From a phage: a stretch of 64,000 nt of DNA. The stretch lies in the sequence record PZ386958.1, one strand, 5' to 3'. Below the pieces are notes generated by a model. That model saw only the letters and a list, made by a program, of their open reading frames with translations. It did not search any database and had not been told where the DNA came from. Position numbers and translations under genes: made by a program. This document shows positions 1-64,000 of this stretch, one piece after another. Every line of letters starts with the position of its first letter. Within the stretch, counting starts at the first letter, position 1.

Positions 1-211
1 TCTCACCATTCAGGAACCATAAAGCTTCCCCAATAACTTGCCGTGTAAACACCTGTTTAGATGTTAAGAGCGGGAAACCAGTCCTCATATCAAAACGAAA
101 CTGAGGTGGAGCAAAAGCAGAGATAACATCTCCAGTTCGTGTAGTACGCAGTTCGCCAACTGATAAAACATGGTTCAGGATATTTTTGTAACTTGAATCT
201 GCTTGTGACAT
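1..211 (-). CDS. Thymidylate synthase, N-terminal part (gene continues beyond window edge)
   Basis: Minus-strand translation from ATG (plus 209-211) gives MSQADSSYKNILNHVLSVGELRTTRTGDVISAFAPPQFRFDMRTGFPLLTSKQVFTRQVIGEALWFLNGE, matching the ThyA N-terminal pattern (RTGTGT..FG..RF.L..GFPL.T.K....I..ELLWFL.G). Not in the ORF track because truncated. Confidence 0.6.
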   Translation of the reverse strand, partial: MSQADSSYKNILNHVLSVGELRTTRTGDVISAFAPPQFRFDMRTGFPLLTSKQVFTRQVIGEALWFLNGE

Positions 212-212
212 A

Positions 213-758
213 TCAAAAGTGTCCTTTTACTTGTGGAGCATAAGTTTCAAAAGTTGCTTTACCATCCTCTGATGGTTTTGACTGTACCTTTGTAAATATA
301 CGGTTATCATACAACTTTTCAAAGAAGTTTTCAAAAGGTAAATGAACAGTAGCCTCTTCAGTAACTTTATGGAAAACTGTATGGAACACTACATCAGCAT
401 ACGGTAAAGCATTGACAAGAACACCTGCACCACCAATTACAAAGACATCTTCATCAATAGAGCTATCAAGATACTTCAAAAATGCTCCAAATGACTCTTT
501 AGTGGCCTTAGCATACATTATCTCATCTTTGTCAAATTCTATGCCTAAATACGGTACAGAGTTTGTTAAGATAAGGTTTGCACGTTCTGGTAAAGGTTTA
601 CTACCCAGAGTCTTAAAAGTCTCGTTACCCATCACTACTAAGTTGTTTTTAGTGAGTCTCTTAAACTCTTGCATATCCTGTTTATGTCGAGGCCACGGCA
701 TACCAGTTGGAGTACCAAACTCACCGTTTTCACCACTTGCAAATATTAGCTTAATCAT
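213..758 (-). CDS. Dihydrofolate reductase
   Basis: 181 aa; N-terminus MIKLIFASGENGEFGTPTGMPWPRHKQDMQEFKRLT and VIGGAGV match DHFR hallmark motifs; adjacent to thymidylate synthase as in T4 frd-td. Confidence 0.8.
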   Translation of the reverse strand: MIKLIFASGENGEFGTPTGMPWPRHKQDMQEFKRLTKNNLVVMGNETFKTLGSKPLPERANLILTNSVPYLGIEFDKDEIMYAKATKESFGAFLKYLDSSIDEDVFVIGGAGVLVNALPYADVVFHTVFHKVTEEATVHLPFENFFEKLYDNRIFTKVQSKPSEDGKATFETYAPQVKGHF

Positions 759-1015
759 TTTGTAAACCCTTTCTTAATGAACCAATTGATAACATTCTTC
801 ACAGCTTTATTGCTATGGTAGATTAAGTGTGGTGTGGGTTGATATGAACCATAAGCCCAGAAAGCAATGATTTCACTACACCCTGTGCACCTCGTACTCT
901 CTTCAGCAATATGACCGTTGACTATTTCACTCACCTCACCTTGTAAGTCTGTACACCCACAATGTGGACAACGGATAGGTGTTCCATCAGACTCATAGCA
1001 GTGTTCAATTTTCAT
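755..1015 (-). CDS. Small zinc-ribbon protein (CPHCGC ... CTGCSE)
   Basis: 86-aa ORF with two CxxC pairs; function unknown. Confidence 0.35.
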   Translation of the reverse strand: MKIEHCYESDGTPIRCPHCGCTDLQGEVSEIVNGHIAEESTRCTGCSEIIAFWAYGSYQPTPHLIYHSNKAVKNVINWFIKKGFTK

Positions 1016-1534
1016 CTATTTAACCTCAAAAACTGGCTCAAGAACCAATATAAAGTCTACACAGTCATCTTCTTCATCCAGAATACCATCAAAGTTCTTA
1101 GGAACGAAGTCGAAGAGGCTCATAACAAAGCAGTCAGAAGTAACCCTAATAGTGCCTCCCATATTCTCTACAGTCAACACTGTACGGCTTTCTTTTACCT
1201 CTCTCAGAAGATTACTCACAAAGTCATCTAAGAAGTACTTCATCAGTGACTTAAAACCTTTAGGGTAATCTGTACCAGAGTATGTTTCAATCTGAGGCAC
1301 AAGCTTAACATTTATGCTAGTCTTTGCTAATAAGAATGTGCTAGAGAATATGCTATCAGGTAGCTTGCAAACAATCTTTCCAGTACCTTCATGTTCAATC
1401 TCAACAAAACCAGCTTCATCGCCACATGTAACTATTTTAAAAGATGCTTCATTCTCACACTGTGAAGCCATAAACTTCTTAAGCATCACTTTAAGGAAAT
1501 CTGCATGAGCATCTTGTAAGTAGATATCAATCAT
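1016..1534 (-). CDS. Hypothetical protein
   Basis: 172-aa ORF, tightly packed in minus-strand operon. Confidence 0.4.
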   Translation of the reverse strand: MIDIYLQDAHADFLKVMLKKFMASQCENEASFKIVTCGDEAGFVEIEHEGTGKIVCKLPDSIFSSTFLLAKTSINVKLVPQIETYSGTDYPKGFKSLMKYFLDDFVSNLLREVKESRTVLTVENMGGTIRVTSDCFVMSLFDFVPKNFDGILDEEDDCVDFILVLEPVFEVK

Positions 1535-1547
1535 AGTTAATCACCTA

Positions 1548-1907
1548 TTATGGGAACAGACACTTAATGTCGTCGTTTTTGAAAACGAAACTTGTGTAGT
1601 TGTGACCGTCAACATCCAGCCAAACAGCCTGAACATCTACACCATCAAGATTTTGGTAAAGCTCTTTGATGAAGTGGTCTTTTACAATCTGACTGCTAGT
1701 TGTTTCCAGTTTAATATTCGAGATTGCTGAACCTACAGCCATATAACCCATGACACGTTTCTTCTCAGTATGCTTAATCTTTCCATCTTTGTAAGCCATA
1801 ATGAGATTGGAAAGAATTTTTACACCATAATACTTTTCAAGGTGAGTAGGTACACCATAAAAGCCTAATGCGAAATTTTCAGAGTGGATAATGTTTTCAC
1901 GTTTCAT
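1548..1907 (-). CDS. Hypothetical protein
   Basis: 119-aa ORF in operon context. Confidence 0.4.
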   Translation of the reverse strand: MKRENIIHSENFALGFYGVPTHLEKYYGVKILSNLIMAYKDGKIKHTEKKRVMGYMAVGSAISNIKLETTSSQIVKDHFIKELYQNLDGVDVQAVWLDVDGHNYTSFVFKNDDIKCLFP

Positions 1908-1908
1908 A

Positions 1909-2238
1909 TTAATCTGCCAACCTTAAATTGAAATTAACACCAAATTTTTCACATACTGCCAACATATACTCAAGGGAAACATTCCCAGTAAGGTGGATTA
2001 TGTTGGATACACGAGCCTGAGAGATACCACAAATTTTAGCAACTTGCTCTTGAGAAAGACCTCTGGATTTAATCTCTCTCTTAAAACGATGTGCAACGAA
2101 ATCTCTCATTTCGTCTACATCCATTGGACAAATATAACTCTCCATTTCATCCTCTCTATCAGCCTCCCAATCATCTTGTGGGGCATAAGGGTCAAAAACC
2201 TCATTCATCTTTCTTCTTCCGTTTGCGTGAAGTGTCAA
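1909..2238 (-). CDS. Helix-turn-helix DNA-binding protein (XRE-like)
   Basis: 109 aa; segment LSQEQVAKICGISQARVSNII is a typical HTH motif. Confidence 0.45.
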   Translation of the reverse strand: MTLHANGRRKMNEVFDPYAPQDDWEADREDEMESYICPMDVDEMRDFVAHRFKREIKSRGLSQEQVAKICGISQARVSNIIHLTGNVSLEYMLAVCEKFGVNFNLRLAD

Positions 2239-2413
2239 TCAACGAATCTATGTTTGTAGCCCTAACCTTTTCACGTTCATCGTTAAGATAATCATCAAGA
2301 GCCTTTTCAATCTGTGAATCATCTTGACAGATAACTGTAAAGACTGTAAAGCCATCTGTATCGTCAATTATCTTACCATAACCGCTTCTGGGATGTAACT
2401 TTTTAAGAGCCAT
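2201..2413 (-). CDS. Hypothetical small protein
   Basis: 70-aa ORF, basic C-terminus; overlaps upstream ORF end. Confidence 0.3.
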   Translation of the reverse strand: MALKKLHPRSGYGKIIDDTDGFTVFTVICQDDSQIEKALDDYLNDEREKVRATNIDSLIDTSRKRKKKDE

Positions 2414-2414
2414 A

Positions 2415-2798
2415 TCAAATACCTGTGCAGCTTCTGTTTTCTAAGAAATACTCAACACCATACATAGCTTTTTGCATCAAATCTTCTTTAAACTGGATAC
2501 GGTGGTTGAGCATCGCCTGTACATCAATATCATCATGGTGCTTCTCTTTAATGTTTGCAGATTGCAGGAAATACTCTGCAAGAACACGATACTGATAGTC
2601 AGTTACCTTATCAGTCATCTCTGTTAAAGACTCTTCAGAGATTGGTTTAAGTAACTCACCATTAGTCAAAGCAACACCTTTAACAATCTGGCAAGTGTCT
2701 TTTGGAACACCTGATAAGTCCACATTTGGAAGTTCTGTTGCATTGACTGGTAAATTCATTGCCATAACCATTGCAGCAGCTAATAAAGTCTTTTTCAT
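2415..2798 (-). CDS. Secreted/periplasmic protein with signal peptide
   Basis: 127 aa; N-terminus MKKTLLAAAMVMAMNLPVNATE looks like a Sec signal peptide. Confidence 0.45.
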   Translation of the reverse strand: MKKTLLAAAMVMAMNLPVNATELPNVDLSGVPKDTCQIVKGVALTNGELLKPISEESLTEMTDKVTDYQYRVLAEYFLQSANIKEKHHDDIDVQAMLNHRIQFKEDLMQKAMYGVEYFLENRSCTGI

Positions 2799-3080
2799 AA
2801 TGACCTCAAAGTTATATTAAATTTTGTATTACATTGAGTATAAAAATAAGCTATAACACCTGACTTGTCAACAGATTTTATAGCTTATTTGGCAGATTTT
2901 TTATAAGGCTACTGCCACCCTTCCATACCAGACCACACCATGCAAAACCAGACTTCACATCACCCGACCGTGCAATACATCACTTAAAAACCCTCTTAGA
3001 AGACTCTTAAGTGATGCTGGTGAGTACCCGTTGGTTTATGCTGCTCAGTATACTCACCAAATTTTCTATGTCAACAACTT

Positions 3081-4181
3081 TTATTCATAATCTCGTATAA
3101 CTAACCCAACAGGGAACTGTAAAGACCCCTTACGAGTCATCTTCTGGAACTGAACCGTTAAAGGTTTCCCGATAAACTCTTCAGGATGTTCAGCAAGATA
3201 CTGTTTCTTCTCGTGTGTAGTTTTCCATGAAACATCTACAAAGACGTTAGGAAGAGTCTCTACAACGAACTTACCATGACCACGCTTATCAGTCTTTACA
3301 CCAGTCACTTTAAACTCTTCAGTGTGCATCTTCTTGTGTTTAATCAAGAAGTATGAACGGTGACAACACTCATAGAAGGAGTCTTCAGAGATTGAACGGT
3401 ACATTGCACCTTCAAACTGAGCTTCAACCCACTTATCATGGGCTTCATCAAACTCTTCCCAAGAATTTACACGACGAGACTTAACAGGAACAACTTTACA
3501 GCCGTCTCTGAAGTCATTCAATGGTGAAGTCTCAATAATATCTCTACGCTCAGGCCATGTCTTAGTGCTGTCACAGATATCGTACCAGTAGAACTGGAGT
3601 AGATGTCGGTCTGGATTGTCAGCATTCTTAATCATAGACACAATGTCTTCTAAGTCCCAGCCATGAGCATAAATCTCGCCATCAAAGTCTTCAACTTGTG
3701 GATGTAATTTAAGCAACAAAAGCAAATCTGGGATTAGTTCTGCTGGAACGTTGTAAACAGTATTCTCACGAGAATAAGCCGTGAAACTAACTGTATCAGC
3801 ATCTCTTGAAATTCTACAACGGACACCATCAAGTTTTGGTTGAGCATCAGCAGGAAACTTCAGATACTTTGCATGGCTAACCTTTGCAGCATCATGAGCA
3901 AGCTGTACACCTACCTTCTCAGTATTCTGTGCAGACTCTTTTGTGTAAGCATAGCCTTTGCGGTCAATTTGCTTTTTATACTTAGCAGCAACTTCAAAGA
4001 GAGCTTGCTGTTCAGCATTACGCTCATTCTTTTTACCGATGTTTTTAGGTTCTGCTGTGTACTCTTCAAACATCATCTTGCCATTTTCTTTACCGTAGGT
4101 TGTAATAACTTTGTCACCTACAGCAACGCATGACCAGACGTTAAAAGAACCATCTTTATTTTGTTTGTACAGTGTTGTCAT
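3081..4181 (-). CDS. ATP-dependent DNA ligase
   Basis: 366 aa; nucleotidyltransferase motif I KLDGVR (adenylated lysine), motif III FDGEIY, motif IV EGAMYR, motif V LIKHKK. Confidence 0.75.
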   Translation of the reverse strand: MTTLYKQNKDGSFNVWSCVAVGDKVITTYGKENGKMMFEEYTAEPKNIGKKNERNAEQQALFEVAAKYKKQIDRKGYAYTKESAQNTEKVGVQLAHDAAKVSHAKYLKFPADAQPKLDGVRCRISRDADTVSFTAYSRENTVYNVPAELIPDLLLLLKLHPQVEDFDGEIYAHGWDLEDIVSMIKNADNPDRHLLQFYWYDICDSTKTWPERRDIIETSPLNDFRDGCKVVPVKSRRVNSWEEFDEAHDKWVEAQFEGAMYRSISEDSFYECCHRSYFLIKHKKMHTEEFKVTGVKTDKRGHGKFVVETLPNVFVDVSWKTTHEKKQYLAEHPEEFIGKPLTVQFQKMTRKGSLQFPVGLVIRDYE

Positions 4182-4384
4182 TTTCTCTTACCACCAATCT
4201 CTACGTCGATAACTTGAACATCGCCAGCAACATCAAACTTATGAATGATGCTTTCCACAGTGTAAGTACAACCATCAATGCGAACCAACTCACCTTCTCG
4301 TGGGACGATTGGGTTACGTTGAGCTACGGTTGCAGTGGAGTGAATAACATCATAACAGTAGATATAGTTTACTAGGACTTCCAT
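4178..4384 (-). CDS. Hypothetical small protein
   Basis: 68-aa ORF, translationally coupled in operon. Confidence 0.3.
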   Translation of the reverse strand: MEVLVNYIYCYDVIHSTATVAQRNPIVPREGELVRIDGCTYTVESIIHKFDVAGDVQVIDVEIGGKRK

Positions 4385-4393
4385 AGTTTTCCC

Positions 4394-4627
4394 TTAAAAG
4401 ACTAAGTCAATATCAATACGTTCACCCTTAAGTACTCCAGTACGGTCTTTTGCAATCTTCCCTTCAACAATAAGAATGTGTGCAGACCTTAAAGTGTCGC
4501 TGTTAAAGGCTTTTACGAACTTGCTAGGCATCACTACAATACACATCTCCTGAATCAACTCTGGAGTATAGCAATTGTCGTGAAGTTGCTGAATAACGTC
4601 TGCAAGTGTCATTTTTGATGTCTCCAA
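4394..4627 (-). CDS. Hypothetical small protein
   Basis: 77-aa ORF. Confidence 0.3.
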   Translation of the reverse strand: METSKMTLADVIQQLHDNCYTPELIQEMCIVVMPSKFVKAFNSDTLRSAHILIVEGKIAKDRTGVLKGERIDIDLVF

Positions 4628-4818
4628 TATTCAATATCTACAAGTTCTTGTGCAATGCTTTTTAGATTACCTTTCAAGAAAACCTTCTCAGAACCTGAAA
4701 GAGATGAATTGTCAATTAACCTGTTCATTCTCTCAAACAACTTCTGCTTACGGTTCTTGATAGTTTCCTTTGAAGCACCTTTCATCATCGCTGCATGGGT
4801 TCTTCCACGGTGGCTCAT
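4609..4818 (-). CDS. Hypothetical small basic protein
   Basis: 69-aa ORF. Confidence 0.3.
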   Translation of the reverse strand: MSHRGRTHAAMMKGASKETIKNRKQKLFERMNRLIDNSSLSGSEKVFLKGNLKSIAQELVDIEYWRHQK

Positions 4819-4879
4819 AAGCCCTCCTATACAAGATATAGTATAAGGTACTCTTCCATGAGCACCTTGTCAATACTAA

Positions 4880-5436
4880 TTAGTGTACCTCATACCAGCT
4901 TTTACCAACCTTACCAGTACCTGTAACAAGTGTTTCTTTCTTAAGACCTAAGTTCTTAGAAGCTTGTCCATAATACCAGTCAGTAACTGCTTTCACTTCT
5001 GCCGTCATACTTTCTGGACATTCCCAACTCGTCTCGTCGTGATAGGAGCACAATAAACGAGCACCTATAGCTGGCTTGCGACCGTTCAACTTCATCAAAC
5101 CTTCGTCAATCATACGACGGCAAGCAAGGTTAATTGCTTCATTCTGAACCTGTGCTTCCGAACTCATCAGGAGGTAGTTCAGTAGTTTATGTGGAGATTT
5201 GCACCATATCCATGCTCCAGCGACCCTGATATAACCACCTTTAGCAATTGAAGAGTTCTTCCCGAAAACCTCTTCCAGAGCCTTTTTAGACGCCTTAAAA
5301 TCGGCTTCTAAGCTATCAAGTAACTTCTTAATCTTTGGCAGACGCATATAGTAAGTTTGTTTAGTCAATGCACCTTCTTCCGTAGATGATGCCTTGATAG
5401 TTTTTGCAAACTTCTCGTCACCTGCACCGAACAATA
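4880..5436 (-). CDS. DNA polymerase (family A, T7 gp5-like), exon 2
   Basis: Begins (L)FGAGDEKFA = end of O-helix/motif B (T7: FLYGAGDEK); contains motif C YHDE and C-terminal GKVGKSWYEVH (T7: GKMGPNWAICH). The track's start M is a TTG codon inside the exon. Confidence 0.8.
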
Positions 5437-5704
5437 CATCTGGTCAATACACTCGCAAGGTGTACCAGTTCTCTTATGAACTTCTCCGCATTTCTACGGA
5501 GTGTCGGACTATATCACGTAGTAGTAATACTACCGTTGCACTTGGGAATGGTCATTAGCTTACCACCCTACTCTACTCAGTTCATACATTAAGTATGCTT
5601 TTCGATAGTCTCTGAACGTTTCTCTTAAGAGGCTTCGCTGCTGATTACCATATCTTTACAGACTTAGGCTTCCAGCAATTCACAACGTTTTACATGCGCC
5701 ACTG
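5437..5704 (-). ncRNA. Group I self-splicing intron (ORF-less, 268 nt) interrupting the DNA polymerase gene
   Basis: RNA strand contains group I R element GUUCAGAGACUA (plus 5606-5617) and S element GAUAUAGUCC (plus 5505-5514) that can pair as P7; internal guide GCGCAU pairs with 5' exon end AUGCGU (terminal U.G); intron ends in G; removal fuses ...AKNGIYA to LLFGAGDEK in frame. Confidence 0.75.
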
Positions 5705-7877
5705 ACGCATAAATGCCATTTTTGGCTTTCTTACGACCTTTTGTAATCTCGTGGAGAAGTTCCTCATCCTGTGTCTCCCTACAACGAACAATATCTTCTT
5801 CCTTGTTCAGACCAAAGTAAATACTGTTCAGTGTATGCGCATCAGTCCCTGTGTAGACTTCATAGAGGTCGTTCTCAGCATCATAACGAAGATACTTGTC
5901 AGTTTCTGGATTAAGATACTTATCGAGATGCTTGCAATAGTATCTGCCATCATCCTGTTTAGTGAACTCTACAAACTCTTTACCCTCAGTTACTGCTTTA
6001 GTGAACTCTTTATCACCCATAAAGTTACAAAGGAGAACTAGCTGGGCTGAGTTCATATCAACGGAGACTACGTTGGTTCCCTCCTCACAAATCCAAACCT
6101 CCCTCATCGGTGCTCCATAGACAGCAGCACCAGACGGTACGTTTACAATGCCATATTGTGTCATACGTCCAGTTGAAGTACCAAACACCATTGCACCAGC
6201 ACTAAGGCGACCATCAGGACGAATCTGGTTCAACCAACCTTTTTCATCATCCTTTGAGTTCTCAATAGTTCTGCGTCGGTGCATCAAAGTGTAGTATTTA
6301 GCAATCTTCTGTCCAAGCTCACCTTCAATCGTATCATAAGATGATTCAGTAAGTTTTGGTGAAGTACGGATTAAGCAAGGCTCAAGCAAATCTGTGTATT
6401 TCTTCACAGACCAGTTATGCTCAATGTACTGTACACCTTCATGTTCAACATAACTCAAACCACACCGCTCAACCATTTCCTGCCACTTAGGATGTTTTGT
6501 AATCATCTTTTTATTGTCTTTGAAACGACAAACTTTGACAGGACGACCATCTGAGTCTTTCTTGTAGTTCCAGTCATCTGGAATCCAACCAACTGATTTC
6601 AAGTAGTCTTTAACAACGGCTACCTGAGTCATACGAGAAACTTCAAACTCAATTGGTGTATATGGTGCATCAATCAAACCTGTGTAGCGACTTGACTCAA
6701 GTTCAAAGTGGTTAACAACGTGGCTGTTATAGTACTTCACAGTCTTGACTGTTTTTACTGGTTTCCAGTCTTTGCATTTTTTGCCAATCTTTGCATTCAA
6801 CTCGTTGCAGATTGCACGAGCATCCTTCATTGCTACAAAGCCTTCCTTGTATTCTTCACCAGTTACAGTGTTGGTTGGCGTATAGCAATTCCTTTTTTCA
6901 ATGTTAAAAATCTTTGTAGTTGGCTTACCAAATGGCTTGATTTCATATGTCTGCATCTCACCGTTACGTACCTGCTGACGATACTTTGTCTTAGGGTACT
7001 TGGTAATTCTCTTCAGTCCATCTGCGTGACCAAATGCTTCAACATACTCATTCCAAGCTTTTGCAAACTCTTCTCCAGTAACTTTACCTTTGGTCTTAAT
7101 AGTTGGAGGTAGATGTGGTTCAACCTCTGAAGCAAGCTCATTAGTCAACTTGTCAAGTTCCTTTACATGGAACTCCATAAGCTCTTTATCAGCTTTCCAA
7201 CCATTGATAGCTTGTTGACTCATCCAGAAAGATGTTTCTTTAGCTCGCATGTAGGTTTCATAAGTGTCTATGCCACACTTCTTAAGCTTGAGATACTCGT
7301 TATCAAGTGCCCGTTTAGTTTTGGCGTTAATACGGATATCTTCTACAACACGAGTGAAGATTTCTGCATTCCACACACCCCAATGCTCAATCTCTGGCTT
7401 ACGAACACCAACACGAGCACCCCATGCAGCCAAGCCATGAGCACCTTTATAACCCTTTGGAGTTGGTCTATCCATCCACTGAACACGAGACTGAATAAGA
7501 GAATCCTGAAAGAAATTACTCCACGGCTTACATTTTGGATTATCAAAGTTCCATAAATCAGGTGCAATGTGATTGAAAACCCACCAGTCATAGCCGAGAC
7601 CATTATGGATGCAAAGACGTTTTGCCTTTAACGCAAATTCAACACCTTCACGTAAGCCGCCCTTGATGTACTTGGTATACTTGTGACCGAGGATAGGCTC
7701 GTCTGTAAAGACCCATACAGGCGGCTCTTCATCGTCAGATTTATAATCTGCGAAAGCCATTACGTGCACTTTAGTGAACTCAAGGAGTAAACCATCAGTT
7801 TCTGTATCACCAACCAAATGTAAGTTTTTAAAATCTACGTTTTCCATTTTTACTCCCTCTAAAATCATTAACCACAT
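5705..7877 (-). CDS. DNA polymerase (family A, T7 gp5-like), exon 1 (3'-5' exonuclease plus N-terminal polymerase domain)
   Basis: Exo I motif DTETDGL near N-terminus; ends with O-helix RKKAKNGIY (T7: RDNAKTFIYG). The track ORF reads 13 codons into the intron before a stop. Confidence 0.8.
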
Positions 7878-7907
7878 ACATTACTGCAAAAAATTATAAA
7901 AAGCAAG

Positions 7908-7930
7908 TTGACAATGTACTTGACAAGGTG
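7908..7930. promoter_or_regulatory. Conserved tandem -35-like element TTGACAATGTACTTGACAAGGTG in divergent intergenic region
   Basis: Two overlapping TTGACA hexamers in AT-rich region between divergent operons; near-identical 23-mer recurs at 56503-56528. Confidence 0.4.
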
Positions 7931-8104
7931 TTAATCTTTGCGAAGTGGGTTTTTACTTAAAAGGTTACTTAACAGTTTAACTATACAGATACTTTAAAAC
8001 TCTTAAAAGATTATTTAATAGCTTTTAAAAAGCTTTAAAGTATAACGTATAGAATACGTTAAGATAAAAGATTAAAACTTAATAGTTACTTAAAAGAGGC
8101 TTAC

Positions 8105-8527
8105 ATGCAGAAAATGTTTGTTCACCCAGACATAGCTGACTTTGTTAGAGCTTTGCAGAAGTTGGAAGAACTTGACATTGCTGCTCAACGAGAATATGCT
8201 CACCATCACAGGAGAATGGTTGATATACAACATGAAATAGAGTTGTCTGAAAACTATGAAGATGACTTAAAATGCTCTGTGTTTGAGCATATGAAAGATG
8301 TTGCTACAGCTAGACGTAAAGCTAAAGACACAGTTGCTTTACTAGATTCTCTTAAAAAGAGGTTGCAAAGTGGTACAGACCTGTGTAATCTAGCATCACT
8401 GATTAATGATGTTGAAACTTCTTGGGATAGACACTACTATCCACGTTCTGAAAAGACACTTGACTTTTCTTCATCTGAAAACTTAAAATGTTCTAGAAAG
8501 AAACTTAACCAACTGAGAGAGAAATAA
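8105..8527 (+). CDS. Hypothetical protein
   Basis: 140-aa ORF, first gene of rightward block. Confidence 0.4.
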   Translation: MQKMFVHPDIADFVRALQKLEELDIAAQREYAHHHRRMVDIQHEIELSENYEDDLKCSVFEHMKDVATARRKAKDTVALLDSLKKRLQSGTDLCNLASLINDVETSWDRHYYPRSEKTLDFSSSENLKCSRKKLNQLREK

Positions 8528-8528
8528 T

Positions 8529-9341
8529 ATGAATATCGATGTAGAAAAGATGCTTGAAGAGAAAGGTATTGACGAAGCGTTCTTAATCAATGCCGTAGAA
8601 AGCATGGCTATGATTCTTCGTGGGAACAACTACACAGAACAGTTTATGCCTGCAAGCTATAACTTGCCTGAAGACAAGTCTGATAACGGTGCTTTTGCAG
8701 AACAGGTTAACATGATGTTGTGTGATAAAACACTTGCTTTAGCATCTATCGTTGTAGGTGTTGATGCTCTTGCAGAGTTCATTTTTTATGAGATGCAGAA
8801 AAATGACTATATTGCCATGACCTCTGAAGAAAAAGACTCGCTACTGCTCTTAGGTTATGATGAGCTAGTTAACCTATTAATTTCGTCAACGAGTGCTGTT
8901 ATGGCTGCTCTTGAGAAGCGAATGGAAGAGAAGCTGTCACGATATGAAAAGCTTGATTGGGGTGTAGAAGAGTTAAACCCACGAATCAAAGAGATTATCC
9001 AGCAAACAAAAGATTCTTTGGAAGAAGCTGTGAAAAATGATTCTGTAGCTGACATAGAGCCACTTCAGGTGAAAGTTGCATTGATGATTCCAGCCATCTC
9101 CACGATGATGAATATCGTTGCACTAATCCAGCTTTCACAGATGATGGGCACAAGCATTGAGTTCATTGAGAGTATGACTTGTGGTGTGAGTATGCAAGCA
9201 ATCAATGATGTTCTGGTGAGCATTGGTGCTTCAATCATTGAAGAGAAGCTGCGCATTAACTTTGGTGATGATTTTGTGAAGCAAATCTCAGCTATGGCTG
9301 AAAAAGAGTATTCACAGACTAATACTGACCAACTGCACTAA
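8529..9341 (+). CDS. Hypothetical protein
   Basis: 270-aa ORF, start overlaps upstream stop. Confidence 0.4.
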   Translation: MNIDVEKMLEEKGIDEAFLINAVESMAMILRGNNYTEQFMPASYNLPEDKSDNGAFAEQVNMMLCDKTLALASIVVGVDALAEFIFYEMQKNDYIAMTSEEKDSLLLLGYDELVNLLISSTSAVMAALEKRMEEKLSRYEKLDWGVEELNPRIKEIIQQTKDSLEEAVKNDSVADIEPLQVKVALMIPAISTMMNIVALIQLSQMMGTSIEFIESMTCGVSMQAINDVLVSIGASIIEEKLRINFGDDFVKQISAMAEKEYSQTNTDQLH

Positions 9342-9402
9342 GTCTTTATAAATCTTACAAGCCTCCTTAGTTGGGGGCTTTTTAGTAATTAATGGAGATA
9401 AA

Positions 9403-10146
9403 ATGAGTAATATTATCGCGTTTACTGGAAAGGCACGTTCTGGAAAGGACACCTCTTGTTCTATTGTGAAGAACATCTTAGAAGATGAATACGGCTATAA
9501 TGTTGCTGTAATGGCTTATGCAGACAACCTTAAGCTATCTGCATCAAAGATATTTGACCTGACTTGGAATGACCTGTACGGTGAAACTAAAGAGACTCCA
9601 CAGGTTTTTGATTTAACATACTCTGAACTTATGCCTAAAGTTACGGAGGCTATCGAGTTCACCTTCAGAGATGAACGTTACCATATGGACTTTAAGCTTA
9701 TGTCAGAGTTAACCGGACGATTAGTCATGGAGCTTAAGAAGGTCGCTAAACCGACTCTATTGACACGTCTAGGGTTTAGTAAAAAGTATAAATTCTCATC
9801 AAGGCAAATTCAACAGATTTGGGGTACTGAAGTCATCCGTAAAGTTATGGGTGACAAATTCTGGGCTAAAGACCTTGAAAAACGAATGGCTCGCTTCTTT
9901 GAATCTTGTTCACTTATGAATCAAGAGGGTGTTGTTTTAATCAGTGACTTAAGGTTTGACTCTGAAGCTGAGTGGCTGAGTAGATTTGCACACCAGACTA
10001 TTGAAGTAAAAAGATACAATGTGGACAAAGTTTCATCACATGTTTCAGAAAATGGGATTTCTACAAAATATGAGCGTGACATTATTCATAATAATGGTAC
10101 TCTTGCAGACCTTGAGAGCAAGCTAAGAGCTATCCTTAAAATTTAA
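9403..10146 (+). CDS. P-loop kinase, likely deoxynucleoside monophosphate kinase (T4 gp1-like)
   Basis: N-terminus MSNIIAFTGKARSGKDT resembles T4 gp1 start (LSGVKRSGKDT), Walker A. Confidence 0.5.
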   Translation: MSNIIAFTGKARSGKDTSCSIVKNILEDEYGYNVAVMAYADNLKLSASKIFDLTWNDLYGETKETPQVFDLTYSELMPKVTEAIEFTFRDERYHMDFKLMSELTGRLVMELKKVAKPTLLTRLGFSKKYKFSSRQIQQIWGTEVIRKVMGDKFWAKDLEKRMARFFESCSLMNQEGVVLISDLRFDSEAEWLSRFAHQTIEVKRYNVDKVSSHVSENGISTKYERDIIHNNGTLADLESKLRAILKI

Positions 10147-10154
10147 AAGAGAGA

Positions 10155-10355
10155 ATGAAGATGAGAGTAAAAGACAATTTTAAAGTTATTGACCACCGTT
10201 TAGTGGAACTCTCATCTCTTTCCAATGAGGTAATGATTGAACGTCTTAAGAGAGTTGAATCACGAAGGAAAGAGATTGCAGATGAAATTCATGAACTGGA
10301 CAAGATTGAAAACGGATTGAAGGCAGAACTACAACGAAGAGGTGCTAATGTCTAA
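10155..10355 (+). CDS. Hypothetical small coiled-coil protein
   Basis: 66-aa ORF. Confidence 0.3.
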   Translation: MKMRVKDNFKVIDHRLVELSSLSNEVMIERLKRVESRRKEIADEIHELDKIENGLKAELQRRGANV

Positions 10356-12333
10356 AGGTCGTAAATTGAAAGAGGCTGGTCAGTTTATTGGTCATTGTGC
10401 ATGTCCACGTTGTGGTTCATCAGATGCTGGTTCAATCTACCACCATGACGATGATTCTTATTCGATGACTTGCTTTAGCTGTAACAAAGGTTTCCCAGAG
10501 TGGGATTTTGATAAAGGACAAATCGTGAGCACTTATTCTACTGGTTCAGATAACAAAAGCCGTACTTTCCGTGGAATGGATTTAGACGATGTAAAAGAAA
10601 ACCTAGAAGCAATGGACTTGAAAGATAGGAAGATTCCTGCAAAAGTCCTTGAACGCTTAGGTATCAAGGTTGACATTGACAGTGACGGTGAAATTGATGC
10701 GCACTTCTATCCAACTTACAAACGTAATGAAGATGGTAAGCTAGAACATGTTGGCTACCGTGTTCGTCACCGTTACCCAGAAGACCATCCAAAAGAGCAC
10801 CTACGTGGTAAGCTAAAAGACTTTTCTGGTGGTGTTGGGGACATTAAAGGTGAACTGGCAATGTTCGGTTCATGGATTGCTCCAGAAGGTGGTAACCGTC
10901 TATTCATTTGGGAAGGTGAGATGGAATGTGCGACAGCAATCTATATGACTTCTCTTGCGATTAAGGACAAATCTCGTCGTAAGAATTACTGTCACGTATC
11001 TGTTCCATCAGGTGCAAACATTAAGTCTATCAAAGACAACTATCAGTACATCACATCATTTGACGAGATTTACTTGTGTTTTGATAACGATGAAGCAGGT
11101 GCTAAAGCTACCAAAGAAGCTGCTGGTATCCTACCTATTGAGAAGGTTCGTTTATTCCAGTATCCAGAGGGTGTAAAAGACCTTAACGAATGGTGGACAA
11201 AGTTTTATAAAGAGAAAGATACAGTTCTGGAAGGATTCAAGCAGCGTATCTACAATGCACCTCGTTACTGCCCTGCTGGTATCAAGAACTTTGCAGACGG
11301 TTTTGAGGCAATGAAGAATCGTGGTCAGATTCCATTGATTCCTTTCCCAGAATCTTTCGGGGATTTGAACAGACTGACTTATGGTGGTTACGGTTTAGGC
11401 GAGATTACGACTATTGCAGCACCATCTTCAGTAGGTAAGTCAGCTTACACCCGTGAGATGATTTATTCAGCTTGGAAAGAAACTGATTATAATATTGGTG
11501 TAATTCCTGTAGAAGATACCTATGAAGAGTTGATGGAGATGCTCTGTGCAATCCACCTTAGCAAGCAGATTTCTGAGATTCCTTATGATGAACGTGATTG
11601 GGATGAATTGAAGGTGGCACACGCAGAGCTATCTAAAGGTCGTCGTATCCATATCGTTGACCATCAAGGGGCAATTGACCAAGATAACCTGCTGGAGTTT
11701 GTTGACTATCTTGTTAATAGTTTAGACTGTAAGATTATTATTCTTGACCCTATTACGTTAGCTCTGTCACGTTCTGATACGGATGAAGAGGAAGTATTGT
11801 CTGAACTATTGCGTCGTTGCAAACGCTACCAGTATGCACAGGTAAACGTCTGTCACGTTCGTAAGAGTGCAGGTGGTCAGAAAGCTAACTCTGAAGGTGG
11901 AGATATCTCTGAAGAGGATATTAAGGGTTCTGGTGCGTATTTCCAGATTTCCATGAACAACATTCTGTTAATGCGTAACAAGGTTGACCCAGACCCTGTT
12001 AAGAAAAACTTGACAAAAATCAAGTTAACTAAGTGTCGTCGTCATGGTAAGTCAACAGGTATTGCTGGTCATACTTGGTACAATCCAGACACAGGGCGTC
12101 TTATCAAAGCTTCTGGGTGTGGTGTTGACATTGATGGTGCAGCAGAAAATATCCGTCAACAGTTTGGTATTGGTGAAGCTGAAGACCATTATGACGACTC
12201 TTTACCTCATTATGAGGATGAAGTGTTTGACCGTGAGACTGGTGAAGTCTATACTGAAGAACAGCGTCAAAGCTCAATGATTCCACCTGTATTAAGCGAG
12301 GATGCAGATGACTGCCCATTCGAAACTGAGTGA
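10342..12333 (+). CDS. Bifunctional DNA primase-helicase (T7 gp4-like)
   Basis: N-terminal Cys4 zinc ribbon (CACPRCGSSD ... CFSCNKG), TOPRIM-like middle, C-terminal DnaB-type helicase with Walker A GLGEITTIAAPSSVGKSAYT. Confidence 0.8.
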   Translation: MLMSKGRKLKEAGQFIGHCACPRCGSSDAGSIYHHDDDSYSMTCFSCNKGFPEWDFDKGQIVSTYSTGSDNKSRTFRGMDLDDVKENLEAMDLKDRKIPAKVLERLGIKVDIDSDGEIDAHFYPTYKRNEDGKLEHVGYRVRHRYPEDHPKEHLRGKLKDFSGGVGDIKGELAMFGSWIAPEGGNRLFIWEGEMECATAIYMTSLAIKDKSRRKNYCHVSVPSGANIKSIKDNYQYITSFDEIYLCFDNDEAGAKATKEAAGILPIEKVRLFQYPEGVKDLNEWWTKFYKEKDTVLEGFKQRIYNAPRYCPAGIKNFADGFEAMKNRGQIPLIPFPESFGDLNRLTYGGYGLGEITTIAAPSSVGKSAYTREMIYSAWKETDYNIGVIPVEDTYEELMEMLCAIHLSKQISEIPYDERDWDELKVAHAELSKGRRIHIVDHQGAIDQDNLLEFVDYLVNSLDCKIIILDPITLALSRSDTDEEEVLSELLRRCKRYQYAQVNVCHVRKSAGGQKANSEGGDISEEDIKGSGAYFQISMNNILLMRNKVDPDPVKKNLTKIKLTKCRRHGKSTGIAGHTWYNPDTGRLIKASGCGVDIDGAAENIRQQFGIGEAEDHYDDSLPHYEDEVFDRETGEVYTEEQRQSSMIPPVLSEDADDCPFETE

Positions 12334-12585
12334 TAGTTATAAAAGAGAGGGGTTTATACCCTTCTTTGAAGAAAAAAGTTTAAATAAATTTCAGGAAGAG
12401 TGTTTGACAAAGATTGATAGGTTCTATAGAATGCTCCACATGAAATGCGATGGAGAAGTTGAAATAGAACAACAGTTCCATCAAAGTATAATTACAGTCA
12501 TCATTACACTGCCTCAGCATAATATTGGTTGGCTGTTTATAATGAAAGAAAATGTGTTTGAATATCAAGTATATCGGAGAATATC

Positions 12586-12735
12586 ATGAAACACTCTAAA
12601 GCATTTGAAAAAGTTTTTGGGGATTCCTTAAAAGCCACTGCTGGTAAACCAGCAAAATACTATGAAGAGAAGCGTGTAAGAACTGGAAAAACTGCACGTA
12701 AAGCAGCTTCTAAAGATAAGCACAACTTCCAGTAA
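12586..12735 (+). CDS. Small basic protein (49 aa), not in ORF track
   Basis: ATG preceded by GGAG; MKHSKAFEKVFGDSLKATAGKPAKYYEEKRVRTGKTARKAASKDKHNFQ; fills intergenic gap. Confidence 0.3.
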   Translation: MKHSKAFEKVFGDSLKATAGKPAKYYEEKRVRTGKTARKAASKDKHNFQ

Positions 12736-12807
12736 TTAATGTTTGACAATAGAGTATCAACAAATTAGAATTGGTACTCTTCATAAATTGAGATAGAGGT
12801 TTAAATA

Positions 12808-13665
12808 ATGTCTAAAGTTGTTAAAATGAAAGCTCCGGTAGAGAAGTACAATGGTACTGAACGTCAAACTCTGCGTTACCTTCTGAAAGATGTTTGGTTT
12901 TATTACCTGAACACTTCACCACGTCCGGGAAAAGGTAAATCCATTGACAAGAAATTCCCAGGCAAAGACTGTAACTACAGTGTTTCAATTCTGGCAGAAG
13001 ATGGTAATAAACTATTTAAAGAGTTTACTAAGTCTAAGAAAAACCCAGAAGGTTGGGATAAAGTTACTACTGAAGCAGTTGATGCAGATGACTTCGAAGA
13101 GAAGTTTGGTTGCAAACCACCATTTGAAGCAGACACTTACTACATCTTGAAAGTAAGTCGTGCAGCAGCTTATAAGGATGGTGCTGTGTGGACAGCTAAA
13201 CAGTCATTCCCTGTAATGCTGATTGAAGAAGTAAATGGTAAGCGTGTAGCTGTTAAACAGCCGATGAAGAAAATCAAAGCTCAAGCATCTGATAAACATG
13301 AAGATGACAAGAACTATGATGTAATTCATCCAGATATTGCAGTTGGTAACGGTTCTTTCGGTAGTGTGATTCTCTCTACTCACTTCTACACTTTTGAGAA
13401 CAATGTTCTGACAAAACCTATTCAGGAACAGTTTATCATTGACACTCTTGTACCTTACACTGGTGGTAACGGTGCTAATGGTGAACCTGAACTGGATGAA
13501 GATGAACTGGCTATGCTTGGTCTTGATGGTGTTGAAGATAACGGTGAAATCACTGAAGAAGATGCAAAAGACCACAAACCTTCGAATGATTCTGATGATG
13601 GTGACGATGAAGACTTGCCAGACCCAGACGACGAAGAAGATGAAGACTTCGATACAGAAGACTAA
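12808..13665 (+). CDS. Single-stranded DNA-binding protein-like (T7 gp2.5-like acidic tail)
   Basis: 285 aa; very acidic C-terminus DDGDDEDLPDPDDEEDEDFDTED as in gp2.5-type SSBs; sits between helicase and exonuclease. Confidence 0.45.
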   Translation: MSKVVKMKAPVEKYNGTERQTLRYLLKDVWFYYLNTSPRPGKGKSIDKKFPGKDCNYSVSILAEDGNKLFKEFTKSKKNPEGWDKVTTEAVDADDFEEKFGCKPPFEADTYYILKVSRAAAYKDGAVWTAKQSFPVMLIEEVNGKRVAVKQPMKKIKAQASDKHEDDKNYDVIHPDIAVGNGSFGSVILSTHFYTFENNVLTKPIQEQFIIDTLVPYTGGNGANGEPELDEDELAMLGLDGVEDNGEITEEDAKDHKPSNDSDDGDDEDLPDPDDEEDEDFDTED

Positions 13666-13683
13666 TCTTTAAAAGTTACTTTA

Positions 13684-13712
13684 AAGCCCTGTACTTAGTA
13701 TGGGGCTTTTTC
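13684..13712 (+). terminator. Hairpin plus T-run (aaagccctgtacttagtatggggcttttt)
   Basis: GC stem followed by TTTTT downstream of SSB-like gene. Confidence 0.4.
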
Positions 13713-13727
13713 ATATGGAGAGCCACA

Positions 13728-14774
13728 ATGGAGAAGTACACGCTAACAAAACTTCCCGATTCAGTTACACATGTCTTTATTGACTCTGATAGTATTGCCT
13801 ATAAAGGTGCTTGTGTAGTTGAGAAAGCAAAATATAAGTATGTCAATAAACTCACAGCAGAAGAATCTGAACCATTTGATAATGCAAAAGATGCCGCAAG
13901 ATGGTTAGCAGACCAGAGAATCCTTGTAGAAGAGCTTGGCCTAGCATTTGATGAAGATGAATGGGAAAGACAGACTTGGAAAGAAGCTAAGAGTGAAAAA
14001 GAAGCTATCATGGCTACTCAGCAGGTTCTTCAGGAATGGCTTAAGGTTGTTGGTAAAGAAAGAACTTGGGTAGGTTATTTAACAGAGAAGGGTGTGCATA
14101 AACATAAAGACATTAAAGGTCTTGAGCACCAATATCAAGGTAACCGTAAAGATGCCGTCACACCAACACACTTAGTCGCTTGTCGTGAATACCTTCTGTC
14201 AAGACCAGAGTTTAAGCTGATTCTTGATGGATTTGAAGCTGACTCTATCGTAATTGCTAAAGCTGAAAAGATGGGTAAAAAGGCTGCCTTAATGAGTATT
14301 GATAAAGACCTTCGACAAGCTGAAGGTACTTACTGCATTGATATGACCTATGAAAAATCACCTTTAATTTTTATTGCTGATAACAACGTTGGTGAAATTT
14401 GGGATTGCCCAATAAAATCGACACCAAAAGCTAAGAAGACAGTTGGGGTAGGTTTTAAATTTCTTTGTTATCAAGCTGTGTCTGGTGATAATGCAGATAA
14501 CTATTTTGGTTTAAAGGGCGTTGGTAAGGTTGCTGTAATGAAAGCCCTTGAGGGTAAAACCACTTACAAAGAGTGTCTTGATGCAATTTATGAGCTTTAT
14601 GCTAAGAAAGAGTCATACACTTATGTCTCGTGGGATGGTCAAACAATTACCAGAACACCCTTAGAGCTAATGCAGCAACATTTCTGGATAGCTTATCAGG
14701 AAAGAAATAAGAAAGATGATTTCACTTTTGATAAGTATGGGTGGACACCAAATGTTAACTCAACAAACTCTTAA
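13728..14774 (+). CDS. 5'-3' exonuclease / flap endonuclease (T7 gp6 / T5 D15-like)
   Basis: 348 aa; acidic clusters VFIDSDSIAY, SIDKDL and GDNADNYFGLKGVG resemble FEN-family metal-binding motifs. Confidence 0.55.
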   Translation: MEKYTLTKLPDSVTHVFIDSDSIAYKGACVVEKAKYKYVNKLTAEESEPFDNAKDAARWLADQRILVEELGLAFDEDEWERQTWKEAKSEKEAIMATQQVLQEWLKVVGKERTWVGYLTEKGVHKHKDIKGLEHQYQGNRKDAVTPTHLVACREYLLSRPEFKLILDGFEADSIVIAKAEKMGKKAALMSIDKDLRQAEGTYCIDMTYEKSPLIFIADNNVGEIWDCPIKSTPKAKKTVGVGFKFLCYQAVSGDNADNYFGLKGVGKVAVMKALEGKTTYKECLDAIYELYAKKESYTYVSWDGQTITRTPLELMQQHFWIAYQERNKKDDFTFDKYGWTPNVNSTNS

Positions 14775-15252
14775 AGAGTACCTACACTATGACCCCGAAA
14801 CAGGGGTCTTTACTTGGTTAGTTGATAGAAAAGGTAAGGCCAAAGCTGGTTCAGTGGCAGGTGTTAAACACCATAGTGGTTATATCTATATAAAACTCCT
14901 CGGAAAAAGATATGGAGCACACAGGCTGGCCTTCTTATACATGAAAGGCTACCTCCCAAAATTTGTTGACCATAAGAATTGTATCAGGTATGACAACTGG
15001 TTCGACAATTTGAGAGAATGTAGCAGGTCAGATAATAACTGTAATGCAGTCAAAAGAAGGGATAATAAGTCTGGCGTGAAGGGTGTATACTACCACAAGC
15101 TAACAGGTAGGTGGGCTGCACAAGTTAAGCATAATAAGGTTTGCTATCATCTAGGTCTGTTTGACTCTGTTGCTGATGCTGAATCAGTTGTCAAAAAGAA
15201 AAGAGAAGAACTACATAAAGAGTTTTCAAATCACGGAGAAGCTTATGAATGA
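14752..15252 (+). CDS. HNH homing endonuclease with AP2-type DNA-binding domain
   Basis: Start chosen at MLTQQT (track ORF begins 14716, overlapping exonuclease); LKEYLHYDPETGVFTW ... SGVKGVYYHKLTGRWAAQVKHNKVCYHLGLFDSVADAESV is the HNH_3/AP2 architecture. Confidence 0.6.
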   Translation: MLTQQTLKEYLHYDPETGVFTWLVDRKGKAKAGSVAGVKHHSGYIYIKLLGKRYGAHRLAFLYMKGYLPKFVDHKNCIRYDNWFDNLRECSRSDNNCNAVKRRDNKSGVKGVYYHKLTGRWAAQVKHNKVCYHLGLFDSVADAESVVKKKREELHKEFSNHGEAYE

Positions 15253-15746
15253 AGATTAAAGGATTTGGTAATTGCCCCACCTATGGTCATTGGGTATCTT
15301 TATGTGGGGAAGTTGACCCCACTAAACATTTTGGTTTTGTCTATTTAGTACACTGTAAGAAAACCGGACAATACTATATCGGAAAGAAACAGCTTAATAG
15401 TGTGACCAAAAGAAAAGTTGCTGGCAAGACTCGGAAGAAGGTAGTCACTAAGGAAAGTGATTGGATGACTTATGAGACTTCTTCTGAGTATATTAAAAAA
15501 GATATTGAGAGCTTTGGAAAAGAATTTTTTGACTTTTACATTATTCAGACCTACTACACAAAAGGTGGTCTAGTTTATGGTGAAGCAAACCTTCAACATA
15601 AGTTCGATGTAATGACAAAAAGGATTGACTCGAAGCTCAGACTCTTCTACAATGCCAATATTGCAGCAATTAAGTTTATTACTAAAGAAACTTATGAAGA
15701 TGCTGAAAAAAGAATCCATAAGGTAATGAAAGCAAATTGTACTTGA
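15249..15746 (+). CDS. GIY-YIG-like endonuclease
   Basis: 165 aa; FGFVYLVHCKKTGQYYIGKK resembles GIY-x10-YIG motif. Confidence 0.4.
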   Translation: MKIKGFGNCPTYGHWVSLCGEVDPTKHFGFVYLVHCKKTGQYYIGKKQLNSVTKRKVAGKTRKKVVTKESDWMTYETSSEYIKKDIESFGKEFFDFYIIQTYYTKGGLVYGEANLQHKFDVMTKRIDSKLRLFYNANIAAIKFITKETYEDAEKRIHKVMKANCT

Positions 15747-15752
15747 CAACTA

Positions 15753-16016
15753 TTGAGAGAGAATAAAATGTTTAACAAAAGTAAAGCTGTGAGTCATGTA
15801 GCAAAGGTTGACAGCAAGATTGAAGAACTTGAGCGCATTCTTGCAAATGCCAGAGAGTCAATAATTAAAGAGGTTGAAGCTGTTGAATCTCAAATGCAGC
15901 ACCTAATGCTTAAACGTCAAGAACTACGTGAGCATCTAGAATATATTGAAACACGAGAGCTAAAGGTTAACAAATATTTTAAGGAGTCCGAATGTTTAAC
16001 TCAAGAGAATCAGTAA
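15753..16016 (+). CDS. Hypothetical coiled-coil protein
   Basis: 87-aa ORF. Confidence 0.3.
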   Translation: MRENKMFNKSKAVSHVAKVDSKIEELERILANARESIIKEVEAVESQMQHLMLKRQELREHLEYIETRELKVNKYFKESECLTQENQ

Positions 16017-16747
16017 AAAACTGGAACCTGCGTTGTGGAAACACTCAAAAGCAACCTTACAGTAATGAGTATTGGGAATCTTTAAAATCTCAATCTCTGT
16101 GTATGCTTGAAGAAGCAAAAGAGCTTGTAAAAGCAATTGAAGAGAAAGACCCCATTGAGACACTGGATGCTCAGGCAGATTTGCAATATGTTCTTGACGG
16201 CTTGATTTATCTGTCACAACATGACCATAACGGTGCTATGAAAGCTGTTTGCCATAATAATGACCTGAAGTACACAGATGACTATGAAGAAGCTTTAAAA
16301 CGTCTTGCAGACATTGAAAAGCGTACTGGTCAAGAGTGTATTATCAGGATGTCAGTAGTTGACGGTAAAGAGTGGTATGCGATTGTTCGTGCAGCCGATG
16401 GGAAGACTATGAAGCAATCAAATCTACCTAAAGTACAGCTTGGTGAATACATTGTAGAACTTGAAAGCCAAGAACTTTTTGTGGTAGTATCTGAGACATG
16501 CGTTATCTGCAAAGGTATTGTAGGTAGCTTAAAGGATTTGGGTGTAGATGGTTTTGTAGAAGTTAATCCAATTACCTCTAAAGCAGATAAAGACTTCTGT
16601 AAAGAGAACGGACTATGGATTGCAGATATTGTCTACTATGATGGTGAGCAGTTCCATGTAACCTCATACCCGAAACTGAATTATGATGCTAATAACCTGA
16701 AGTGCTGGTTAAAAGGGGTTGGTTATAATGGATTCACAGAACATTAA
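15992..16747 (+). CDS. Hypothetical protein, possible MazG-like NTP pyrophosphohydrolase
   Basis: 251 aa; LEEAKELVKAIEEKDPIETLDAQADLQYVLDGL resembles MazG EExxE..D motif; weak. Confidence 0.3.
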   Translation: MFNSRESVKNWNLRCGNTQKQPYSNEYWESLKSQSLCMLEEAKELVKAIEEKDPIETLDAQADLQYVLDGLIYLSQHDHNGAMKAVCHNNDLKYTDDYEEALKRLADIEKRTGQECIIRMSVVDGKEWYAIVRAADGKTMKQSNLPKVQLGEYIVELESQELFVVVSETCVICKGIVGSLKDLGVDGFVEVNPITSKADKDFCKENGLWIADIVYYDGEQFHVTSYPKLNYDANNLKCWLKGVGYNGFTEH

Positions 16748-17051
16748 TAAAGAGGGTGTGGCTCAGAAGAGCCACTTCTCAAACTACAATATCTCTATGA
16801 CGGTGTTTATGAATGACCCGTTACTTGAGAAGTATGGTGAGACTCCAGATACACTTCTGGACAATGAACAAGTTTTAAAAGCAGTTCTGTACAAATACGG
16901 GATTGATATTGAGAAAGAGTATTCTTTTGAAATCTGTCAACACAGGAATACTTTTGGTAAAGTTGTGATGGCTCCACTTTTTATGGGTGTAGAAAGGACT
17001 GACTACGGTTGGTTATATCTAAAAAGAAACTTGGAGAAATACCGTGTTTAA
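16719..17051 (+). CDS. Hypothetical protein
   Basis: 110-aa ORF. Confidence 0.3.
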   Translation: MVIMDSQNINKEGVAQKSHFSNYNISMTVFMNDPLLEKYGETPDTLLDNEQVLKAVLYKYGIDIEKEYSFEICQHRNTFGKVVMAPLFMGVERTDYGWLYLKRNLEKYRV

Positions 17052-17379
17052 AGCAAAGAAGTTAGATTACGATGCCATTATCTCTGGTGCTAAATTAGGT
17101 GTTGACAGTCTCGGACGGGACGTTAAACACGGAGACACAGTTATGTACTGTGATGACCGAAGAGGAAGAAGTTCAATCTTGTTTGGAAAAGTTGTATGTA
17201 AAATACGCGGTAATTATGTTGTTTCAGATATGGATGGCAACGTCGCACAAAAGCTCAAAATAATCATGGATAGCAAGACTCCATCATGGCTCTTAAATTG
17301 TATGCACGCTTCGTCTATCACAAAAGTAAGTGATAAGTTTTACGATATGTGGCAGAATGAGCAAATTTTCAAGATTTAA
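17044..17379 (+). CDS. Hypothetical protein
   Basis: 111-aa ORF. Confidence 0.3.
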   Translation: MFKAKKLDYDAIISGAKLGVDSLGRDVKHGDTVMYCDDRRGRSSILFGKVVCKIRGNYVVSDMDGNVAQKLKIIMDSKTPSWLLNCMHASSITKVSDKFYDMWQNEQIFKI

Positions 17380-17383
17380 ACTA

Positions 17384-17409
17384 GGGAGCCTCTTCGGAGG
17401 CTCTTTTCA
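17384..17409 (+). terminator. Intrinsic terminator (gggagcctcttcggaggctcttttc)
   Basis: Perfect stem with TTCG tetraloop and T-run. Confidence 0.6.
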
Positions 17410-17425
17410 TCTGTAGGATTCGAAA

Positions 17426-19660
17426 ATGATTAAGACAATTAAAAAATCAAATGGTACAGTAGTAAGCTTTGACCCAGAAAGACTGAATAAGTGGGCATCA
17501 TGGGCAGATAAACGTGGAATTATCTGGTCAGAAGTCACTATGGAAGCTATGAAACGTGTCTATGAGGGTTGCACTACAAAAGAGATGCACCAAGCCATGA
17601 TTGATGTTTGTGTTGATAAACAAACTCAAGAGTACTCAGATATGGCTGGACGACTGCTTTTGGGTATTATCTACAAAGAAGCCTTTGGAGGCTTTACTAA
17701 GGTTCCTACGCTGATTACCTTCGTTAAAAATATGGAGAGAGCAGGACTTTGGGAGAAGATGGATTATTCACAGGAAGAGCTTGAATACCTGCAAGGTTAC
17801 ATCGTGCACTCAAAAGATATCTCTTACGGTTATGCAGTCCTGAAACAGTTCAGAGACAAGTATGGTATCCGTGATATTAAAACGGGAAGACTTTTTGAGT
17901 CACCACAATTTATGTTTATGGGTATGGCTATGAAAGCCTTTGAGAAGCAACCAAAGCACCGTAGACTGCAAGATGTTATCAAGCTGTACACTTACCTATC
18001 TGACCTGAAGATTAATGCTCCTACGCCTTATCTGAATGGTTTAAGAGCTACTAAATCAGGTTATGCGTCATGCTGTTTGATTAAAGCGAATGATACCGCT
18101 GAATCACTTGGTATTGCTGCAAAGGTTGCTTATGATATGACTACAAAGCAAGCTGGTATTGGTATGCTGATGGAGACTCGTACTATTGGTGATGGTATCC
18201 GTCAAAACACTATTGAGCACATGGGTAAGCTACCTTATTATAAGCTTGTACGTTCATCTGTAGAGGCAAATAAACAGAAGAGTCGTGGTGGTTCAGCTAA
18301 TAACTTCTACACTGCTCTAGACCCGCAGATTGAAGATTTACTGCGTTTGAAGCACCCTACAACGGTTCCTTCTAAACGTATTAACGAGATGGACTACTCA
18401 TTCGGTACAAACGATTATTTCTGGCAGTGTGTTCAGTATGATACAGATTGGTTGCTATTCTCTTACAAAGATGCACCAAAACTTTATGATATGTTCTACA
18501 CCGCATCTGCCGATGAGTTTGCTATGGCAGTTGGTCACGCAGTACATTCTGGTGTTAAACACAGACGAGTAAAGGCTCGTGAAATTGCTAAACTGTTTAT
18601 CCAGCAACGTTATGCAACAGGTCGTGTGTATCCATTCTTCACAAATAATGCAAACACACATACACCATTTAAAGAACCTTTGAAGATGTCAAATCTTTGT
18701 ATGGAAATTGTGTTGCCAGTGTACGGCTTTGAGAAGGAGACAGACCTTTACAGAGATGATGCTGTGAAAGAGGATGGTGAGGTGGCTCTTTGCTTCCTAG
18801 CTAGTTTGGTTGCAGGGAGAATTTCAGAAGATGAATACGCTGACGTTGCTTATTATGCTCTGGCAATGGTTGATTCCGTTATTGACCTTATGGATTATCC
18901 GTATCCGTCGATGCGTAACCATGTTCAGAAGCGTCGCTCTGTTGGCATTGGCCTTACAAATGTGGCTCATTACCTTGCGAAAAACTACGTGAACTATTCT
19001 TCAAGAGCAGGTAAGACAAAGCTTCACGAACTTGCAGAGATGCACTCTTACTATCTGCATGAAGCTTCTTTAAGACTTGCTAAAGAACGTGGTGTACCTG
19101 AGTATATGCAGTTCACTAAGTACCCTGAAGGCTGGGTTCCTCCGAAGACAGCTAACAAGAAGATTGATGAAAAGCATGATGCAAAACTACGATATGATTG
19201 GGATGACTTAGCACAACGTATCAAAGAAAATGGTGGAATCCGAAACTCTGTATTAGAGGCTTACATGCCTAATGAGAGTTCTTCACTAGCAACTAATACG
19301 ACAAATGGCTTGTACCCAATTCGTGACTTTATTTTAACTAAAAAGTCTGCAACTGGTAACGTGCTGTTTATTGTTCCAGATTATGAAGAGTTGAAGTATG
19401 TCTATGAAATTGCTTGGGATATCAACACCTTTGATATGATTGATTGTTATGCAATTGTTCAAAAGTTCACTGGTCAAGCTATCTCTTCGGATTTCTATGT
19501 TGACTATGCAAAGTCTAAGAAGGTATCATTGGCTCAAGCTCTGAAGTACATGATTTATGCCAACTCGGTAGGTATGAAAACCATGTACTACCTTAACAGT
19601 CGCATTGGTGTAGGCAAATCTGCACTGCAAGATGCTTATTGCGAGGGTTGTGGTGTTTAG
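17426..19660 (+). CDS. nrdA: Ribonucleotide reductase class Ia large subunit
   Basis: 744 aa; N-terminal ATP-cone (MIKTIKKSNGTVVSFDPERL), C-terminal cysteine pair CEGCGV. Confidence 0.85.
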   Translation: MIKTIKKSNGTVVSFDPERLNKWASWADKRGIIWSEVTMEAMKRVYEGCTTKEMHQAMIDVCVDKQTQEYSDMAGRLLLGIIYKEAFGGFTKVPTLITFVKNMERAGLWEKMDYSQEELEYLQGYIVHSKDISYGYAVLKQFRDKYGIRDIKTGRLFESPQFMFMGMAMKAFEKQPKHRRLQDVIKLYTYLSDLKINAPTPYLNGLRATKSGYASCCLIKANDTAESLGIAAKVAYDMTTKQAGIGMLMETRTIGDGIRQNTIEHMGKLPYYKLVRSSVEANKQKSRGGSANNFYTALDPQIEDLLRLKHPTTVPSKRINEMDYSFGTNDYFWQCVQYDTDWLLFSYKDAPKLYDMFYTASADEFAMAVGHAVHSGVKHRRVKAREIAKLFIQQRYATGRVYPFFTNNANTHTPFKEPLKMSNLCMEIVLPVYGFEKETDLYRDDAVKEDGEVALCFLASLVAGRISEDEYADVAYYALAMVDSVIDLMDYPYPSMRNHVQKRRSVGIGLTNVAHYLAKNYVNYSSRAGKTKLHELAEMHSYYLHEASLRLAKERGVPEYMQFTKYPEGWVPPKTANKKIDEKHDAKLRYDWDDLAQRIKENGGIRNSVLEAYMPNESSSLATNTTNGLYPIRDFILTKKSATGNVLFIVPDYEELKYVYEIAWDINTFDMIDCYAIVQKFTGQAISSDFYVDYAKSKKVSLAQALKYMIYANSVGMKTMYYLNSRIGVGKSALQDAYCEGCGV

Positions 19661-19716
19661 TTTTAACAACTATGAGGGTCGTAAAAGACCCTCTAAAAAT
19701 AACTTTGGAGAGACCA

Positions 19717-19973
19717 TGAAAGATTTAATAGAAAAACATGAGCGACCTATATACTTGCTCCACAAGCCTCGGAAAACGATGTACTATGTGAGTAGCACAG
19801 ACATGATGATAAAACAAAATGATGACTCATGGGTTGCTGGTATCTCTTACATCTCTACAGCAGATGGTAAAATCTACGCAAGACCTTATGAGATGTTTAA
19901 CAAAGAAAATTGGGAAGTTTTAGACAGAAAACAAGCCTTAGAAATGATAAAGAAAGGAGAAATCACGCTATGA
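19717..19973 (+). CDS. Hypothetical small protein
   Basis: Track ORF 19632-19973 overlaps nrdA; internal start MKDLIEK at about 19717 more plausible. Confidence 0.3.
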
Positions 19974-21043
19974 TTAACCAGCACCCAATCTTTTTAGGTG
20001 GTGAGAGAAAAACTTTTGACTCACTTAATAAGCACTACCCAAAAATCTTTGAACTTTATAAACAACAAAAAGCACAAGATTGGTCAGAAGATGAGTTCCC
20101 TTTTGAACAATCACGTCTTGATTTTGAGAGTGTACCAGCATCAATGTCAGGTGTAATGCTTGAGATTCTTAAGTGGCAGTGGGAAGCAGATACTCAAGTT
20201 GCTAAGAGCTTGGCATTTGCCTTTGCACCATTTATCTCTGATGACATCTATGCAACTGCAATTATGAAGCAGTCTGAGATTGAAAACCTACATGCTCTTA
20301 CTTACTCAGAGATTGTAAGGCAATGTATTAAAAACCCTGAAACAATCTTAGATGAGATTAACCAGAATGTTGCTGTACAAGACCGATTAAAAACTGTGAA
20401 TCGTGTTCTTGAAGAATTACTGGATGAAGGTATAAACTATCGTCTGAGTTATGTGCGTGATTCACTTCTGGACAAAGACCCTTTACACTTCCATAAAGTG
20501 ATTCTGAAAGGGCTATTTGCAGTGACTGCACTTGAAGGTATATCTTTTATGGCATCCTTTGCATGTACTTTTGCACTTGATGCTCAAGATAAATTTCAGG
20601 GTATTGCTCAAGCGGTACAAAAAATTATGCTTGACGAAATCCTTCACACCAAAATTGATATTGAAGTTTTAAAAGAAACTTTAAGAGATGATGAGTGGCA
20701 GAAAGCTTTTCAACAAATTCTTCCAGAGATTAAAGTAATCTTAGATGAAGTAGTTGAAAGTGAAGAGAAATGGTCGTATTATATCTTCTCCGAAGGGCGT
20801 GCTGTAGTTGGCTTAAATACAAAGCTTCTTCATGAGTGGGTTTACTATAATGCTGCCCCACTGTATGATATGTTTGGCATTCAAAGAGATTTTGTAGCTC
20901 CTAAAGAACCACCTTTGAAGTACATGATTAAGAAGATGGAAATTGATAAAGAGCAGAATGCTAATCAGGAGCAGCAGAACGGTGCGTATTTATTGAATAC
21001 TGTTGTAGATGATTTGAATAGTGGATTTTTAGAGGTTCCTTAA
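19970..21043 (+). CDS. nrdB: Ribonucleotide reductase class Ia small subunit
   Basis: Start MINQHPIF after AAAGGAGA RBS; ferritin-like di-iron protein length; follows nrdA. Confidence 0.75.
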   Translation: MINQHPIFLGGERKTFDSLNKHYPKIFELYKQQKAQDWSEDEFPFEQSRLDFESVPASMSGVMLEILKWQWEADTQVAKSLAFAFAPFISDDIYATAIMKQSEIENLHALTYSEIVRQCIKNPETILDEINQNVAVQDRLKTVNRVLEELLDEGINYRLSYVRDSLLDKDPLHFHKVILKGLFAVTALEGISFMASFACTFALDAQDKFQGIAQAVQKIMLDEILHTKIDIEVLKETLRDDEWQKAFQQILPEIKVILDEVVESEEKWSYYIFSEGRAVVGLNTKLLHEWVYYNAAPLYDMFGIQRDFVAPKEPPLKYMIKKMEIDKEQNANQEQQNGAYLLNTVVDDLNSGFLEVP

Positions 21044-21285
21044 TGACTTATGTAATTTACTCCAAAACTGGATGCCCTCAGTGTGAGACTGCAAAGAATT
21101 TTGCAAAGGCTCGTGGTATTGACCATGTTGTGAGAATGTTAGGGCAGGATTATGAGTTATCAGACCTGATGGATATTGCACAGATGCCAGTTCGTCAGAT
21201 GCCATTCATCATGAGAACTGATGGTCAAAATCTAAAACCTGTTGGAACACTACAGAATTTTATGGCAGAGGTGAATAATGCTTAA
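21043..21285 (+). CDS. Glutaredoxin-like redoxin (NrdH/Grx)
   Basis: 80 aa; CPQC active site near N-terminus, coupled to nrdB. Confidence 0.65.
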   Translation: MTYVIYSKTGCPQCETAKNFAKARGIDHVVRMLGQDYELSDLMDIAQMPVRQMPFIMRTDGQNLKPVGTLQNFMAEVNNA

Positions 21286-21484
21286 ACGCCTTTGGGAAGG
21301 TTTGGTTGTTGATGCGCCAGCTATTGTGATTGGTATGCTTGTTGTTAACCTATTTACTGATTTTGAACAAGGTTCATTGTTTGGAGCCATGTTACTATGG
21401 GTTATCTTTGAAATATTAGAGATACAGCTAGGCATTACTGAAAAACTAAGAAAACTCGTTTCAAAGTTTTCTAAAAAGATTTAA
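21278..21484 (+). CDS. Small membrane protein
   Basis: 68 aa with hydrophobic helices. Confidence 0.3.
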   Translation: MLKRLWEGLVVDAPAIVIGMLVVNLFTDFEQGSLFGAMLLWVIFEILEIQLGITEKLRKLVSKFSKKI

Positions 21485-21491
21485 AATGAAA

Positions 21492-21514
21492 GGGTCTCTT
21501 CGGAGACCTTTTTA
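21492..21514 (+). terminator. Intrinsic terminator (gggtctcttcggagacctttt)
   Basis: Stem, TTCG loop, T-run. Confidence 0.6.
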
Positions 21515-21532
21515 GCATGTAAAGGGGCAATA

Positions 21533-23677
21533 ATGAACAAAGTACAGATTATTAAAAAGAATGGCTCACTTGAAGAACCTGATATCAAAAAAGTTTTAGC
21601 AGCAGTAACTAAGTCAGCTAACAGGGTTGGTTATAAAGAACTTCCACCAGATGTTACCCAAGCTCTTGAGTCAGCATTTATGAGGATTCTGGTAAAGTCC
21701 ACTAAGCAGAATAATTTGCTCATCTCGGTAAATGACATTCACAGTATTGTTGAGGGTGCTTTGGCAGAAGTCAACCACGAGATTTACGAGTCTTACTCAA
21801 CATATAGAAATTACCGTAAAGAGGTTGCTCAAAATTGGGATGAGCTTTACCAAAAGACTAGAGATACACTCTTCTTAGGTGACCGTGAAAATGCTAACTT
21901 TGACAGTAGTCTAATTTCTACAAAAGGTTCAATTATTCGTGGTTATCTGACTAAAGAAATCTTTAAGCAGTACCATTTAACACCAGAGGAACTTGAAGCC
22001 ATTGAAAAAGGGTTTATCTATATTCATGATTTAAGAGACCTTATTTTTGGTGGTATCAACTGTTGCCTGTTTGACATTGGTAAAGTACTAAAAGGTGGCT
22101 TTGAGATGTCTGGAATTGAATACTGTGAACCGAAGTCTGTGCTGTCAGCCTTACAGGTTATTGGTGATGTAGTTCTTTCAGCAACTGCACAGCAATTTGG
22201 CGGCTTTACTTTAGCAGAGCTTGATAAGGTACTTGTACCGTATGCTAAGAAGTCTCTACGTTACCATGCTGAGAAAGCAGCATCTTATGGTATTCCTAAA
22301 GAACATTACCATAATTATGTCATGGAGCAGCTACAGCTTGAATTGACTCAAGGTTTTCAATCACTTGAGATGAAACTAAATACTGTACCTTGCAGCCGTG
22401 GTGATTTTGCATTCACAACTTTAACATTTGGTTTACTTGACTCAGACATGTCTAATGAAGACAACCGGCTACAATACATGATTGCAAACACTATTCTTGA
22501 TGTTCGTATGAATGGACAAGGTAAGAGTAAGAAGCCTGTTGTATTCCCTAAACTGGTTTATATTTATGACCAGAAGAGACACGATGAGAATATCTGTCAA
22601 GGCCAACTGTACAGTAAAGCTATTGAGTGTTGCTCTAAAGCAATGTATCCAGATTTCTTAAGTGTATCTGGTCATGGTGCTGTAGCAGAGGCTTTTGAGC
22701 GTTCTGGCAAGGTAATTTCACCGATGGGTTGCAGAGCTTTCTTATCCCCATATCTTAACGAGAATGGAGAAGAGTTCTACGTTGGTCGTGCTAACATTGG
22801 TGCTGTATCTTTGAACTTACCAATGATTTACCAGTATTCTAAAGAGAATGGTTTAGATTTCTGGAAAGAGCTTGATAAGTACCTAGAGATGATTCGCAGC
22901 TTCCACAAGAAACGCTACGAAATGATTGCTAATATGCCAGCAAGTTCTAACCCTCTTGCATTCACACAAGGTGGTCTGTACAAAGGGACTAAGAAACCTA
23001 CTGACAAGGTTGGTTGGGATATCGTGAAGTCCTTCACAGCTTCTTTTGGGGTTACTGCGCTTGATGAGTTATCTGTTCTTGCTGAAGGTAAACGACTTCA
23101 TGAAGTTGGAAGTTCTAGTTTTGCATACGATGTTCTGGCATACATTAACATGAAAACTGAAGAGTTTAAGAATGAAGATGGCTTCCTGTATGCAGTATAT
23201 GGCACTCCAGCAGAGTCATTGTGTGGAACTCAGCTAAAACAGTTCAGAGATATGTTTGGCGTTATCAAAGGTGTTTCTGATAAGGAATACTTTACAAACA
23301 GTTTCCATATGAATGTTGCAGCAGATATCTCACCATTTGAGAAGCAGGACTTAGAAGAACCATTCTTCCATATCTGTAGAGGCGGCAGAATCCAGTATGT
23401 AAGGGTAGCTAACCCAGAAAACTTAACAGCACTTAAAAGTTGTATTACAAGAGGGATGTTGAAAGGTTTCTATCAGGGACTTAACTTTGACTTAGCAATC
23501 TGCGAACATTGTGGCAACAGACCAAAGGCTGATGTTGAAGAATGTGAGGTTTGCCATTCACATGACATCTCTGTGATTAACAGAGTGTGTGGGTATCTTG
23601 GGTGGACTAAGATTAAAGGTGAATCCCGAATGAATGATGCAAAAATTGCTGAGATTCGTGATAGGGTTTCTATGTAA
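21533..23677 (+). CDS. nrdD: Anaerobic ribonucleoside-triphosphate reductase (class III)
   Basis: 714 aa; N-terminal ATP-cone, C-terminal Zn ribbon CEHCGN..CEVCHS and glycyl-radical motif RVCGYLG. Confidence 0.85.
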   Translation: MNKVQIIKKNGSLEEPDIKKVLAAVTKSANRVGYKELPPDVTQALESAFMRILVKSTKQNNLLISVNDIHSIVEGALAEVNHEIYESYSTYRNYRKEVAQNWDELYQKTRDTLFLGDRENANFDSSLISTKGSIIRGYLTKEIFKQYHLTPEELEAIEKGFIYIHDLRDLIFGGINCCLFDIGKVLKGGFEMSGIEYCEPKSVLSALQVIGDVVLSATAQQFGGFTLAELDKVLVPYAKKSLRYHAEKAASYGIPKEHYHNYVMEQLQLELTQGFQSLEMKLNTVPCSRGDFAFTTLTFGLLDSDMSNEDNRLQYMIANTILDVRMNGQGKSKKPVVFPKLVYIYDQKRHDENICQGQLYSKAIECCSKAMYPDFLSVSGHGAVAEAFERSGKVISPMGCRAFLSPYLNENGEEFYVGRANIGAVSLNLPMIYQYSKENGLDFWKELDKYLEMIRSFHKKRYEMIANMPASSNPLAFTQGGLYKGTKKPTDKVGWDIVKSFTASFGVTALDELSVLAEGKRLHEVGSSSFAYDVLAYINMKTEEFKNEDGFLYAVYGTPAESLCGTQLKQFRDMFGVIKGVSDKEYFTNSFHMNVAADISPFEKQDLEEPFFHICRGGRIQYVRVANPENLTALKSCITRGMLKGFYQGLNFDLAICEHCGNRPKADVEECEVCHSHDISVINRVCGYLGWTKIKGESRMNDAKIAEIRDRVSM

Positions 23678-23688
23678 AACTTGACAAG

Positions 23689-23701
23689 GTGGTGTGAGTC
23701 T
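23689..23701 (+). promoter_or_regulatory. CTTGACAAGGTGG promoter-like element
   Basis: Same TTGACAAGGTG core as at 7918 and 56517. Confidence 0.3.
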
Positions 23702-23830
23702 TGATAGGCTTACATCACCTTTTTATTGGATGTTAGATATGGCAGAGAGCATCATTGGCCTGTTCATAGGTTCTGTCTTACTGGGGTTCTTTTTAGGACT
23801 CTCTTATTGTGAGTTGAGAGATAAGTTAAA

Positions 23831-24031
23831 ATGTTTAAAATATCAAAAACGTTGATATACATACTTCACATTCTAATCTTCTTCTTTGGAGTTAGTGTTA
23901 TGGTATGGGGTTTTTCAGACCCACAATGGAGTTTCACATATCATGGTCAGATGGATTTATGGTCATGCTTCAAACCATTTTTAGGGTTAGCTATAGCATT
24001 CAGTGTATTGCCAACTAAGGTGAAATTATGA
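23831..24031 (+). CDS. Small membrane protein
   Basis: 66 aa, hydrophobic N-terminal half. Confidence 0.3.
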   Translation: MFKISKTLIYILHILIFFFGVSVMVWGFSDPQWSFTYHGQMDLWSCFKPFLGLAIAFSVLPTKVKL

Positions 24032-24423
24032 TTAAGTTGAACAAAAAACAGTTAGAGTGGATTAAAGATTACGCCTCAGAGTGTGACTCTTGCGAAAAGA
24101 ATCACGTAAGATACTCAACATTCCATACGGTCTTCACATTGTACATAGGTGACAACGTTCTAAGTGATTCCGTAGAAGATGGTGTAGCGTTGCCTAATGA
24201 ATTGCTTGACAAATTAGCTATAGTCACTGGAACTTGGTCTGAAGAAGACGGTCATGAATTATTTGACAATGTTGTCTTCTACACCATTGAAAATATTATG
24301 AATCCAGAGTACATTATGCTAATGACGTGTGCACAAGACTGTGTGCCATTACAAAACTTCATTAAAGAACACTGTGAAGAATTTATTACTAAACAAGTTC
24401 CTTGTCAGGTAGTGTTTGAATGA
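24028..24423 (+). CDS. Hypothetical protein
   Basis: 131-aa ORF. Confidence 0.35.
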   Translation: MIKLNKKQLEWIKDYASECDSCEKNHVRYSTFHTVFTLYIGDNVLSDSVEDGVALPNELLDKLAIVTGTWSEEDGHELFDNVVFYTIENIMNPEYIMLMTCAQDCVPLQNFIKEHCEEFITKQVPCQVVFE

Positions 24424-24458
24424 GTAAAACAATTAAATAATATTGGTGAGGTAACGAG

Positions 24459-24944
24459 ATGAATTACATGGAGATTCGACCATTTGACACAGCTAATGGT
24501 GAAGGGGTTCGGATAAGCCTCTTCGTAGCTGGCTGTAAACATCACTGTGAAGGCTGCTTTAACAGGGAGTCTTGGAAGTTTAATGCTGGTAAAGGGTTTA
24601 CTTATGCAAACCTCTACGGCATCATTAAGTTAATGGATGATGAGGCCATAAGTGGGTTGTCAATACTCGGTGGAGAACCTCTGGATGATAGAAATATTCG
24701 AGAGGTCACCAACATTTGTAAACGTATTAAAACTGTTTACCCAGAAAAGTCTATCTGGCTCTGGACAGGTTTCCAGTTACACGAAAAAATCCACCTAGAT
24801 GTGATGAAATATGTTGACGTGGTGATTGATGGTAAGTATGATTCATCTAAACCAACAGTTAAACCATATCGTGGTTCAGACAACCAAAACTTGTGGAGAA
24901 AAGAGTATGGATGGCAAGGTGATTGTCAATGGCGAGCAGAATAA
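24459..24944 (+). CDS. nrdG: Anaerobic RNR activating protein (radical SAM)
   Basis: 161 aa; CKHHCEGC cysteine cluster; downstream of nrdD. Confidence 0.75.
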   Translation: MNYMEIRPFDTANGEGVRISLFVAGCKHHCEGCFNRESWKFNAGKGFTYANLYGIIKLMDDEAISGLSILGGEPLDDRNIREVTNICKRIKTVYPEKSIWLWTGFQLHEKIHLDVMKYVDVVIDGKYDSSKPTVKPYRGSDNQNLWRKEYGWQGDCQWRAE

Positions 24945-25284
24945 ATCTCGTCGTAAAATTGGCTACGGTAAAGGTGAGATAATGATTATCTCTTTTAATA
25001 GTGCTTTATTAGGCACTTATAAGGTCAAGACCGAACTCCTTGATGAGTGGAAAAAGTATACAAACTCACTGTTCGGTAATGTTGGAATGGAAGCTTTAGC
25101 AGAGATTGAGAAGGCGGGAACATTCGAAGTTGTTGGTAAAGGCCACTTTACAATGTTCTACAGAACAAACCTAAACGTTGGTGACAGTATTGTTGGTGTC
25201 ACTGAAGAAGAACTTAAAACATTTTGTGAAAAGATTGAGAGAGATACGAAATGGGAATCTGGAACAGTTTTAAATCAAAAATAA
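24826..25284 (+). CDS. Hypothetical protein (true start probably internal)
   Basis: 152-aa ORF overlapping nrdG 3' end. Confidence 0.3.
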   Translation: MMVSMIHLNQQLNHIVVQTTKTCGEKSMDGKVIVNGEQNKSRRKIGYGKGEIMIISFNSALLGTYKVKTELLDEWKKYTNSLFGNVGMEALAEIEKAGTFEVVGKGHFTMFYRTNLNVGDSIVGVTEEELKTFCEKIERDTKWESGTVLNQK

Positions 25285-25499
25285 AAGCAGCACTGGCATC
25301 ACTAGGTATGCTCACTGGTGTTGACGTTACTCATCTCATGCAGAACTTCAAGATGGATGAGAAACTAGCTAATGAGATTATGGAAAGCATCTACGTAGGT
25401 CGTGGAAAAGGTGGTAAAAAACAAGCACATCGACCAACTGGTGCAGCAGCAATTAAACGTGCAGCTAAGAAAGCTCGTAACCGTAAACGTAACAAATAA
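25251..25499 (+). CDS. Small protein with highly basic C-terminus
   Basis: 82 aa; C-terminus GRGKGGKKQAHRPTGAAAIKRAAKKARNRKRNK. Confidence 0.3.
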   Translation: MGIWNSFKSKIKAALASLGMLTGVDVTHLMQNFKMDEKLANEIMESIYVGRGKGGKKQAHRPTGAAAIKRAAKKARNRKRNK

Positions 25500-25510
25500 G
25501 GGTAGCTAAC

Positions 25511-25822
25511 ATGAAAAAGATTTATAACACTCGTAAGATTCAGATTGCAGTTCTGTGTCAGTTTATGGTTGAGCAACATAACGCACATTATTGTGGTACG
25601 GGATTTCTAACCTTTGGTGGTGAACACATCCCATTTAAGAAAGCTGTGAAGATGTACAATGAATCTCTTGATGGTAGTAAAGAGCTAGAACAGCTTAAAC
25701 TAACTTACAACAAGAAAGACAAGAAGATTGTATGTCTAAACCATTCTATTAAACCTACAAATTACATTATAAGCAACATTGGTGAAGAAGGATTCCTCAA
25801 AGTGTTGAAAATCTCACAGTAA
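25511..25822 (+). CDS. Hypothetical protein
   Basis: 103-aa ORF. Confidence 0.35.
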   Translation: MKKIYNTRKIQIAVLCQFMVEQHNAHYCGTGFLTFGGEHIPFKKAVKMYNESLDGSKELEQLKLTYNKKDKKIVCLNHSIKPTNYIISNIGEEGFLKVLKISQ

Positions 25823-25834
25823 GACTATATGATT

Positions 25835-25862
25835 AGGGAACTGTAAAGGTTCCCTTTTTATT
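25835..25862 (+). terminator. Intrinsic terminator (gggaactgtaaaggttcccttttt)
   Basis: Stem-loop plus T-run. Confidence 0.5.
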
Positions 25863-25876
25863 TTTATGGAGGCACT

Positions 25877-26392
25877 ATGTATCTGTCAAACCTGAAACGT
25901 TCGGCTGCAATGTCAGTTCTAAGACTCAGTTTTGAGGAACGTCAAGAGTTCATTGACTCCCACCAATACGACCCTTCTAACTCAAATCACATGATTCTTT
26001 GGAATCGTGATAACTTCCGTGAAAGAGCACTTGTCCGTTATTACCCACACTACACAATAGACAACCTGTATGAATGGTGTGTCGTGAAGAACACTATTGC
26101 AACACTGAACAATCTTTGCAGGTATACAGGTAAGCAAACATTCACACTAGGCCATCATAAACCTGTTACAAAAGGTGGTGAGCATCACTGTGCGAACTGG
26201 TTTATCCAAACTAAAGCTGATAACCAGAAGCAAGGAGATAACCTCCTAAGCACTCCTAAGATGACCTATGAAGAGCAAGAGAAATATATCAAAAATAATA
26301 TGCCAGATGTGCTTGACAACAACTATACAGATTTGGCAATATCTCTCCTGTTGAAGTTCGAGACAGTTTATAGGGCAACTTACAATGGCTAA
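25877..26392 (+). CDS. HNH endonuclease
   Basis: 171 aa; LGHHKPVTKGGEHHCANW resembles HNH motif. Confidence 0.45.
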   Translation: MYLSNLKRSAAMSVLRLSFEERQEFIDSHQYDPSNSNHMILWNRDNFRERALVRYYPHYTIDNLYEWCVVKNTIATLNNLCRYTGKQTFTLGHHKPVTKGGEHHCANWFIQTKADNQKQGDNLLSTPKMTYEEQEKYIKNNMPDVLDNNYTDLAISLLLKFETVYRATYNG

Positions 26393-26663
26393 AGAGAAGT
26401 GGGAGATTTTACCACTAGTCAGTGAGGGTGGGAATGGTTGTGAAATGTACATAATACGTGGTCATGTTCCAGAACCAATTGCACTTGAGATGATAAACAA
26501 TTTTACAGATGGTTCTTACAAAGATTTAGGAGAGCCAACTATAAAGCATCAATGGGTCAAACCTGTACCAGACAGCACAGGTAACTGTAGTGTACTTTAT
26601 CACGTTGTAGACCCTGCAAAATGCAAATCTGCAATGGCAGTAACAAACATAACCTTTGATTGA
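26385..26663 (+). CDS. Hypothetical protein
   Basis: 92-aa ORF. Confidence 0.3.
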   Translation: MAKEKWEILPLVSEGGNGCEMYIIRGHVPEPIALEMINNFTDGSYKDLGEPTIKHQWVKPVPDSTGNCSVLYHVVDPAKCKSAMAVTNITFD

Positions 26664-27556
26664 GAGAGAAAACTATGAAAACTGTTATTGAAGTCGTTGT
26701 CACCGCACAAGAGAAATTCTTCCACACAGAAAAATTTAATATCATCCAATTCCCATCTGGAGAAATTGGTGGAAACTTCTCTGAAGATTTTGTTAAGTTT
26801 ACTGAGCGTAATGCTGGTAAGGTTGACAATGTTATACTTACTGTGCAGGGATATGATAAAGATACACTGTTTGCATTAGCTTTGGCTAAGGATGCCGTTG
26901 ACAGTCTTGTCCCACATAAATCAGCGATGAAAACCGTTGTTTTCGGGTTCTTACCGAATGCTCGATATGACCGACATATGTTCAAAGGTGATTCAGCAGC
27001 ACTGAAAGCTTTTGCCAACCTCGTTAATGCAATGGGCTTTGATGCAGTATGTGCTCTTGACCCTCACAGTAATGTTGCAGAAAACTTATTTAAGTGCTTT
27101 CAGAGCATGAAGCAAAAAGATGTGGCAGTACACTTTGCAAGTGACCCGCGCATTGATTTCTTGGTAGCCCCAGATGCAGGTGCAGCTAAGAAGACTGAAG
27201 AGACTGCTAAAGAGGTGGATAAACCATACATCACAATGACTAAAATGCGTAACCTTAAGACTGGTGAAATTACTGGTATGCGAATCCTTGATGATGTTGA
27301 TTTGACCGATAAAACTGTTATGATTCTCGACGATATCTGTGATGGTGGTCGAACCTTCATAGAAGCAGCTAAACATCTTCGTGAAGCAGGTGCAAAACGT
27401 GTGGAACTCTATGTAACTCATGGCATTTTCTCTAAAGGTGTTGAAAGCTTACTTGACAATGGCATTGACCATATCTACACTACAAACACTTTAGGTGAAG
27501 CTAAAGACCGTGGCTTAACACATTATGGCCAAGTTACTGTAGCAACCATTGATTAG
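26660..27556 (+). CDS. Ribose-phosphate pyrophosphokinase (PRPP synthetase)-family protein; candidate ADPR-pyrophosphate synthetase
   Basis: 298 aa; PRPP-binding loop VMILDDICDGGRTF and RVELYVTHGIFS resemble Prs (VDDMIDTGGT ... RVFAYATHPIFS). Confidence 0.7.
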   Translation: MREKTMKTVIEVVVTAQEKFFHTEKFNIIQFPSGEIGGNFSEDFVKFTERNAGKVDNVILTVQGYDKDTLFALALAKDAVDSLVPHKSAMKTVVFGFLPNARYDRHMFKGDSAALKAFANLVNAMGFDAVCALDPHSNVAENLFKCFQSMKQKDVAVHFASDPRIDFLVAPDAGAAKKTEETAKEVDKPYITMTKMRNLKTGEITGMRILDDVDLTDKTVMILDDICDGGRTFIEAAKHLREAGAKRVELYVTHGIFSKGVESLLDNGIDHIYTTNTLGEAKDRGLTHYGQVTVATID

Positions 27557-27564
27557 GTAACAGT

Positions 27565-28056
27565 ATGAATAAGGGTTATTTTGAAAAATACCTAATATAT
27601 GAACCAGATACAGGTTTATTAATTTGGAGAGTAACCCTTTGCAGTACCGCTATTGCTGGTAATGTGGCTGGCACAAGGTCTAAGAAGGGTTATATCCAAG
27701 TCCAGATAAATAAGAAGAGGTACTATGCACATAATATTGCATGGATTATGTCTGGAGGTGAGATACCAAGTGGATATGAGGTAGACCACATAGACCTTGA
27801 TAAAGCTAATAATAAGTTGGAGAACTTAAGACTTAGCACAAAGTCACAAAATCAGAGGAATAGAGGTATATACAAGAATAATAAAACTGGTGTGAAGGGT
27901 GTAAGTTTTTGTAAACAAACAGGTCTTTACAAAGCAAGAGTCATGCTTTACCATAAAGAATACTTTTGTGGAAGATTTAAAACGGTAGAAGAAGCAAAAG
28001 AAGCTGTAATTAAAAAGCGAATAGAACTTCATGGTGAGTTTGCAAGACATAACTAA
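27565..28056 (+). CDS. HNH homing endonuclease with AP2-type domain
   Basis: 163 aa; paralog of 14752-15252 (YEPDTGLLIWRV ... TGVKGVSFCKQTGLYKARV); inserted between Prs-like and NAMPT-like genes. Confidence 0.6.
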   Translation: MNKGYFEKYLIYEPDTGLLIWRVTLCSTAIAGNVAGTRSKKGYIQVQINKKRYYAHNIAWIMSGGEIPSGYEVDHIDLDKANNKLENLRLSTKSQNQRNRGIYKNNKTGVKGVSFCKQTGLYKARVMLYHKEYFCGRFKTVEEAKEAVIKKRIELHGEFARHN

Positions 28057-28070
28057 GAGAGAGATAAAAT

Positions 28071-29852
28071 ATGAGTAAGTCACTTTACGCAGTACCAGCA
28101 GGTCTTAATGCAGATGCTTACAAGGCATCACATATATATCAGTATCCAGATGCTACGCAATATCTTATGTTGAACCTGACACCACGTAGTGACAAATGGT
28201 TTAACAGTCCCTTAGCAATTGATGGTGTAGTGGCTTTTGGTATTCAACGTTTTGTTAAAGATTACTTGATAGACCACTGGAATACCACCTTCTTTGAACG
28301 TGACAAAAAAGAAGCAATTGACGAAATCTTAGAAGTCATGAATGGTGTTCTGGGTAAAGATGCTATTGGTCGAGAACATTGGGAAGCACTTCACGACTTA
28401 GGTTATCTACCAGTTGAAGTATACGCTGTAGAAGAAGGCACAGTTGTCCCTATGCGTGTACCAATGATTGTCTTCCAGAACACTGTTTCGGGTTTCCATT
28501 GGGTAGCGGGGTATCTGGAAGATGCTTTCTCTGCTGAGATTTGGAAGGCTTGTACCATTGCAACTATTGCATTGCACTACAAACGTATCTGTAAGAAGTG
28601 GGCTGACCTTACTTGTGACAACGCCTTACATTTACCTTACCAGTGCCATGACTTTGCCATGCGTGGTATGTCTGGCTTTACTGATGACGCATTTAACGCT
28701 GTAGGTCACTTAACCAGCTTTAAAGGGACTGATAGCTTCCCTGCTGTGTATACAGCTAAACGCATCTATGGACAGTCCTACCCAATCTCTGATATTGGTA
28801 GTTCTGTACCAGCCACTGAACACTCTGTAATGTGTGCAAACATTGCTTGGGAAGGTGGTAACGAGTTGATTGAAGAAGAAAGACGCTTTAAAGGTGAGTT
28901 ACAAACCTTCCGTCGTTTCTTAACAGAGACTTACCCGACTGGTATTGCAAGTGTTGTTTCAGACACTTATAACTTCTGGAGAACTGTATCAGTCATATTA
29001 CCAGAACTCCGTAAAGAGATTATGGAACGTGATGGAAAACTGGTAATTCGTCCTGACTCTGGAGACCCTGTACATATTGTCACAGGCTATAAAGCAATCC
29101 ACTTAGAGTGTGCTAAAAAGGCTTATTACGAACACCTAAGCAAGCTGGAAGCCAGCGACACAATGTTGAATGCTGTTCTGAACATGAAGCTTGAAAACAT
29201 CAATTATGGTATTGCTGGATGGCTATTGTCAGAAGGCTACGAAATGGTTGTTGACAGAGAAGACTTTGAAGTTGCTGATACAGTGCTGTTGAAAAATGCT
29301 TATATGGTTGGTTCTGCAAACGTTGTAACACGTCCTGTAGCGGAGATTGATGGAGCTATCAAGACACTGTATAACATCTTTGGAGGAACTATCAACGCTA
29401 AAGGTTTTAAAGTACTGGATGAGCATATCGGACTTATTTATGGTGACTCTATCACGTTGGAACGTGCAAACGAAATCCTGAAGCGTTTGTATGAAATGGG
29501 TTTTGCAAGCTCTAACGTAGTGTTTGGTGTAGGTTCTTACACTTACCAGTACATGACTCGTGACACCTTTGCATTTGCTGTCAAAGCAACTCTTGCAAGC
29601 ATTGGTGGTAAAGAGATTATGCTTGCAAAAGACCCTAAAACAGATAGCGGTGTTAAGAAGTCTGCTTTTGGTGGTGTAGCACCTATGTGGGATGGTGATA
29701 AACTGAAAGCTGTAGATGGCTATGGATTCCAGAGCTTTGCAGATGTGCTTGAACATCCAGCTTGTGCTTTACGTTTAGTCTTTAGCGACTCTGAGCAGTT
29801 CGGTTACACAACTCTTGGTGATATTCGAAATAATATTGACAAGCAACTTTAA
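28071..29852 (+). CDS. Nicotinamide phosphoribosyltransferase (NAMPT)-family protein
   Basis: 593 aa; N-terminal YKASHIYQYPD..T and overall architecture resemble NAMPT/NadV; longer than typical. Confidence 0.65.
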   Translation: MSKSLYAVPAGLNADAYKASHIYQYPDATQYLMLNLTPRSDKWFNSPLAIDGVVAFGIQRFVKDYLIDHWNTTFFERDKKEAIDEILEVMNGVLGKDAIGREHWEALHDLGYLPVEVYAVEEGTVVPMRVPMIVFQNTVSGFHWVAGYLEDAFSAEIWKACTIATIALHYKRICKKWADLTCDNALHLPYQCHDFAMRGMSGFTDDAFNAVGHLTSFKGTDSFPAVYTAKRIYGQSYPISDIGSSVPATEHSVMCANIAWEGGNELIEEERRFKGELQTFRRFLTETYPTGIASVVSDTYNFWRTVSVILPELRKEIMERDGKLVIRPDSGDPVHIVTGYKAIHLECAKKAYYEHLSKLEASDTMLNAVLNMKLENINYGIAGWLLSEGYEMVVDREDFEVADTVLLKNAYMVGSANVVTRPVAEIDGAIKTLYNIFGGTINAKGFKVLDEHIGLIYGDSITLERANEILKRLYEMGFASSNVVFGVGSYTYQYMTRDTFAFAVKATLASIGGKEIMLAKDPKTDSGVKKSAFGGVAPMWDGDKLKAVDGYGFQSFADVLEHPACALRLVFSDSEQFGYTTLGDIRNNIDKQL

Positions 29853-29865
29853 AAGTATATGATAA

Positions 29866-29889
29866 GAGGCTCCTACGGGAGCCTTTTTA
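29866..29889 (+). terminator. Intrinsic terminator (gaggctcctacgggagccttttt)
   Basis: Stem-loop plus T-run. Confidence 0.6.
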
Positions 29890-29905
29890 ATTTCTGGAGA
29901 AGATT

Positions 29906-30241
29906 ATGAAAATCAAAGAGATGAACATCAACATTGTCTTAGAAGAACGTTGGGAGAACATCAAGAAGCCTGAAGATGGTCATAAGTTCCTTAACAAAAT
30001 CTTGGTAGCAGCTAAAGAAGAACTGACTGGCAAGGTCTCAGCAGCAATCACAATAAAGGTCTGCGTAAAAGGTCTTCCGCAACATCACCAATTTGCACTT
30101 GACGAGTTTAAAGAGAGCTTCTATAATCCAAACAAACAGATGCTTGAAAGTAACTTTGCAGTGTCTACAAGTATCGTCCATGACAGAAGCTTTATCCTTT
30201 ACAAAAATATGAGAGGTGAGTCATGCAAGCATATTGGATAG
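29906..30241 (+). CDS. Hypothetical protein
   Basis: 111-aa ORF. Confidence 0.35.
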   Translation: MKIKEMNINIVLEERWENIKKPEDGHKFLNKILVAAKEELTGKVSAAITIKVCVKGLPQHHQFALDEFKESFYNPNKQMLESNFAVSTSIVHDRSFILYKNMRGESCKHIG

Positions 30242-30399
30242 AAATTTTACTGTCACTTGGTAGTGTAGCAGTATTTGTTTACCTTCTTTGCAAGTACTAT
30301 GCAGAACACAAAAAATGTGACTTCTGTAATGGGGAAGGTTATACAAGAGCAGGTTGCTGCCCTATGTGTGGTGGTTCTGGTAAAATGTTTAATAAGTAA
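30223..30399 (+). CDS. Small membrane-anchored zinc-finger protein (58 aa), not in ORF track
   Basis: MQAYWIEILLSLGSVAVFVYLLCKYY then CDFCNGEGY...CCPMCGGSG (DnaJ-type CxxCxGxG repeats). Confidence 0.3.
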   Translation: MQAYWIEILLSLGSVAVFVYLLCKYYAEHKKCDFCNGEGYTRAGCCPMCGGSGKMFNK

Positions 30400-30427
30400 T
30401 TTAACAGTAAACTAAGAGGAAAGTATT

Positions 30428-32794
30428 ATGCGCATGGTAAACGACCACGCAGAAGTGATTAAGAGTTCAACTTCTTTAGAGACGTCTCAAGCACAGATTA
30501 CAATGACACCTGAAATGTTCAGCCTTTTGAGTTCTGGTGTATATACCTTTAAAGAAAGGGCAGTGATTCGTGAACTGTCATGTAACGCAGTAGATGCTCA
30601 GAAAGAAGCTGGAAAAGAGAATATTCCGTTCCATGTGCATTTACCTACTCGTTTTGAACCTTACTTTGAAGTCCGTGATTTTGGAACTGGATTGACTCAT
30701 GATAAAGTTATGAGTTTGTACCTAAACTACGGGGCTTCTACGAAGAATGACTCTAATGACTACATTGGTGCAATGGGTATCGGCTCAAAATCACCATTTG
30801 CAATTGCTCAGTCATTCACAGTGTCTAGCTATGTTGACGGTGTTGTTAATAAGTACTCTGTTTATCTTGAGAATGGTATCCCTCAAGTAACTAAACTGAC
30901 CACTAACCCAACAAAAGAACCTAATGGTTTAGCTGTACGTGTAGCAGTTGCTGACCACCGTATCTCAAAGTTCTTTGAAGAAGCTGGTCATGTATACTCA
31001 TACTTTGCTGTAAAACCAGAAAGTAATATCGAGTATGATGATGTATTAGCAGATATGAATGTCATTGCCCGTGAAGAAGGTGTTTATGATGCCATGATTC
31101 ATAAGCAAAGCTGGCGTTCTAGTGGTAACAGGACAGAGTTTAACGTGGTAATGGGTAACATTGCCTATCCAGTGAATATGGAAGCATTACTTGGTGATGA
31201 TTTCTTCAAAGTATTGCCAGAATTTTTCCGTAGGAGCGTAGACCTTGTAAACATATACATGCCTATTGGTTCAGTTGCTATCGCAGCTTCTCGTGAAGCA
31301 TTGCAGATGAATGACACGACAAAAAATGTTATCATCGAGGCTACTAAAAAGATAACTGAAGCAATTACAAAGGATGTTATCAAGAAAGTTAACAGTCAAC
31401 CTACACTCATGGATGCTGCACAGGCTTATGCTGAGTTACGTTTGAACTCACGAGAGATGTTTAATGCTGTGTGTCCAAAGCTAGAGTGGGGAGGCGTTAA
31501 GCTTGATTCTCTGGAAGAAGAATTGCTAAACATTCGTCGTGGAATTATCTACGCAGAAGACGGCTCAGTCATCTATGAACGTGATGGTAAGGGTAATATT
31601 AAGGTTGACAGCAAAGGAAACAATATCCCTAAAGTTGACTACCTATACAATCCAGTTGCTTATGTTAAGTTTAACTCTTTAGAGAGTAAGATTCGTGCAA
31701 CAGCACTTTCCTACACTCAAGAGGCGAGCATGTTCAATATCTTTGGTGCAATGCGTAAAAGCCAAATTGAACAGTTTTTGTTCGTGATTAATGACCGTCG
31801 CAATAAAAACGGTACTGAGAAGACTGTAGGCCGCAATCAGATTCTGCGTGGTGCATGTCGAGACTACGCCAGTGAGTCCAGTCTGTTTCACAGATATAAT
31901 GGTATTGTGTTTGTATTCTCGACTGAAAAAGAGTTAGATGATTTAATCAATCTACACAAACTTGATAAAAGCTTGCTAAAGATTGTGAAAATGTCTGATA
32001 AGGAACACCATTACCAGCGTAAAGAAGCTGTAAGAGGTGTTGTAAAACTCTGGAAAGCTGTTCCAGCAGAAGGTGTAGCCTCCTACAAAGAGGTGTCAGA
32101 GGACTTAGACACAATTGAAGAACCTCAGCTTTACATTAAGGCAATTGGTGACACAGTTGATGGTGAATGTTTTTGCTCATCCCCAGAAGATGTAGCTAAG
32201 TCAGTTGCTAATGTTATTGGAAAGACAGTCTATGTTTTCCGAAAAGCAAATTGGAAAAAGATACCAGAAGACTGGATTGAAGTAGATGAGAAGCTCTTGA
32301 ACGACAGCTTAACTGATGTTCATTGGATTAATCATAACAGGTATATGACACGCATCTACATGAATGGTGTTCTTGACCTTACAAGTAGCTGGATTATTGC
32401 CAGAAACTTTACATTCAATAATAGGAAGATTTCTCGTGGTTATTGCTATTCACGGGATACAAACAAAACTATCTTCCTAGAAGGTAATGAAGAGGCTGTA
32501 GAGGCAATGTTCGGTAAAATCCAATACGTTGCTGCACCGTTTGCATACACTTACACTGTTAGTAGATTGCAAACTTTGAAAGAATGCCTTGACAATGATA
32601 CAAAGCTGTACAAGAAAATTAAGAAAGCTGGTGACCGTATGGTCATTAAGGTGACAAACTATCTTTCAAAAAGAAAACAAGAAAACTTCTTGCTTTCTCA
32701 TTTAGATTGGAATAAAGTGTCACCCATCGAAGTGAGTAAGTTCTTAGGTTTTGATGTGAAGTGTGTTCCAGAGGGGACTACAATTTACGATTAA
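30428..32794 (+). CDS. rIIA-like protein (GHKL ATPase-fold N-terminus)
   Basis: 788 aa; PEMFSLLSSGVYTFKERAVIRELSCNAVDAQ, RDFGTGL and SNDYIGAMGIGSKSPF parallel T4 rIIA N-terminal motifs as recalled. Confidence 0.65.
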   Translation: MRMVNDHAEVIKSSTSLETSQAQITMTPEMFSLLSSGVYTFKERAVIRELSCNAVDAQKEAGKENIPFHVHLPTRFEPYFEVRDFGTGLTHDKVMSLYLNYGASTKNDSNDYIGAMGIGSKSPFAIAQSFTVSSYVDGVVNKYSVYLENGIPQVTKLTTNPTKEPNGLAVRVAVADHRISKFFEEAGHVYSYFAVKPESNIEYDDVLADMNVIAREEGVYDAMIHKQSWRSSGNRTEFNVVMGNIAYPVNMEALLGDDFFKVLPEFFRRSVDLVNIYMPIGSVAIAASREALQMNDTTKNVIIEATKKITEAITKDVIKKVNSQPTLMDAAQAYAELRLNSREMFNAVCPKLEWGGVKLDSLEEELLNIRRGIIYAEDGSVIYERDGKGNIKVDSKGNNIPKVDYLYNPVAYVKFNSLESKIRATALSYTQEASMFNIFGAMRKSQIEQFLFVINDRRNKNGTEKTVGRNQILRGACRDYASESSLFHRYNGIVFVFSTEKELDDLINLHKLDKSLLKIVKMSDKEHHYQRKEAVRGVVKLWKAVPAEGVASYKEVSEDLDTIEEPQLYIKAIGDTVDGECFCSSPEDVAKSVANVIGKTVYVFRKANWKKIPEDWIEVDEKLLNDSLTDVHWINHNRYMTRIYMNGVLDLTSSWIIARNFTFNNRKISRGYCYSRDTNKTIFLEGNEEAVEAMFGKIQYVAAPFAYTYTVSRLQTLKECLDNDTKLYKKIKKAGDRMVIKVTNYLSKRKQENFLLSHLDWNKVSPIEVSKFLGFDVKCVPEGTTIYD

Positions 32795-32876
32795 AAATGT
32801 TTGACAAGGGGCTTCAAAGCCCCTTAGAATAACCTCACAAAATGATTTATTAACTAACAAAAGAGAGAGTAACAAG

Positions 32877-33986
32877 ATGACTACTAAAACTAAAGCACAG
32901 ATTGACGCAGAAATTTACAAACTGGTTAAAGAAGGCAAGCTGACTAAAACAGCTATTGCACAGAAGTTCAATACTTCAACCCGTTCAGTTGGTCGTGCTG
33001 TAGAGCGTCATGAAGCAACCTTAAAGGGTAAGAAAAAGGCAACTTCTACACCAGCTACGAAGACTTTGAAACAAGTTGCTAAGACTTTTAAAAAGAAAGC
33101 TGGCAAACCAGTTGAAAAGGTTGTTAAAGATGCTGTACAGAAAGCTCCAGTAAATAAACTGCATGAAGCTATGCAGAATGGCGACCAGATTGAGTACATG
33201 ATTACTGGTGACTCTGTTATCATGACTTTCGGTGCAGATTCTGAAATTGTTGAATCTACCCATCCGAACTACAAAGAAATCGTGATGGCTGTTGTATCCG
33301 GTGAGTATAAGAAAGCTTTCGAACTGATGAACATTCGTAAGTCTATCGAAAACTTCACTCAGGGTGCTATCACCATCAAAGGTGACAAGTTATTCTACGG
33401 TGCTGTTGAGATGCGTTCTACTCTGGTTGACCGTATTCTTCACATGATGAAGACTGGAGATAAAGGTTTTGAACGCCTTGTGATGTTCTTCGAAAAACTG
33501 ATGGAAAACCCATCTAAAGATTCTGTAGAACAACTTTGGGGATTCGTATCTCACCTTGATGTTGAAATTGATGAAGAAGGTTACATCATTGGTTGGAAGA
33601 AAGTCTCTACTCATGAAGGCAAGCTGGTTGACTCCCACACCTACAGAGTACCTAATGATTTGGGTAACATTGTAGAAATGCCACGTTGGATGGTTGATAA
33701 TAACCGTAACGTGACTTGCTCTCAGGGTCTTCACGTTGGTGCTTGGGATTATGTTCGTTGCTTCTCAGGTGATACAATCCTGAAGGTTCGTGTCCATCCA
33801 CGAGATGTTGTATCTGTTCCAACTGATTACAACGATATGAAGATGCGTTCGTCTCGTTATGAAGTTGCAGCAATCGTTGATAATCAACGTAAAGTGCTGA
33901 AAGAATGGGATGGCAAGACTGAAGCTTTGCATGTCATCGTTGGCACTGCTGGTGAACTAATCTCCCAACGTAAACGTGAAATCTAA
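32877..33986 (+). CDS. rIIB-like protein (by position after rIIA; lysine-rich N-terminus)
   Basis: 369 aa; assignment mainly by synteny. Confidence 0.35.
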   Translation: MTTKTKAQIDAEIYKLVKEGKLTKTAIAQKFNTSTRSVGRAVERHEATLKGKKKATSTPATKTLKQVAKTFKKKAGKPVEKVVKDAVQKAPVNKLHEAMQNGDQIEYMITGDSVIMTFGADSEIVESTHPNYKEIVMAVVSGEYKKAFELMNIRKSIENFTQGAITIKGDKLFYGAVEMRSTLVDRILHMMKTGDKGFERLVMFFEKLMENPSKDSVEQLWGFVSHLDVEIDEEGYIIGWKKVSTHEGKLVDSHTYRVPNDLGNIVEMPRWMVDNNRNVTCSQGLHVGAWDYVRCFSGDTILKVRVHPRDVVSVPTDYNDMKMRSSRYEVAAIVDNQRKVLKEWDGKTEALHVIVGTAGELISQRKREI

Positions 33987-34002
33987 TAAGTAATTTCTTA
34001 AA

Positions 34003-34027
34003 AGGCTGCTTCGGCGGCCTTTTTTAT
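34003..34027 (+). terminator. Intrinsic terminator (aaaggctgcttcggcggccttttttat)
   Basis: Stem, TTCG loop, T-run. Confidence 0.6.
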
Positions 34028-34086
34028 TTGTATTTTGTGCAGAGTGCTGTATAATTGTTGTCACGATAAACTAAACAGGAGAACCA

Positions 34087-34635
34087 ATGAAGAAATTGAT
34101 TCTAGGTTTGTGCTTAATGTTTACAGCACACTTATCTTATGCAGTTGACTGCCCAGAGCTATCAATTAGTCAAAAAGTAAACATGTTAAAAGCTTACCAG
34201 TATGGTGAGAATAACATGGGCAAAGGTTGGGGTATCACTCTAGCTGCTATAGCCTTACAAGAGTCAGAGTTAGGTCTGAAGGTAGAGAATAAAAAGACAC
34301 ATGATTATGGTATTTTCCAGAATCACTTGAAGACTGTTGTAAAGCGTAACAAAATTAGTCCTAATGTGGCTAAAAAGAAACTTTTAAAAGACTTTGACTA
34401 TGCTGCGAAGGAAACCCACAAAGAACTTGAGTTTTGGACAAAGGTGCATGGTCAGCCAAAGTCAAAGAAAACTTTACAAAAAGTTTTAGCATCATATAAT
34501 GCTGGGTATTCGTACAGAATCCCTAAAGCTAAGAAATATTCTCAAGATGTTTATAACAACATGAAAGTTATTGCCCAATGTGAATTTGCAACAAACATTT
34601 CTAAGGTAAACCATGAAAAAATTAAGAAAGTCTGA
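34087..34635 (+). CDS. Secreted protein, possible lytic transglycosylase-like
   Basis: 182 aa; signal peptide MKKLILGLCLMFTAHLSYA; ALQESELG...YGIFQ resembles SLT catalytic region; weak. Confidence 0.35.
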   Translation: MKKLILGLCLMFTAHLSYAVDCPELSISQKVNMLKAYQYGENNMGKGWGITLAAIALQESELGLKVENKKTHDYGIFQNHLKTVVKRNKISPNVAKKKLLKDFDYAAKETHKELEFWTKVHGQPKSKKTLQKVLASYNAGYSYRIPKAKKYSQDVYNNMKVIAQCEFATNISKVNHEKIKKV

Positions 34636-35308
34636 TGAAGTATTGTGCCATGCTTATGACTTGCATCCTCATGAGTTAGGTCTTGATTCCTGTGTATGGA
34701 CTCCAGAACAGTGTAGGGATTTTGAAGACACCGCAAGAGAAGTTGTATGCTCACTTGAAGAGTTCCACACATCAGAACCAATTGTGAACGTTGTGGACAA
34801 AGAGACTGGACAATCCATAGGTGTAAAACGTGACAGTTTAGTCATAGTCAATAAAGACCTTGTAGAAAAAGGGAATCTTATCTTAGCAGATATTGATGGT
34901 GTTCTTACAAATTTTAATCACGAAGATTGTTCAACAGAATTGACTGATGGTTCATTTTCACAGTACACTAATCTTCTTGACTCTGTAAGAGCAAAACCAA
35001 CGTATGTTTTCAATATCATTGATGCAATTGCTAATCATGCTGCTGTTGGACTCTTGACAGCCAGAGGTGATTCTCAGAGAATACCTACTGAGATGTTCTT
35101 GAGGCACAATATAGAGCATGATTACATGCTTTTTATGCGTGGTTTTGGAACTAACTCTCTAAGTGCAGAAAGTTTAAAAGTGAGGATGATTCAGTCTTGC
35201 ATTCTTCCTTACTTTAATATAGTATGTTTTATAGAAGATACAGAGAAGAATGTTCAGAAGGTAAACAGAATCCTTCCACACATCAAAACCATGTTAGTTA
35301 AACATTGA
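34613..35308 (+). CDS. HAD-superfamily hydrolase-like protein (possible nucleotidase)
   Basis: 231 aa; LADIDGVLTNFN resembles HAD motif I DxDGxL. Confidence 0.35.
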   Translation: MKKLRKSDEVLCHAYDLHPHELGLDSCVWTPEQCRDFEDTAREVVCSLEEFHTSEPIVNVVDKETGQSIGVKRDSLVIVNKDLVEKGNLILADIDGVLTNFNHEDCSTELTDGSFSQYTNLLDSVRAKPTYVFNIIDAIANHAAVGLLTARGDSQRIPTEMFLRHNIEHDYMLFMRGFGTNSLSAESLKVRMIQSCILPYFNIVCFIEDTEKNVQKVNRILPHIKTMLVKH

Positions 35309-35318
35309 GAGAAAACTT

Positions 35319-35783
35319 ATGAACAATATCATTACGGTAGCACTGGACGTTACGGAAAACAAATCTGAAGTAGTTCGTAACATTATCAAGAGCAACTTTG
35401 AGGGTAAAATCTTCCGCGCTGTCAATGTAAAAGCAGACGGCAATATCCGAGAGTATCGTGCTCTTCTGAATGTTAAGAAACACGTCAAAGGTGCTGGTTC
35501 AACGACAGCACACAAAGAAAATTTGATGACAATCTATGATATGGGTATGGCTTCAGAGTTAGGTGCTGAAGGTATCGTTAAAGAAGGTGCTCCGTATCGC
35601 TCTTTCAATCTGGAAACTGCTCTTATGCTTTCCTTTACAAGTGGTTCTAAAACAACTACTTATCTCTTTACTGATGCTGCAACGGTATCTGCTATTAAGG
35701 ATAGCACTGTCAAAGCTGGGGTAGCTGCTGCTGCAAAAGCTTCTTCGATGGCTGCAAATGTCCTTGCTAAAGTCCTCAGTTAA
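35319..35783 (+). CDS. Hypothetical protein
   Basis: 154-aa ORF. Confidence 0.35.
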   Translation: MNNIITVALDVTENKSEVVRNIIKSNFEGKIFRAVNVKADGNIREYRALLNVKKHVKGAGSTTAHKENLMTIYDMGMASELGAEGIVKEGAPYRSFNLETALMLSFTSGSKTTTYLFTDAATVSAIKDSTVKAGVAAAAKASSMAANVLAKVLS

Positions 35784-35794
35784 GGTTAAGATAC

Positions 35795-35817
35795 AGGCTC
35801 CTTCGGGAGCCTTTTTA
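35795..35817 (+). terminator. Intrinsic terminator (caggctccttcgggagccttttt)
   Basis: Stem, TTCG loop, T-run; same hairpin recurs at 37549. Confidence 0.6.
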
Positions 35818-35834
35818 AATTTCAAGGAGTATTA

Positions 35835-36719
35835 ATGAAACCAATGTTCAAATATCTTGGTGGTAAAACAAGAATATTAAAAGAGTATGAGCGTTTAGGT
35901 GTCTTTCCAGACAACTGTAAAAACTTCTATGACCTGTTTTCAGGTGGTGGTTCAGTAGCTATCTGGGCTTATAACAGATACCCAGAGGCAAAAGTGTTTA
36001 TTAATGAGATAAATAAACATATTATAGGTCTTTACACAACTTTCAGAGATGACTATGAAAACTTCATGGAAGAATTTGAGTACTTGTCAAAGAGGTACTT
36101 AGCCTTACCTATGCAGGAAGAGTATGCCGTGAAAGGCCAGCGTCATAACCGTCTACGCTATAAAATGTATTACAGTGTAAGAGAAGAACTTCTTTTGCTT
36201 GGTGAAGAAGGAACATATGACTACAGGTACTATGCCAGACAGTTTTTCCTTCAAAAACTAAGTTTTGGTGGAGTATGGCAGACTACTAAAGAGATGAGAG
36301 GTCACTATGCAACACCTTGTGGGTATTTACTGGAAGAAGAGATTTTCTTCACAAAAACTAAAAAATCACTATCCGAGTTTTACAGTTTTATCACCGATGA
36401 AAGGGTAATACTTAGCAGTGAACCTTATGACAGGGTTGACATAAAACATGGAGAAGACACAGTTATTTACTGTGACCCTCCATATATCAACACCAACCAG
36501 AAATATGGTGTAAAGTTTGACATTGAGATGTCTGTAAAATTATGCGAAGATATGGTTTCTTGGGGGGAGTTAGGCTCTAAAGTTTTGATGTCAAACTCTC
36601 AGTGGGATGGATGGGCAAACCTAATTCCTGAAAATTTTAACTTGACAGAGGTTAGTCATTCATACACAATACATGCACAGAGAAGCAAAGATATTAGCGA
36701 AGTAATTATTCACAACTAA
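35835..36719 (+). CDS. DNA N6-adenine methyltransferase (Dam-like)
   Basis: 294 aa; N-terminal FKYLGGK and catalytic DPPY (VIYCDPPYINT). Confidence 0.65.
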   Translation: MKPMFKYLGGKTRILKEYERLGVFPDNCKNFYDLFSGGGSVAIWAYNRYPEAKVFINEINKHIIGLYTTFRDDYENFMEEFEYLSKRYLALPMQEEYAVKGQRHNRLRYKMYYSVREELLLLGEEGTYDYRYYARQFFLQKLSFGGVWQTTKEMRGHYATPCGYLLEEEIFFTKTKKSLSEFYSFITDERVILSSEPYDRVDIKHGEDTVIYCDPPYINTNQKYGVKFDIEMSVKLCEDMVSWGELGSKVLMSNSQWDGWANLIPENFNLTEVSHSYTIHAQRSKDISEVIIHN

Positions 36720-36730
36720 GGTATCAAGTT

Positions 36731-37543
36731 ATGGCAAACAGCATCAATGTAGCACTGAATGGCAAGGTTGTTAAAATTCACACTAAGATTATCAGTGTCG
36801 AGGATTTTCTTAATGAAAAACGTTACAAAGAAAACCCTCGTCAACGAAATACACTTAAGCGTCTGAAAAGCAAACACCTTAATGGTGACGTATCACCAGA
36901 CCAAACAGTAGTTCATGTGGCTAAGTTCGGTAGTTCACTGTTCATCATTGATGGGCACTCACGTCGAGAGGCATGGAAAGTTGGTAACCTGACACGACCA
37001 GAAAACTTGATTGCAGTTATATACCATGTGAACTCCATATTGGATGTCACAGATTTGTACACTCATTTTGACTCTGAGTTAGCAAGAGAAAAACCTTCAG
37101 AAGTTTATTACGGAAATATGAAGATGATTTCTTTCAACCCAGAGTCAGAACTGATGAAAGCATCTTGGGCAACTGCTATTAAGTATGTTGCTGCATATTA
37201 CGGTGTGCAACAAGTCTCTAACACTGAAACAGTTAAATACCTTAATGACTTTAAAAATGAGCTGGAACAAATTGATTCTCTTGAAGTACAGCTTAAAGGT
37301 GTAGTAAACGCAAAACGGAAGTATTCTTCTGGGATTCGTGCAGCAATGTTAATTACACTACGCCTATATGGTGATGCTGCATTTTCCTTTTGGGAAGACT
37401 ATAATGACTACTGTGAAGGTATGTCTAACAAATATGTTACAGAGGCATACCAACTTGCATTACAAGCTGGTCGCGGAGCACAGGCTGATAAGTTGTTGAT
37501 GAATCAAGCGATTTCACTTGTCAACTATTACAGTCAAGAATAA
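36731..37543 (+). CDS. ParB/Srx-like nuclease domain protein
   Basis: 270 aa; FIIDGHSRREAW resembles ParB-type DGxHR motif. Confidence 0.4.
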   Translation: MANSINVALNGKVVKIHTKIISVEDFLNEKRYKENPRQRNTLKRLKSKHLNGDVSPDQTVVHVAKFGSSLFIIDGHSRREAWKVGNLTRPENLIAVIYHVNSILDVTDLYTHFDSELAREKPSEVYYGNMKMISFNPESELMKASWATAIKYVAAYYGVQQVSNTETVKYLNDFKNELEQIDSLEVQLKGVVNAKRKYSSGIRAAMLITLRLYGDAAFSFWEDYNDYCEGMSNKYVTEAYQLALQAGRGAQADKLLMNQAISLVNYYSQE

Positions 37544-37548
37544 TACAC

Positions 37549-37571
37549 AGGCTCCTTCGGGAGCCTTTTTC
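37549..37571 (+). terminator. Intrinsic terminator (caggctccttcgggagcctttttc)
   Basis: Stem, TTCG loop, T-run. Confidence 0.6.
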
Positions 37572-37589
37572 ATTTCAGGAGATTGTTAA

Positions 37590-37937
37590 ATGACATTTAA
37601 AGAGTTCTGTCAAGCTACTTTCATAATTGTTTTCTTAGTTGGTGCAGGTGTCTGGGGAGGATACTCTTACAGAGACTATCAAGTTGCTGAAACTGAGCTA
37701 AACAATCAAAAGCTCATAAGTGTTGCTAAAGATGCTTATCAGGAAGGATTAGTTACACTGAGCACCAATTACAAAAATGATTTGAAAGATGTGCTTGCTA
37801 AGAATAAGCATACAAAAGAGGTACTAACATATGAAAAAACTAAGCCAGAGTTTTATAATGTTTGTGTTACTGATAACTATGTCAGGGTGTTCAACGAACA
37901 AAGTGAGCAGTACATTCAAAAACTCCCAAGTAAGTGA
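37590..37937 (+). CDS. Membrane-anchored protein (N-terminal TM helix)
   Basis: 115 aa; FIIVFLVGAGVWGG hydrophobic segment. Confidence 0.35.
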   Translation: MTFKEFCQATFIIVFLVGAGVWGGYSYRDYQVAETELNNQKLISVAKDAYQEGLVTLSTNYKNDLKDVLAKNKHTKEVLTYEKTKPEFYNVCVTDNYVRVFNEQSEQYIQKLPSK

Positions 37938-38100
37938 GAGCGATAAGTACACTCAAGAAGAATCACGGTATATCATCAAAGGCAACACAGGCAGCGATGT
38001 AGCAGCAGCCCTTGAGTTCTATCGTGACGGCTTTTACCAGTGCACAATCAAAGCTAATAACCTTATTGATATGATTTTATTAGGAAACAAACAGCAATGA
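37831..38100 (+). CDS. Putative lipoprotein (overlaps preceding gene in another frame)
   Basis: 89 aa; signal and lipobox-like LITMSGCS. Confidence 0.35.
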   Translation: MKKLSQSFIMFVLLITMSGCSTNKVSSTFKNSQVSESDKYTQEESRYIIKGNTGSDVAAALEFYRDGFYQCTIKANNLIDMILLGNKQQ

Positions 38101-38366
38101 CAGAGAATGAAGACACTTTCTATGTAGAAGGGTACTTACTGCTACCACGACCAAAAGAAACTTATATGCGGTTTGATTTCTCACCAACCATTATGGATAA
38201 TGTGATGTGTCATATCTTTATGCAAGGTGTCACAGCACAGCTTAAGCATGTTGGTAAAGAGTGCAAAATAAAGGTTGACACTCATCCAGAAATCAAAGAG
38301 AATCACTACACATGGTTCTTACCAGACTCTAAAGAAATCTTAGCAGTTCTAAAAACGAGGAAGTAA
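38097..38366 (+). CDS. Hypothetical small protein
   Basis: 89-aa ORF. Confidence 0.3.
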   Translation: MTENEDTFYVEGYLLLPRPKETYMRFDFSPTIMDNVMCHIFMQGVTAQLKHVGKECKIKVDTHPEIKENHYTWFLPDSKEILAVLKTRK

Positions 38367-38368
38367 CT

Positions 38369-38692
38369 ATGCAGATTAATGGAAGAGACTTTGTAGCCGT
38401 TTACTATGAGAACGATAAAGAAGTTGGTGTAGCACAGGTAACCTATGGCAATGGTAAGTGGCTATATGGAACAATCGCAGTAGTTGGAACAAGAAGTGAT
38501 ACAAAAACTTTTAAAGATTGTGTTGACCTTCTTGAAGAATCCATCCACAATCATTGGTGTCTGATATGGATGACTGATAACGAAGTGATAGAACGCTTCA
38601 AAAAGATTGGTATCAACATTGATAGCATTGAGCATGTTGATTTGTATGAGCTAACTGAGAAGGTAAGCTATGAAAGCTCTAGAGGTAATTGA
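38369..38692 (+). CDS. Hypothetical small protein
   Basis: 107-aa ORF. Confidence 0.3.
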   Translation: MQINGRDFVAVYYENDKEVGVAQVTYGNGKWLYGTIAVVGTRSDTKTFKDCVDLLEESIHNHWCLIWMTDNEVIERFKKIGINIDSIEHVDLYELTEKVSYESSRGN

Positions 38693-38897
38693 CAAAGATA
38701 CTGGAGAAGTCACGTCAGCATGTGTTTTCGTGAGTCACGACACAGTGATACCATTTTACAGCCTCGACAGTTTTAGTTTTACAGGGACAACTCCAGAGGA
38801 ATACTTTGAAGACCTCACCTTTGCCAGAATCTCTATAGACACATTCTATAAATGCTTCTATGATGAAGGTAAAGAATTACGAGAAACTGAACTATAA
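38670..38897 (+). CDS. Hypothetical small protein
   Basis: 75-aa ORF. Confidence 0.3.
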   Translation: MKALEVIDKDTGEVTSACVFVSHDTVIPFYSLDSFSFTGTTPEEYFEDLTFARISIDTFYKCFYDEGKELRETEL

Positions 38898-38909
38898 GGT
38901 GTATATTAT

Positions 38910-39110
38910 ATGGCTGACTTCTGCAAAGACTGTTCTATCGAAATGTTCGGACGTGATACAGGTGACTTAAAAGGTCTCATCACTGAAGATGACTTTAAAG
39001 CTGGTTATGCAATGCCAGTAATCTGTGAAGGTTGCGGGTGTATCTGGGTAGACCACGAAGGACAACGTGTAAAACCTTCAGAAGATAAAGAATCTTGGGA
39101 GAGATGTTAA
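38910..39110 (+). CDS. Small cysteine-containing protein
   Basis: 66 aa; CKDC ... CEGCGC. Confidence 0.3.
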   Translation: MADFCKDCSIEMFGRDTGDLKGLITEDDFKAGYAMPVICEGCGCIWVDHEGQRVKPSEDKESWERC

Positions 39111-39896
39111 ATGGGTATTGTAAAAATCATCAATGGGGATATCTTCTCCGCATTTGATAAAGGTAAGTTTGATATCATTGGTCACGGTTGCAACTGTATG
39201 AACTTAATGGGTTCAGGTATCGCTGACAAGATTTCTAAACTTTACCCAAAAGTGTATGATACTGACACAGAAGTTTACCTGTTTGCAGGCGGCATTCGTC
39301 ACAAACCCTGTGAAAATTTACTAGGTAATTTATCTGTAGCACGTTTAAAACAAGGTCGTATAGCTAACCTTTACACCCAACTTCATACTGGTAAAGATGC
39401 CCGATATAGTGCTTTAGAGTCATCTTTGAAACAGCTTAACAGATACTGTGAAGTCAATCAGTTGAAGAAAGTCGGGTTACCTATGATTGGTGCAGGCATC
39501 GGTGGGCTAGACCCTCAAGCCGTCACAGTTATCATTAATCAAGTGATGAAGAGTGTAGATGTGTATCTGTATGTCTATGAAGGAGAGATGTACCACAAGT
39601 TACGCTCAGGTTGGAAGAACTACTGTGAACCAGAATACTTTGCAGGTGTAGTAACGTTCACAGACAATACAGTTACCCTCTTCAGACGAAGAAAAGGTAA
39701 GATACATCAAAGTAACCCTCCGGTTGAAAAGATGTCTCTTAGTAACGCTCTAGTTACCCACCTGTCGAAGAGCAATCACAGGATTGCAGTAACATTTGGT
39801 AGTGATGCAGACACTTATATCTATGCAAGAACTGATGAGGATATCGAGACAGTTTTCTCTTCGCCAGAAGTTACCTTCTTAGACGCAAAGAACTAA
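39111..39896 (+). CDS. Macrodomain protein (TARG1/OARD1-like ADP-ribose hydrolase fold) with C-terminal extension
   Basis: 261 aa; GDIFSAFDKGKFDIIGHGCNCMNLMGSGIADKI parallels the TARG1-type segment (EGDLF...LAHCIS.DC.MGAGIA). Confidence 0.5.
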   Translation: MGIVKIINGDIFSAFDKGKFDIIGHGCNCMNLMGSGIADKISKLYPKVYDTDTEVYLFAGGIRHKPCENLLGNLSVARLKQGRIANLYTQLHTGKDARYSALESSLKQLNRYCEVNQLKKVGLPMIGAGIGGLDPQAVTVIINQVMKSVDVYLYVYEGEMYHKLRSGWKNYCEPEYFAGVVTFTDNTVTLFRRRKGKIHQSNPPVEKMSLSNALVTHLSKSNHRIAVTFGSDADTYIYARTDEDIETVFSSPEVTFLDAKN

Positions 39897-39974
39897 GAAA
39901 CTCTGTAGAGTATTCACAATAGACTAAGCCTTTCTTATCTGGTAAATTTTTCAGGTAAGGAGGGCTTTTTCATT

Positions 39975-40180
39975 TCAGGATTGTGCAGGTAGAGTTCTGT
40001 AGAGAAATCTGTAGAGAGAATTTTGAACTCCAAAGAGAAAATTCATTTTCAAACTGTGCAGGTAATCTCCAAAGAGCTTTTTCATTTTCAAAACGTGCAG
40101 ACCCCGCTCAGGTCGGGCAAGAAAAATCATTTTAGAATTGTGCAGGTAGGTGGGTGCAGGTGGGGATGTCGCCATTTCTC
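39975..40180. repeat. Direct-repeat (iteron-like) cluster: about 4 copies of TCATTTTCA(A/G)(A/G)N(T/C)GTGCAGGTA plus TCTGTAGAG triplet
   Basis: Visible at about 39962-39995, 40043-40075, 40080-40105, 40125-40170 inside a 508-bp gene-free region. Confidence 0.5.
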
Positions 40181-40379
40181 ACAAGGCTACCACATCTGGA
40201 AATAAAAGTCAACAGAAAAATTTGTAGTGGATTGAAAAATAATTCTTGATTGTAGTTCTGTTTTGTGGTAGTCGCGCGCACCCGTTTCATTACAATCTTT
40301 GCAAAAAATATTTTTAAAATTCCTATTGACTCTTTGAGTATGGTTATCTAATATTTGCATCAGACGGGCAATCAAGCCC

Positions 40380-40404
40380 ACTTCCTAAACTGGAGAATCT
40401 AAAA
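40380..40404 (+). promoter_or_regulatory. Conserved translation-initiation module CCTAAACTGGAGAATCTAAAAATG (first copy)
   Basis: Same 3' module as the cassette-array repeat units. Confidence 0.4.
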
Positions 40405-40611
40405 ATGCTTTACAGTCGCGAATTGATGGTTACAACTAACGTTAACACAAAGGCAAAACGTTTTTACATGCAAATCTGTGGCGTATGGTCCAGAATATCA
40501 GAAGCTGACTATTGCAACTATGTAGAAACGGCTATTAATTCTAATTGCTATCTGACAAGAAATACAAGAAAGTACATAAGACAGACAGCAATTTACTACT
40601 ACGATAAATAA
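40405..40611 (+). CDS. Cassette-array small protein
   Basis: 68 aa; followed immediately by repeat unit. Confidence 0.4.
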   Translation: MLYSRELMVTTNVNTKAKRFYMQICGVWSRISEADYCNYVETAINSNCYLTRNTRKYIRQTAIYYYDK

Positions 40612-40697
40612 AGTACTTTACAATGGGCTTATAGTTCGATAAAGTAAGCCCCAGATAAAGAGCTTTACCACTCAATCCTAAATTGGAGAACTAAAAA
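40609..40697 (+). repeat. Cassette repeat unit, class A (hairpin GGGCTTAT..ATAAGCCCC plus RBS)
   Basis: TAAAGTACTTTACAATGGGCTTATAGTTCGATAAAGTAAGCCCCAGATAAAGAGCTTTACCACTCAATCCTAAATTGGAGAACTAAAAA; begins at stop codon of upstream gene. Confidence 0.7.
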
Positions 40698-41078
40698 ATG
40701 GCATATCGTGCACCTAAATTCATCAACAAAGACAACTTTCGCAACGCACTGGAGAAGTCACTTGATGAAAATTTTAAAGGTAACATTATTGTTGTTCACT
40801 CGTTTAATTTCAAGTATGATATCAACGGGAATAGAATCAACCATTACACGGCAACCATGTTAGATGGCACACTATCAAGTGAAAAAGCCGTACTGAATGC
40901 ACTTGCTGGACGTGGTAAAAACCTGATAAAATGCGATAAGAGACGTTATCAGGGTGGCGCATATGGTTATGATGATGCTGTTTATCATCTTGAAAATATG
41001 GGCTATCAAGTAGAAAAAGCTGGAGTGTCTCAAATAATCGGTAGTGATGGTTATGTAACAATCTTCAAAATTAAATAA
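40698..41078 (+). CDS. Cassette-array small protein
   Basis: 126 aa. Confidence 0.4.
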   Translation: MAYRAPKFINKDNFRNALEKSLDENFKGNIIVVHSFNFKYDINGNRINHYTATMLDGTLSSEKAVLNALAGRGKNLIKCDKRRYQGGAYGYDDAVYHLENMGYQVEKAGVSQIIGSDGYVTIFKIK

Positions 41079-41164
41079 AGTACTTTACAAGGGGCTTATA
41101 GTTCGATAAAGTAAGCCCCAGATAAAGAGCTTTACCACTCAATCCTAAATTGGAGAACTAAAAA
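41076..41164 (+). repeat. Cassette repeat unit, class A
   Basis: Near-identical to 40609-40697. Confidence 0.7.
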
Positions 41165-41422
41165 ATGGCTATTATCAAAAACGTTGTAATTGCTGCAAAA
41201 ACTCGTGATGACGCTCGCGTTATGGCTAAAAAGTTATGCGGAAAAGTGGTTGACAACGGAAAACAATCTGCTGTAAGGTGGGGCGTGAAGGCTGATAAAC
41301 AGTTAACTTTAAAACGCAGTTCAAACAACCTTTTTAAAGGTGTAAAATCACTCGGTAAAGTGAACGTTTTTACCAAAAAAGGCTATAAAATGCACTTATC
41401 ATTAACTGGCAATTTAATCTGA
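41165..41422 (+). CDS. Cassette-array small basic protein
   Basis: 85 aa. Confidence 0.4.
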   Translation: MAIIKNVVIAAKTRDDARVMAKKLCGKVVDNGKQSAVRWGVKADKQLTLKRSSNNLFKGVKSLGKVNVFTKKGYKMHLSLTGNLI

Positions 41423-41510
41423 TAAAGTACTTTACAAGGGGCTTAAAAGTTGATATCTTAAGCCCCAGATAAAGAGCTTTACCACTAAATCCTAAACTGG
41501 AGATTCAAAA
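41420..41510 (+). repeat. Cassette repeat unit, class A variant
   Basis: Hairpin GGGGCTTAAAAGTTGATATCTTAAGCCCC then CAGATAAAGAGCTTTACCACTAAATCCTAAACTGGAGATTCAAAA. Confidence 0.65.
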
Positions 41511-42023
41511 ATGAAAACTGTAGACGCTACCTTTGAAGTTGTAAAAGAAAAATTCACCATTATTTATGAAGCTGTCAATTGCTTTGAAGCAAGCCATAAT
41601 CTTGATAATTGGAAGTTTACAGATGACCATCAAGGCGGTGTGACGATTAAAAATCCTAACTGTCAGCGTAATGATTTTAAATATGCAATTCCTTTAAATT
41701 ATAGCCTTAAGCAGCTTTCTAGTGACTATGCAAAACAAGGCCGGGAAAACCCATCAAAAGAGGCTTATATCAGCTTACAGAAAGAACTAGAAAGAGATTT
41801 AGAGGCTTCAGAGTACAACCTTGCCGCGAAAGTTGTGGATGCAAACGGTAACACGGTTTTAGAAAGTTTTTATCTTGGTTATGCTTTCGATTGGTGCTAT
41901 CGTGACGGCGATGATTTAGAGGATAGACTAAAAGAAGAGGTGAGCAATTCAGACGCAGAAACTGAAGTATTAGAACGTTTGGAATCGTTGAAAGACTCAG
42001 TGATGAATATCTTTAAGAACTAA
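41511..42023 (+). CDS. Cassette-array protein (acidic)
   Basis: 170 aa. Confidence 0.4.
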   Translation: MKTVDATFEVVKEKFTIIYEAVNCFEASHNLDNWKFTDDHQGGVTIKNPNCQRNDFKYAIPLNYSLKQLSSDYAKQGRENPSKEAYISLQKELERDLEASEYNLAAKVVDANGNTVLESFYLGYAFDWCYRDGDDLEDRLKEEVSNSDAETEVLERLESLKDSVMNIFKN

Positions 42024-42115
42024 ATAGATTTCTTTACACGGGGCTAACAAGCTGATATAATAGCCCCAGATAAAGAGATTTATCAAATAAAACCCTTAAA
42101 CTAGGAGATTCTAAA
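42021..42115 (+). repeat. Cassette repeat unit, class A variant
   Basis: Hairpin GGGGCTAACAAGCTGATATAATAGCCCC then CAGATAAAGAG...CTTAAACTAGGAGATTCTAAA. Confidence 0.6.
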
Positions 42116-42412
42116 ATGAAATTATCAAATCAAGTGCGTGAAAATCTGAGCAAATTACTCAACAAAATTGATTTCATTGAAACATCAAGAAATAGTCATG
42201 ATGTTATGGAATGGTTACACGGCAAAATAAAAGGCCGTCGTGTAGTGATTTGTTTATGGAATAGTTGCAGGGAGTATAAAAAACCTGTATTGCAAGTAAA
42301 TATTTATGATGATACTTTTAAAAGTCCAGTAAAGTCTAAAAGCGATTTATTAGAATCCTATGAGATAACTTTAAATGGCAAAGTATCACGTAAAGAGGAA
42401 ACACCATGTTAA
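42116..42412 (+). CDS. Cassette-array small protein
   Basis: 98 aa. Confidence 0.4.
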   Translation: MKLSNQVRENLSKLLNKIDFIETSRNSHDVMEWLHGKIKGRRVVICLWNSCREYKKPVLQVNIYDDTFKSPVKSKSDLLESYEITLNGKVSRKEETPC

Positions 42413-42738
42413 TGACTGGTATCACTGCAATCATTGCCATTTTCGCGCTATATAAGGCATATAAAGCCTATAATCTAGCAAATAAGGCAATCACACAGCA
42501 GGTTAGCAATAACCTTGTAGAAAGCTTTCTAGGGCGCCTCAGTGATGAGCAAATAAAGCGGCTAGAGATGAGCTTTAGATTTAAAGCGAAAACCTATCAG
42601 ATTAGTGACATTTTCAAAGATGACTATCAACTTATTGATGATTATAATTCACTGATAAACGCTTTAAATATCAGTGACTTAAAAGACTACTACGCTGTAA
42701 TTGTTCAAGAATTGAGCAAACGAAAACAAAGTGTTTGA
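42406..42738 (+). CDS. Cassette-array small membrane protein
   Basis: 110 aa; N-terminal hydrophobic helix; overlaps previous stop. Confidence 0.4.
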   Translation: MLMTGITAIIAIFALYKAYKAYNLANKAITQQVSNNLVESFLGRLSDEQIKRLEMSFRFKAKTYQISDIFKDDYQLIDDYNSLINALNISDLKDYYAVIVQELSKRKQSV

Positions 42739-42827
42739 CACTGATTTTTAGATAGGCTAAATTACACATCAACGGGGAGGGAATGACCTTCCCCACTAAA
42801 TAAAGTCCTAAACTGGAGATTCTGAAA
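42736..42827 (+). repeat. Cassette repeat unit, class B (TTGACA box plus GGGGAGGGAATGACCTTCCCC hairpin plus RBS)
   Basis: TGACACTGATTTTTAGATAGGCTAAATTACACATCAACGGGGAGGGAATGACCTTCCCCACTAAATAAAGTCCTAAACTGGAGATTCTGAAA. Confidence 0.7.
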
Positions 42828-43100
42828 ATGTATACTACTAACAACGGTCGCACCTTAAATGTCACCTTGCGTCACTATGTAGACGGTGTGATGTGCTTTG
42901 AAGATTTACGGGCTGAGCAACACATCTTAAATTGGCAAGTTGCAGGACTCCAAAAAACTGCTACAGGATACGGGAAAAAGATTCCAACCAGTTGGAAAGT
43001 ATACTACGAAGGACGTTTGCGCAGAATTTATCAGGATGTGCAAAGCAATAGTGCATCTAGTTACATCATAGTAAAAGGTAAAAAGCTGCATTTAGTATAA
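42828..43100 (+). CDS. Cassette-array small protein
   Basis: 90 aa. Confidence 0.4.
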   Translation: MYTTNNGRTLNVTLRHYVDGVMCFEDLRAEQHILNWQVAGLQKTATGYGKKIPTSWKVYYEGRLRRIYQDVQSNSASSYIIVKGKKLHLV

Positions 43101-43186
43101 AGTACTTTACAAGGGGCTTATAGTTCGATAAAGTAAGCCCCAGATAAAGAGCTTTACCACTCAATCCTAAATTGGAGAACTAAAAA
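43098..43186 (+). repeat. Cassette repeat unit, class A
   Basis: Near-identical to 40609-40697. Confidence 0.7.
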
Positions 43187-43591
43187 ATGGCTATTAATAA
43201 CCGTGAATTATCAATTTTAAAAGCACGTTTGACCGTTAACCGGATTAATGTTATCACATCATCAGCACCAGATAAAACACTGCAAAACATTATTGGGAAG
43301 ATTCAAAGTGTTATCTTAGACGTTGAAAGCGTAAAAAATTCATTGGCTGACGTTGCAGCAGGTATCACACTAGACGGTGCGCAATATGAAATGTCCGACA
43401 TGTTAGGCAAATCTAAGGTAATGAATATAGAGTTAGATTTGAAAATGTTCCGATTTGCTGTTAAAGTGTGGCTATCTGTCGAGTATGATGCTAACTTTGC
43501 AATCGCTGACTTTTTCGCCACTTGGTTGCAGCGTAATTTGACTAATCATGACTTCCGCGATATCTGTGATGCAATTTATGCAGAACTCTAA
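43187..43591 (+). CDS. Cassette-array protein
   Basis: 134 aa. Confidence 0.4.
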   Translation: MAINNRELSILKARLTVNRINVITSSAPDKTLQNIIGKIQSVILDVESVKNSLADVAAGITLDGAQYEMSDMLGKSKVMNIELDLKMFRFAVKVWLSVEYDANFAIADFFATWLQRNLTNHDFRDICDAIYAEL

Positions 43592-43699
43592 AAAAAAAAA
43601 AATTTTGTTGACACTGATTTTTAGATAGGCTAAATTACACATCAACGGGGAGGGAATGACCTTCCCCACTAAATAAAGTCCTAAACTGGAGATTCAAAA
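43589..43699 (+). repeat. Cassette repeat unit, class B (preceded by A13 run)
   Basis: Identical core to 42736-42827. Confidence 0.7.
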
Positions 43700-43903
43700 A
43701 TGGCTATTATTAATGGTTTAACCATTGAAACTACACACATCAAAGATGTCAAAGTTGGTGATATAGTCCTTTCCCACGGCGTAGAAAAAACTGTCACTGC
43801 AAAGGATATCAAAGAGGATTCTTTCATGGGTAGGACTCTCTTCGGTGATTCTTATTGCTTAGGCTATCTTGCAGTTTTAAAAGTTGTCAAAAATAACAAA
43901 TAA
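43700..43903 (+). CDS. Cassette-array small protein
   Basis: 67 aa. Confidence 0.4.
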   Translation: MAIINGLTIETTHIKDVKVGDIVLSHGVEKTVTAKDIKEDSFMGRTLFGDSYCLGYLAVLKVVKNNK

Positions 43904-43990
43904 AGTACTTTACAAGGGGCTTATAGTTCGATAAAGTAAGCCCCAGATAAAGAGCTTTACCACTCAATCCTTAAACTAGGAGATTCAAAA
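43901..43990 (+). repeat. Cassette repeat unit, class A
   Basis: Near-identical to 40609-40697 (3' part CCTTAAACTAGGAGATTCAAAA). Confidence 0.7.
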
Positions 43991-44239
43991 ATGATGAACT
44001 ATTTCAATATCCCTGATACCTGCCGACTGTTGACACAAGAAGAAAATTTGGGTAAACCTTTTCTTTACCACATGCCAGATAGCACACCAAAAACTTATAG
44101 TTACAATGTTAACCGTTTTACCGCATACGCTGCAAAGAACGGTTATAAGTTGGTTACTCAAAAAGTAATGCTGGTTACAAGCGCTGACGAGATTCCTACG
44201 GTTGCAGTTAAACTAATTTTCTCAAAGAAAGTTAAATAA
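43991..44239 (+). CDS. Cassette-array small protein
   Basis: 82 aa. Confidence 0.4.
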   Translation: MMNYFNIPDTCRLLTQEENLGKPFLYHMPDSTPKTYSYNVNRFTAYAAKNGYKLVTQKVMLVTSADEIPTVAVKLIFSKKVK

Positions 44240-44326
44240 AGTACTTTACAGGGGGCTTATAGTTCGATAAAGTAAGCCCCAGATAAAGAGCTTTACCACT
44301 CAATCCTTAAACTAGGAGATTCAAAA
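44237..44326 (+). repeat. Cassette repeat unit, class A
   Basis: Near-identical to 43901-43990. Confidence 0.7.
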
Positions 44327-44868
44327 ATGAAATGTTTTCACGGTACTACTCAAGAAAATTTCCTCAACCTTATTAATAACGGTGATAAACCATCAGGCGC
44401 ATGGAATTGTTCTGATATGGATGGGAATTTTTACGTTTACCAGAGAATAAAATCTATGGCGACGATGAGGAAGAAATAATCTTTGAAGGTATCCAGCAAG
44501 CTCTGGGCAATGCCACTATCACCGCAGCTTTTCAGATGAAAACTCAAAACATTGTTATCTTGGAACTTGAGATTCCAGAAGATGAGCTAAACGATGATTA
44601 TTCTTGTGATAATATGTCGAGCGTGGCAAGTTTTACAGAATATTTCGATTTAAATTGGATTAAAAAGGTTTACATCACTGAATTTAATGCTATGTATTCG
44701 CCTTTTTGTCTTCCTTCACTGGATAACCCAAATATGAATTATCTTGATGAGACATTAGAACTACTTGCTAAAAGTGTTCAACAATCGGACAGTATTCAGG
44801 TTTTTTGTGACATCATGGACACACTAACGGAAAACATCGCAGAAGAGGATTTAAAGAGCTTTTTCTAA
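44327..44868 (+). pseudogene. Cassette gene split across two frames (frameshifted gene or programmed -1 frameshift candidate)
   Basis: ATG at 44327 opens a 50-codon frame (MKCFHGTTQENFLNLINNGDKPSGAWNCSDMDGNFYVYQRIKSMATMRKK) that stops at 44479; the -1 frame is open from about 44393 to the stop of the track ORF 44536-44868; no repeat unit between the parts. Confidence 0.4.
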
Positions 44869-44899
44869 AAACCTATGCAATCACCTTATAAACACTATT

Positions 44900-44920
44900 C
44901 AGCCCCTTGTAGGGGCTTTT
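44900..44920 (+). terminator. Hairpin (cagccccttgtaggggctttt)
   Basis: GC stem followed by T-run. Confidence 0.45.
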
Positions 44921-44934
44921 AAGAGGCTTAAATC

Positions 44935-45168
44935 ATGCTTACAACCGTTTATCTTATCCTTTCTATATGTAATGGTCATTCATGCGATTTTAAAGGGCTT
45001 GAAGAGTTTACAGGAAGTAAAGAAAATGCTATTCAAGTTTGCCAGATAGCGAGACAAGACTACCCCGCCAGTGATGACATACAATGCTACTTTAAGACAG
45101 AAGATGAAGACGGTATCTATTTCGATAGTGTAGATGGTCAATATGAAATAATTATAGAAAAAGACTAG
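44935..45168 (+). CDS. Cassette-array small protein
   Basis: 77 aa. Confidence 0.4.
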   Translation: MLTTVYLILSICNGHSCDFKGLEEFTGSKENAIQVCQIARQDYPASDDIQCYFKTEDEDGIYFDSVDGQYEIIIEKD

Positions 45169-45257
45169 ACAAGCCTGATAAAAATCTGTAAATTATCAAT
45201 CAACGGGGAGGGGATGACCTTCCCCACTAAATAAAATCCTAAACTGGAGATTCTAAA
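45166..45257 (+). repeat. Cassette repeat unit, class B variant
   Basis: ...ATCAATCAACGGGGAGGGGATGACCTTCCCCACTAAATAAAATCCTAAACTGGAGATTCTAAA. Confidence 0.65.
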
Positions 45258-45599
45258 ATGGCTTATGTAACTGTAATTACCAATAAAGAAAATTCATCTT
45301 GGTCAACTCAAGTCAGTGATAAGATGTCACCTATGCAGTGCCTAAAATACTTTGAGCAGTGGAACAAAGGCGAGGATGTCAGCCCCTTTCAAGTAATGCA
45401 GATTATCCATACAGATAACGAAGGAAACAAAACGACACTTAATAGCGAGTATTACGCAAATCGTTTTGAGAGTCGAGTTGAAACGATGAAGGGGCTGCGT
45501 GAGGCCGGATATGGGCACATTGCCGCCTTGTTATGGGATAGCCTGCTAAAAAATCAGCGTATCAGCTATGTAAAACCTGAAAAAATATTCATCAGTTAA
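45258..45599 (+). CDS. Cassette-array protein
   Basis: 113 aa. Confidence 0.4.
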   Translation: MAYVTVITNKENSSWSTQVSDKMSPMQCLKYFEQWNKGEDVSPFQVMQIIHTDNEGNKTTLNSEYYANRFESRVETMKGLREAGYGHIAALLWDSLLKNQRISYVKPEKIFIS

Positions 45600-45628
45600 T
45601 CAACAACTTACAAAAAACTTTTAAAAAA

Positions 45629-45665
45629 GTGTTGACAATACCCCTTGACATTGGTAACTTTGTTC
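45629..45665 (+). promoter_or_regulatory. Promoter-like tandem TTGACA boxes (gtgttgacaataccccttgacattggtaact)
   Basis: Two -35-like hexamers in intergenic region. Confidence 0.35.
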
Positions 45666-45749
45666 GAGGGGGTTTATCTAAAAGGGATTCACTTAAAAGA
45701 TTCTTTATAGATAAGCTCAAAAAATTACTTGCAATCAACTATCAAAACA

Positions 45750-45819
45750 AGTAAATTACTAATCAACGGGGAGGGATAACCTCCCTACTAAGTAAAGTCC
45801 TTAAACTAGGAGATTCAAA
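45750..45819 (+). repeat. Cassette repeat unit, class C (GGGGAGGGATAACCTCCC hairpin plus RBS)
   Basis: GTAAATTACTAATCAACGGGGAGGGATAACCTCCCTACTAAGTAAAGTCCTTAAACTAGGAGATTCAAA. Confidence 0.65.
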
Positions 45820-46350
45820 ATGAACAAGTTCAAAGCTATCAACTTCATTCGTTCAAATGCTGTAATGTCAAAGCCTGTTAAAGATACCTATGAATTTCGT
45901 TGCAATGGTGTACACTTTGCAACCATCACTAAATCAGAAAACGGGGCTTATTACGTCCATCGTCGTAATGTTTCTACTGTTGTAGTTTCTCATTTTATGC
46001 AAGCTGTCGCGGAACTTCTCCCGATGTTTTTAGGTCTTTACTTAGATGAGTGTAAAAACGTTCACAACCACGTTAAAAACCTTTTAAACGGTTATAAAAT
46101 GGCTTATGAACGTTCTATCAAGTCACTAAACAAGTTTTACAATGCACCTGAAAATACTGTATCAATAGCCTATGCTGCAAATGGTGAGATGGTAAACTTA
46201 TCCAATGTGGAAGAAATCAAGCTGCATGATTTACGCCCTAGCGGTTACTCTAAGACTCTCGGTGAAGGTTTAACGTTCAATATCAAGAACTTAGAGAAAA
46301 CTTTAAAAGATATTGAAAAAGATATTGACGAGACAACCAAAAATCTGTAA
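45820..46350 (+). CDS. Cassette-array protein
   Basis: 176 aa. Confidence 0.4.
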   Translation: MNKFKAINFIRSNAVMSKPVKDTYEFRCNGVHFATITKSENGAYYVHRRNVSTVVVSHFMQAVAELLPMFLGLYLDECKNVHNHVKNLLNGYKMAYERSIKSLNKFYNAPENTVSIAYAANGEMVNLSNVEEIKLHDLRPSGYSKTLGEGLTFNIKNLEKTLKDIEKDIDETTKNL

Positions 46351-46416
46351 ATTGTCAATCAACGGGGAGGGAATGACCTTCCCCACTAAATAAAGTCCTA
46401 AACTGGAGTTATCAAG
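46346..46416 (+). repeat. Cassette repeat unit, class B
   Basis: CTGTAAATTGTCAATCAACGGGGAGGGAATGACCTTCCCCACTAAATAAAGTCCTAAACTGGAGTTATCAAG. Confidence 0.65.
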
Positions 46417-46680
46417 ATGGAAAACGTAGAATTAACCACACTTTTACAAATTGCAACCGATAAAGAAGACGTAGCTTTATTTCACCGCATCGAAAGTGAT
46501 TTGTTCAATGGTGAAATCATCAAAGAATCTTACGAAGTTGTCGGATTCAAAGACGGTAAAGCGTTTGGCTTTTTTGACCTCGACAAAGGCAAAGCGGTTA
46601 CAAAATATGATGTTTTATCTTGTGAAATTCTGACAAAATACAACGAAAAAAGGCTTGCAACATACGCCAATATGCAGTAA
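46417..46680 (+). CDS. Cassette-array small protein
   Basis: 87 aa. Confidence 0.4.
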   Translation: MENVELTTLLQIATDKEDVALFHRIESDLFNGEIIKESYEVVGFKDGKAFGFFDLDKGKAVTKYDVLSCEILTKYNEKRLATYANMQ

Positions 46681-46746
46681 ATTACTAATCAACGGAGAGG
46701 GATAACCTCCCTACTAAGTAAAGTCCTTAAACTAGGAGATTCAAAA
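46678..46746 (+). repeat. Cassette repeat unit, class C
   Basis: Near-identical to 45750-45819. Confidence 0.65.
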
Positions 46747-46995
46747 ATGGCAACTATCCGCGCAACTGTCAATGCTTATGGCTGTTATACTCTGGATGTT
46801 AAATTCGATATTGGTGGGACTGACGAGTGTTTTTCATTAGTGAAGACAGTTATCAAGCAAGTTATCCCAGATTATAACCCTACTGATGACTTCTGGAAAG
46901 ACGCCGTAAAAGAGGCATTAAACGACGAGCATCACTATCATTACTGGGGTGACTTGATTATCTCACTGTACTACAATAAACAAGGTTACAACTAA
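46747..46995 (+). CDS. Cassette-array small protein (last gene of rightward block)
   Basis: 82 aa. Confidence 0.4.
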   Translation: MATIRATVNAYGCYTLDVKFDIGGTDECFSLVKTVIKQVIPDYNPTDDFWKDAVKEALNDEHHYHYWGDLIISLYYNKQGYN

Positions 46996-47002
46996 TCGAC
47001 GC

Positions 47003-47060
47003 AGCGGGGCTAAATAGCCCCAGATACCTGAACAGCCCCTATTTAAAGGGGCTTTTTTAC
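47003..47060 (+). terminator. Tandem hairpins ending in T-run (cggggctaaatagccccag ... cagcccctatttaaaggggctttttt)
   Basis: Two GC-rich stem-loops, second followed by TTTTTT. Confidence 0.55.
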
Positions 47061-48720
47061 GTCTATGTAATAACCTCTATACAATCCCTTTCCTTTCCTT
47101 TCCAGAATCTATCCCACTAATTCGATAGAATCTATCTCGTACCTTAAAAAGCAATAACTCTATAGTCTACTCTATAACCTTTTATCAAATCAACTTAAAT
47201 ATAAGCCCATAACCCGAAAGGGAAGGGCAACCGTTTAAACGCTCTATAAAGCCCTATAACAGCCTTATCAACCTAACTTAAGGGATTGCATTAACTCACC
47301 CTTAAAAGCTCTTTACAGGGCTTTATAGAGGCTTAAAAGAATCTTATAAGGTTATAAGCTTTATTATCTCGTTAGTATCTTGTGAATATCTAAAAAGGGC
47401 TTGTTAGTGTCTTAAAAGTATGTTATAGGGGCTTAAAAGTTACTTTGAAGTAGCTTAAAAGTTACGTAAAAGGGGCTATAAAGTTACGTAAATACTAGCC
47501 CCCTTAACATTTTCTTAACAATTTCTTAACAAACCCTACATAGTTATACTTTTAAGGCACTTGTTAGCAACTTGTTAGCCCCTTGTTAAATCTCTGTTAA
47601 GACCACGTAAAAGCCTTGTAAGAGTCTTTGACATAGCCTTTAAAGCTCCTGTAAAGCCCTATAAAGAGCTTTCTTCATAGTTGGGGTGTAATTACTAGGA
47701 AGAGGCTTAAAAGAGCTTACAAAGAGCTATAGAGAGCTTTTAAGAGGTATGTTTAGAGAATCACTAAGAGGGAAAGGGAACGATAAGAAAAGAGATAGTG
47801 ACCATGTTAACAGCTTGTTAAAAAGATTAAACACTTGTTAGAAACTTGTTAATTATCTTAATTGGTATTGTTACCAATCCCTACAAAATAACTCTTAAAA
47901 ATTAACTTGTTAGCTCTTGTTAGTCATCTGTTAAGATTCTGTAAAGACTATGTATCAACTGTTAAGAAACTGTTACACCCTTGTTAGTTCTGTTAAGAAT
48001 CTGTTAAGACCTTTGAAGAGTTGTTAAGAAGGTGTGAGAACTGTTAAGAGATTGTTAATGATATTTTAAAATTTTGCAAAGGGGGTGTTAAGGAGCTGTT
48101 AAGGGCTACCAAGCAGATATACATCTTCTACAGATATTTTTCAGTTCCTTCAAAGACCATAAAAAATGACTTGACAGTCTTATTTTATAAAAATTTTAAG
48201 ATTCTGAATAATTACCTATACAGTCTTTCAAAAATACAGGTAGGAACAGGCTTATAAGATACCTTGTTAGTACCGTGTTAGACCTTGTGAGATAAGGTCT
48301 GTAAAGATATTCCTGTTAAGTTTATTAAAACAGTCTATATAGAGGCTTAGTAATACCTAGTGAACAACTATAGAGAGTCACATAGCTAACCTAATGGGTT
48401 ACTGTTAAGTAACACAGGTAACCTAGAGATTAAGAGGTGTATAGGAGCTTCTAAGAGGCTATAGAGAGATGGTTAAGGTGATTGTATAGGTTGTTAAGAA
48501 GGCTTGTTAGAGGGCTTGTTAGAAGGGTTATACAGAGGGCTATTAAGACCACTAGATAGCTACTAAGATACTATATAGTACTATATAACTATATAGAGAG
48601 TAAGATTAAGAAGGTTGTTAAGAAGGATAGATATTTTGTTCACATATGATGGTGACCCAGAGGTTGGGACAACCGATAAAATTTTATAAAAAATATAAAT
48701 TTCGTAAATTTTACTCAATA
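47061..48720. repeat. Non-coding repeat-dense region: 30 or more degenerate copies of (C/T)TGTTA(A/G) plus purine-rich AGAG/TAAGAG and TATATAG runs
   Basis: No ORF of 60 aa or more on either strand; motifs CTTGTTAG, CTGTTAAGA, GGGCTTAAAAGTTAC recur throughout, often in tandem. Confidence 0.6.
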
Positions 48721-48754
48721 AAAAGCCCCCAATTAAGGAGGCTCTTAAGATATT

Positions 48755-49348
48755 TTAAATCAGTGTTTCCAGAACTGTTTTTAGGGATGACTTAGTTGTC
48801 TGATAAAAATGAGTAAAGCCATTGTTGTTATCAAATACCTGCATCATGATATCATCTCCCTTGATTGGGTACACTCGGATATCATAGTGAAAACCACTAA
48901 AGACAGTAGAACCATTACAGAACACACTAAAATCACTTGCTGAGATATACTCTTCATGACCTGTGATTTTTATACAGACACCTTTACTCGGTCTCTTAGG
49001 GTTGATATCTTCCATAATAGACATACTCTGTCCACCAAGAGATACCATAGTGACCACTTTACGGTTCTTCTGTTTAAAGTACATTTTAACTTTCTGTAAA
49101 GTACCTTCATAGAACGGATAAGACTTCTCTACAAAGATTCCTTCAAGTGGCTCTTTACCATTTTTAACTTCTCTGATATGTCTTACTGAGAAGACAAGCT
49201 GCTCTAGTATGTCAAGGCTTTCTTTGGATAATGCTTCTCGAACATCACTCCAGTCAAGGACTAGGTAGTTACCTTCAACTTCTTTTAAGTTATCTTTTTC
49301 CATATCTATCACACCATTATCGTAAAACTTGGTAAGCTGGTACTGCAA
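48755..49348 (-). CDS. Hypothetical protein
   Basis: 197-aa ORF; last gene of leftward block. Confidence 0.4.
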   Translation of the reverse strand: MQYQLTKFYDNGVIDMEKDNLKEVEGNYLVLDWSDVREALSKESLDILEQLVFSVRHIREVKNGKEPLEGIFVEKSYPFYEGTLQKVKMYFKQKNRKVVTMVSLGGQSMSIMEDINPKRPSKGVCIKITGHEEYISASDFSVFCNGSTVFSGFHYDIRVYPIKGDDIMMQVFDNNNGFTHFYQTTKSSLKTVLETLI

Positions 49349-49781
49349 ACTTGTTGCTATTGTTCCTAATAAGGTCTTCTTCTGTTACTAAGAATGTAAT
49401 CCCACATAAGTGCGTATAGTGGCTGTCATACTCGAATATTTTAAGTAAGTATTTACCATCATGATAAACAGATTCTACTACACCTTTTGCAACAATCTTT
49501 CCAGTCTTGAAGTCTTTAAGAGGGTATGTATTACCAATTTTAGGGACTGTTTTCATCTCAGGTTCTTTTAGTTTCTCACCAGCTTCTACATCACCTAGTA
49601 AGTGAGAACTTTCAAATGCTACATATTGCATATAAGCTTCTGAGCATTCCCAAATAAAGCAATGTACAAGAACCTTAGCAGCATGTCTTGAACAGTTCAA
49701 CTTATCACAAATTTCTGTGTACATTTCATCTTTAGTTGAGTTGTCAAGCATTGCTTTTTGGACTACTTCTTTAATTTTCAT
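49317..49781 (-). CDS. Hypothetical protein
   Basis: 154-aa ORF. Confidence 0.4.
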   Translation of the reverse strand: MKIKEVVQKAMLDNSTKDEMYTEICDKLNCSRHAAKVLVHCFIWECSEAYMQYVAFESSHLLGDVEAGEKLKEPEMKTVPKIGNTYPLKDFKTGKIVAKGVVESVYHDGKYLLKIFEYDSHYTHLCGITFLVTEEDLIRNNSNKFAVPAYQVLR

Positions 49782-50199
49782 AAGCTCTCCGAATAACCCT
49801 ATTAAGCATCTCTAAAGTCAGCTTTCCAGACTCTAAATGTGGCATAACAAGCTTTAAAGCTTTTTCAACATCATGCACAACATCTATTATACCTTCTTCA
49901 TAGGCTTCTACAAGGATATCTTTTACGTTTTGTGGATTACCTTTTTGTGGTATCACTAGGCACATATCAAACTCATTTGCTTGAGGATGGTTCTTACCTT
50001 GCCAATAACCGTCTTTGTTAAAGCTGATGTAGTCACCGTGGTAAAAGTGTACACCATTAGCTTTAAACTTCTCCAGCACAAGGCATTGAATTGGGTATTC
50101 AGTATTCCACTCCCTGACTCCTATAACCTTCACTGTTGCGATGTACTCCTGTGTTTTTGCATCTATGATGTCAAGTTCTTGACCAGCTATGATTTGCAT
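49771..50199 (-). CDS. Hypothetical protein
   Basis: 142-aa ORF. Confidence 0.4.
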   Translation of the reverse strand: MQIIAGQELDIIDAKTQEYIATVKVIGVREWNTEYPIQCLVLEKFKANGVHFYHGDYISFNKDGYWQGKNHPQANEFDMCLVIPQKGNPQNVKDILVEAYEEGIIDVVHDVEKALKLVMPHLESGKLTLEMLNRVIRRAYEN

Positions 50200-50253
50200 A
50201 TTCGCTACCTTCTAAGTTTCTACAAAGGGGCTATCAAGTAACCCCTCAAGTTA

Positions 50254-50478
50254 TTACTCAGACTTTTCAGTCTTCTTATCGGATTTCTTACTAGTCTTCT
50301 TCTCAGCTTTCTGCTCAGGTTCCTTCTCAGAAGTTGCCTTGATAACCATATCAAGAAGTTCTGATAAGTCACTCTTCAGTAAAGTAACAGGCTGCTCATT
50401 ATAGAAGTTTTTGTCAAGATAATCTTTGAACTCTTCTATAGAAGGAAATCCAAAAATTGGTACAGGTGTCTTAATCAT
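50254..50478 (-). CDS. Hypothetical small protein with lysine-rich C-terminus
   Basis: 74-aa ORF. Confidence 0.3.
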   Translation of the reverse strand: MIKTPVPIFGFPSIEEFKDYLDKNFYNEQPVTLLKSDLSELLDMVIKATSEKEPEQKAEKKTSKKSDKKTEKSE

Positions 50479-50554
50479 TACTTAGTCTCTCCATAGGCAT
50501 CTTTTAAGATTGCCTTGTTAATCATTTCAGCTATTGCAAAACGAACACATACAG

Positions 50555-51088
50555 CTATAATTGTAGGTTGCATTCTTTACTTACCTCTTCAAGTTTAACC
50601 TCAGAATCCTTAAGTCGTTTCTTATGAACTCTGAACCTTATTAGTGAGATGATGATAACAGCTAAAGGAACAGCATACAAGTACCAAACATCATATACCT
50701 TTGCAGTAATCTGTGTAATTGTCAAATCTTGAGCTATGCAGCTAATTGCTGATACTGCCAGTAGCATTGCTAAGAAGAACGCCAGTACCATAACAATACT
50801 TAGGCATCCTCTAGTATGGTGTTCATGCTTAATGCACTTATTCTTTTCGTCAACAACCCTGTTGTAGTCGTTTGTAAAGTCTCTGTAGAAAGCTTTCAAG
50901 TATTCTTTATTGTAGCCTTCAAAGCAACCTGTACCGTACCAATAATCACCACCAAAATGTGCTATGATACCGGTATCTCCATTTGGTTTAGTTACTCTCA
51001 AAGATGTGTGATGACGAGTATCTTGATAGTCTATTTTGTATCTTTCTTCGTAAATCATTTCCCAACCCCTCTCAATCGTTTGTTCCAT
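50555..51088 (-). CDS. Membrane protein (two predicted TM helices)
   Basis: 177 aa; hydrophobic stretches LSIVMVLAFFLAMLLAVSAISCIA and VWYLYAVPLAVIIISLI. Confidence 0.4.
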   Translation of the reverse strand: MEQTIERGWEMIYEERYKIDYQDTRHHTSLRVTKPNGDTGIIAHFGGDYWYGTGCFEGYNKEYLKAFYRDFTNDYNRVVDEKNKCIKHEHHTRGCLSIVMVLAFFLAMLLAVSAISCIAQDLTITQITAKVYDVWYLYAVPLAVIIISLIRFRVHKKRLKDSEVKLEEVSKECNLQL

Positions 51089-51273
51089 TCAAGGTCAACA
51101 AATCTTTGCAGGACTTTCCCTCTAGGTGTTACACCTTTTAAATCTGCATCGTAACAATGGTAAAAATCACCTTCAGCGTGCTTACCATAGCATTTTCTGA
51201 TGTTCTGACTCCTACGATACTGCTCTAATAGGGAGAGTCTGTAGTAATCTTCAACTGTAGTTAACTTTTTCAT
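51055..51273 (-). CDS. Hypothetical small protein
   Basis: 72-aa ORF. Confidence 0.3.
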   Translation of the reverse strand: MKKLTTVEDYYRLSLLEQYRRSQNIRKCYGKHAEGDFYHCYDADLKGVTPRGKVLQRFVDLEWNKRLRGVGK

Positions 51274-51935
51274 TCTTTCACCGTAGCATTTCTGAACTGA
51301 CGTTGAGTTTCTCTTGTAATTTCGTCTGGAGTAAACCCTGCTTTCAGCATATCTCTGAAAAGAACTTCTAAATGGTTCCTCTCAATGATGTAAATGGCAT
51401 TCTGAATAGCTGTTTTGCGCTCCTTCAGGTCACTACTAATCTCTTCGCACTTACTGGTAAGTTCTGTGTCAGTTTTCTTATAGACTGGCATAACATGTGC
51501 GTAGCAACCTTTATTAGTCTCCATGAAAAATTTAAAAGATTCCTCAGAGTCCTTTAAAGCAATACCTATAAAGTTCTTGTAAGCACCTGTGAAAGATAAG
51601 GACTCAATCTCAGCAGTCGAGTATACAGTTCCAGCACACAGTCTTGCAGAAGTACTAAATGTGTGGTTTGGTGTTGTGTCAAAGTCTAAGTTCTTCAGTG
51701 GCCTGAAATAAACAATACCGTTGTGTGAGATATGTGTTACAACAGCCTCAACACTCTTTGACGGATTCTGTTTAACGTACAAAATTATTTTATCTTTTTC
51801 TTTCACTGTAGCCATATATTCTCCAGAAACTAAAAAGGGAACTACCTCTCGATAGCTCCCATCATAATCAATATTGTATACTCGGTCAAGAGTATTTTTT
51901 AGGCAGTAATGCGCTACGCTTGTTACTCTCTTCAC
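51270..51935 (-). CDS. Hypothetical protein
   Basis: 221-aa ORF. Confidence 0.4.
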   Translation of the reverse strand: MKRVTSVAHYCLKNTLDRVYNIDYDGSYREVVPFLVSGEYMATVKEKDKIILYVKQNPSKSVEAVVTHISHNGIVYFRPLKNLDFDTTPNHTFSTSARLCAGTVYSTAEIESLSFTGAYKNFIGIALKDSEESFKFFMETNKGCYAHVMPVYKKTDTELTSKCEEISSDLKERKTAIQNAIYIIERNHLEVLFRDMLKAGFTPDEITRETQRQFRNATVKE

Positions 51936-52467
51936 TCAATAGTGCGATAAATTCATCACCTTTCCCTTTCCACGGACTGAATGTAGGGATGTGCTCTCTG
52001 ATAGCCTCAATCACTGTTTTCAGGGCATTGTTCTTTAACCACCAATCAGACACTGCCGAAGCTACGATGTAGTAAGCACCGTCATCTGTGAAGATTGGCT
52101 CAGAGATACATGGTGAAATCATAGTGGTGATGATAGAGCCATTATTCATGTAATATGTTCTTTTTTCAACCTTATCAAGAAGCTTGTGAAGGTCTGCAAA
52201 GAGACTTACCACCTCTTTATGGTCAATATCTTTTTCAAGATTTGCTCTATACTTTAATAGTGCAGCATCAACCTCTTTATCATTAAATTTGAAGTACTGG
52301 ACTTCTTCATTCACACATACACTGATGTTGTTGGTGTTTATCGTCAATTTGCACAGTTTGACTGGAGAGTTAATGTTGGTCTGAAAAAGTGCTACACAGC
52401 CTTCTACATTCCCGAAATGTTTGACTAATGTAACTTCTGGTTGGATGTGCTCATGTTCTTCTGACAT
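51886..52467 (-). CDS. Hypothetical protein
   Basis: 193-aa ORF. Confidence 0.4.
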   Translation of the reverse strand: MSEEHEHIQPEVTLVKHFGNVEGCVALFQTNINSPVKLCKLTINTNNISVCVNEEVQYFKFNDKEVDAALLKYRANLEKDIDHKEVVSLFADLHKLLDKVEKRTYYMNNGSIITTMISPCISEPIFTDDGAYYIVASAVSDWWLKNNALKTVIEAIREHIPTFSPWKGKGDEFIALLSEESNKRSALLPKKYS

Positions 52468-52811
52468 TATAGTTTCCTCATTAAATACTTTTTAAGTTGT
52501 GTGTTAGGTTTCTCAAAAACTTCTATAGAAGATATCTTGACAGATTCACCACGCATACCTGTATGTTTGAATATATAGTACTCTAACATCCCTATGGACT
52601 TTGCTGGTAAGTCATGCTTGACATACACCGTTACAGAATCTTCAAATTCAACAACTTTTGTACCATCTTTGTAGTTGAACTCTTTAGGATGGTCGTAGTT
52701 GTCGATATCGTACATTAAAAAGAGTCTTTTCCGTTGCATGTCAAGCTTATTGGTTAAAGACTCTTTGATGTCTGAGAAGTTTTTGTACACTGTGACATGG
52801 AGCTTACTCAT
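52467..52811 (-). CDS. Hypothetical protein
   Basis: 114-aa ORF. Confidence 0.35.
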   Translation of the reverse strand: MSKLHVTVYKNFSDIKESLTNKLDMQRKRLFLMYDIDNYDHPKEFNYKDGTKVVEFEDSVTVYVKHDLPAKSIGMLEYYIFKHTGMRGESVKISSIEVFEKPNTQLKKYLMRKL

Positions 52812-53097
52812 CGTTAAACTCTCTGACGAAGAAATAGTTGACTTTGTTATTACCTACCATAAGGTCAAAGCAGGTATTCTCAAAAGGCTTGTTGTAGGCA
52901 TCGTATGAAGTGTACGTATCAGCTACTTGTTTAGTGTTGAGCTTTTTACTTGATGGATTTAAGAGGCCACCATACAGTTTCTTGATAGCCTCTTCTACAA
53001 CAGACCAGATAATTTCGTCAGTAATTTCTTCGTACAGGTCAAGTTCACGCTCTAGTGAGAAGTCACAAATAGGGAATACAACCTGTACTTTGCTCAT
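52804..53097 (-). CDS. Hypothetical protein
   Basis: 97-aa ORF. Confidence 0.35.
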   Translation of the reverse strand: MSKVQVVFPICDFSLERELDLYEEITDEIIWSVVEEAIKKLYGGLLNPSSKKLNTKQVADTYTSYDAYNKPFENTCFDLMVGNNKVNYFFVREFNDE

Positions 53098-53492
53098 TAA
53101 CGAATAACCTGTGAGACTTGAATTGCTTCGGTTACTGACAAGTCACCTACTTTCTCTTCTTTGATAAAAGTGAAGGTAAGTTCAACAGGTTCTTGCTCTT
53201 CTTGCTCAACCGGAAGAGCATTAAGCTCATCAAAGATTGCTTGGGTAGTCCAGTCTTCCCCACCATCTGGATAATGGATTGCGTAAAGTGGAAACTCTAA
53301 ATTATACCAAGCAAAAACAGGGCAACCATCTGCATCATCTCGACATCTGTGGAGATATGTGTTTGTACCTTCAAAATGCAAATGGAGGTTACCATTCTTC
53401 TCAAAGAGAAGAGCATCTTTCAGGTCTAGTTCCTCATTTTTGCTGTAACGGCTGACATCAACTTTAACGTGAATATGACTGTTATTATTCAT
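53097..53492 (-). CDS. Hypothetical protein
   Basis: 131-aa ORF. Confidence 0.35.
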   Translation of the reverse strand: MNNNSHIHVKVDVSRYSKNEELDLKDALLFEKNGNLHLHFEGTNTYLHRCRDDADGCPVFAWYNLEFPLYAIHYPDGGEDWTTQAIFDELNALPVEQEEQEPVELTFTFIKEEKVGDLSVTEAIQVSQVIR

Positions 53493-53883
53493 AAAAACCT
53501 CTCTCTGCTTGTTCGATTTTCGCTTTTAGAACTTCACACCGTTCAATGTGATATCTGGCTTCATGTTCATGTGTCGCCAAAGTTCTTTCAAGAATGGTTT
53601 TATAGTAACCTGCAAGTTGCTCTCTTGTCAATGGGTTCTCTGAAATAATATCAAGACCACTTTCACCTAGAGTATTAAATTGCCCATGCTCATTTACATG
53701 ATAAGTCTCAAACTTGAATAAACCGTTATTAGCAGATTCAATAGATGATAGTTCAACCAACTCAACAGTGAACATTGTATGCACCCTATCACCAACTGTA
53801 ACAATGTTACTTCCAATGATGCGTACAAGCGAACCATTACGAGTGTACTTAAAAGTTCCAAAGTCACTAGCCCAAAGTTTCAT
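53485..53883 (-). CDS. Hypothetical protein
   Basis: 132-aa ORF. Confidence 0.35.
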   Translation of the reverse strand: MKLWASDFGTFKYTRNGSLVRIIGSNIVTVGDRVHTMFTVELVELSSIESANNGLFKFETYHVNEHGQFNTLGESGLDIISENPLTREQLAGYYKTILERTLATHEHEARYHIERCEVLKAKIEQAERGFYE

Positions 53884-53896
53884 AGTTTTCTCCTTA

Positions 53897-53925
53897 GAAA
53901 ATAAAAAGGCTCCCGAAGGAGCCTA
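53897..53925 (-). terminator. Intrinsic terminator on minus strand (ggctccttcgggagcctttttatttt)
   Basis: Reverse complement of plus 53897-53925 gives stem, TTCG loop, T-run. Confidence 0.55.
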
Positions 53926-53933
53926 TGAAGATA

Positions 53934-54398
53934 TTACTTTGGGTATACACTGTCAAGATAAATGTCAGCTTCCATTCTACGTCTGTTTTTCAGTCCGTTT
54001 GAAGTGACCTTCTGACCTTTGACTGTAACCTTGTTCCACCACTGCATAGCTTCTGCACAACCTACCTTATTACCAGCGTTGTGGCGCTTGATAAATGTAG
54101 AGTCCTGCATAGCTGTGATACCAATGTTGTATGTTTCACTTACAAGTGCATCAAACTCGTTCTGAGAAGTTGGAACCTTGATGGCTTTGTTCACTGCTGC
54201 AACGAACTTTTCAACATCTGCGAGAAGATACTGTTCAGCTTGTTCAGCCGTGATTCTCATACCCATCTTAACAGGTTTACCAGCAATACGGATTGTTCCA
54301 TACCCAATTGTAGGGATTCCAGCAGAATCTTCGTAAGCCTCTAGCTTAAGACCTTCAAAGAACTTAATAGCTTCTAAACCTTTTCTTGAGAGTTGCAT
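53934..54398 (-). CDS. Lysozyme (T4 e-type, glycoside hydrolase family 24)
   Basis: 154 aa; FEGLKLEAYEDSAGIPTIGYGT matches catalytic E..D..T region of T4 lysozyme. Confidence 0.75.
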   Translation of the reverse strand: MQLSRKGLEAIKFFEGLKLEAYEDSAGIPTIGYGTIRIAGKPVKMGMRITAEQAEQYLLADVEKFVAAVNKAIKVPTSQNEFDALVSETYNIGITAMQDSTFIKRHNAGNKVGCAEAMQWWNKVTVKGQKVTSNGLKNRRRMEADIYLDSVYPK

Positions 54399-55030
54399 TA
54401 TGCCCCTCCTACTGGACTAACTGTAACTGTTGCTGCATTGGATGTTACAGAGCCACCTGCACCAGTAACTACACAGGTGTAGCTTCCTGAATCAGCAGCA
54501 GTTGCACCTTCTTTGGTGTAAGTTGCAGTAGTTGCATCGAGGATGTCTTCCTCACCTTTCTTCCATTGGTAACCTGTCGCACCTGTTGCAGCCACTACCA
54601 AGTTGATGTTTCCACCCTCATTGACTGTTTGACCTGTTGGTTGCTGAGTAATTGCTGGTGGCTTAATAGCATCCTTCAACTTAGCATTCAACATTGAGAA
54701 CGGCTTAACTCTTGCCAACCATTCACAGTAAATTGTGTCAACATCTTTACCATTGATGATTGCATACTGCAAATCCATGAAGAAATCAGCAGTTCTCATC
54801 TGTGCACCAACACTGTAAAGCAATTCATCACTAAATGGAACTTTGTAGTCTGGTTTGTAGTCAAACTTCTCAACTTCTGCAATATCAGCTTCAGGCCAAT
54901 ACGAACTATAGGTGAGTGGTAAAATAATCTCTTGATATGTTCTAAAATCATATCTCTTACCAGCTTTTACGTTTGCAATGAAGCCCTTCACAAACTCTTT
55001 GAAGTCTGGGTAAGTCTTTGCTTTAATCAT
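54398..55030 (-). CDS. Hypothetical protein with C-terminal Ig-like domain; paralog of next gene
   Basis: 210 aa; N-terminal 120 aa alignable to 55027-55398 product; C-terminus PPAITQQPTGQTVNEGGNINLVVAATGATGYQWKKGEEDILDATTATYTKEGATAADSGSYTCVVTGAGGSVTSNAATVTVSP is Ig-like. Confidence 0.4.
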   Translation of the reverse strand: MIKAKTYPDFKEFVKGFIANVKAGKRYDFRTYQEIILPLTYSSYWPEADIAEVEKFDYKPDYKVPFSDELLYSVGAQMRTADFFMDLQYAIINGKDVDTIYCEWLARVKPFSMLNAKLKDAIKPPAITQQPTGQTVNEGGNINLVVAATGATGYQWKKGEEDILDATTATYTKEGATAADSGSYTCVVTGAGGSVTSNAATVTVSPVGGA

Positions 55031-55398
55031 TTCTTTTTAGCCTCTAAATGTGCGTTTAGTCTAAAATAACCTTTGTGGTGTGGAGATACATCACCAACAA
55101 CAACACCTTTAACCTTATAACCTTTACCAATTACATACTGGATATCCATAAGGAATCTACCAAGACCAACAATATGGAACATTGGATATAATAGATTCTC
55201 AGAGTCTGGAATATTGATTTCAGGTTTGTAGGTGCGTTGTTCGATTGTTGGTGTAATATCTTCTTCAGGCCATTTACTGAGTCTCCATGTCAAAGGTGTT
55301 GGGATAACATCATTAAGGTTGTACCTTTCACCATTTTTCACGGAATTGATATAGGATTGTAGGAAGCAATAAAAGTCTTTTGCACTCTTAGCTTTCAT
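55027..55398 (-). CDS. Hypothetical protein (paralog of 54398-55030 N-terminal domain)
   Basis: 123 aa; shared pattern KxKxxxDFxxFxxxxIxxVKxGxRY ... WPEEDI ... YKP. Confidence 0.4.
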   Translation of the reverse strand: MKAKSAKDFYCFLQSYINSVKNGERYNLNDVIPTPLTWRLSKWPEEDITPTIEQRTYKPEINIPDSENLLYPMFHIVGLGRFLMDIQYVIGKGYKVKGVVVGDVSPHHKGYFRLNAHLEAKKK

Positions 55399-55445
55399 TA
55401 AATATCCTTATAAATAGTTAAAGGGGCATCAGCCCCTATTCACAC

Positions 55446-56036
55446 TTAAGCTTTTGTCTTAAGTAGGTTCTTAAGTTTTTTAAGATTCATACTCTCATCA
55501 AACTTAAAACCAAATCCATTGACATAATCAATGAACTCGGATTTCTTACTTAGTGACAATGCGTAACTCATATCAAAGTTCTTACTTGTTTCTGCGTCTG
55601 GACTAGAGTTCACATCAAATGAAATTTCTGTAGGCTCTTGCTTGCTGCTTCTCATATTATCAATTAATAGGCATGTATAGTTCGCTGGATAGAAGTTTGC
55701 ACTGCCATCAACATACCCATACTTATTGTTGTGAATAAGGTTTGAAAATACCTTAAGAAATGTTTCTGAGTCGTGGCATACAAGTTTGAATTGACTGCAC
55801 TCTCCAAGAGCCACTAAAGAGTAAGGACTTTCACTATCAAAGTCATAATTTGGATTCGATGACGTCACTGTTACACGCATCAAGTTATTAGCAATAGTCT
55901 TCTGTTTAAAAGAATTTGAAACATAGTGAAGACCTCTATTGCACTGATTGACTAGCTCTTTAAGTAGGTCATTTGCATATGGTGAGTTAATTGATACAGA
56001 GCCATCACTATTGTAATTAAAACTTACTGTTAACAT
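55446..56036 (-). CDS. Hypothetical protein
   Basis: 196-aa ORF. Confidence 0.4.
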   Translation of the reverse strand: MLTVSFNYNSDGSVSINSPYANDLLKELVNQCNRGLHYVSNSFKQKTIANNLMRVTVTSSNPNYDFDSESPYSLVALGECSQFKLVCHDSETFLKVFSNLIHNNKYGYVDGSANFYPANYTCLLIDNMRSSKQEPTEISFDVNSSPDAETSKNFDMSYALSLSKKSEFIDYVNGFGFKFDESMNLKKLKNLLKTKA

Positions 56037-56263
56037 TTTTCAGTTCTCCTGCGATTTATAATTTTGCTGCAATAGAGAAACGAAGTAAACTCACTGGAAG
56101 AAACCATTAAGTGTTGTTCACTAGATTGAGCCATTGCCCTGAAATACATTCCAGTCAAAGCATCATAGTGACTATTCTTTCCAATTGAGGTTATATAGCC
56201 ATGACTCTTTGCAGTTTGATATAAATCTATAATATCTGCGATTTCTAATTGGGAACTACACAT
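56030..56263 (-). CDS. Hypothetical small protein
   Basis: 77-aa ORF. Confidence 0.3.
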   Translation of the reverse strand: MCSSQLEIADIIDLYQTAKSHGYITSIGKNSHYDALTGMYFRAMAQSSEQHLMVSSSEFTSFLYCSKIINRRRTEKC

Positions 56264-56502
56264 AGATAATCCTCTTGTCTTCTGTAATTTTGAAAGAACA
56301 GGTACAGACCAATTTCAGAGGATGAATAGTAGATTAACTCTACCCTTTTTGATTCCTTACAGTGATTGGTATTCTTACCTTTCTTCGGTTTATTTGATTT
56401 TCTCATTAAGTCTCCTTTGTAGAACAAGGCAGACCTACAGCTTTAAGTAAGATGGTACAGTAATCCATACAACAAGTCAAGAACTATTGCAAGTTAAAAA
56501 AG

Positions 56503-56528
56503 TTGTTGACAAAGTACTTGACAAGGTG
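56503..56528. promoter_or_regulatory. Conserved tandem -35-like element TTGTTGACAAAGTACTTGACAAGGTG in divergent intergenic region
   Basis: Near-identical to 7908-7930. Confidence 0.4.
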
Positions 56529-56655
56529 TAGGCTTATAAATACTTAGAAGATAACTTAAAAGGTTCCTCTAAAAAGGCTATTTAAACAGATATCTTTCTG
56601 GATATCTATCTTTTATCTTAAAAGCCTTTTAAGAGGTCTTATAAGAGGCATACCA

Positions 56656-57027
56656 ATGAAAAACAGAACAAACAAAGGCCAGTTTAAAAAAGGCCAGTCT
56701 GGAAACCCATCTGGAAGACCAAAAGGCTCTCGTAACAAAAGCTCACTCGTAAAAGCTCAACTGACCATTGATAATTCTGCTGAGTTTGCTGCAAAGTTGT
56801 TTGAAGCGATTGTTACAAGGGACGCTGCTAAGCTTGCAGAGTTCGGTTTGACGACTGACGATGTAAACCTGAAGTCGATGATGGAAGCTGGTAAAACTAT
56901 CATGACCCACTCAGCAGGTGAGATGAAAGCAATTGCAGCAGACACTAAGAAGACCCCTGATAATGGTGGTCAGTCTCAGACAGATAACAAACCAACGTTC
57001 TCTGCTGTAGCGACTCTCAAAAAATAA
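56656..57027 (+). CDS. Small protein with AT-hook-like motif (KGQSGNPSGRPKGSRNK)
   Basis: 123 aa; GRP core in basic, glycine-rich N-terminus. Confidence 0.4.
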   Translation: MKNRTNKGQFKKGQSGNPSGRPKGSRNKSSLVKAQLTIDNSAEFAAKLFEAIVTRDAAKLAEFGLTTDDVNLKSMMEAGKTIMTHSAGEMKAIAADTKKTPDNGGQSQTDNKPTFSAVATLKK

Positions 57028-57109
57028 TTTTAAAAGGTGTTGACAGACTCTACAAAGTTGCTCTAAAGTCTGTCACATCAACAAACAAAATGAGAGAAGA
57101 GAGTAAAAT

Positions 57110-58486
57110 ATGAGCGAATTATTTAAACATGCGCACCTTCATGCAGGTCGAACTGAAAATGGTGCTGTAAACCATACTTCATCAATGTCTGCTCTTGTAG
57201 ACTTTTACAAAGCTGCTGGTTCAAGCCGTAGCAACGTAGAAATCTTACCAGACCTGTTCTACAAAGCTTTGCGTGAGGATGTTGATGTTGCAGTTCGTAT
57301 TTTGCTTCATATGCGAGATGTGCGAGAAGGTATGGGTGAGCGTAAAGCCTTCAGAACTGTTTTGCTTCAAGCAATTGAAGATAAAGTTTTAGAGCCTACA
57401 CAGGTTCTTCGCATTATGGATAAGATTGCAGAACTTGGTCGTTTTGATGACTTCAAAATCTTCGTAGGTACTCGTTTCGAGACGGATGCCTTCAAACATT
57501 TAGAAGCAGCATTACTAGACCCTGCAACAGCAGGTTTGGCAGCTAAGTGGTTACCACGAGTCAAACCACGTCATAAGCAGTTTGTAAAACGTTTCTGCAA
57601 GTTTGCCAACTTGAGTGAGAAAGAGTACCGCACACTGTTATCTGCACTGTCTGATACAGTTGAGCAAAAAATCTCTGCTAATGAGTTTGGTAAGATTGAC
57701 TACAGCAAGATTCCTTCACTTGCTGCTGCACGTTACCAAAAACTGTTTAACCGTAAAGATGGAGAACGCTACAAAGCTTATATTGAGTCTTTATCAAAAG
57801 GTGAGGCTAAGATTAACGCTGGTGCTGTTTACCCATACGATGTGATTAAGTCTATCAAGCATGGTAATGCAGATGTTGCCAATGAGCAGTGGAAAGCACT
57901 ACCAAACTGGATGGCAGAAGGTGAGAACATCTTGTGTATGACTGATGTTTCAAGCTCAATGTCTTGGGTGAATCTTGGCTCAATCACCGCCCTTGATATT
58001 GGTGTATCACTTGCCTTGTATGTAGCAGAACGCAATACAGGCTGCTTTAAGAATGAGTTAATGGTTTACTCAACAAACCCTCACTTCATCGAACTGAGTG
58101 GTGATTTACGAAATCGTCATCGTCAGGTGATGCGACACGTTGAATATGGTTCAACTAACTTACAAGCAGCTTTTGACCGCATTCTTGAGGTAGGTAAGAG
58201 AAACAACTTGACTCAGAAAGATATGCCAAGTAAGCTTATTATCTTCTCTGATATGGAGTTCAATCAGGTTGATGGTGCAAATGGTCGTACAAACTTTGAA
58301 GCAATTCAGAGTAAGTACAAAAAAGCTGGATACGAAATGCCTCAACTGGTATTCTGGTACTTAGCAAACCGTAATGGTACTTGCGAAGTGTCTGTTAAGG
58401 ATAACGGTGTAGCAATGGTATCAGGGTTCTCTCCAGCCACTTTAAAAGCTCTGCTTGGTGGTGAGAAGTTTGACCAATCAGCGTAA
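57110..58486 (+). CDS. von Willebrand factor A (vWA) domain protein with N-terminal helical domain (possible TROVE/Ro60-like or DUF2828-like)
   Basis: 458 aa; MIDAS motif DVSSS in LCMTDVSSSMSW; N-terminal 270 aa helical; directly upstream of tRNA cluster. Confidence 0.45.
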   Translation: MSELFKHAHLHAGRTENGAVNHTSSMSALVDFYKAAGSSRSNVEILPDLFYKALREDVDVAVRILLHMRDVREGMGERKAFRTVLLQAIEDKVLEPTQVLRIMDKIAELGRFDDFKIFVGTRFETDAFKHLEAALLDPATAGLAAKWLPRVKPRHKQFVKRFCKFANLSEKEYRTLLSALSDTVEQKISANEFGKIDYSKIPSLAAARYQKLFNRKDGERYKAYIESLSKGEAKINAGAVYPYDVIKSIKHGNADVANEQWKALPNWMAEGENILCMTDVSSSMSWVNLGSITALDIGVSLALYVAERNTGCFKNELMVYSTNPHFIELSGDLRNRHRQVMRHVEYGSTNLQAAFDRILEVGKRNNLTQKDMPSKLIIFSDMEFNQVDGANGRTNFEAIQSKYKKAGYEMPQLVFWYLANRNGTCEVSVKDNGVAMVSGFSPATLKALLGGEKFDQSA

Positions 58487-58540
58487 TGCTCAAAGCAGTA
58501 ATGATTGACCGTTATATCTGGTAAAAAGTTTTAAAAAGGG

Positions 58541-58575
58541 TATTGACAATGTGTTTAATACCCTTTAATATGTTC
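58541..58575 (+). promoter_or_regulatory. Promoter-like element (gggtattgacaatgtgtttaataccctttaatatg)
   Basis: TTGACA then TAATAT-like box at appropriate spacing upstream of tRNA cluster. Confidence 0.35.
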
Positions 58576-58689
58576 TACATAGAAACGAAATGAGAGCTTT
58601 TCTAAGATACTGAAAAATATTTTAAAAAAGTTCTTGACAACCACTAAAAAATAATGTTAAAGTGGTTACATAGAGTTTGAAAAGTTTAT

Positions 58690-58766
58690 CTCTGTTTAGC
58701 TCAGCTTGGTAGAGCGTTCCGTTTGGGGCGGTAAGGCCGGAGGTTCAAGTCCTCCAACAGAGACCA
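58690..58766 (+). tRNA. tRNA-Pro (anticodon TGG)
   Basis: Acceptor CTCTGTT/AACAGAG, T-arm GGAGG-TTCAAGT-CCTCC, loop TTTGGGG, 3' CCA encoded. Confidence 0.6.
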
Positions 58767-58773
58767 AATTAAT

Positions 58774-58851
58774 GTTCCAGTAGACAAAATGGTATAGTCA
58801 CCACTCTTTCAAAGTGGATATCTGAGGGTTCAAATCCCTTCTGGAACGCCA
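58774..58851 (+). tRNA. tRNA-Glu (anticodon TTC)
   Basis: Acceptor GTTCCAG/CTGGAAC, anticodon stem CCACT/AGTGG loop CTTTCAA, T-loop TTCAAAT, CCA encoded. Confidence 0.6.
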
Positions 58852-58857
58852 GTTTTG

Positions 58858-58931
58858 ACAGAAGACCAATTACAGCAAACTTAATCTTATTCATCTGAAG
58901 GTAAATCGGACAAAGAAGAGATTTGGTCTGG
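58858..58931 (+). ncRNA. Bracket stem-loop element a (ACAGAAGACCaatTACAGCAA ... tTTGGTCTGG)
   Basis: 5' AGACCAA pairs with 3' TTGGTCT; conserved TACAGCAA; one of four copies with compensatory changes. Confidence 0.45.
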
Positions 58932-58942
58932 TCATTAAGAAT

Positions 58943-59019
58943 TGCGGGTATAGAGAAAGGGCGTCTCACATGTCTCATTAGCATGGTATCGGCAGGTTCG
59001 ACTCCTGCACCCGCCTCCA
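58943..59019 (+). tRNA. tRNA with CAT anticodon (Met or Ile-lysidine)
   Basis: Anticodon stem CATGT/GCATG loop CTCATTA; T-arm GCAGG-TTCGACT-CCTGC; 1-72 mismatch; CCA encoded. Confidence 0.5.
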
Positions 59020-59024
59020 AATTT

Positions 59025-59090
59025 ACAGAAGACCGTTTACAGCAATATTTATTAAATTTTTAGCGGAAAAATTGAAAGATACGGTCTGGT
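59025..59090 (+). ncRNA. Bracket stem-loop element b
   Basis: ACAGAAGACCGTTTACAGCAA ... ACGGTCTGG; AGACCGT pairs with ACGGTCT. Confidence 0.45.
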
Positions 59091-59102
59091 AATACTAAAC
59101 AT

Positions 59103-59179
59103 GGTTAGGAAGCACATAAGGTATGTGCGGTCGCCTGTTAAGCGAATGGCACAGGGTTCGAATCCCTGACTAACCGCCA
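59103..59179 (+). tRNA. tRNA-Asn (anticodon GTT)
   Basis: Loop CTGTTAA; T-arm CAGGG-TTCGAAT-CCCTG; acceptor 3' ACTAACC-G-CCA. Confidence 0.55.
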
Positions 59180-59248
59180 AATTTAGGAGAGAAGCGATTG
59201 CTCACCGATTTGTAAGGTGCAAGTCCTTAGCCTGAATAGAAATTAAAT

Positions 59249-59336
59249 GTGTCGTTATCCCGTAGATGGTAGCGGTGGGGACTGTAAATCCCTTGTCATT
59301 GAGACTCGGTAGGTTCTACTCCTACACGGCACACCA
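59249..59336 (+). tRNA. tRNA-Tyr (anticodon GTA), long variable arm
   Basis: 88 nt; anticodon stem GGGGA/TCCCT loop CTGTAAA; acceptor GTGTCGT/ACGGCAC; CCA encoded. Confidence 0.55.
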
Positions 59337-59341
59337 ATAAA

Positions 59342-59419
59342 GGTTATGTAGTTTAATTTGGTTAAAATACTCCCCTGTCACGGGAGATGATGAGGGTTCA
59401 AATCCCTTCGTAACCGCCA
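59342..59419 (+). tRNA. tRNA-Asp (anticodon GTC)
   Basis: Anticodon stem CTCCC/GGGAG loop CTGTCAC; T-arm GAGGG-TTCAAAT-CCCTT; CCA encoded. Confidence 0.6.
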
Positions 59420-59450
59420 ATTTTGAGAGGGCTATTTAGCCCCTCCCTTA

Positions 59451-59478
59451 AATGGTTCTTACGAGTATCCTTTAAAGG
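59451..59478 (+). ncRNA. Conserved small hairpin GGTTCTTACGAG(T/A)(A/G)TCCTT(T)AAA (copy 1)
   Basis: Second copy at 62447-62474. Confidence 0.3.
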
Positions 59479-59480
59479 AG

Positions 59481-59553
59481 CAGAAGACCAAATACAGCAA
59501 GAACGTATGAAATTTCAAGCCAATTTAATTTTGAAAATTTAAACTTGGTCTGG
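59481..59553 (+). ncRNA. Bracket stem-loop element c
   Basis: CAGAAGACCAAATACAGCAA ... CTTGGTCTGG. Confidence 0.45.
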
Positions 59554-59565
59554 CTCAACAAATTT

Positions 59566-59698
59566 ACAGAAGACCGTCTACAGCAAAACTTAAACAATCT
59601 ATTTCTCCGGTAAAGAAAAGGCGAAGGTTCGATTCCTTCACTCGGCAGATGTCGAGTTGGTGTAATGGTAGCACTTAAGATGATAAACAACGGTCTGG
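59566..59698 (+). ncRNA. Bracket element d enclosing a permuted tRNA-like module (T-arm, acceptor-like hairpin, D-arm); candidate Y-RNA-like ncRNA
   Basis: Closing stem AGACCGT(C)/ACGGTCT; inside: GAAGG-TTCGATT-CCTTC, hairpin ACTCGGC-AGAT-GTCGAGT, then TGGTGTAATGGTAGCAC; no anticodon arm. Confidence 0.45.
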
Positions 59699-59701
59699 TA
59701 A

Positions 59702-59841
59702 TTATCTTTGTAGATAAGTTATTAAGCTTACCTGTGAGTATGCGACCACAAAGGGTGAAAGGGTAAATTCTAGATTTAAACCCAAAAAGGCACATCGCTA
59801 CAGACCTTAAGCAAGTCTGGGTAGCTTATCTACAAAGATAA
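59702..59841 (+). ncRNA. Structured element closed by a perfect 17-bp inverted repeat (TTATCTTTGTAGATAAG / CTTATCTACAAAGATAA)
   Basis: Enclosed ~106 nt has internal hairpins (CAGACCTTAAGCAAGTCTG; AGCTTACC...GGTAGCTT); no ORF. Confidence 0.4.
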
Positions 59842-59847
59842 TTTAAT

Positions 59848-59923
59848 GGAAGTGTAGCAGAATGGTGATGCGGCAGACTTTTAATCTGACAGGCGATGGG
59901 TTCGAATCCCTCCACTTCTACCA
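59848..59923 (+). tRNA. tRNA-Lys (anticodon TTT)
   Basis: Acceptor GGAAGTG/CACTTCT; D-loop AGCAGAATGGTGATGC; loop CTTTTAA; T-loop TTCGAAT; CCA encoded. Confidence 0.55.
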
Positions 59924-59927
59924 AAAT

Positions 59928-60004
59928 GGTTCAGTCGCAGATAAGGTAATGCAGGGGTCTCATAAGCCCTATGAATGTGGGTTCGATTCCCATCTGAACC
60001 TCCA
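59928..60004 (+). tRNA. tRNA with CAT anticodon (second copy; Met or Ile-lysidine)
   Basis: Acceptor GGTTCAG/CTGAACC; anticodon stem GGGGT/GCCCT loop CTCATAA; T-loop TTCGATT; CCA encoded. Confidence 0.5.
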
Positions 60005-60006
60005 AT

Positions 60007-60081
60007 TGTGGGTTAGCATAAATGGTAATGCAAACGGCTGATAACCGTTAGAAGAGGGTTCGATACCCTCACCTACAACCA
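60007..60081 (+). tRNA. tRNA-Ile (anticodon GAT)
   Basis: Anticodon stem AACGG/CCGTT loop CTGATAA; T-arm GAGGG-TTCGATA-CCCTC; CCA encoded. Confidence 0.6.
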
Positions 60082-60095
60082 ATTTCAATAAAGTT

Positions 60096-60130
60096 GTTGA
60101 CATTAAGATGTGACTACTTTATAGTAACCT
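60096..60130 (+). promoter_or_regulatory. Sigma70-like promoter inside tRNA cluster (gttgacattaagatgtgactactttatagtaacc)
   Basis: TTGACA - 17 nt - TATAGT. Confidence 0.5.
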
Positions 60131-60328
60131 TAGTTTTCGTTGCGTAGCGTCTATTTTGCAAATTTAAAATAAATGCAAACGACAATGTTTTTCTGGCAGT
60201 AGCTTGATAGGCTAAACACCAGTGAGGTCTTCCAATCCCTCATCAAAGAATTTGGCGTACTCGCCCACGGTATGATTAATAAGGTGGGCATCTTTAAGGG
60301 CTTTCTAAGAGAGTCTTTAAAGATTAAT

Positions 60329-60403
60329 GCTCCGTTAGTCTAAAGGATAGGCATCTGTCTTCTAAACAGATTGATATAGGTTCGAGTCCTATACGGAGTG
60401 CCA
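60329..60403 (+). tRNA. tRNA-Arg (anticodon TCT)
   Basis: Acceptor GCTCCGT/ACGGAGT; anticodon stem TCTGT/ACAGA loop CTTCTAA; T-loop TTCGAGT; CCA encoded. Confidence 0.6.
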
Positions 60404-60519
60404 TATTTAGAGTGTCTCCAAATGGAGGTGGTCTGTATCTCATGTTTTCCAGAACATGTAAATAATCTGAGAAGGGGCTTTACAGTGTTGAGATAATACG
60501 GTAAGCTTCGAATTATAAT

Positions 60520-60602
60520 ATGGGACGATGTTAAGACTCTAAGGCATGAGCAACGGCTTCCAACACCGTTTCAAAGGGGTTCAACTCCTCCGTCCCATGC
60601 CA
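60520..60602 (+). tRNA. Atypical 83-nt tRNA (possible anticodon CCA, Trp) or tRNA-like gene
   Basis: Acceptor ATGGGAC/GTCCCAT and T-arm AGGGG-TTCAACT-CCTCC clear, CCA encoded; D/anticodon region too long and folds ambiguously. Confidence 0.35.
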
Positions 60603-60615
60603 AAGTCTTATTAGG

Positions 60616-60703
60616 GGTAGGTAGCGGCTAATGGTAGCCAAACTGTCTTGAAAACAGTTGCCACTGTAGAGATACGGTGAGGGTTCGACTCCTTTACTTA
60701 CCG
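60616..60703 (+). tRNA. tRNA-Ser (anticodon TGA), long variable arm; CCA apparently not encoded
   Basis: Anticodon stem ACTGT/ACAGT loop CTTGAAA; long extra arm; T-arm GAGGG-TTCGACT-CCTTT; acceptor 3' ACTTACC-G then CCT. Confidence 0.45.
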
Positions 60704-60859
60704 CCTAATAAGATTTTAAAGCCAAGCTTCATTCGGATGTTGCTTTGGCATCCCTCGTGTTGTCGTACACACTAATAAAGCACCTAGTAGGTGTCATGGA
60801 GAAGAGATAATATCAAGCTCTCCAAAGGTTCTAGTCACCGGATTAAACAAGACTATGCA

Positions 60860-60880
60860 AAGACCAATTTAGGTCTTTTT
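60860..60880 (+). terminator. Hairpin plus T-run (aagaccaatttaggtcttttt)
   Basis: Stem AGACC/GGTCT followed by TTTTT within tRNA cluster. Confidence 0.45.
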
Positions 60881-60959
60881 AGAGGGCTTCTAAGGTTATT
60901 ACAGCTTGTTGTGGAACCTTGTTGCTTAGGTTCTTAGAAGTTCTCTAAAAAGATTTAAT

Positions 60960-61036
60960 GCACCTATAGCCCAACTGGTAGAGGCAGCAGACTTAGAATC
61001 TGCTCAGTGTGAGTTCGAATCTCTCTAGGTGTACCA
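60960..61036 (+). tRNA. tRNA with anticodon TAG (Leu-decoding), short variable arm
   Basis: Acceptor GCACCTA/TAGGTGT; anticodon stem GCAGA/TCTGC loop CTTAGAA; T-loop TTCGAAT; CCA encoded. Confidence 0.45.
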
Positions 61037-61043
61037 AATTAAT

Positions 61044-61119
61044 GCAGGTGTAGCAGAATGGTGATGCGGCTGACTCTTAATCAGTAAGACGATGGGTTCA
61101 ATTCCCTCCACCTGTACCA
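61044..61119 (+). tRNA. tRNA-Lys (anticodon CTT)
   Basis: Paralog of 59848-59923; loop CTCTTAA; acceptor GCAGGTG/CACCTGT; CCA encoded. Confidence 0.55.
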
Positions 61120-61125
61120 AACATT

Positions 61126-61201
61126 GGGGATGTAGTTTACATGGTTAAAACATAAGTTTTGCAAACTTAAGTACAGGGTTCAATTCCCTGCTTCTCCACC
61201 A
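61126..61201 (+). tRNA. tRNA-Ala (anticodon TGC)
   Basis: Anticodon stem TAAGT/ACTTA loop TTTGCAA; G3:U70 wobble in acceptor; T-arm CAGGG-TTCAATT-CCCTG; CCA encoded. Confidence 0.55.
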
Positions 61202-61207
61202 ATTAGT

Positions 61208-61282
61208 GCATCCATAGTTTAAACGGGAAAATTACAGTCTTCCAAACTGAGGTTGAGGGTTCGATTCCCTCTGGATGCTCCA
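61208..61282 (+). tRNA. tRNA-Gly (anticodon TCC)
   Basis: Acceptor GCATCCA/TGGATGC; loop CTTCCAA; T-loop TTCGATT; CCA encoded. Confidence 0.6.
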
Positions 61283-61288
61283 AATAAA

Positions 61289-61365
61289 GCTGCTTTCGTA
61301 TAATTGGCTATTACACATCCCTTGTAAGGATGGAAATGCAGGTTCGAGTCCTGTGAGCAGCACCA
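61289..61365 (+). tRNA. tRNA-Thr (anticodon TGT)
   Basis: Acceptor GCTGCTT/GAGCAGC; anticodon stem CATCC/GGATG loop CTTGTAA; T-loop TTCGAGT; CCA encoded. Confidence 0.6.
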
Positions 61366-61367
61366 AT

Positions 61368-61455
61368 TCAGAGGTCAAGTGAAAGACCGCTGGTGTCAAC
61401 TGAAGACCGTAACAAATTCCACGGAGTTGAGTTAGCGGCACAACTTCAGACCTCT
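61368..61455 (+). ncRNA. Structured non-tRNA element with nested stems (CAGAGGTC...GACCTCT outer stem)
   Basis: Inner pairs TCAACT/AGTTGA and CCGCTG/AGCGG; contains bracket-like GAAGACCG; no ORF. Confidence 0.35.
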
Positions 61456-61460
61456 TTCAC

Positions 61461-61541
61461 ACTCGCTTAGTTTATATGGTAAAACATCACCCTTACAAGA
61501 TGAAGATGAAGAAAAAGGTTCAAGTCCTTTAGTGAGTACCA
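61461..61541 (+). tRNA. tRNA-like gene, atypical (possible anticodon TAC, Val) with enlarged variable region
   Basis: Acceptor ACTCGCT/AGTGAGT, T-arm AAAGG-TTCAAGT-CCTTT, CCA encoded; anticodon stem has a C-A mismatch. Confidence 0.35.
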
Positions 61542-61542
61542 T

Positions 61543-61620
61543 GTTCCAGTATCCCAATTGGCAGAGGATGCAAGCTCAAACCTTGTATTAGTGACGGTTC
61601 GAATCCGTCTTGGAACACCA
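61543..61620 (+). tRNA. tRNA with anticodon CAA (Leu-decoding), short variable arm
   Basis: Acceptor GTTCCAG/TTGGAAC; anticodon stem GCAAG/CTTGT loop CTCAAAC; T-loop TTCGAAT; CCA encoded. Confidence 0.45.
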
Positions 61621-61638
61621 ATTTAAAGAGGCTATTTA

Positions 61639-62196
61639 ATGAGATATTTGAAGTACGCTTCATGGATTTTCTTAGCTTTACTAGACCCAATTGCAGCAAC
61701 CCTAGCAGTTATCTTAGCACCTTTCGTAGTTCCATTCTACAGTGAAAAGAAAGGACACTTACCTTTTGGATTCAGATGGATGGAGACTTATGACAACCCG
61801 ATTGATGGTGATGAAGGCCACGTTAAAAGATGGGCTAAGATTAGAAAGATTGGTAAGCTTGGTGTCTACATGCAGAGAGTTGGATGGCTCTGGAGAAACA
61901 AAGCTTATAACTTCTCTTACCATGTATTAGGAAGAGATGTAAAAGATGTTACTAAGTGGAAAGGTAATATCAACGTAAGTTCTAACCCTGAAGATAATCA
62001 GACTGGTTATCTCCTAATGTGGAACAGTAATGCTTGGGGATTATTCGCTTTTATCCCATCAATTAAAGTCTTTGGTAAACAGTTTTACTGGAGAATTTAT
62101 ATTGGATGGAAACTAAAAAGTGTTGTCCCAGAAGAAAGAGCATTCTCAAGGGAAAGAGTTATGTTGGCATTCTTTATTCATCCACTGAGAAAGTAA
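61639..62196 (+). CDS. Membrane protein embedded in tRNA cluster
   Basis: 185 aa; hydrophobic N-terminus WIFLALLDPIAATLAVILAPFVVPF; flanked by tRNA genes. Confidence 0.45.
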   Translation: MRYLKYASWIFLALLDPIAATLAVILAPFVVPFYSEKKGHLPFGFRWMETYDNPIDGDEGHVKRWAKIRKIGKLGVYMQRVGWLWRNKAYNFSYHVLGRDVKDVTKWKGNINVSSNPEDNQTGYLLMWNSNAWGLFAFIPSIKVFGKQFYWRIYIGWKLKSVVPEERAFSRERVMLAFFIHPLRK

Positions 62197-62204
62197 AGAT
62201 TTAA

Positions 62205-62280
62205 AGGGGATTAGTTTACAAGGTTAAAACCTCGGTCTTTGAAATCGAAGAAGTTGGTTCAATTCCAACATCCCCCGCCA
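62205..62280 (+). tRNA. tRNA-Gln (anticodon TTG)
   Basis: Anticodon stem TCGGT/ATCGA loop CTTTGAA; T-arm GTTGG-TTCAATT-CCAAC; 1-72 mismatch; CCA encoded. Confidence 0.5.
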
Positions 62281-62282
62281 AT

Positions 62283-62361
62283 GCTCCATTACTCCAATTG
62301 GCAGAGAGGCCAGACTTAAAATCTGTGTTATGTATCGGTTCGAATCCGATATGGAGTACCA
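62283..62361 (+). tRNA. tRNA with anticodon TAA (Leu-decoding), short variable arm
   Basis: Acceptor GCTCCAT/ATGGAGT; loop CTTAAAA; T-arm ATCGG-TTCGAAT-CCGAT; CCA encoded. Confidence 0.45.
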
Positions 62362-62366
62362 AATTT

Positions 62367-62442
62367 AGCGGTATAGCATAACTGGCAATGCAGCAGTCTC
62401 TGAAGCTGTCTTATTAAGGTTCAAATCCTTATGCCGCTGCCA
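62367..62442 (+). tRNA. tRNA-Gln (anticodon CTG)
   Basis: Acceptor AGCGGTA/TGCCGCT; loop CTCTGAA; T-arm TAAGG-TTCAAAT-CCTTA; CCA encoded. Confidence 0.5.
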
Positions 62443-62446
62443 CTTC

Positions 62447-62474
62447 TAAGGGTTCTTACGAGAGTCCTTAAATG
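62447..62474 (+). ncRNA. Conserved small hairpin TAAGGGTTCTTACGAGAGTCCTTAAATG (copy 2)
   Basis: Stem TAAGG/CCTTA; same loop as 59451-59478. Confidence 0.3.
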
Positions 62475-62549
62475 TGGCCTTATCATAAATGGTAATGACC
62501 CATGCTGTGAACATGGTCTATACGGGTTCAAATCCCGTAGGTCACCCCA
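62474..62549 (+). tRNA. tRNA-His (anticodon GTG)
   Basis: Acceptor GTGGCCT/AGGTCAC; anticodon stem CCATG/CATGG loop CTGTGAA; T-arm ACGGG-TTCAAAT-CCCGT; CCA encoded. Confidence 0.6.
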
Positions 62550-62554
62550 ATTTA

Positions 62555-62631
62555 TAGTCCAAGTAGCTTATATGGTTAAAGCGCGTGTCTGAAAAACATG
62601 AGAAGAGGGTTCAAATCCCACTGGACTACCA
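62555..62631 (+). tRNA. tRNA-Phe (anticodon GAA)
   Basis: Anticodon stem CGTGT/ACATG loop CTGAAAA; T-loop TTCAAAT; acceptor AGTCCAA/CTGGACT (one mismatch); CCA encoded. Confidence 0.5.
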
Positions 62632-62647
62632 ATTTCAAAGGTGCTTA

Positions 62648-63382
62648 ATGAAAGAGATGACAGAACAAGGTAAGGAGATTTTTAATCTCTTAAAAACCGG
62701 TAGAGGGTTTTCTAATCCCCTTATTACTGGTGCAGCAGTTCTAGGTGGAACCGTGGCTGCCTCTACATCACTTGTAAGCTCTATTAGCTCTGTAACAGAC
62801 CCTACAATAAAGGATAAACTTATTGCTGCTGGACTTACAACAGTTCTGCTTAATAGCTTTACAACGAGTCTGACAAGCACTACATCAACTACTAAGACCC
62901 TAACAGACTATGGTCAAAAGTCTATTGATGAGTTTTCATCACGTATGCAGGTAGCAAAGGGATACTCCAATGTTATGGGTGCAGCAGGAGAACAAGTCGG
63001 TTGTACACCATTCAGTGGTATTATGGGTGTTGCTACAGAGTATGGTCAAAAAGCTATTGATATGATTAACAGTGCACTAGACGGTGTTAATGATGTATTA
63101 AGTGACTTACAAGACGCTATTGACAAAGGTCTTGATACTATTTCTGATTTAGCTAACCAAGCTGTTAGTAAGATTAATGAAGGTATCTCGAAGATTACAG
63201 CTTATGCAGATGAAGTTGTGCAGATGATTGAAGAAGAAGCTGCCCTTATTGCAGAGTACCTTAAAACGAATATCAATGGGTTCTTAGCAGGTATCTTACC
63301 AGACTGGTTTGATGATGCTTGTAAAACTGGTGTAATTGATACTATTGCAACACCAGAAATGAAGAACGCATTACAGAAATAA
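62648..63382 (+). CDS. Hypothetical protein embedded in tRNA cluster (Ser/Thr-rich N-terminal region)
   Basis: Start MKEMTEQGKE chosen downstream of tRNA-Phe (track ORF 62585 would overlap the tRNA); about 244 aa. Confidence 0.45.
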   Translation: MKEMTEQGKEIFNLLKTGRGFSNPLITGAAVLGGTVAASTSLVSSISSVTDPTIKDKLIAAGLTTVLLNSFTTSLTSTTSTTKTLTDYGQKSIDEFSSRMQVAKGYSNVMGAAGEQVGCTPFSGIMGVATEYGQKAIDMINSALDGVNDVLSDLQDAIDKGLDTISDLANQAVSKINEGISKITAYADEVVQMIEEEAALIAEYLKTNINGFLAGILPDWFDDACKTGVIDTIATPEMKNALQK

Positions 63383-63383
63383 T

Positions 63384-63476
63384 GGAAGATTAACCCTAAA
63401 AGGTAAGGGAGCAGTTTGCTAAACTGCCAGTAGCTGAGAAATCGGTGTACCAGTTCAAGTCTGGTATCTTCCTCCA
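63384..63476 (+). tRNA. tRNA-Ser (anticodon GCT), long variable arm
   Basis: Acceptor GGAAGAT/ATCTTCC; anticodon stem GCAGT/ACTGC loop TTGCTAA; long extra arm; T-arm ACCAG-TTCAAGT-CTGGT; CCA encoded. Confidence 0.55.
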
Positions 63477-63480
63477 ATTT

Positions 63481-63556
63481 GAATCCGTGACAGAAATGGC
63501 TATGTGCCTGTCTGCAAAACAGGTTTATAAGGGTTCGAGTCCCTTCGGATTCTCCA
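63481..63556 (+). tRNA. tRNA-Cys (anticodon GCA)
   Basis: Acceptor GAATCCG/CGGATTC (perfect); anticodon stem CCTGT/ACAGG loop CTGCAAA; T-arm AAGGG-TTCGAGT-CCCTT; CCA encoded. Confidence 0.6.
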
Positions 63557-63593
63557 ATTTATTTTACTCTCTCTCAATTAAAATAATAATAAT

Positions 63594-63653
63594 GCCCTGC
63601 TATAAGTATTCTTCCTTTCGCTACCGAAGAGTATTTTTAGACAGGGCTTTTTT
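63594..63653 (+). terminator. Long hairpin terminator (GCCCTG ... CAGGGC + TTTTTT) ending the tRNA cluster
   Basis: Outer stem GCCCTG/CAGGGC followed by TTTTTT. Confidence 0.5.
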
Positions 63654-63778
63654 ACAGAGTTATACTTTATAGGAAGACTTATACAGTATGTCTCTGACGT
63701 ACATTGTGGTTTCTCCTTGACGGTCTCTGTGCCGTCTTTTTTAAGGGGAAACAATATTAATTATTTGGAGAAAACATA

Positions 63779-63979
63779 ATGAGCGAGAACGTTTATAAAG
63801 AACTTTATGAAGCTAACAAGAAGCTAGAGTTTATGCAGAATACTATCATGGCAATTGCAGACAGACTATCTGTAGCAACAGGTATTGATATTAAAGAAGC
63901 ATCTATGGATGCACTTCTTGATGCTGTTGATGCAAAGTTCGAAGTTAAGAAAGAAGAGACTGCTACAGACTCTGAATAA
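63779..63979 (+). CDS. Hypothetical small acidic protein
   Basis: 66-aa ORF preceded by GGAG. Confidence 0.4.
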   Translation: MSENVYKELYEANKKLEFMQNTIMAIADRLSVATGIDIKEASMDALLDAVDAKFEVKKEETATDSE

Positions 63980-64000
63980 TTCTATTTGCGGAGGTGCTTA

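What the first reader, a model, noticed from the sequence alone, without database searches (positions are those of the whole stretch)
60520..61620. Atypical tRNA genes: an 83-nt species, a tRNA-like gene with a mismatched anticodon stem, and Leu-decoding anticodons on short-variable-arm scaffolds
60520-60602 has canonical acceptor and T arms and an encoded CCA, but its D/anticodon region is about 7 nt too long and folds ambiguously (possible CCA anticodon). 61461-61541 likewise has good acceptor and T arms but a mismatched anticodon stem and enlarged variable region. Three genes with Leu anticodons (TAG 60960-61036, CAA 61543-61620, TAA 62283-62361) appear to lack the long variable arm expected of bacterial Leu tRNAs. 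These could be non-canonical or re-assigned phage tRNAs, pseudo-tRNAs, or errors in my manual folding.
Basis: inference. Interest (0 to 1): 0.35.

Follow-up and report, generated by a model that had tools for sequence, protein, structure and literature searches.

The report
Hidden non-canonical tryptophan tRNA in phage
The tRNA cluster of this Felix O1-type phage contains an unannotated, conserved 83-base tryptophan-type tRNA with an extra loop that standard tRNA finders miss; its short leucine tRNAs are a widespread, already noted variant, and its long valine tRNA carries a 6-base duplication seen in no other record.

Summary
The window is a Felixounavirus (Felix O1-like) genome. All three observations are real.

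1. The 83-nt element at 60520-60602 is missed by ARAGORN (default settings) and by the Rfam tRNA model. It still folds into a cloverleaf that is conserved across four phage groups: 99.5% of pair cells are kept and 8 of 19 pairs show compensatory changes. It has an invariant CCA anticodon, G73, an encoded CCA end, an 8-bp acceptor stem, a 4-bp T stem and an invariant 9-nt extra loop before the D stem. Trp is the only amino acid missing from the 25 called tRNAs. Twenty-three relatives carry a T5-like 71-nt tRNA-Trp at this same site, and a related Erwinia phage has a 76-nt homologue. I read the element as the phage's tRNA-Trp in an "8/4 + extra-loop" architecture. This is inferred: neither expression nor charging was tested.

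2. tRNA-Val (81 nt) has a tandem GATGAA duplication absent from all 254 relatives. Its anticodon-stem mismatch is conserved across the subfamily.

3. The three Leu tRNAs have a class-II-type D arm, A73 and U48, but variable loops of only 5-7 nt. They are genuine Leu tRNAs, not reassigned. The same form is common in viral contigs and bacterial genomes and has been mentioned in print.

In passing: a conserved tmRNA-like RNA at 60132-60328.

The parts
60520..60602 (+). 83-nt tRNA-Trp-like gene (anticodon CCA, G73, encoded CCA). It is not annotated in any of the related GenBank records I inspected.
   Evidence: Cloverleaf by MFE and by RNAalifold. Covariation. Present in about 231 phage records with no tRNA annotation in any row shown. 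Missed by ARAGORN default and by Rfam.
60520..60527 (+). 5' strand of the acceptor stem. It forms 8 bp with 60591-60598 if G8 pairs with C65; otherwise 7 bp plus an A49.C65 mismatch in the T stem.
   Evidence: RNAalifold pairs columns 1-8 with 74-82. Pairs 1:72 and 2:71 covary (AU/GU/GC and UA/CG).
60528..60536 (+). Extra loop AUGUUAAGA between the acceptor stem and the D stem, where canonical tRNAs have 2 nt.
   Evidence: Invariant in 10 of 11 distinct homologues; one has a single U-to-C change. No complementary partner in the window above chance.
60537..60550 (+). D-like hairpin: CTC / TAAGGCAT / GAG (3-bp stem, 8-nt loop containing GG).
   Evidence: The middle pair covaries (U-A in 5 homologues, A-U in 6) and one pair shows C-G versus U.G. 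The stem is 4 bp in the Yersinia and Pectobacterium phages.
60552..60570 (+). Anticodon arm: 5-bp stem AACGG/CCGTT, a conserved C31.A39 mismatch (60557/60565), a 7-nt loop TTCCAAC, and the anticodon CCA at 60560-60562.
   Evidence: Four of the 5 stem pairs have compensatory changes. CCA is invariant. The 31.39 mismatch (C.A or C.C) is present in every homologue, including the 76-nt Erwinia phage tRNA-Trp.
60576..60590 (+). T arm: GGGG / TTCAACT / CCTC.
   Evidence: One pair covaries (G-C in 9, U-A in 2). The loop fits UUCRANY.
60591..60602 (+). 3' strand of the acceptor stem, discriminator G73 (60599) and the encoded CCA (60600-60602).
   Evidence: Read directly from the sequence. G73 and CCA are invariant.
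61461..61541 (+). tRNA-Val(UAC), 81 nt, with a C30.A40 mismatch (61490/61500) and a 10-nt variable loop.
   Evidence: ARAGORN score 114; Rfam 53 bits.
61499..61510 (+). Tandem duplication GATGAA-GATGAA that lengthens the variable loop of tRNA-Val from 4 to 10 nt.
   Evidence: All 16 relatives extracted have 75-76 nt with a single GATGAA or its equivalent. None of 254 records reaches 99% identity; the best are 97.7% over 254 bases against the 260-base query.
60960..61036 (+). tRNA-Leu(UAG), 77 nt, 5-nt variable loop.
   Evidence: Rfam 57 bits.
61543..61620 (+). tRNA-Leu(CAA), 78 nt, 6-nt variable loop.
   Evidence: Rfam 44 bits.
62283..62361 (+). tRNA-Leu(UAA), 79 nt, 7-nt variable loop.
   Evidence: Rfam 47.5 bits.
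60097..60125 (+). Sigma-70-like promoter TTGACA-17-TATAGT. It probably starts the transcript that carries the tmRNA-like RNA, tRNA-Arg, the 83-nt element and tRNA-Ser (inference).
   Evidence: Matches 11 of 12 consensus positions. No + strand terminator was predicted between 59800 and 62700. The TTGACA hexamer is kept in most relatives, including the Erwinia phage.

Best explanation
The region is the tRNA cluster of a Felixounavirus.

(1) The 83-nt element at 60520-60602 is a structurally constrained descendant of tRNA-Trp(CCA) and most likely serves as the phage's tryptophan tRNA. Its inferred architecture is an 8-bp acceptor stem, a 4-bp T stem (12 bp stacked in total, as in a 7/5 tRNA), an invariant 9-nt extra loop before a short D hairpin, an anticodon stem with a conserved 31.39 mismatch, and a 7-nt loop carrying CCA. 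It is probably transcribed with its neighbours from the promoter at 60097-60125, cut out by RNase P and 3' nucleases, and charged by host TrpRS through G73, the CCA anticodon and the A1-U72 pair. The fold and its conservation are shown. Transcription, processing, charging and decoding are inferred.

(2) tRNA-Val(UAC) is the ordinary subfamily gene plus a 6-nt slippage duplication found only in this genome. Its effect is unknown.

(3) The three Leu tRNAs are genuine leucine acceptors. They keep the class-II-type D arm and the hinge elements that E. coli LeuRS reads, but have lost the long variable arm, which LeuRS does not need. Ser and Tyr tRNAs keep their long arms.
For: Identity of the window: 95-97% identical to many Felixounavirus records.

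83-nt element
- Fold: MFE and RNAalifold give the same cloverleaf.
- Covariation: across 11 distinct homologues from Felixounavirus, Mooglevirus, Suspvirus and Yersinia/Pectobacterium-infecting Ounavirinae, 99.5% of pair cells are standard pairs. Eight of 19 pairs changed on both sides. No shuffle (0 of 500) reached the observed values, and the slid controls gave 0 compensated pairs.
- Invariant features: anticodon CCA, G73, the CCA end and the UUCRANY T loop.
- Rate of change: identity to relatives (0.90, 0.83, 0.81, 0.76) lies within the range of the 25 bona fide tRNAs.
- Missing isotype: the 25 called tRNAs cover 19 amino acids, and Trp is the only one missing. A published analysis of the related phage Sf14 likewise reports 26 tRNAs for 19 amino acids (PMC12482277).
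- Alternative allele: 23 related records have, at this same site, a 71-nt tRNA-Trp(cca) plus an HNH endonuclease gene. Its short D arm matches the annotated 71-nt tRNA-Trp of T5.
- Homologue: the Erwinia phage FIfi106 has a 76-nt tRNA-Trp with the same GGC-UUCCAAA-CCC anticodon arm, including the 31.39 mismatch.
- Precedent for the shape: 8/4 tRNAs occur in phages, and 8/4 tRNAs with an extra loop have been described (PMC5389517; PMC7609411).

tRNA-Val.

Leu tRNAs
- D arm N-A14-A15-Y-U-G18-G19-Y-A20a-G-A on a 3-bp stem, A73 and a terminal U48, the same layout as E. coli leuV/leuZ and T5 Leu.
- E. coli LeuRS needs A73, A15-U48, G18G19 and A20a, not the long arm (PMC9976931).
- Isotype scores are highest for Leu.
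- Ser (90, 93 nt) and Tyr (88 nt) keep their long arms.
- Two closely related Pectobacterium phages carry an 87-nt and a 77-nt Leu(UAA) with the same acceptor stem.
Against: There are no expression, processing or aminoacylation data for any of these genes.

For the 83-nt element:
- Position 8 is G rather than U, and the extra loop has no known tertiary role.
- The only extra-loop 8/4 tRNA tested so far was not charged by the E. coli enzymes tried (GlyRS, ThrRS; PMC5389517).
- The Yersinia and Pectobacterium versions need a bulge or a G.U pair in the acceptor stem.
- The 31.39 mismatch weakens the anticodon stem.
- The single-sequence fold energy is unremarkable (z = -1.56).
- G8-C65 and the extra loop never vary, so covariation cannot decide between 8/4 and 7/5.
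- The 11 sequences are related, so the shuffle control overstates significance. The slid control does not share this bias.
Confidence: 0.55

Rival explanations
1. The 83-nt element is a conserved tRNA-like RNA that does not decode. It could be a decoy or sponge for a host tRNA-directed nuclease or for a tRNA-binding or modifying enzyme, a regulator, or a processing signal in the polycistronic precursor. It would keep a tRNA shape only so that it is recognised.
For: Its structure and the sequence of its extra loop are under constraint, which fits any function that depends on structure. T5 annotates several 'tRNA-like stable RNAs with unknown functions' inside its tRNA cluster. The extra-loop 8/4 tRNA tested by Mukai et al. 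was not charged in vitro. Phage tRNAs are known to counter tRNA-cleaving defences such as retron-Eco7 and Septu, which act on tRNA-Tyr (PMC13096335).
Against: A decoy would not need an invariant CCA anticodon, G73 and an encoded CCA end all at once, nor to be the only Trp-type gene in a set that otherwise covers 19 amino acids. In other relatives the slot is filled by tRNA-Trp genes of other shapes.
Confidence: 0.3
2. The 83-nt element is a decaying tRNA-Trp pseudogene, disabled by an insertion of about 7 nt in the D region. It looks conserved only because the genomes are closely related.
For: Standard tRNA finders reject it. It contains mismatches (31.39 and 49.65). The Yersinia and Pectobacterium copies have an irregular acceptor stem.
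Against: Eight pairs have compensatory double changes, while only one of 209 pair cells is broken. It persists across four groups that differ by up to 24% in this element, and it diverges no faster than the real tRNAs. The unpaired extra loop is invariant.
Confidence: 0.08
3. The Leu-anticodon tRNAs with short variable loops are reassigned: they are charged with an amino acid other than leucine.
For: Their overall shape is class I rather than the class II shape usual for tRNA-Leu.
Against: They carry the full E. coli LeuRS identity set and a class-II-type 3-bp D stem with an 11-nt D loop. They have no G3.U70 pair. The long arm that SerRS needs is absent. Published isotype-model scores for the homologous tRNAs of phage Sf14 are highest for Leu. 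The same architecture carries all six Leu anticodons in 61 viral and 118 bacterial examples.
Confidence: 0.03

Closest known systems
Canonical tRNA-Trp(CCA), for example the 76-nt gene of Erwinia phage FIfi106 (Kolesnikvirus)
   Same: CCA anticodon, G73, A1-U72 or G1.U72, a UUCRANY T loop and an encoded CCA. The anticodon arm GGC-UUCCAAA-CCC with its 31.39 mismatch is shared with the Erwinia phage gene, so the two are homologous.
   Different: The element is 83 nt rather than 76. It has a 9-nt extra loop in place of U8-N9, G8 paired with C65 (8/4 rather than 7/5), and a 3-bp D stem. ARAGORN default and the Rfam tRNA model do not detect it.
(8/4) tRNAs and 'E-loop' 8/4 tRNAs of Mukai et al. 2017 (PMC5389517; reviewed in PMC7609411)
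   Same: A 12-bp acceptor branch split 8/4. The review describes an extra loop between the acceptor stem and the D stem. Such tRNAs occur in polycistronic tRNA clusters, and 8/4 Ser and His tRNAs are reported in phages.
   Different: Those tRNAs are Ser-, His- or allo-types or are of unknown identity. The allo-tRNAs have long variable arms, and the E-loop examples come from soil metatranscriptomes. This element has Trp identity elements and a 5-nt variable loop, and it sits in cultured E. coli and Salmonella phages. No sequence comparison with those tRNAs could be made here.
The 71-nt tRNA-Trp of phage T5 (T5t20) and T5's 'tRNA-like stable RNAs'
   Same: A structurally reduced or odd tRNA-Trp inside a phage tRNA cluster that ARAGORN misses. 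The same 71-nt type replaces the 83-nt element, together with an HNH endonuclease gene, in 23 Felixounavirus/Suspvirus records.
   Different: The T5 type has a shortened D arm (3 bp plus a 5-nt loop) and a normal 7/5 branch. The 83-nt type has an added loop. blastn found no match to the 83-nt element at that site in TH10.
Short-variable-loop tRNA-Leu of mycobacterial tRNA clusters (PMC6582537), of other bacterial genomes, and of animal mitochondria
   Same: Leu anticodons, A73 and a 4-7 nt variable loop. The bacterial and viral forms share the D arm UAGCCCAAUUGGYAGAGGC.
   Different: Nothing essential differs; the window's three genes are further members. Animal mitochondrial tRNA-Leu lacks the bacterial-type D arm (from general knowledge, not tested here).

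Membership tests
Canonical tRNA (Rfam RF00005; ARAGORN default model) | Detected above threshold by the standard covariance or heuristic models | tested here: not met
   83-nt element: no RF00005 hit at E<=10, and only tRNA-Sec at 16.9 bits against a cut-off of 47. ARAGORN fails at default settings, at -ps50 and in intron mode. tRNA-Val and the three Leu genes do meet this feature (44-57 bits).
Canonical tRNA | 7-bp acceptor stem, a 2-nt connector (U8, N9) and a 5-bp T stem | tested here: not met
   The connector is 9-10 nt, position 8 is G, and 49.65 is an A.C mismatch in every homologue. RNAalifold prefers an 8-bp acceptor stem with a 4-bp T stem.
Canonical tRNA | Four-helix cloverleaf maintained by compensatory substitutions | tested here: met
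   99.5% of pair cells are paired and 8 of 19 pairs are compensated; controls.
tRNA-Trp (bacterial TrpRS identity) | Anticodon C34 C35 A36 | tested here: met
   CCA at 60560-60562, centred in a 7-nt loop, invariant in 11 homologues. Rule from PMC9976931.
tRNA-Trp (bacterial TrpRS identity) | Discriminator G73 and the first base pair A1-U72 | tested here: met
   G73 is invariant. Pair 1:72 is A-U in the window; relatives have A-U, G.U or G-C.
tRNA-Trp | Aminoacylation with tryptophan and decoding of UGG | not testable with these tools
   Needs charging assays or tRNA sequencing from infected cells.
(8/4) tRNAs with an extra loop (Mukai 2017) | 12-bp acceptor branch arranged as 8 + 4 | tested here: inconclusive
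   RNAalifold predicts G8-C65, and A49.C65 is never a standard pair. Both columns are invariant, so there is no covariation to decide the matter.
(8/4) tRNAs with an extra loop (Mukai 2017) | Extra loop between the acceptor stem and the D stem | tested here: met
   The 9 unpaired nucleotides AUGUUAAGA at 60528-60536. Description of the class from PMC7609411.
Class II tRNA-Leu | Long variable arm (10 nt or more, with a stem) | tested here: not met
   The variable regions are 5, 6 and 7 nt, against 13-15 nt in E. coli leuV/leuZ, T5 Leu and Pectobacterium phage Wc4 Leu.
tRNA-Leu (E. coli LeuRS identity) | A73; A14; the A15-U48 Levitt pair; G18G19 and A20a placed in an 11-nt D loop on a 3-bp D stem | tested here: met
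   All three genes read C-A-A-Y-U-G-G-Y-A-G-A on a 3-bp stem, have A73, and end the variable loop in U. Rule from PMC9976931. This was checked at sequence level only.
tRNA-Val(UAC) | Class I cloverleaf with a 4-5 nt variable loop | tested here: not met
   The variable loop is 10 nt because of the GATGAA duplication. All relatives have 75-76 nt genes without the duplication.

The most novel reading that the evidence does not exclude
The 83-nt RNA is a fully functional, Trp-charged elongator tRNA with a previously uncharacterised architecture: an 8/4 acceptor branch and a sequence-invariant 9-nt extra loop between the acceptor and D stems. On this reading the odd shape, like the differently odd 71-nt T5-type tRNA-Trp that replaces it in some relatives, was selected because it escapes a host factor that recognises or cleaves normal tRNA-Trp.
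Probability: 0.3. Interest if true: 0.72.

Novelty: new variant of a known kind. Interest (0 to 1): 0.5.

Why it matters
Felix O1-type phages are classic, widely used Salmonella and E. coli phages. Annotated genomes and a published analysis of a related phage report tRNAs for only 19 amino acids.

If the 83-nt RNA is the missing tRNA-Trp, three things follow. The cluster would encode a complete set of 20. Standard annotation pipelines would be shown to miss a conserved gene in more than 230 deposited genomes. And an "8/4 plus extra loop" tRNA, so far known only from uncultured soil sequences of unknown function, would become testable in a tractable phage-host pair.

The Leu result is a useful correction rather than a discovery. 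tRNA-Leu without the long arm is common in phages and bacteria, contrary to a general statement in a recent review. This fits the biochemical finding that bacterial LeuRS ignores the arm.

Tried and rejected
- An IMG/VR scan with the 14-mer GACGATGTTAAGAC returned mostly chance matches. Only a few loci were Felix-like.
- A structured pattern scan of IMG/VR found only Ounavirinae copies and no new diversity.
- ARAGORN with lowered thresholds and in intron mode produced only implausible overlapping calls (Pyl and an undetermined Glu|SeC type), so there is no intron-containing or shifted canonical tRNA at the site.
- A 9-nt anticodon loop, and with it quadruplet decoding, was considered. I dropped it because relatives read C-CUCCAAA-A, which is the canonical tRNA-Trp 7-nt loop closed by a 31.39 mismatch.
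- An alternative D pairing, AUG (60528-60530) with CAU (60545-60547), is not supported by any compensatory change and is broken in phage PC79-13. The CUC/GAG register does covary.
- A search of the window for a partner complementary to the extra loop gave chance-level counts.
- The idea that short-loop tRNA-Leu is specific to phages was rejected. A capped scan of bacterial genomes gave 118 such genes, some beside ordinary chromosomal genes.
- A literature search for the tmRNA-like tag peptides found no occurrence of either sequence.
Full report
**What the window is.** The tRNA region is 95-97% identical to many Felix O1-like phages (Felixounavirus, Ounavirinae). ARAGORN finds 25 tRNA genes between 58690 and 63556, all on the + strand. 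They cover 19 amino acids, and tryptophan is the only one missing.

**The 83-nt element (60520-60602): does it exist?**

The sequence has a 7-bp acceptor stem, a T arm with a TTCAACT loop, G73 and an encoded CCA. [quoted passage not shown]

Standard tools reject it:
- ARAGORN does not call it at default settings, at half threshold or in intron mode. Only its mitochondrial mode calls it, as Trp(cca).
- The Rfam tRNA model gives nothing even at E<=10. The best match is tRNA-Sec at 16.9 bits against a cut-off of 47.
- None of the related GenBank records I looked at annotates it. That includes a record annotated with tRNAscan-SE.

**Is it more than chance?**

The single-sequence fold is a cloverleaf, but its energy is ordinary (z = -1.56). 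The comparative evidence is what counts.

About 231 of 255 matching phage records contain the element. I collected 11 distinct versions from Felixounavirus, Mooglevirus, Suspvirus, a Yersinia phage and two Pectobacterium phages.
- On the cloverleaf I proposed, 99.5% of pair cells are standard pairs and 8 of 19 pairs changed on both sides. No shuffle (0 of 500) reached these values, and sliding the partners by 1-3 columns gave 0 compensated pairs.
- RNAalifold, run independently on the same alignment, returned the same four helices.
- Four of the 5 anticodon-stem pairs covary, for example AACGG/CCGTT, GTAAG/CTTAC and GTAGG/CCTAC.
- The element's identity to relatives (0.90-0.76) lies inside the range of the 25 real tRNAs.

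This argues strongly against a decaying pseudogene.

**Anatomy.**
- RNAalifold pairs G8 with C65. That gives an 8-bp acceptor stem and a 4-bp T stem. The alternative 49-65 pair is A.C in every sequence.
- Nine unpaired nucleotides, AUGUUAAGA, follow. They are invariant except for one U-to-C change in one genome.
- Next comes a 3-4 bp D-like hairpin whose loop contains GG.
- The anticodon stem ends in a conserved C31.A39 (or C.C) mismatch and closes a 7-nt loop YUCCAAM.
- In most relatives that loop is CUCCAAA. The window has UUCCAAC, differing at positions 32 and 38.
- I therefore dropped the idea of a 9-nt loop.
- G8-C65 and the extra loop never vary, so the 8/4 reading is inferred, not proven.

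**What it most likely is.** Four lines of evidence point to tRNA-Trp.
1. It fills the only missing isotype. A published study of the related phage Sf14 also counts 26 tRNAs for 19 amino acids and does not mention the element (PMC12482277).
2. It has the main TrpRS determinants: the CCA anticodon, G73 and the first pair A1-U72 (PMC9976931).
3. Twenty-three Felixounavirus/Suspvirus records have, at this same site, a 71-nt tRNA-Trp(cca) followed by an HNH endonuclease gene. Its short D arm (3 bp plus a 5-nt loop) matches the annotated 71-nt tRNA-Trp of T5.
4. Erwinia phage FIfi106, from the same subfamily, has a 76-nt tRNA-Trp whose anticodon arm is GGC-UUCCAAA-CCC, mismatch included. The 83-nt form is therefore a homologue with about 7 nt added in the D region.

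A strong promoter-like site lies at 60097-60125, and no + strand terminator follows it. This suggests co-transcription with tRNA-Arg and tRNA-Ser (inference).

No step of expression, processing or charging is shown. A non-decoding tRNA-like RNA remains a serious rival.

**Comparison with known types.** Mukai et al. described 8/4 tRNAs, including Ser and His tRNAs in phages, and 8/4 tRNAs with an extra loop in soil metatranscriptome polycistrons. The one extra-loop tRNA they tested was not charged by E. coli GlyRS or ThrRS (PMC5389517). A later review places that loop between the acceptor and D stems (PMC7609411). The present element looks like a Trp-identity, short-variable-loop variant of that kind, in cultured enterobacterial phages.

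**tRNA-Val (61461-61541).**
- ARAGORN and Rfam accept it.
- The C.A mismatch at 30:40 is real. A mismatch at the same position (C.A or U.U) is present in every relative examined, so it is a conserved trait of the subfamily.
- The enlarged variable loop comes from a tandem GATGAA duplication at 61499-61510.
- All 16 extracted relatives have 75-76 nt genes. None of 254 database records shares the duplication; the best match is 97.7% over 254 against 260 bases.
- It is either a mutation found only in this genome or an assembly error. Its effect is unknown.

**Leu tRNAs.**
- All three have a 3-bp D stem, an 11-nt D loop CAAYUGGYAGA, A73 and a variable region of 5-7 nt ending in U. This is the layout of E. 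coli leuV/leuZ and T5 tRNA-Leu without the long arm.
- The elements that E. coli LeuRS requires are exactly those retained. The long arm is dispensable (PMC9976931).
- tRNAscan-SE isotype scores published for the Sf14 homologues are highest for Leu.
- Ser and Tyr tRNAs in the window keep their long arms.
- Every Ounavirinae Leu tRNA I extracted is short, except an 87-nt Leu(UAA) in Pectobacterium phage Wc4. Its close relative Arno162 has a 77-nt version with the same acceptor stem.

The form is not special to this phage:
- A capped IMG/VR scan gave 61 such Leu tRNAs.
- A capped scan of bacterial genomes gave 118, with all six Leu anticodons. Some lie beside ordinary chromosomal genes.
- A short-loop tRNA-Leu in mycobacterial tRNA clusters has been remarked on in print (PMC6582537).
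- A statement in an M. tuberculosis study implies the same for some of that species' Leu tRNAs (PMC11541572).

So the Leu observation is correct but ordinary, and reassignment is not supported. [quoted passage not shown]

**Verdict.** The one item of real interest is the conserved, unannotated, extra-loop tRNA-Trp-like gene.

Noticed in passing
window 60132-60328 (+), between tRNA-Ile and tRNA-Arg; promoter-like site at 60097-60125: A conserved, unannotated RNA resembles the mRNA-like part of tmRNA. The stretch at 60175-60210 reads ANDNVFLAVA followed by two stop codons (the E. coli ssrA tag is ANDENYALAA). Rfam aligns the resume-codon region to tmRNA models below threshold (33.3 and 15.9 bits against a cut-off of 47), and I found no tRNA-like domain. 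Homologues occur in 628 phage records, including Ackermannviridae, Klebsiella siphoviruses and Buchananvirus. Their tags are ANDAQFLAVA, ANEEMYLAVA, ANDNTFLAVA and ANDDVVLMAA. A consensus fold of six sequences has 10 of 28 pairs compensated. The upstream arm at 60131-60157 is also antisense to the tag region of E. coli ssrA (22 of 27 bases). No paper in the library contains these tag sequences.
   Followed up: partly
L004 (Escherichia virus TH10) 1603-2090; same site as window 60520-60602: In 23 Felixounavirus/Suspvirus records the 83-nt element is replaced by a cassette of a 71-nt T5-like tRNA-Trp(cca) plus an HNH homing endonuclease gene. The upstream spacer is kept. This suggests allele exchange driven by the endonuclease.
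   Followed up: partly
L134 (phage T5) 15178-15248, minus strand: T5's annotated 71-nt tRNA-Trp is not found by ARAGORN even with a lowered threshold (-ps90). T5 also annotates several 'tRNA-like stable RNAs with unknown functions' in its tRNA cluster. Odd tRNA-Trp genes may be a recurring feature of phages.
   Followed up: partly
window 61490/61500 and the homologous positions in L001-L005 and L126-L131: The 30:40 pair of tRNA-Val(UAC) is mismatched (C.A or U.U) in every Ounavirinae genome examined, so the mismatch itself appears to be conserved.
   Followed up: partly
L129 (Pectobacterium phage Wc4) 4802-4888, compared with L130 (Arno162) 4819-4895: Two closely related phages carry, at the corresponding position, an 87-nt long-arm and a 77-nt short-loop tRNA-Leu(UAA) with the same acceptor stem. 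This looks like a recent swap between the two architectures.
   Followed up: no
L280-L399 (bacterial genome contigs), e.g. L288 1164-1238 and L325 6011-6085: Short-variable-loop tRNA-Leu genes with the D arm UAGCCCAAUUGGYAGAGGC are common in Actinomycetota, Planctomycetota and other bacterial assemblies. Some lie next to housekeeping-type genes (Ppx/GppA phosphatase, an ANTAR response regulator). This is at odds with a review's statement that tRNA-Leu has a long arm everywhere except animal mitochondria.
   Followed up: partly
window 60404-60519: The 115-nt spacer upstream of the 83-nt element is conserved at 90-99% in relatives, including those with the alternative Trp cassette. By eye it contains hairpins (for example CATGTT-TTCCAG-AACATG). 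Its function is unknown.
   Followed up: no
L005 (Citrobacter phage Moogle) 1419-2167: ARAGORN reports a 749-nt 'permuted tmRNA' with the tag ANDNVFLAVA. The call spans several ordinary tRNA genes, so it is probably an artefact built on the real tag-like region. ARAGORN reports nothing of the kind in the window.
   Followed up: yes
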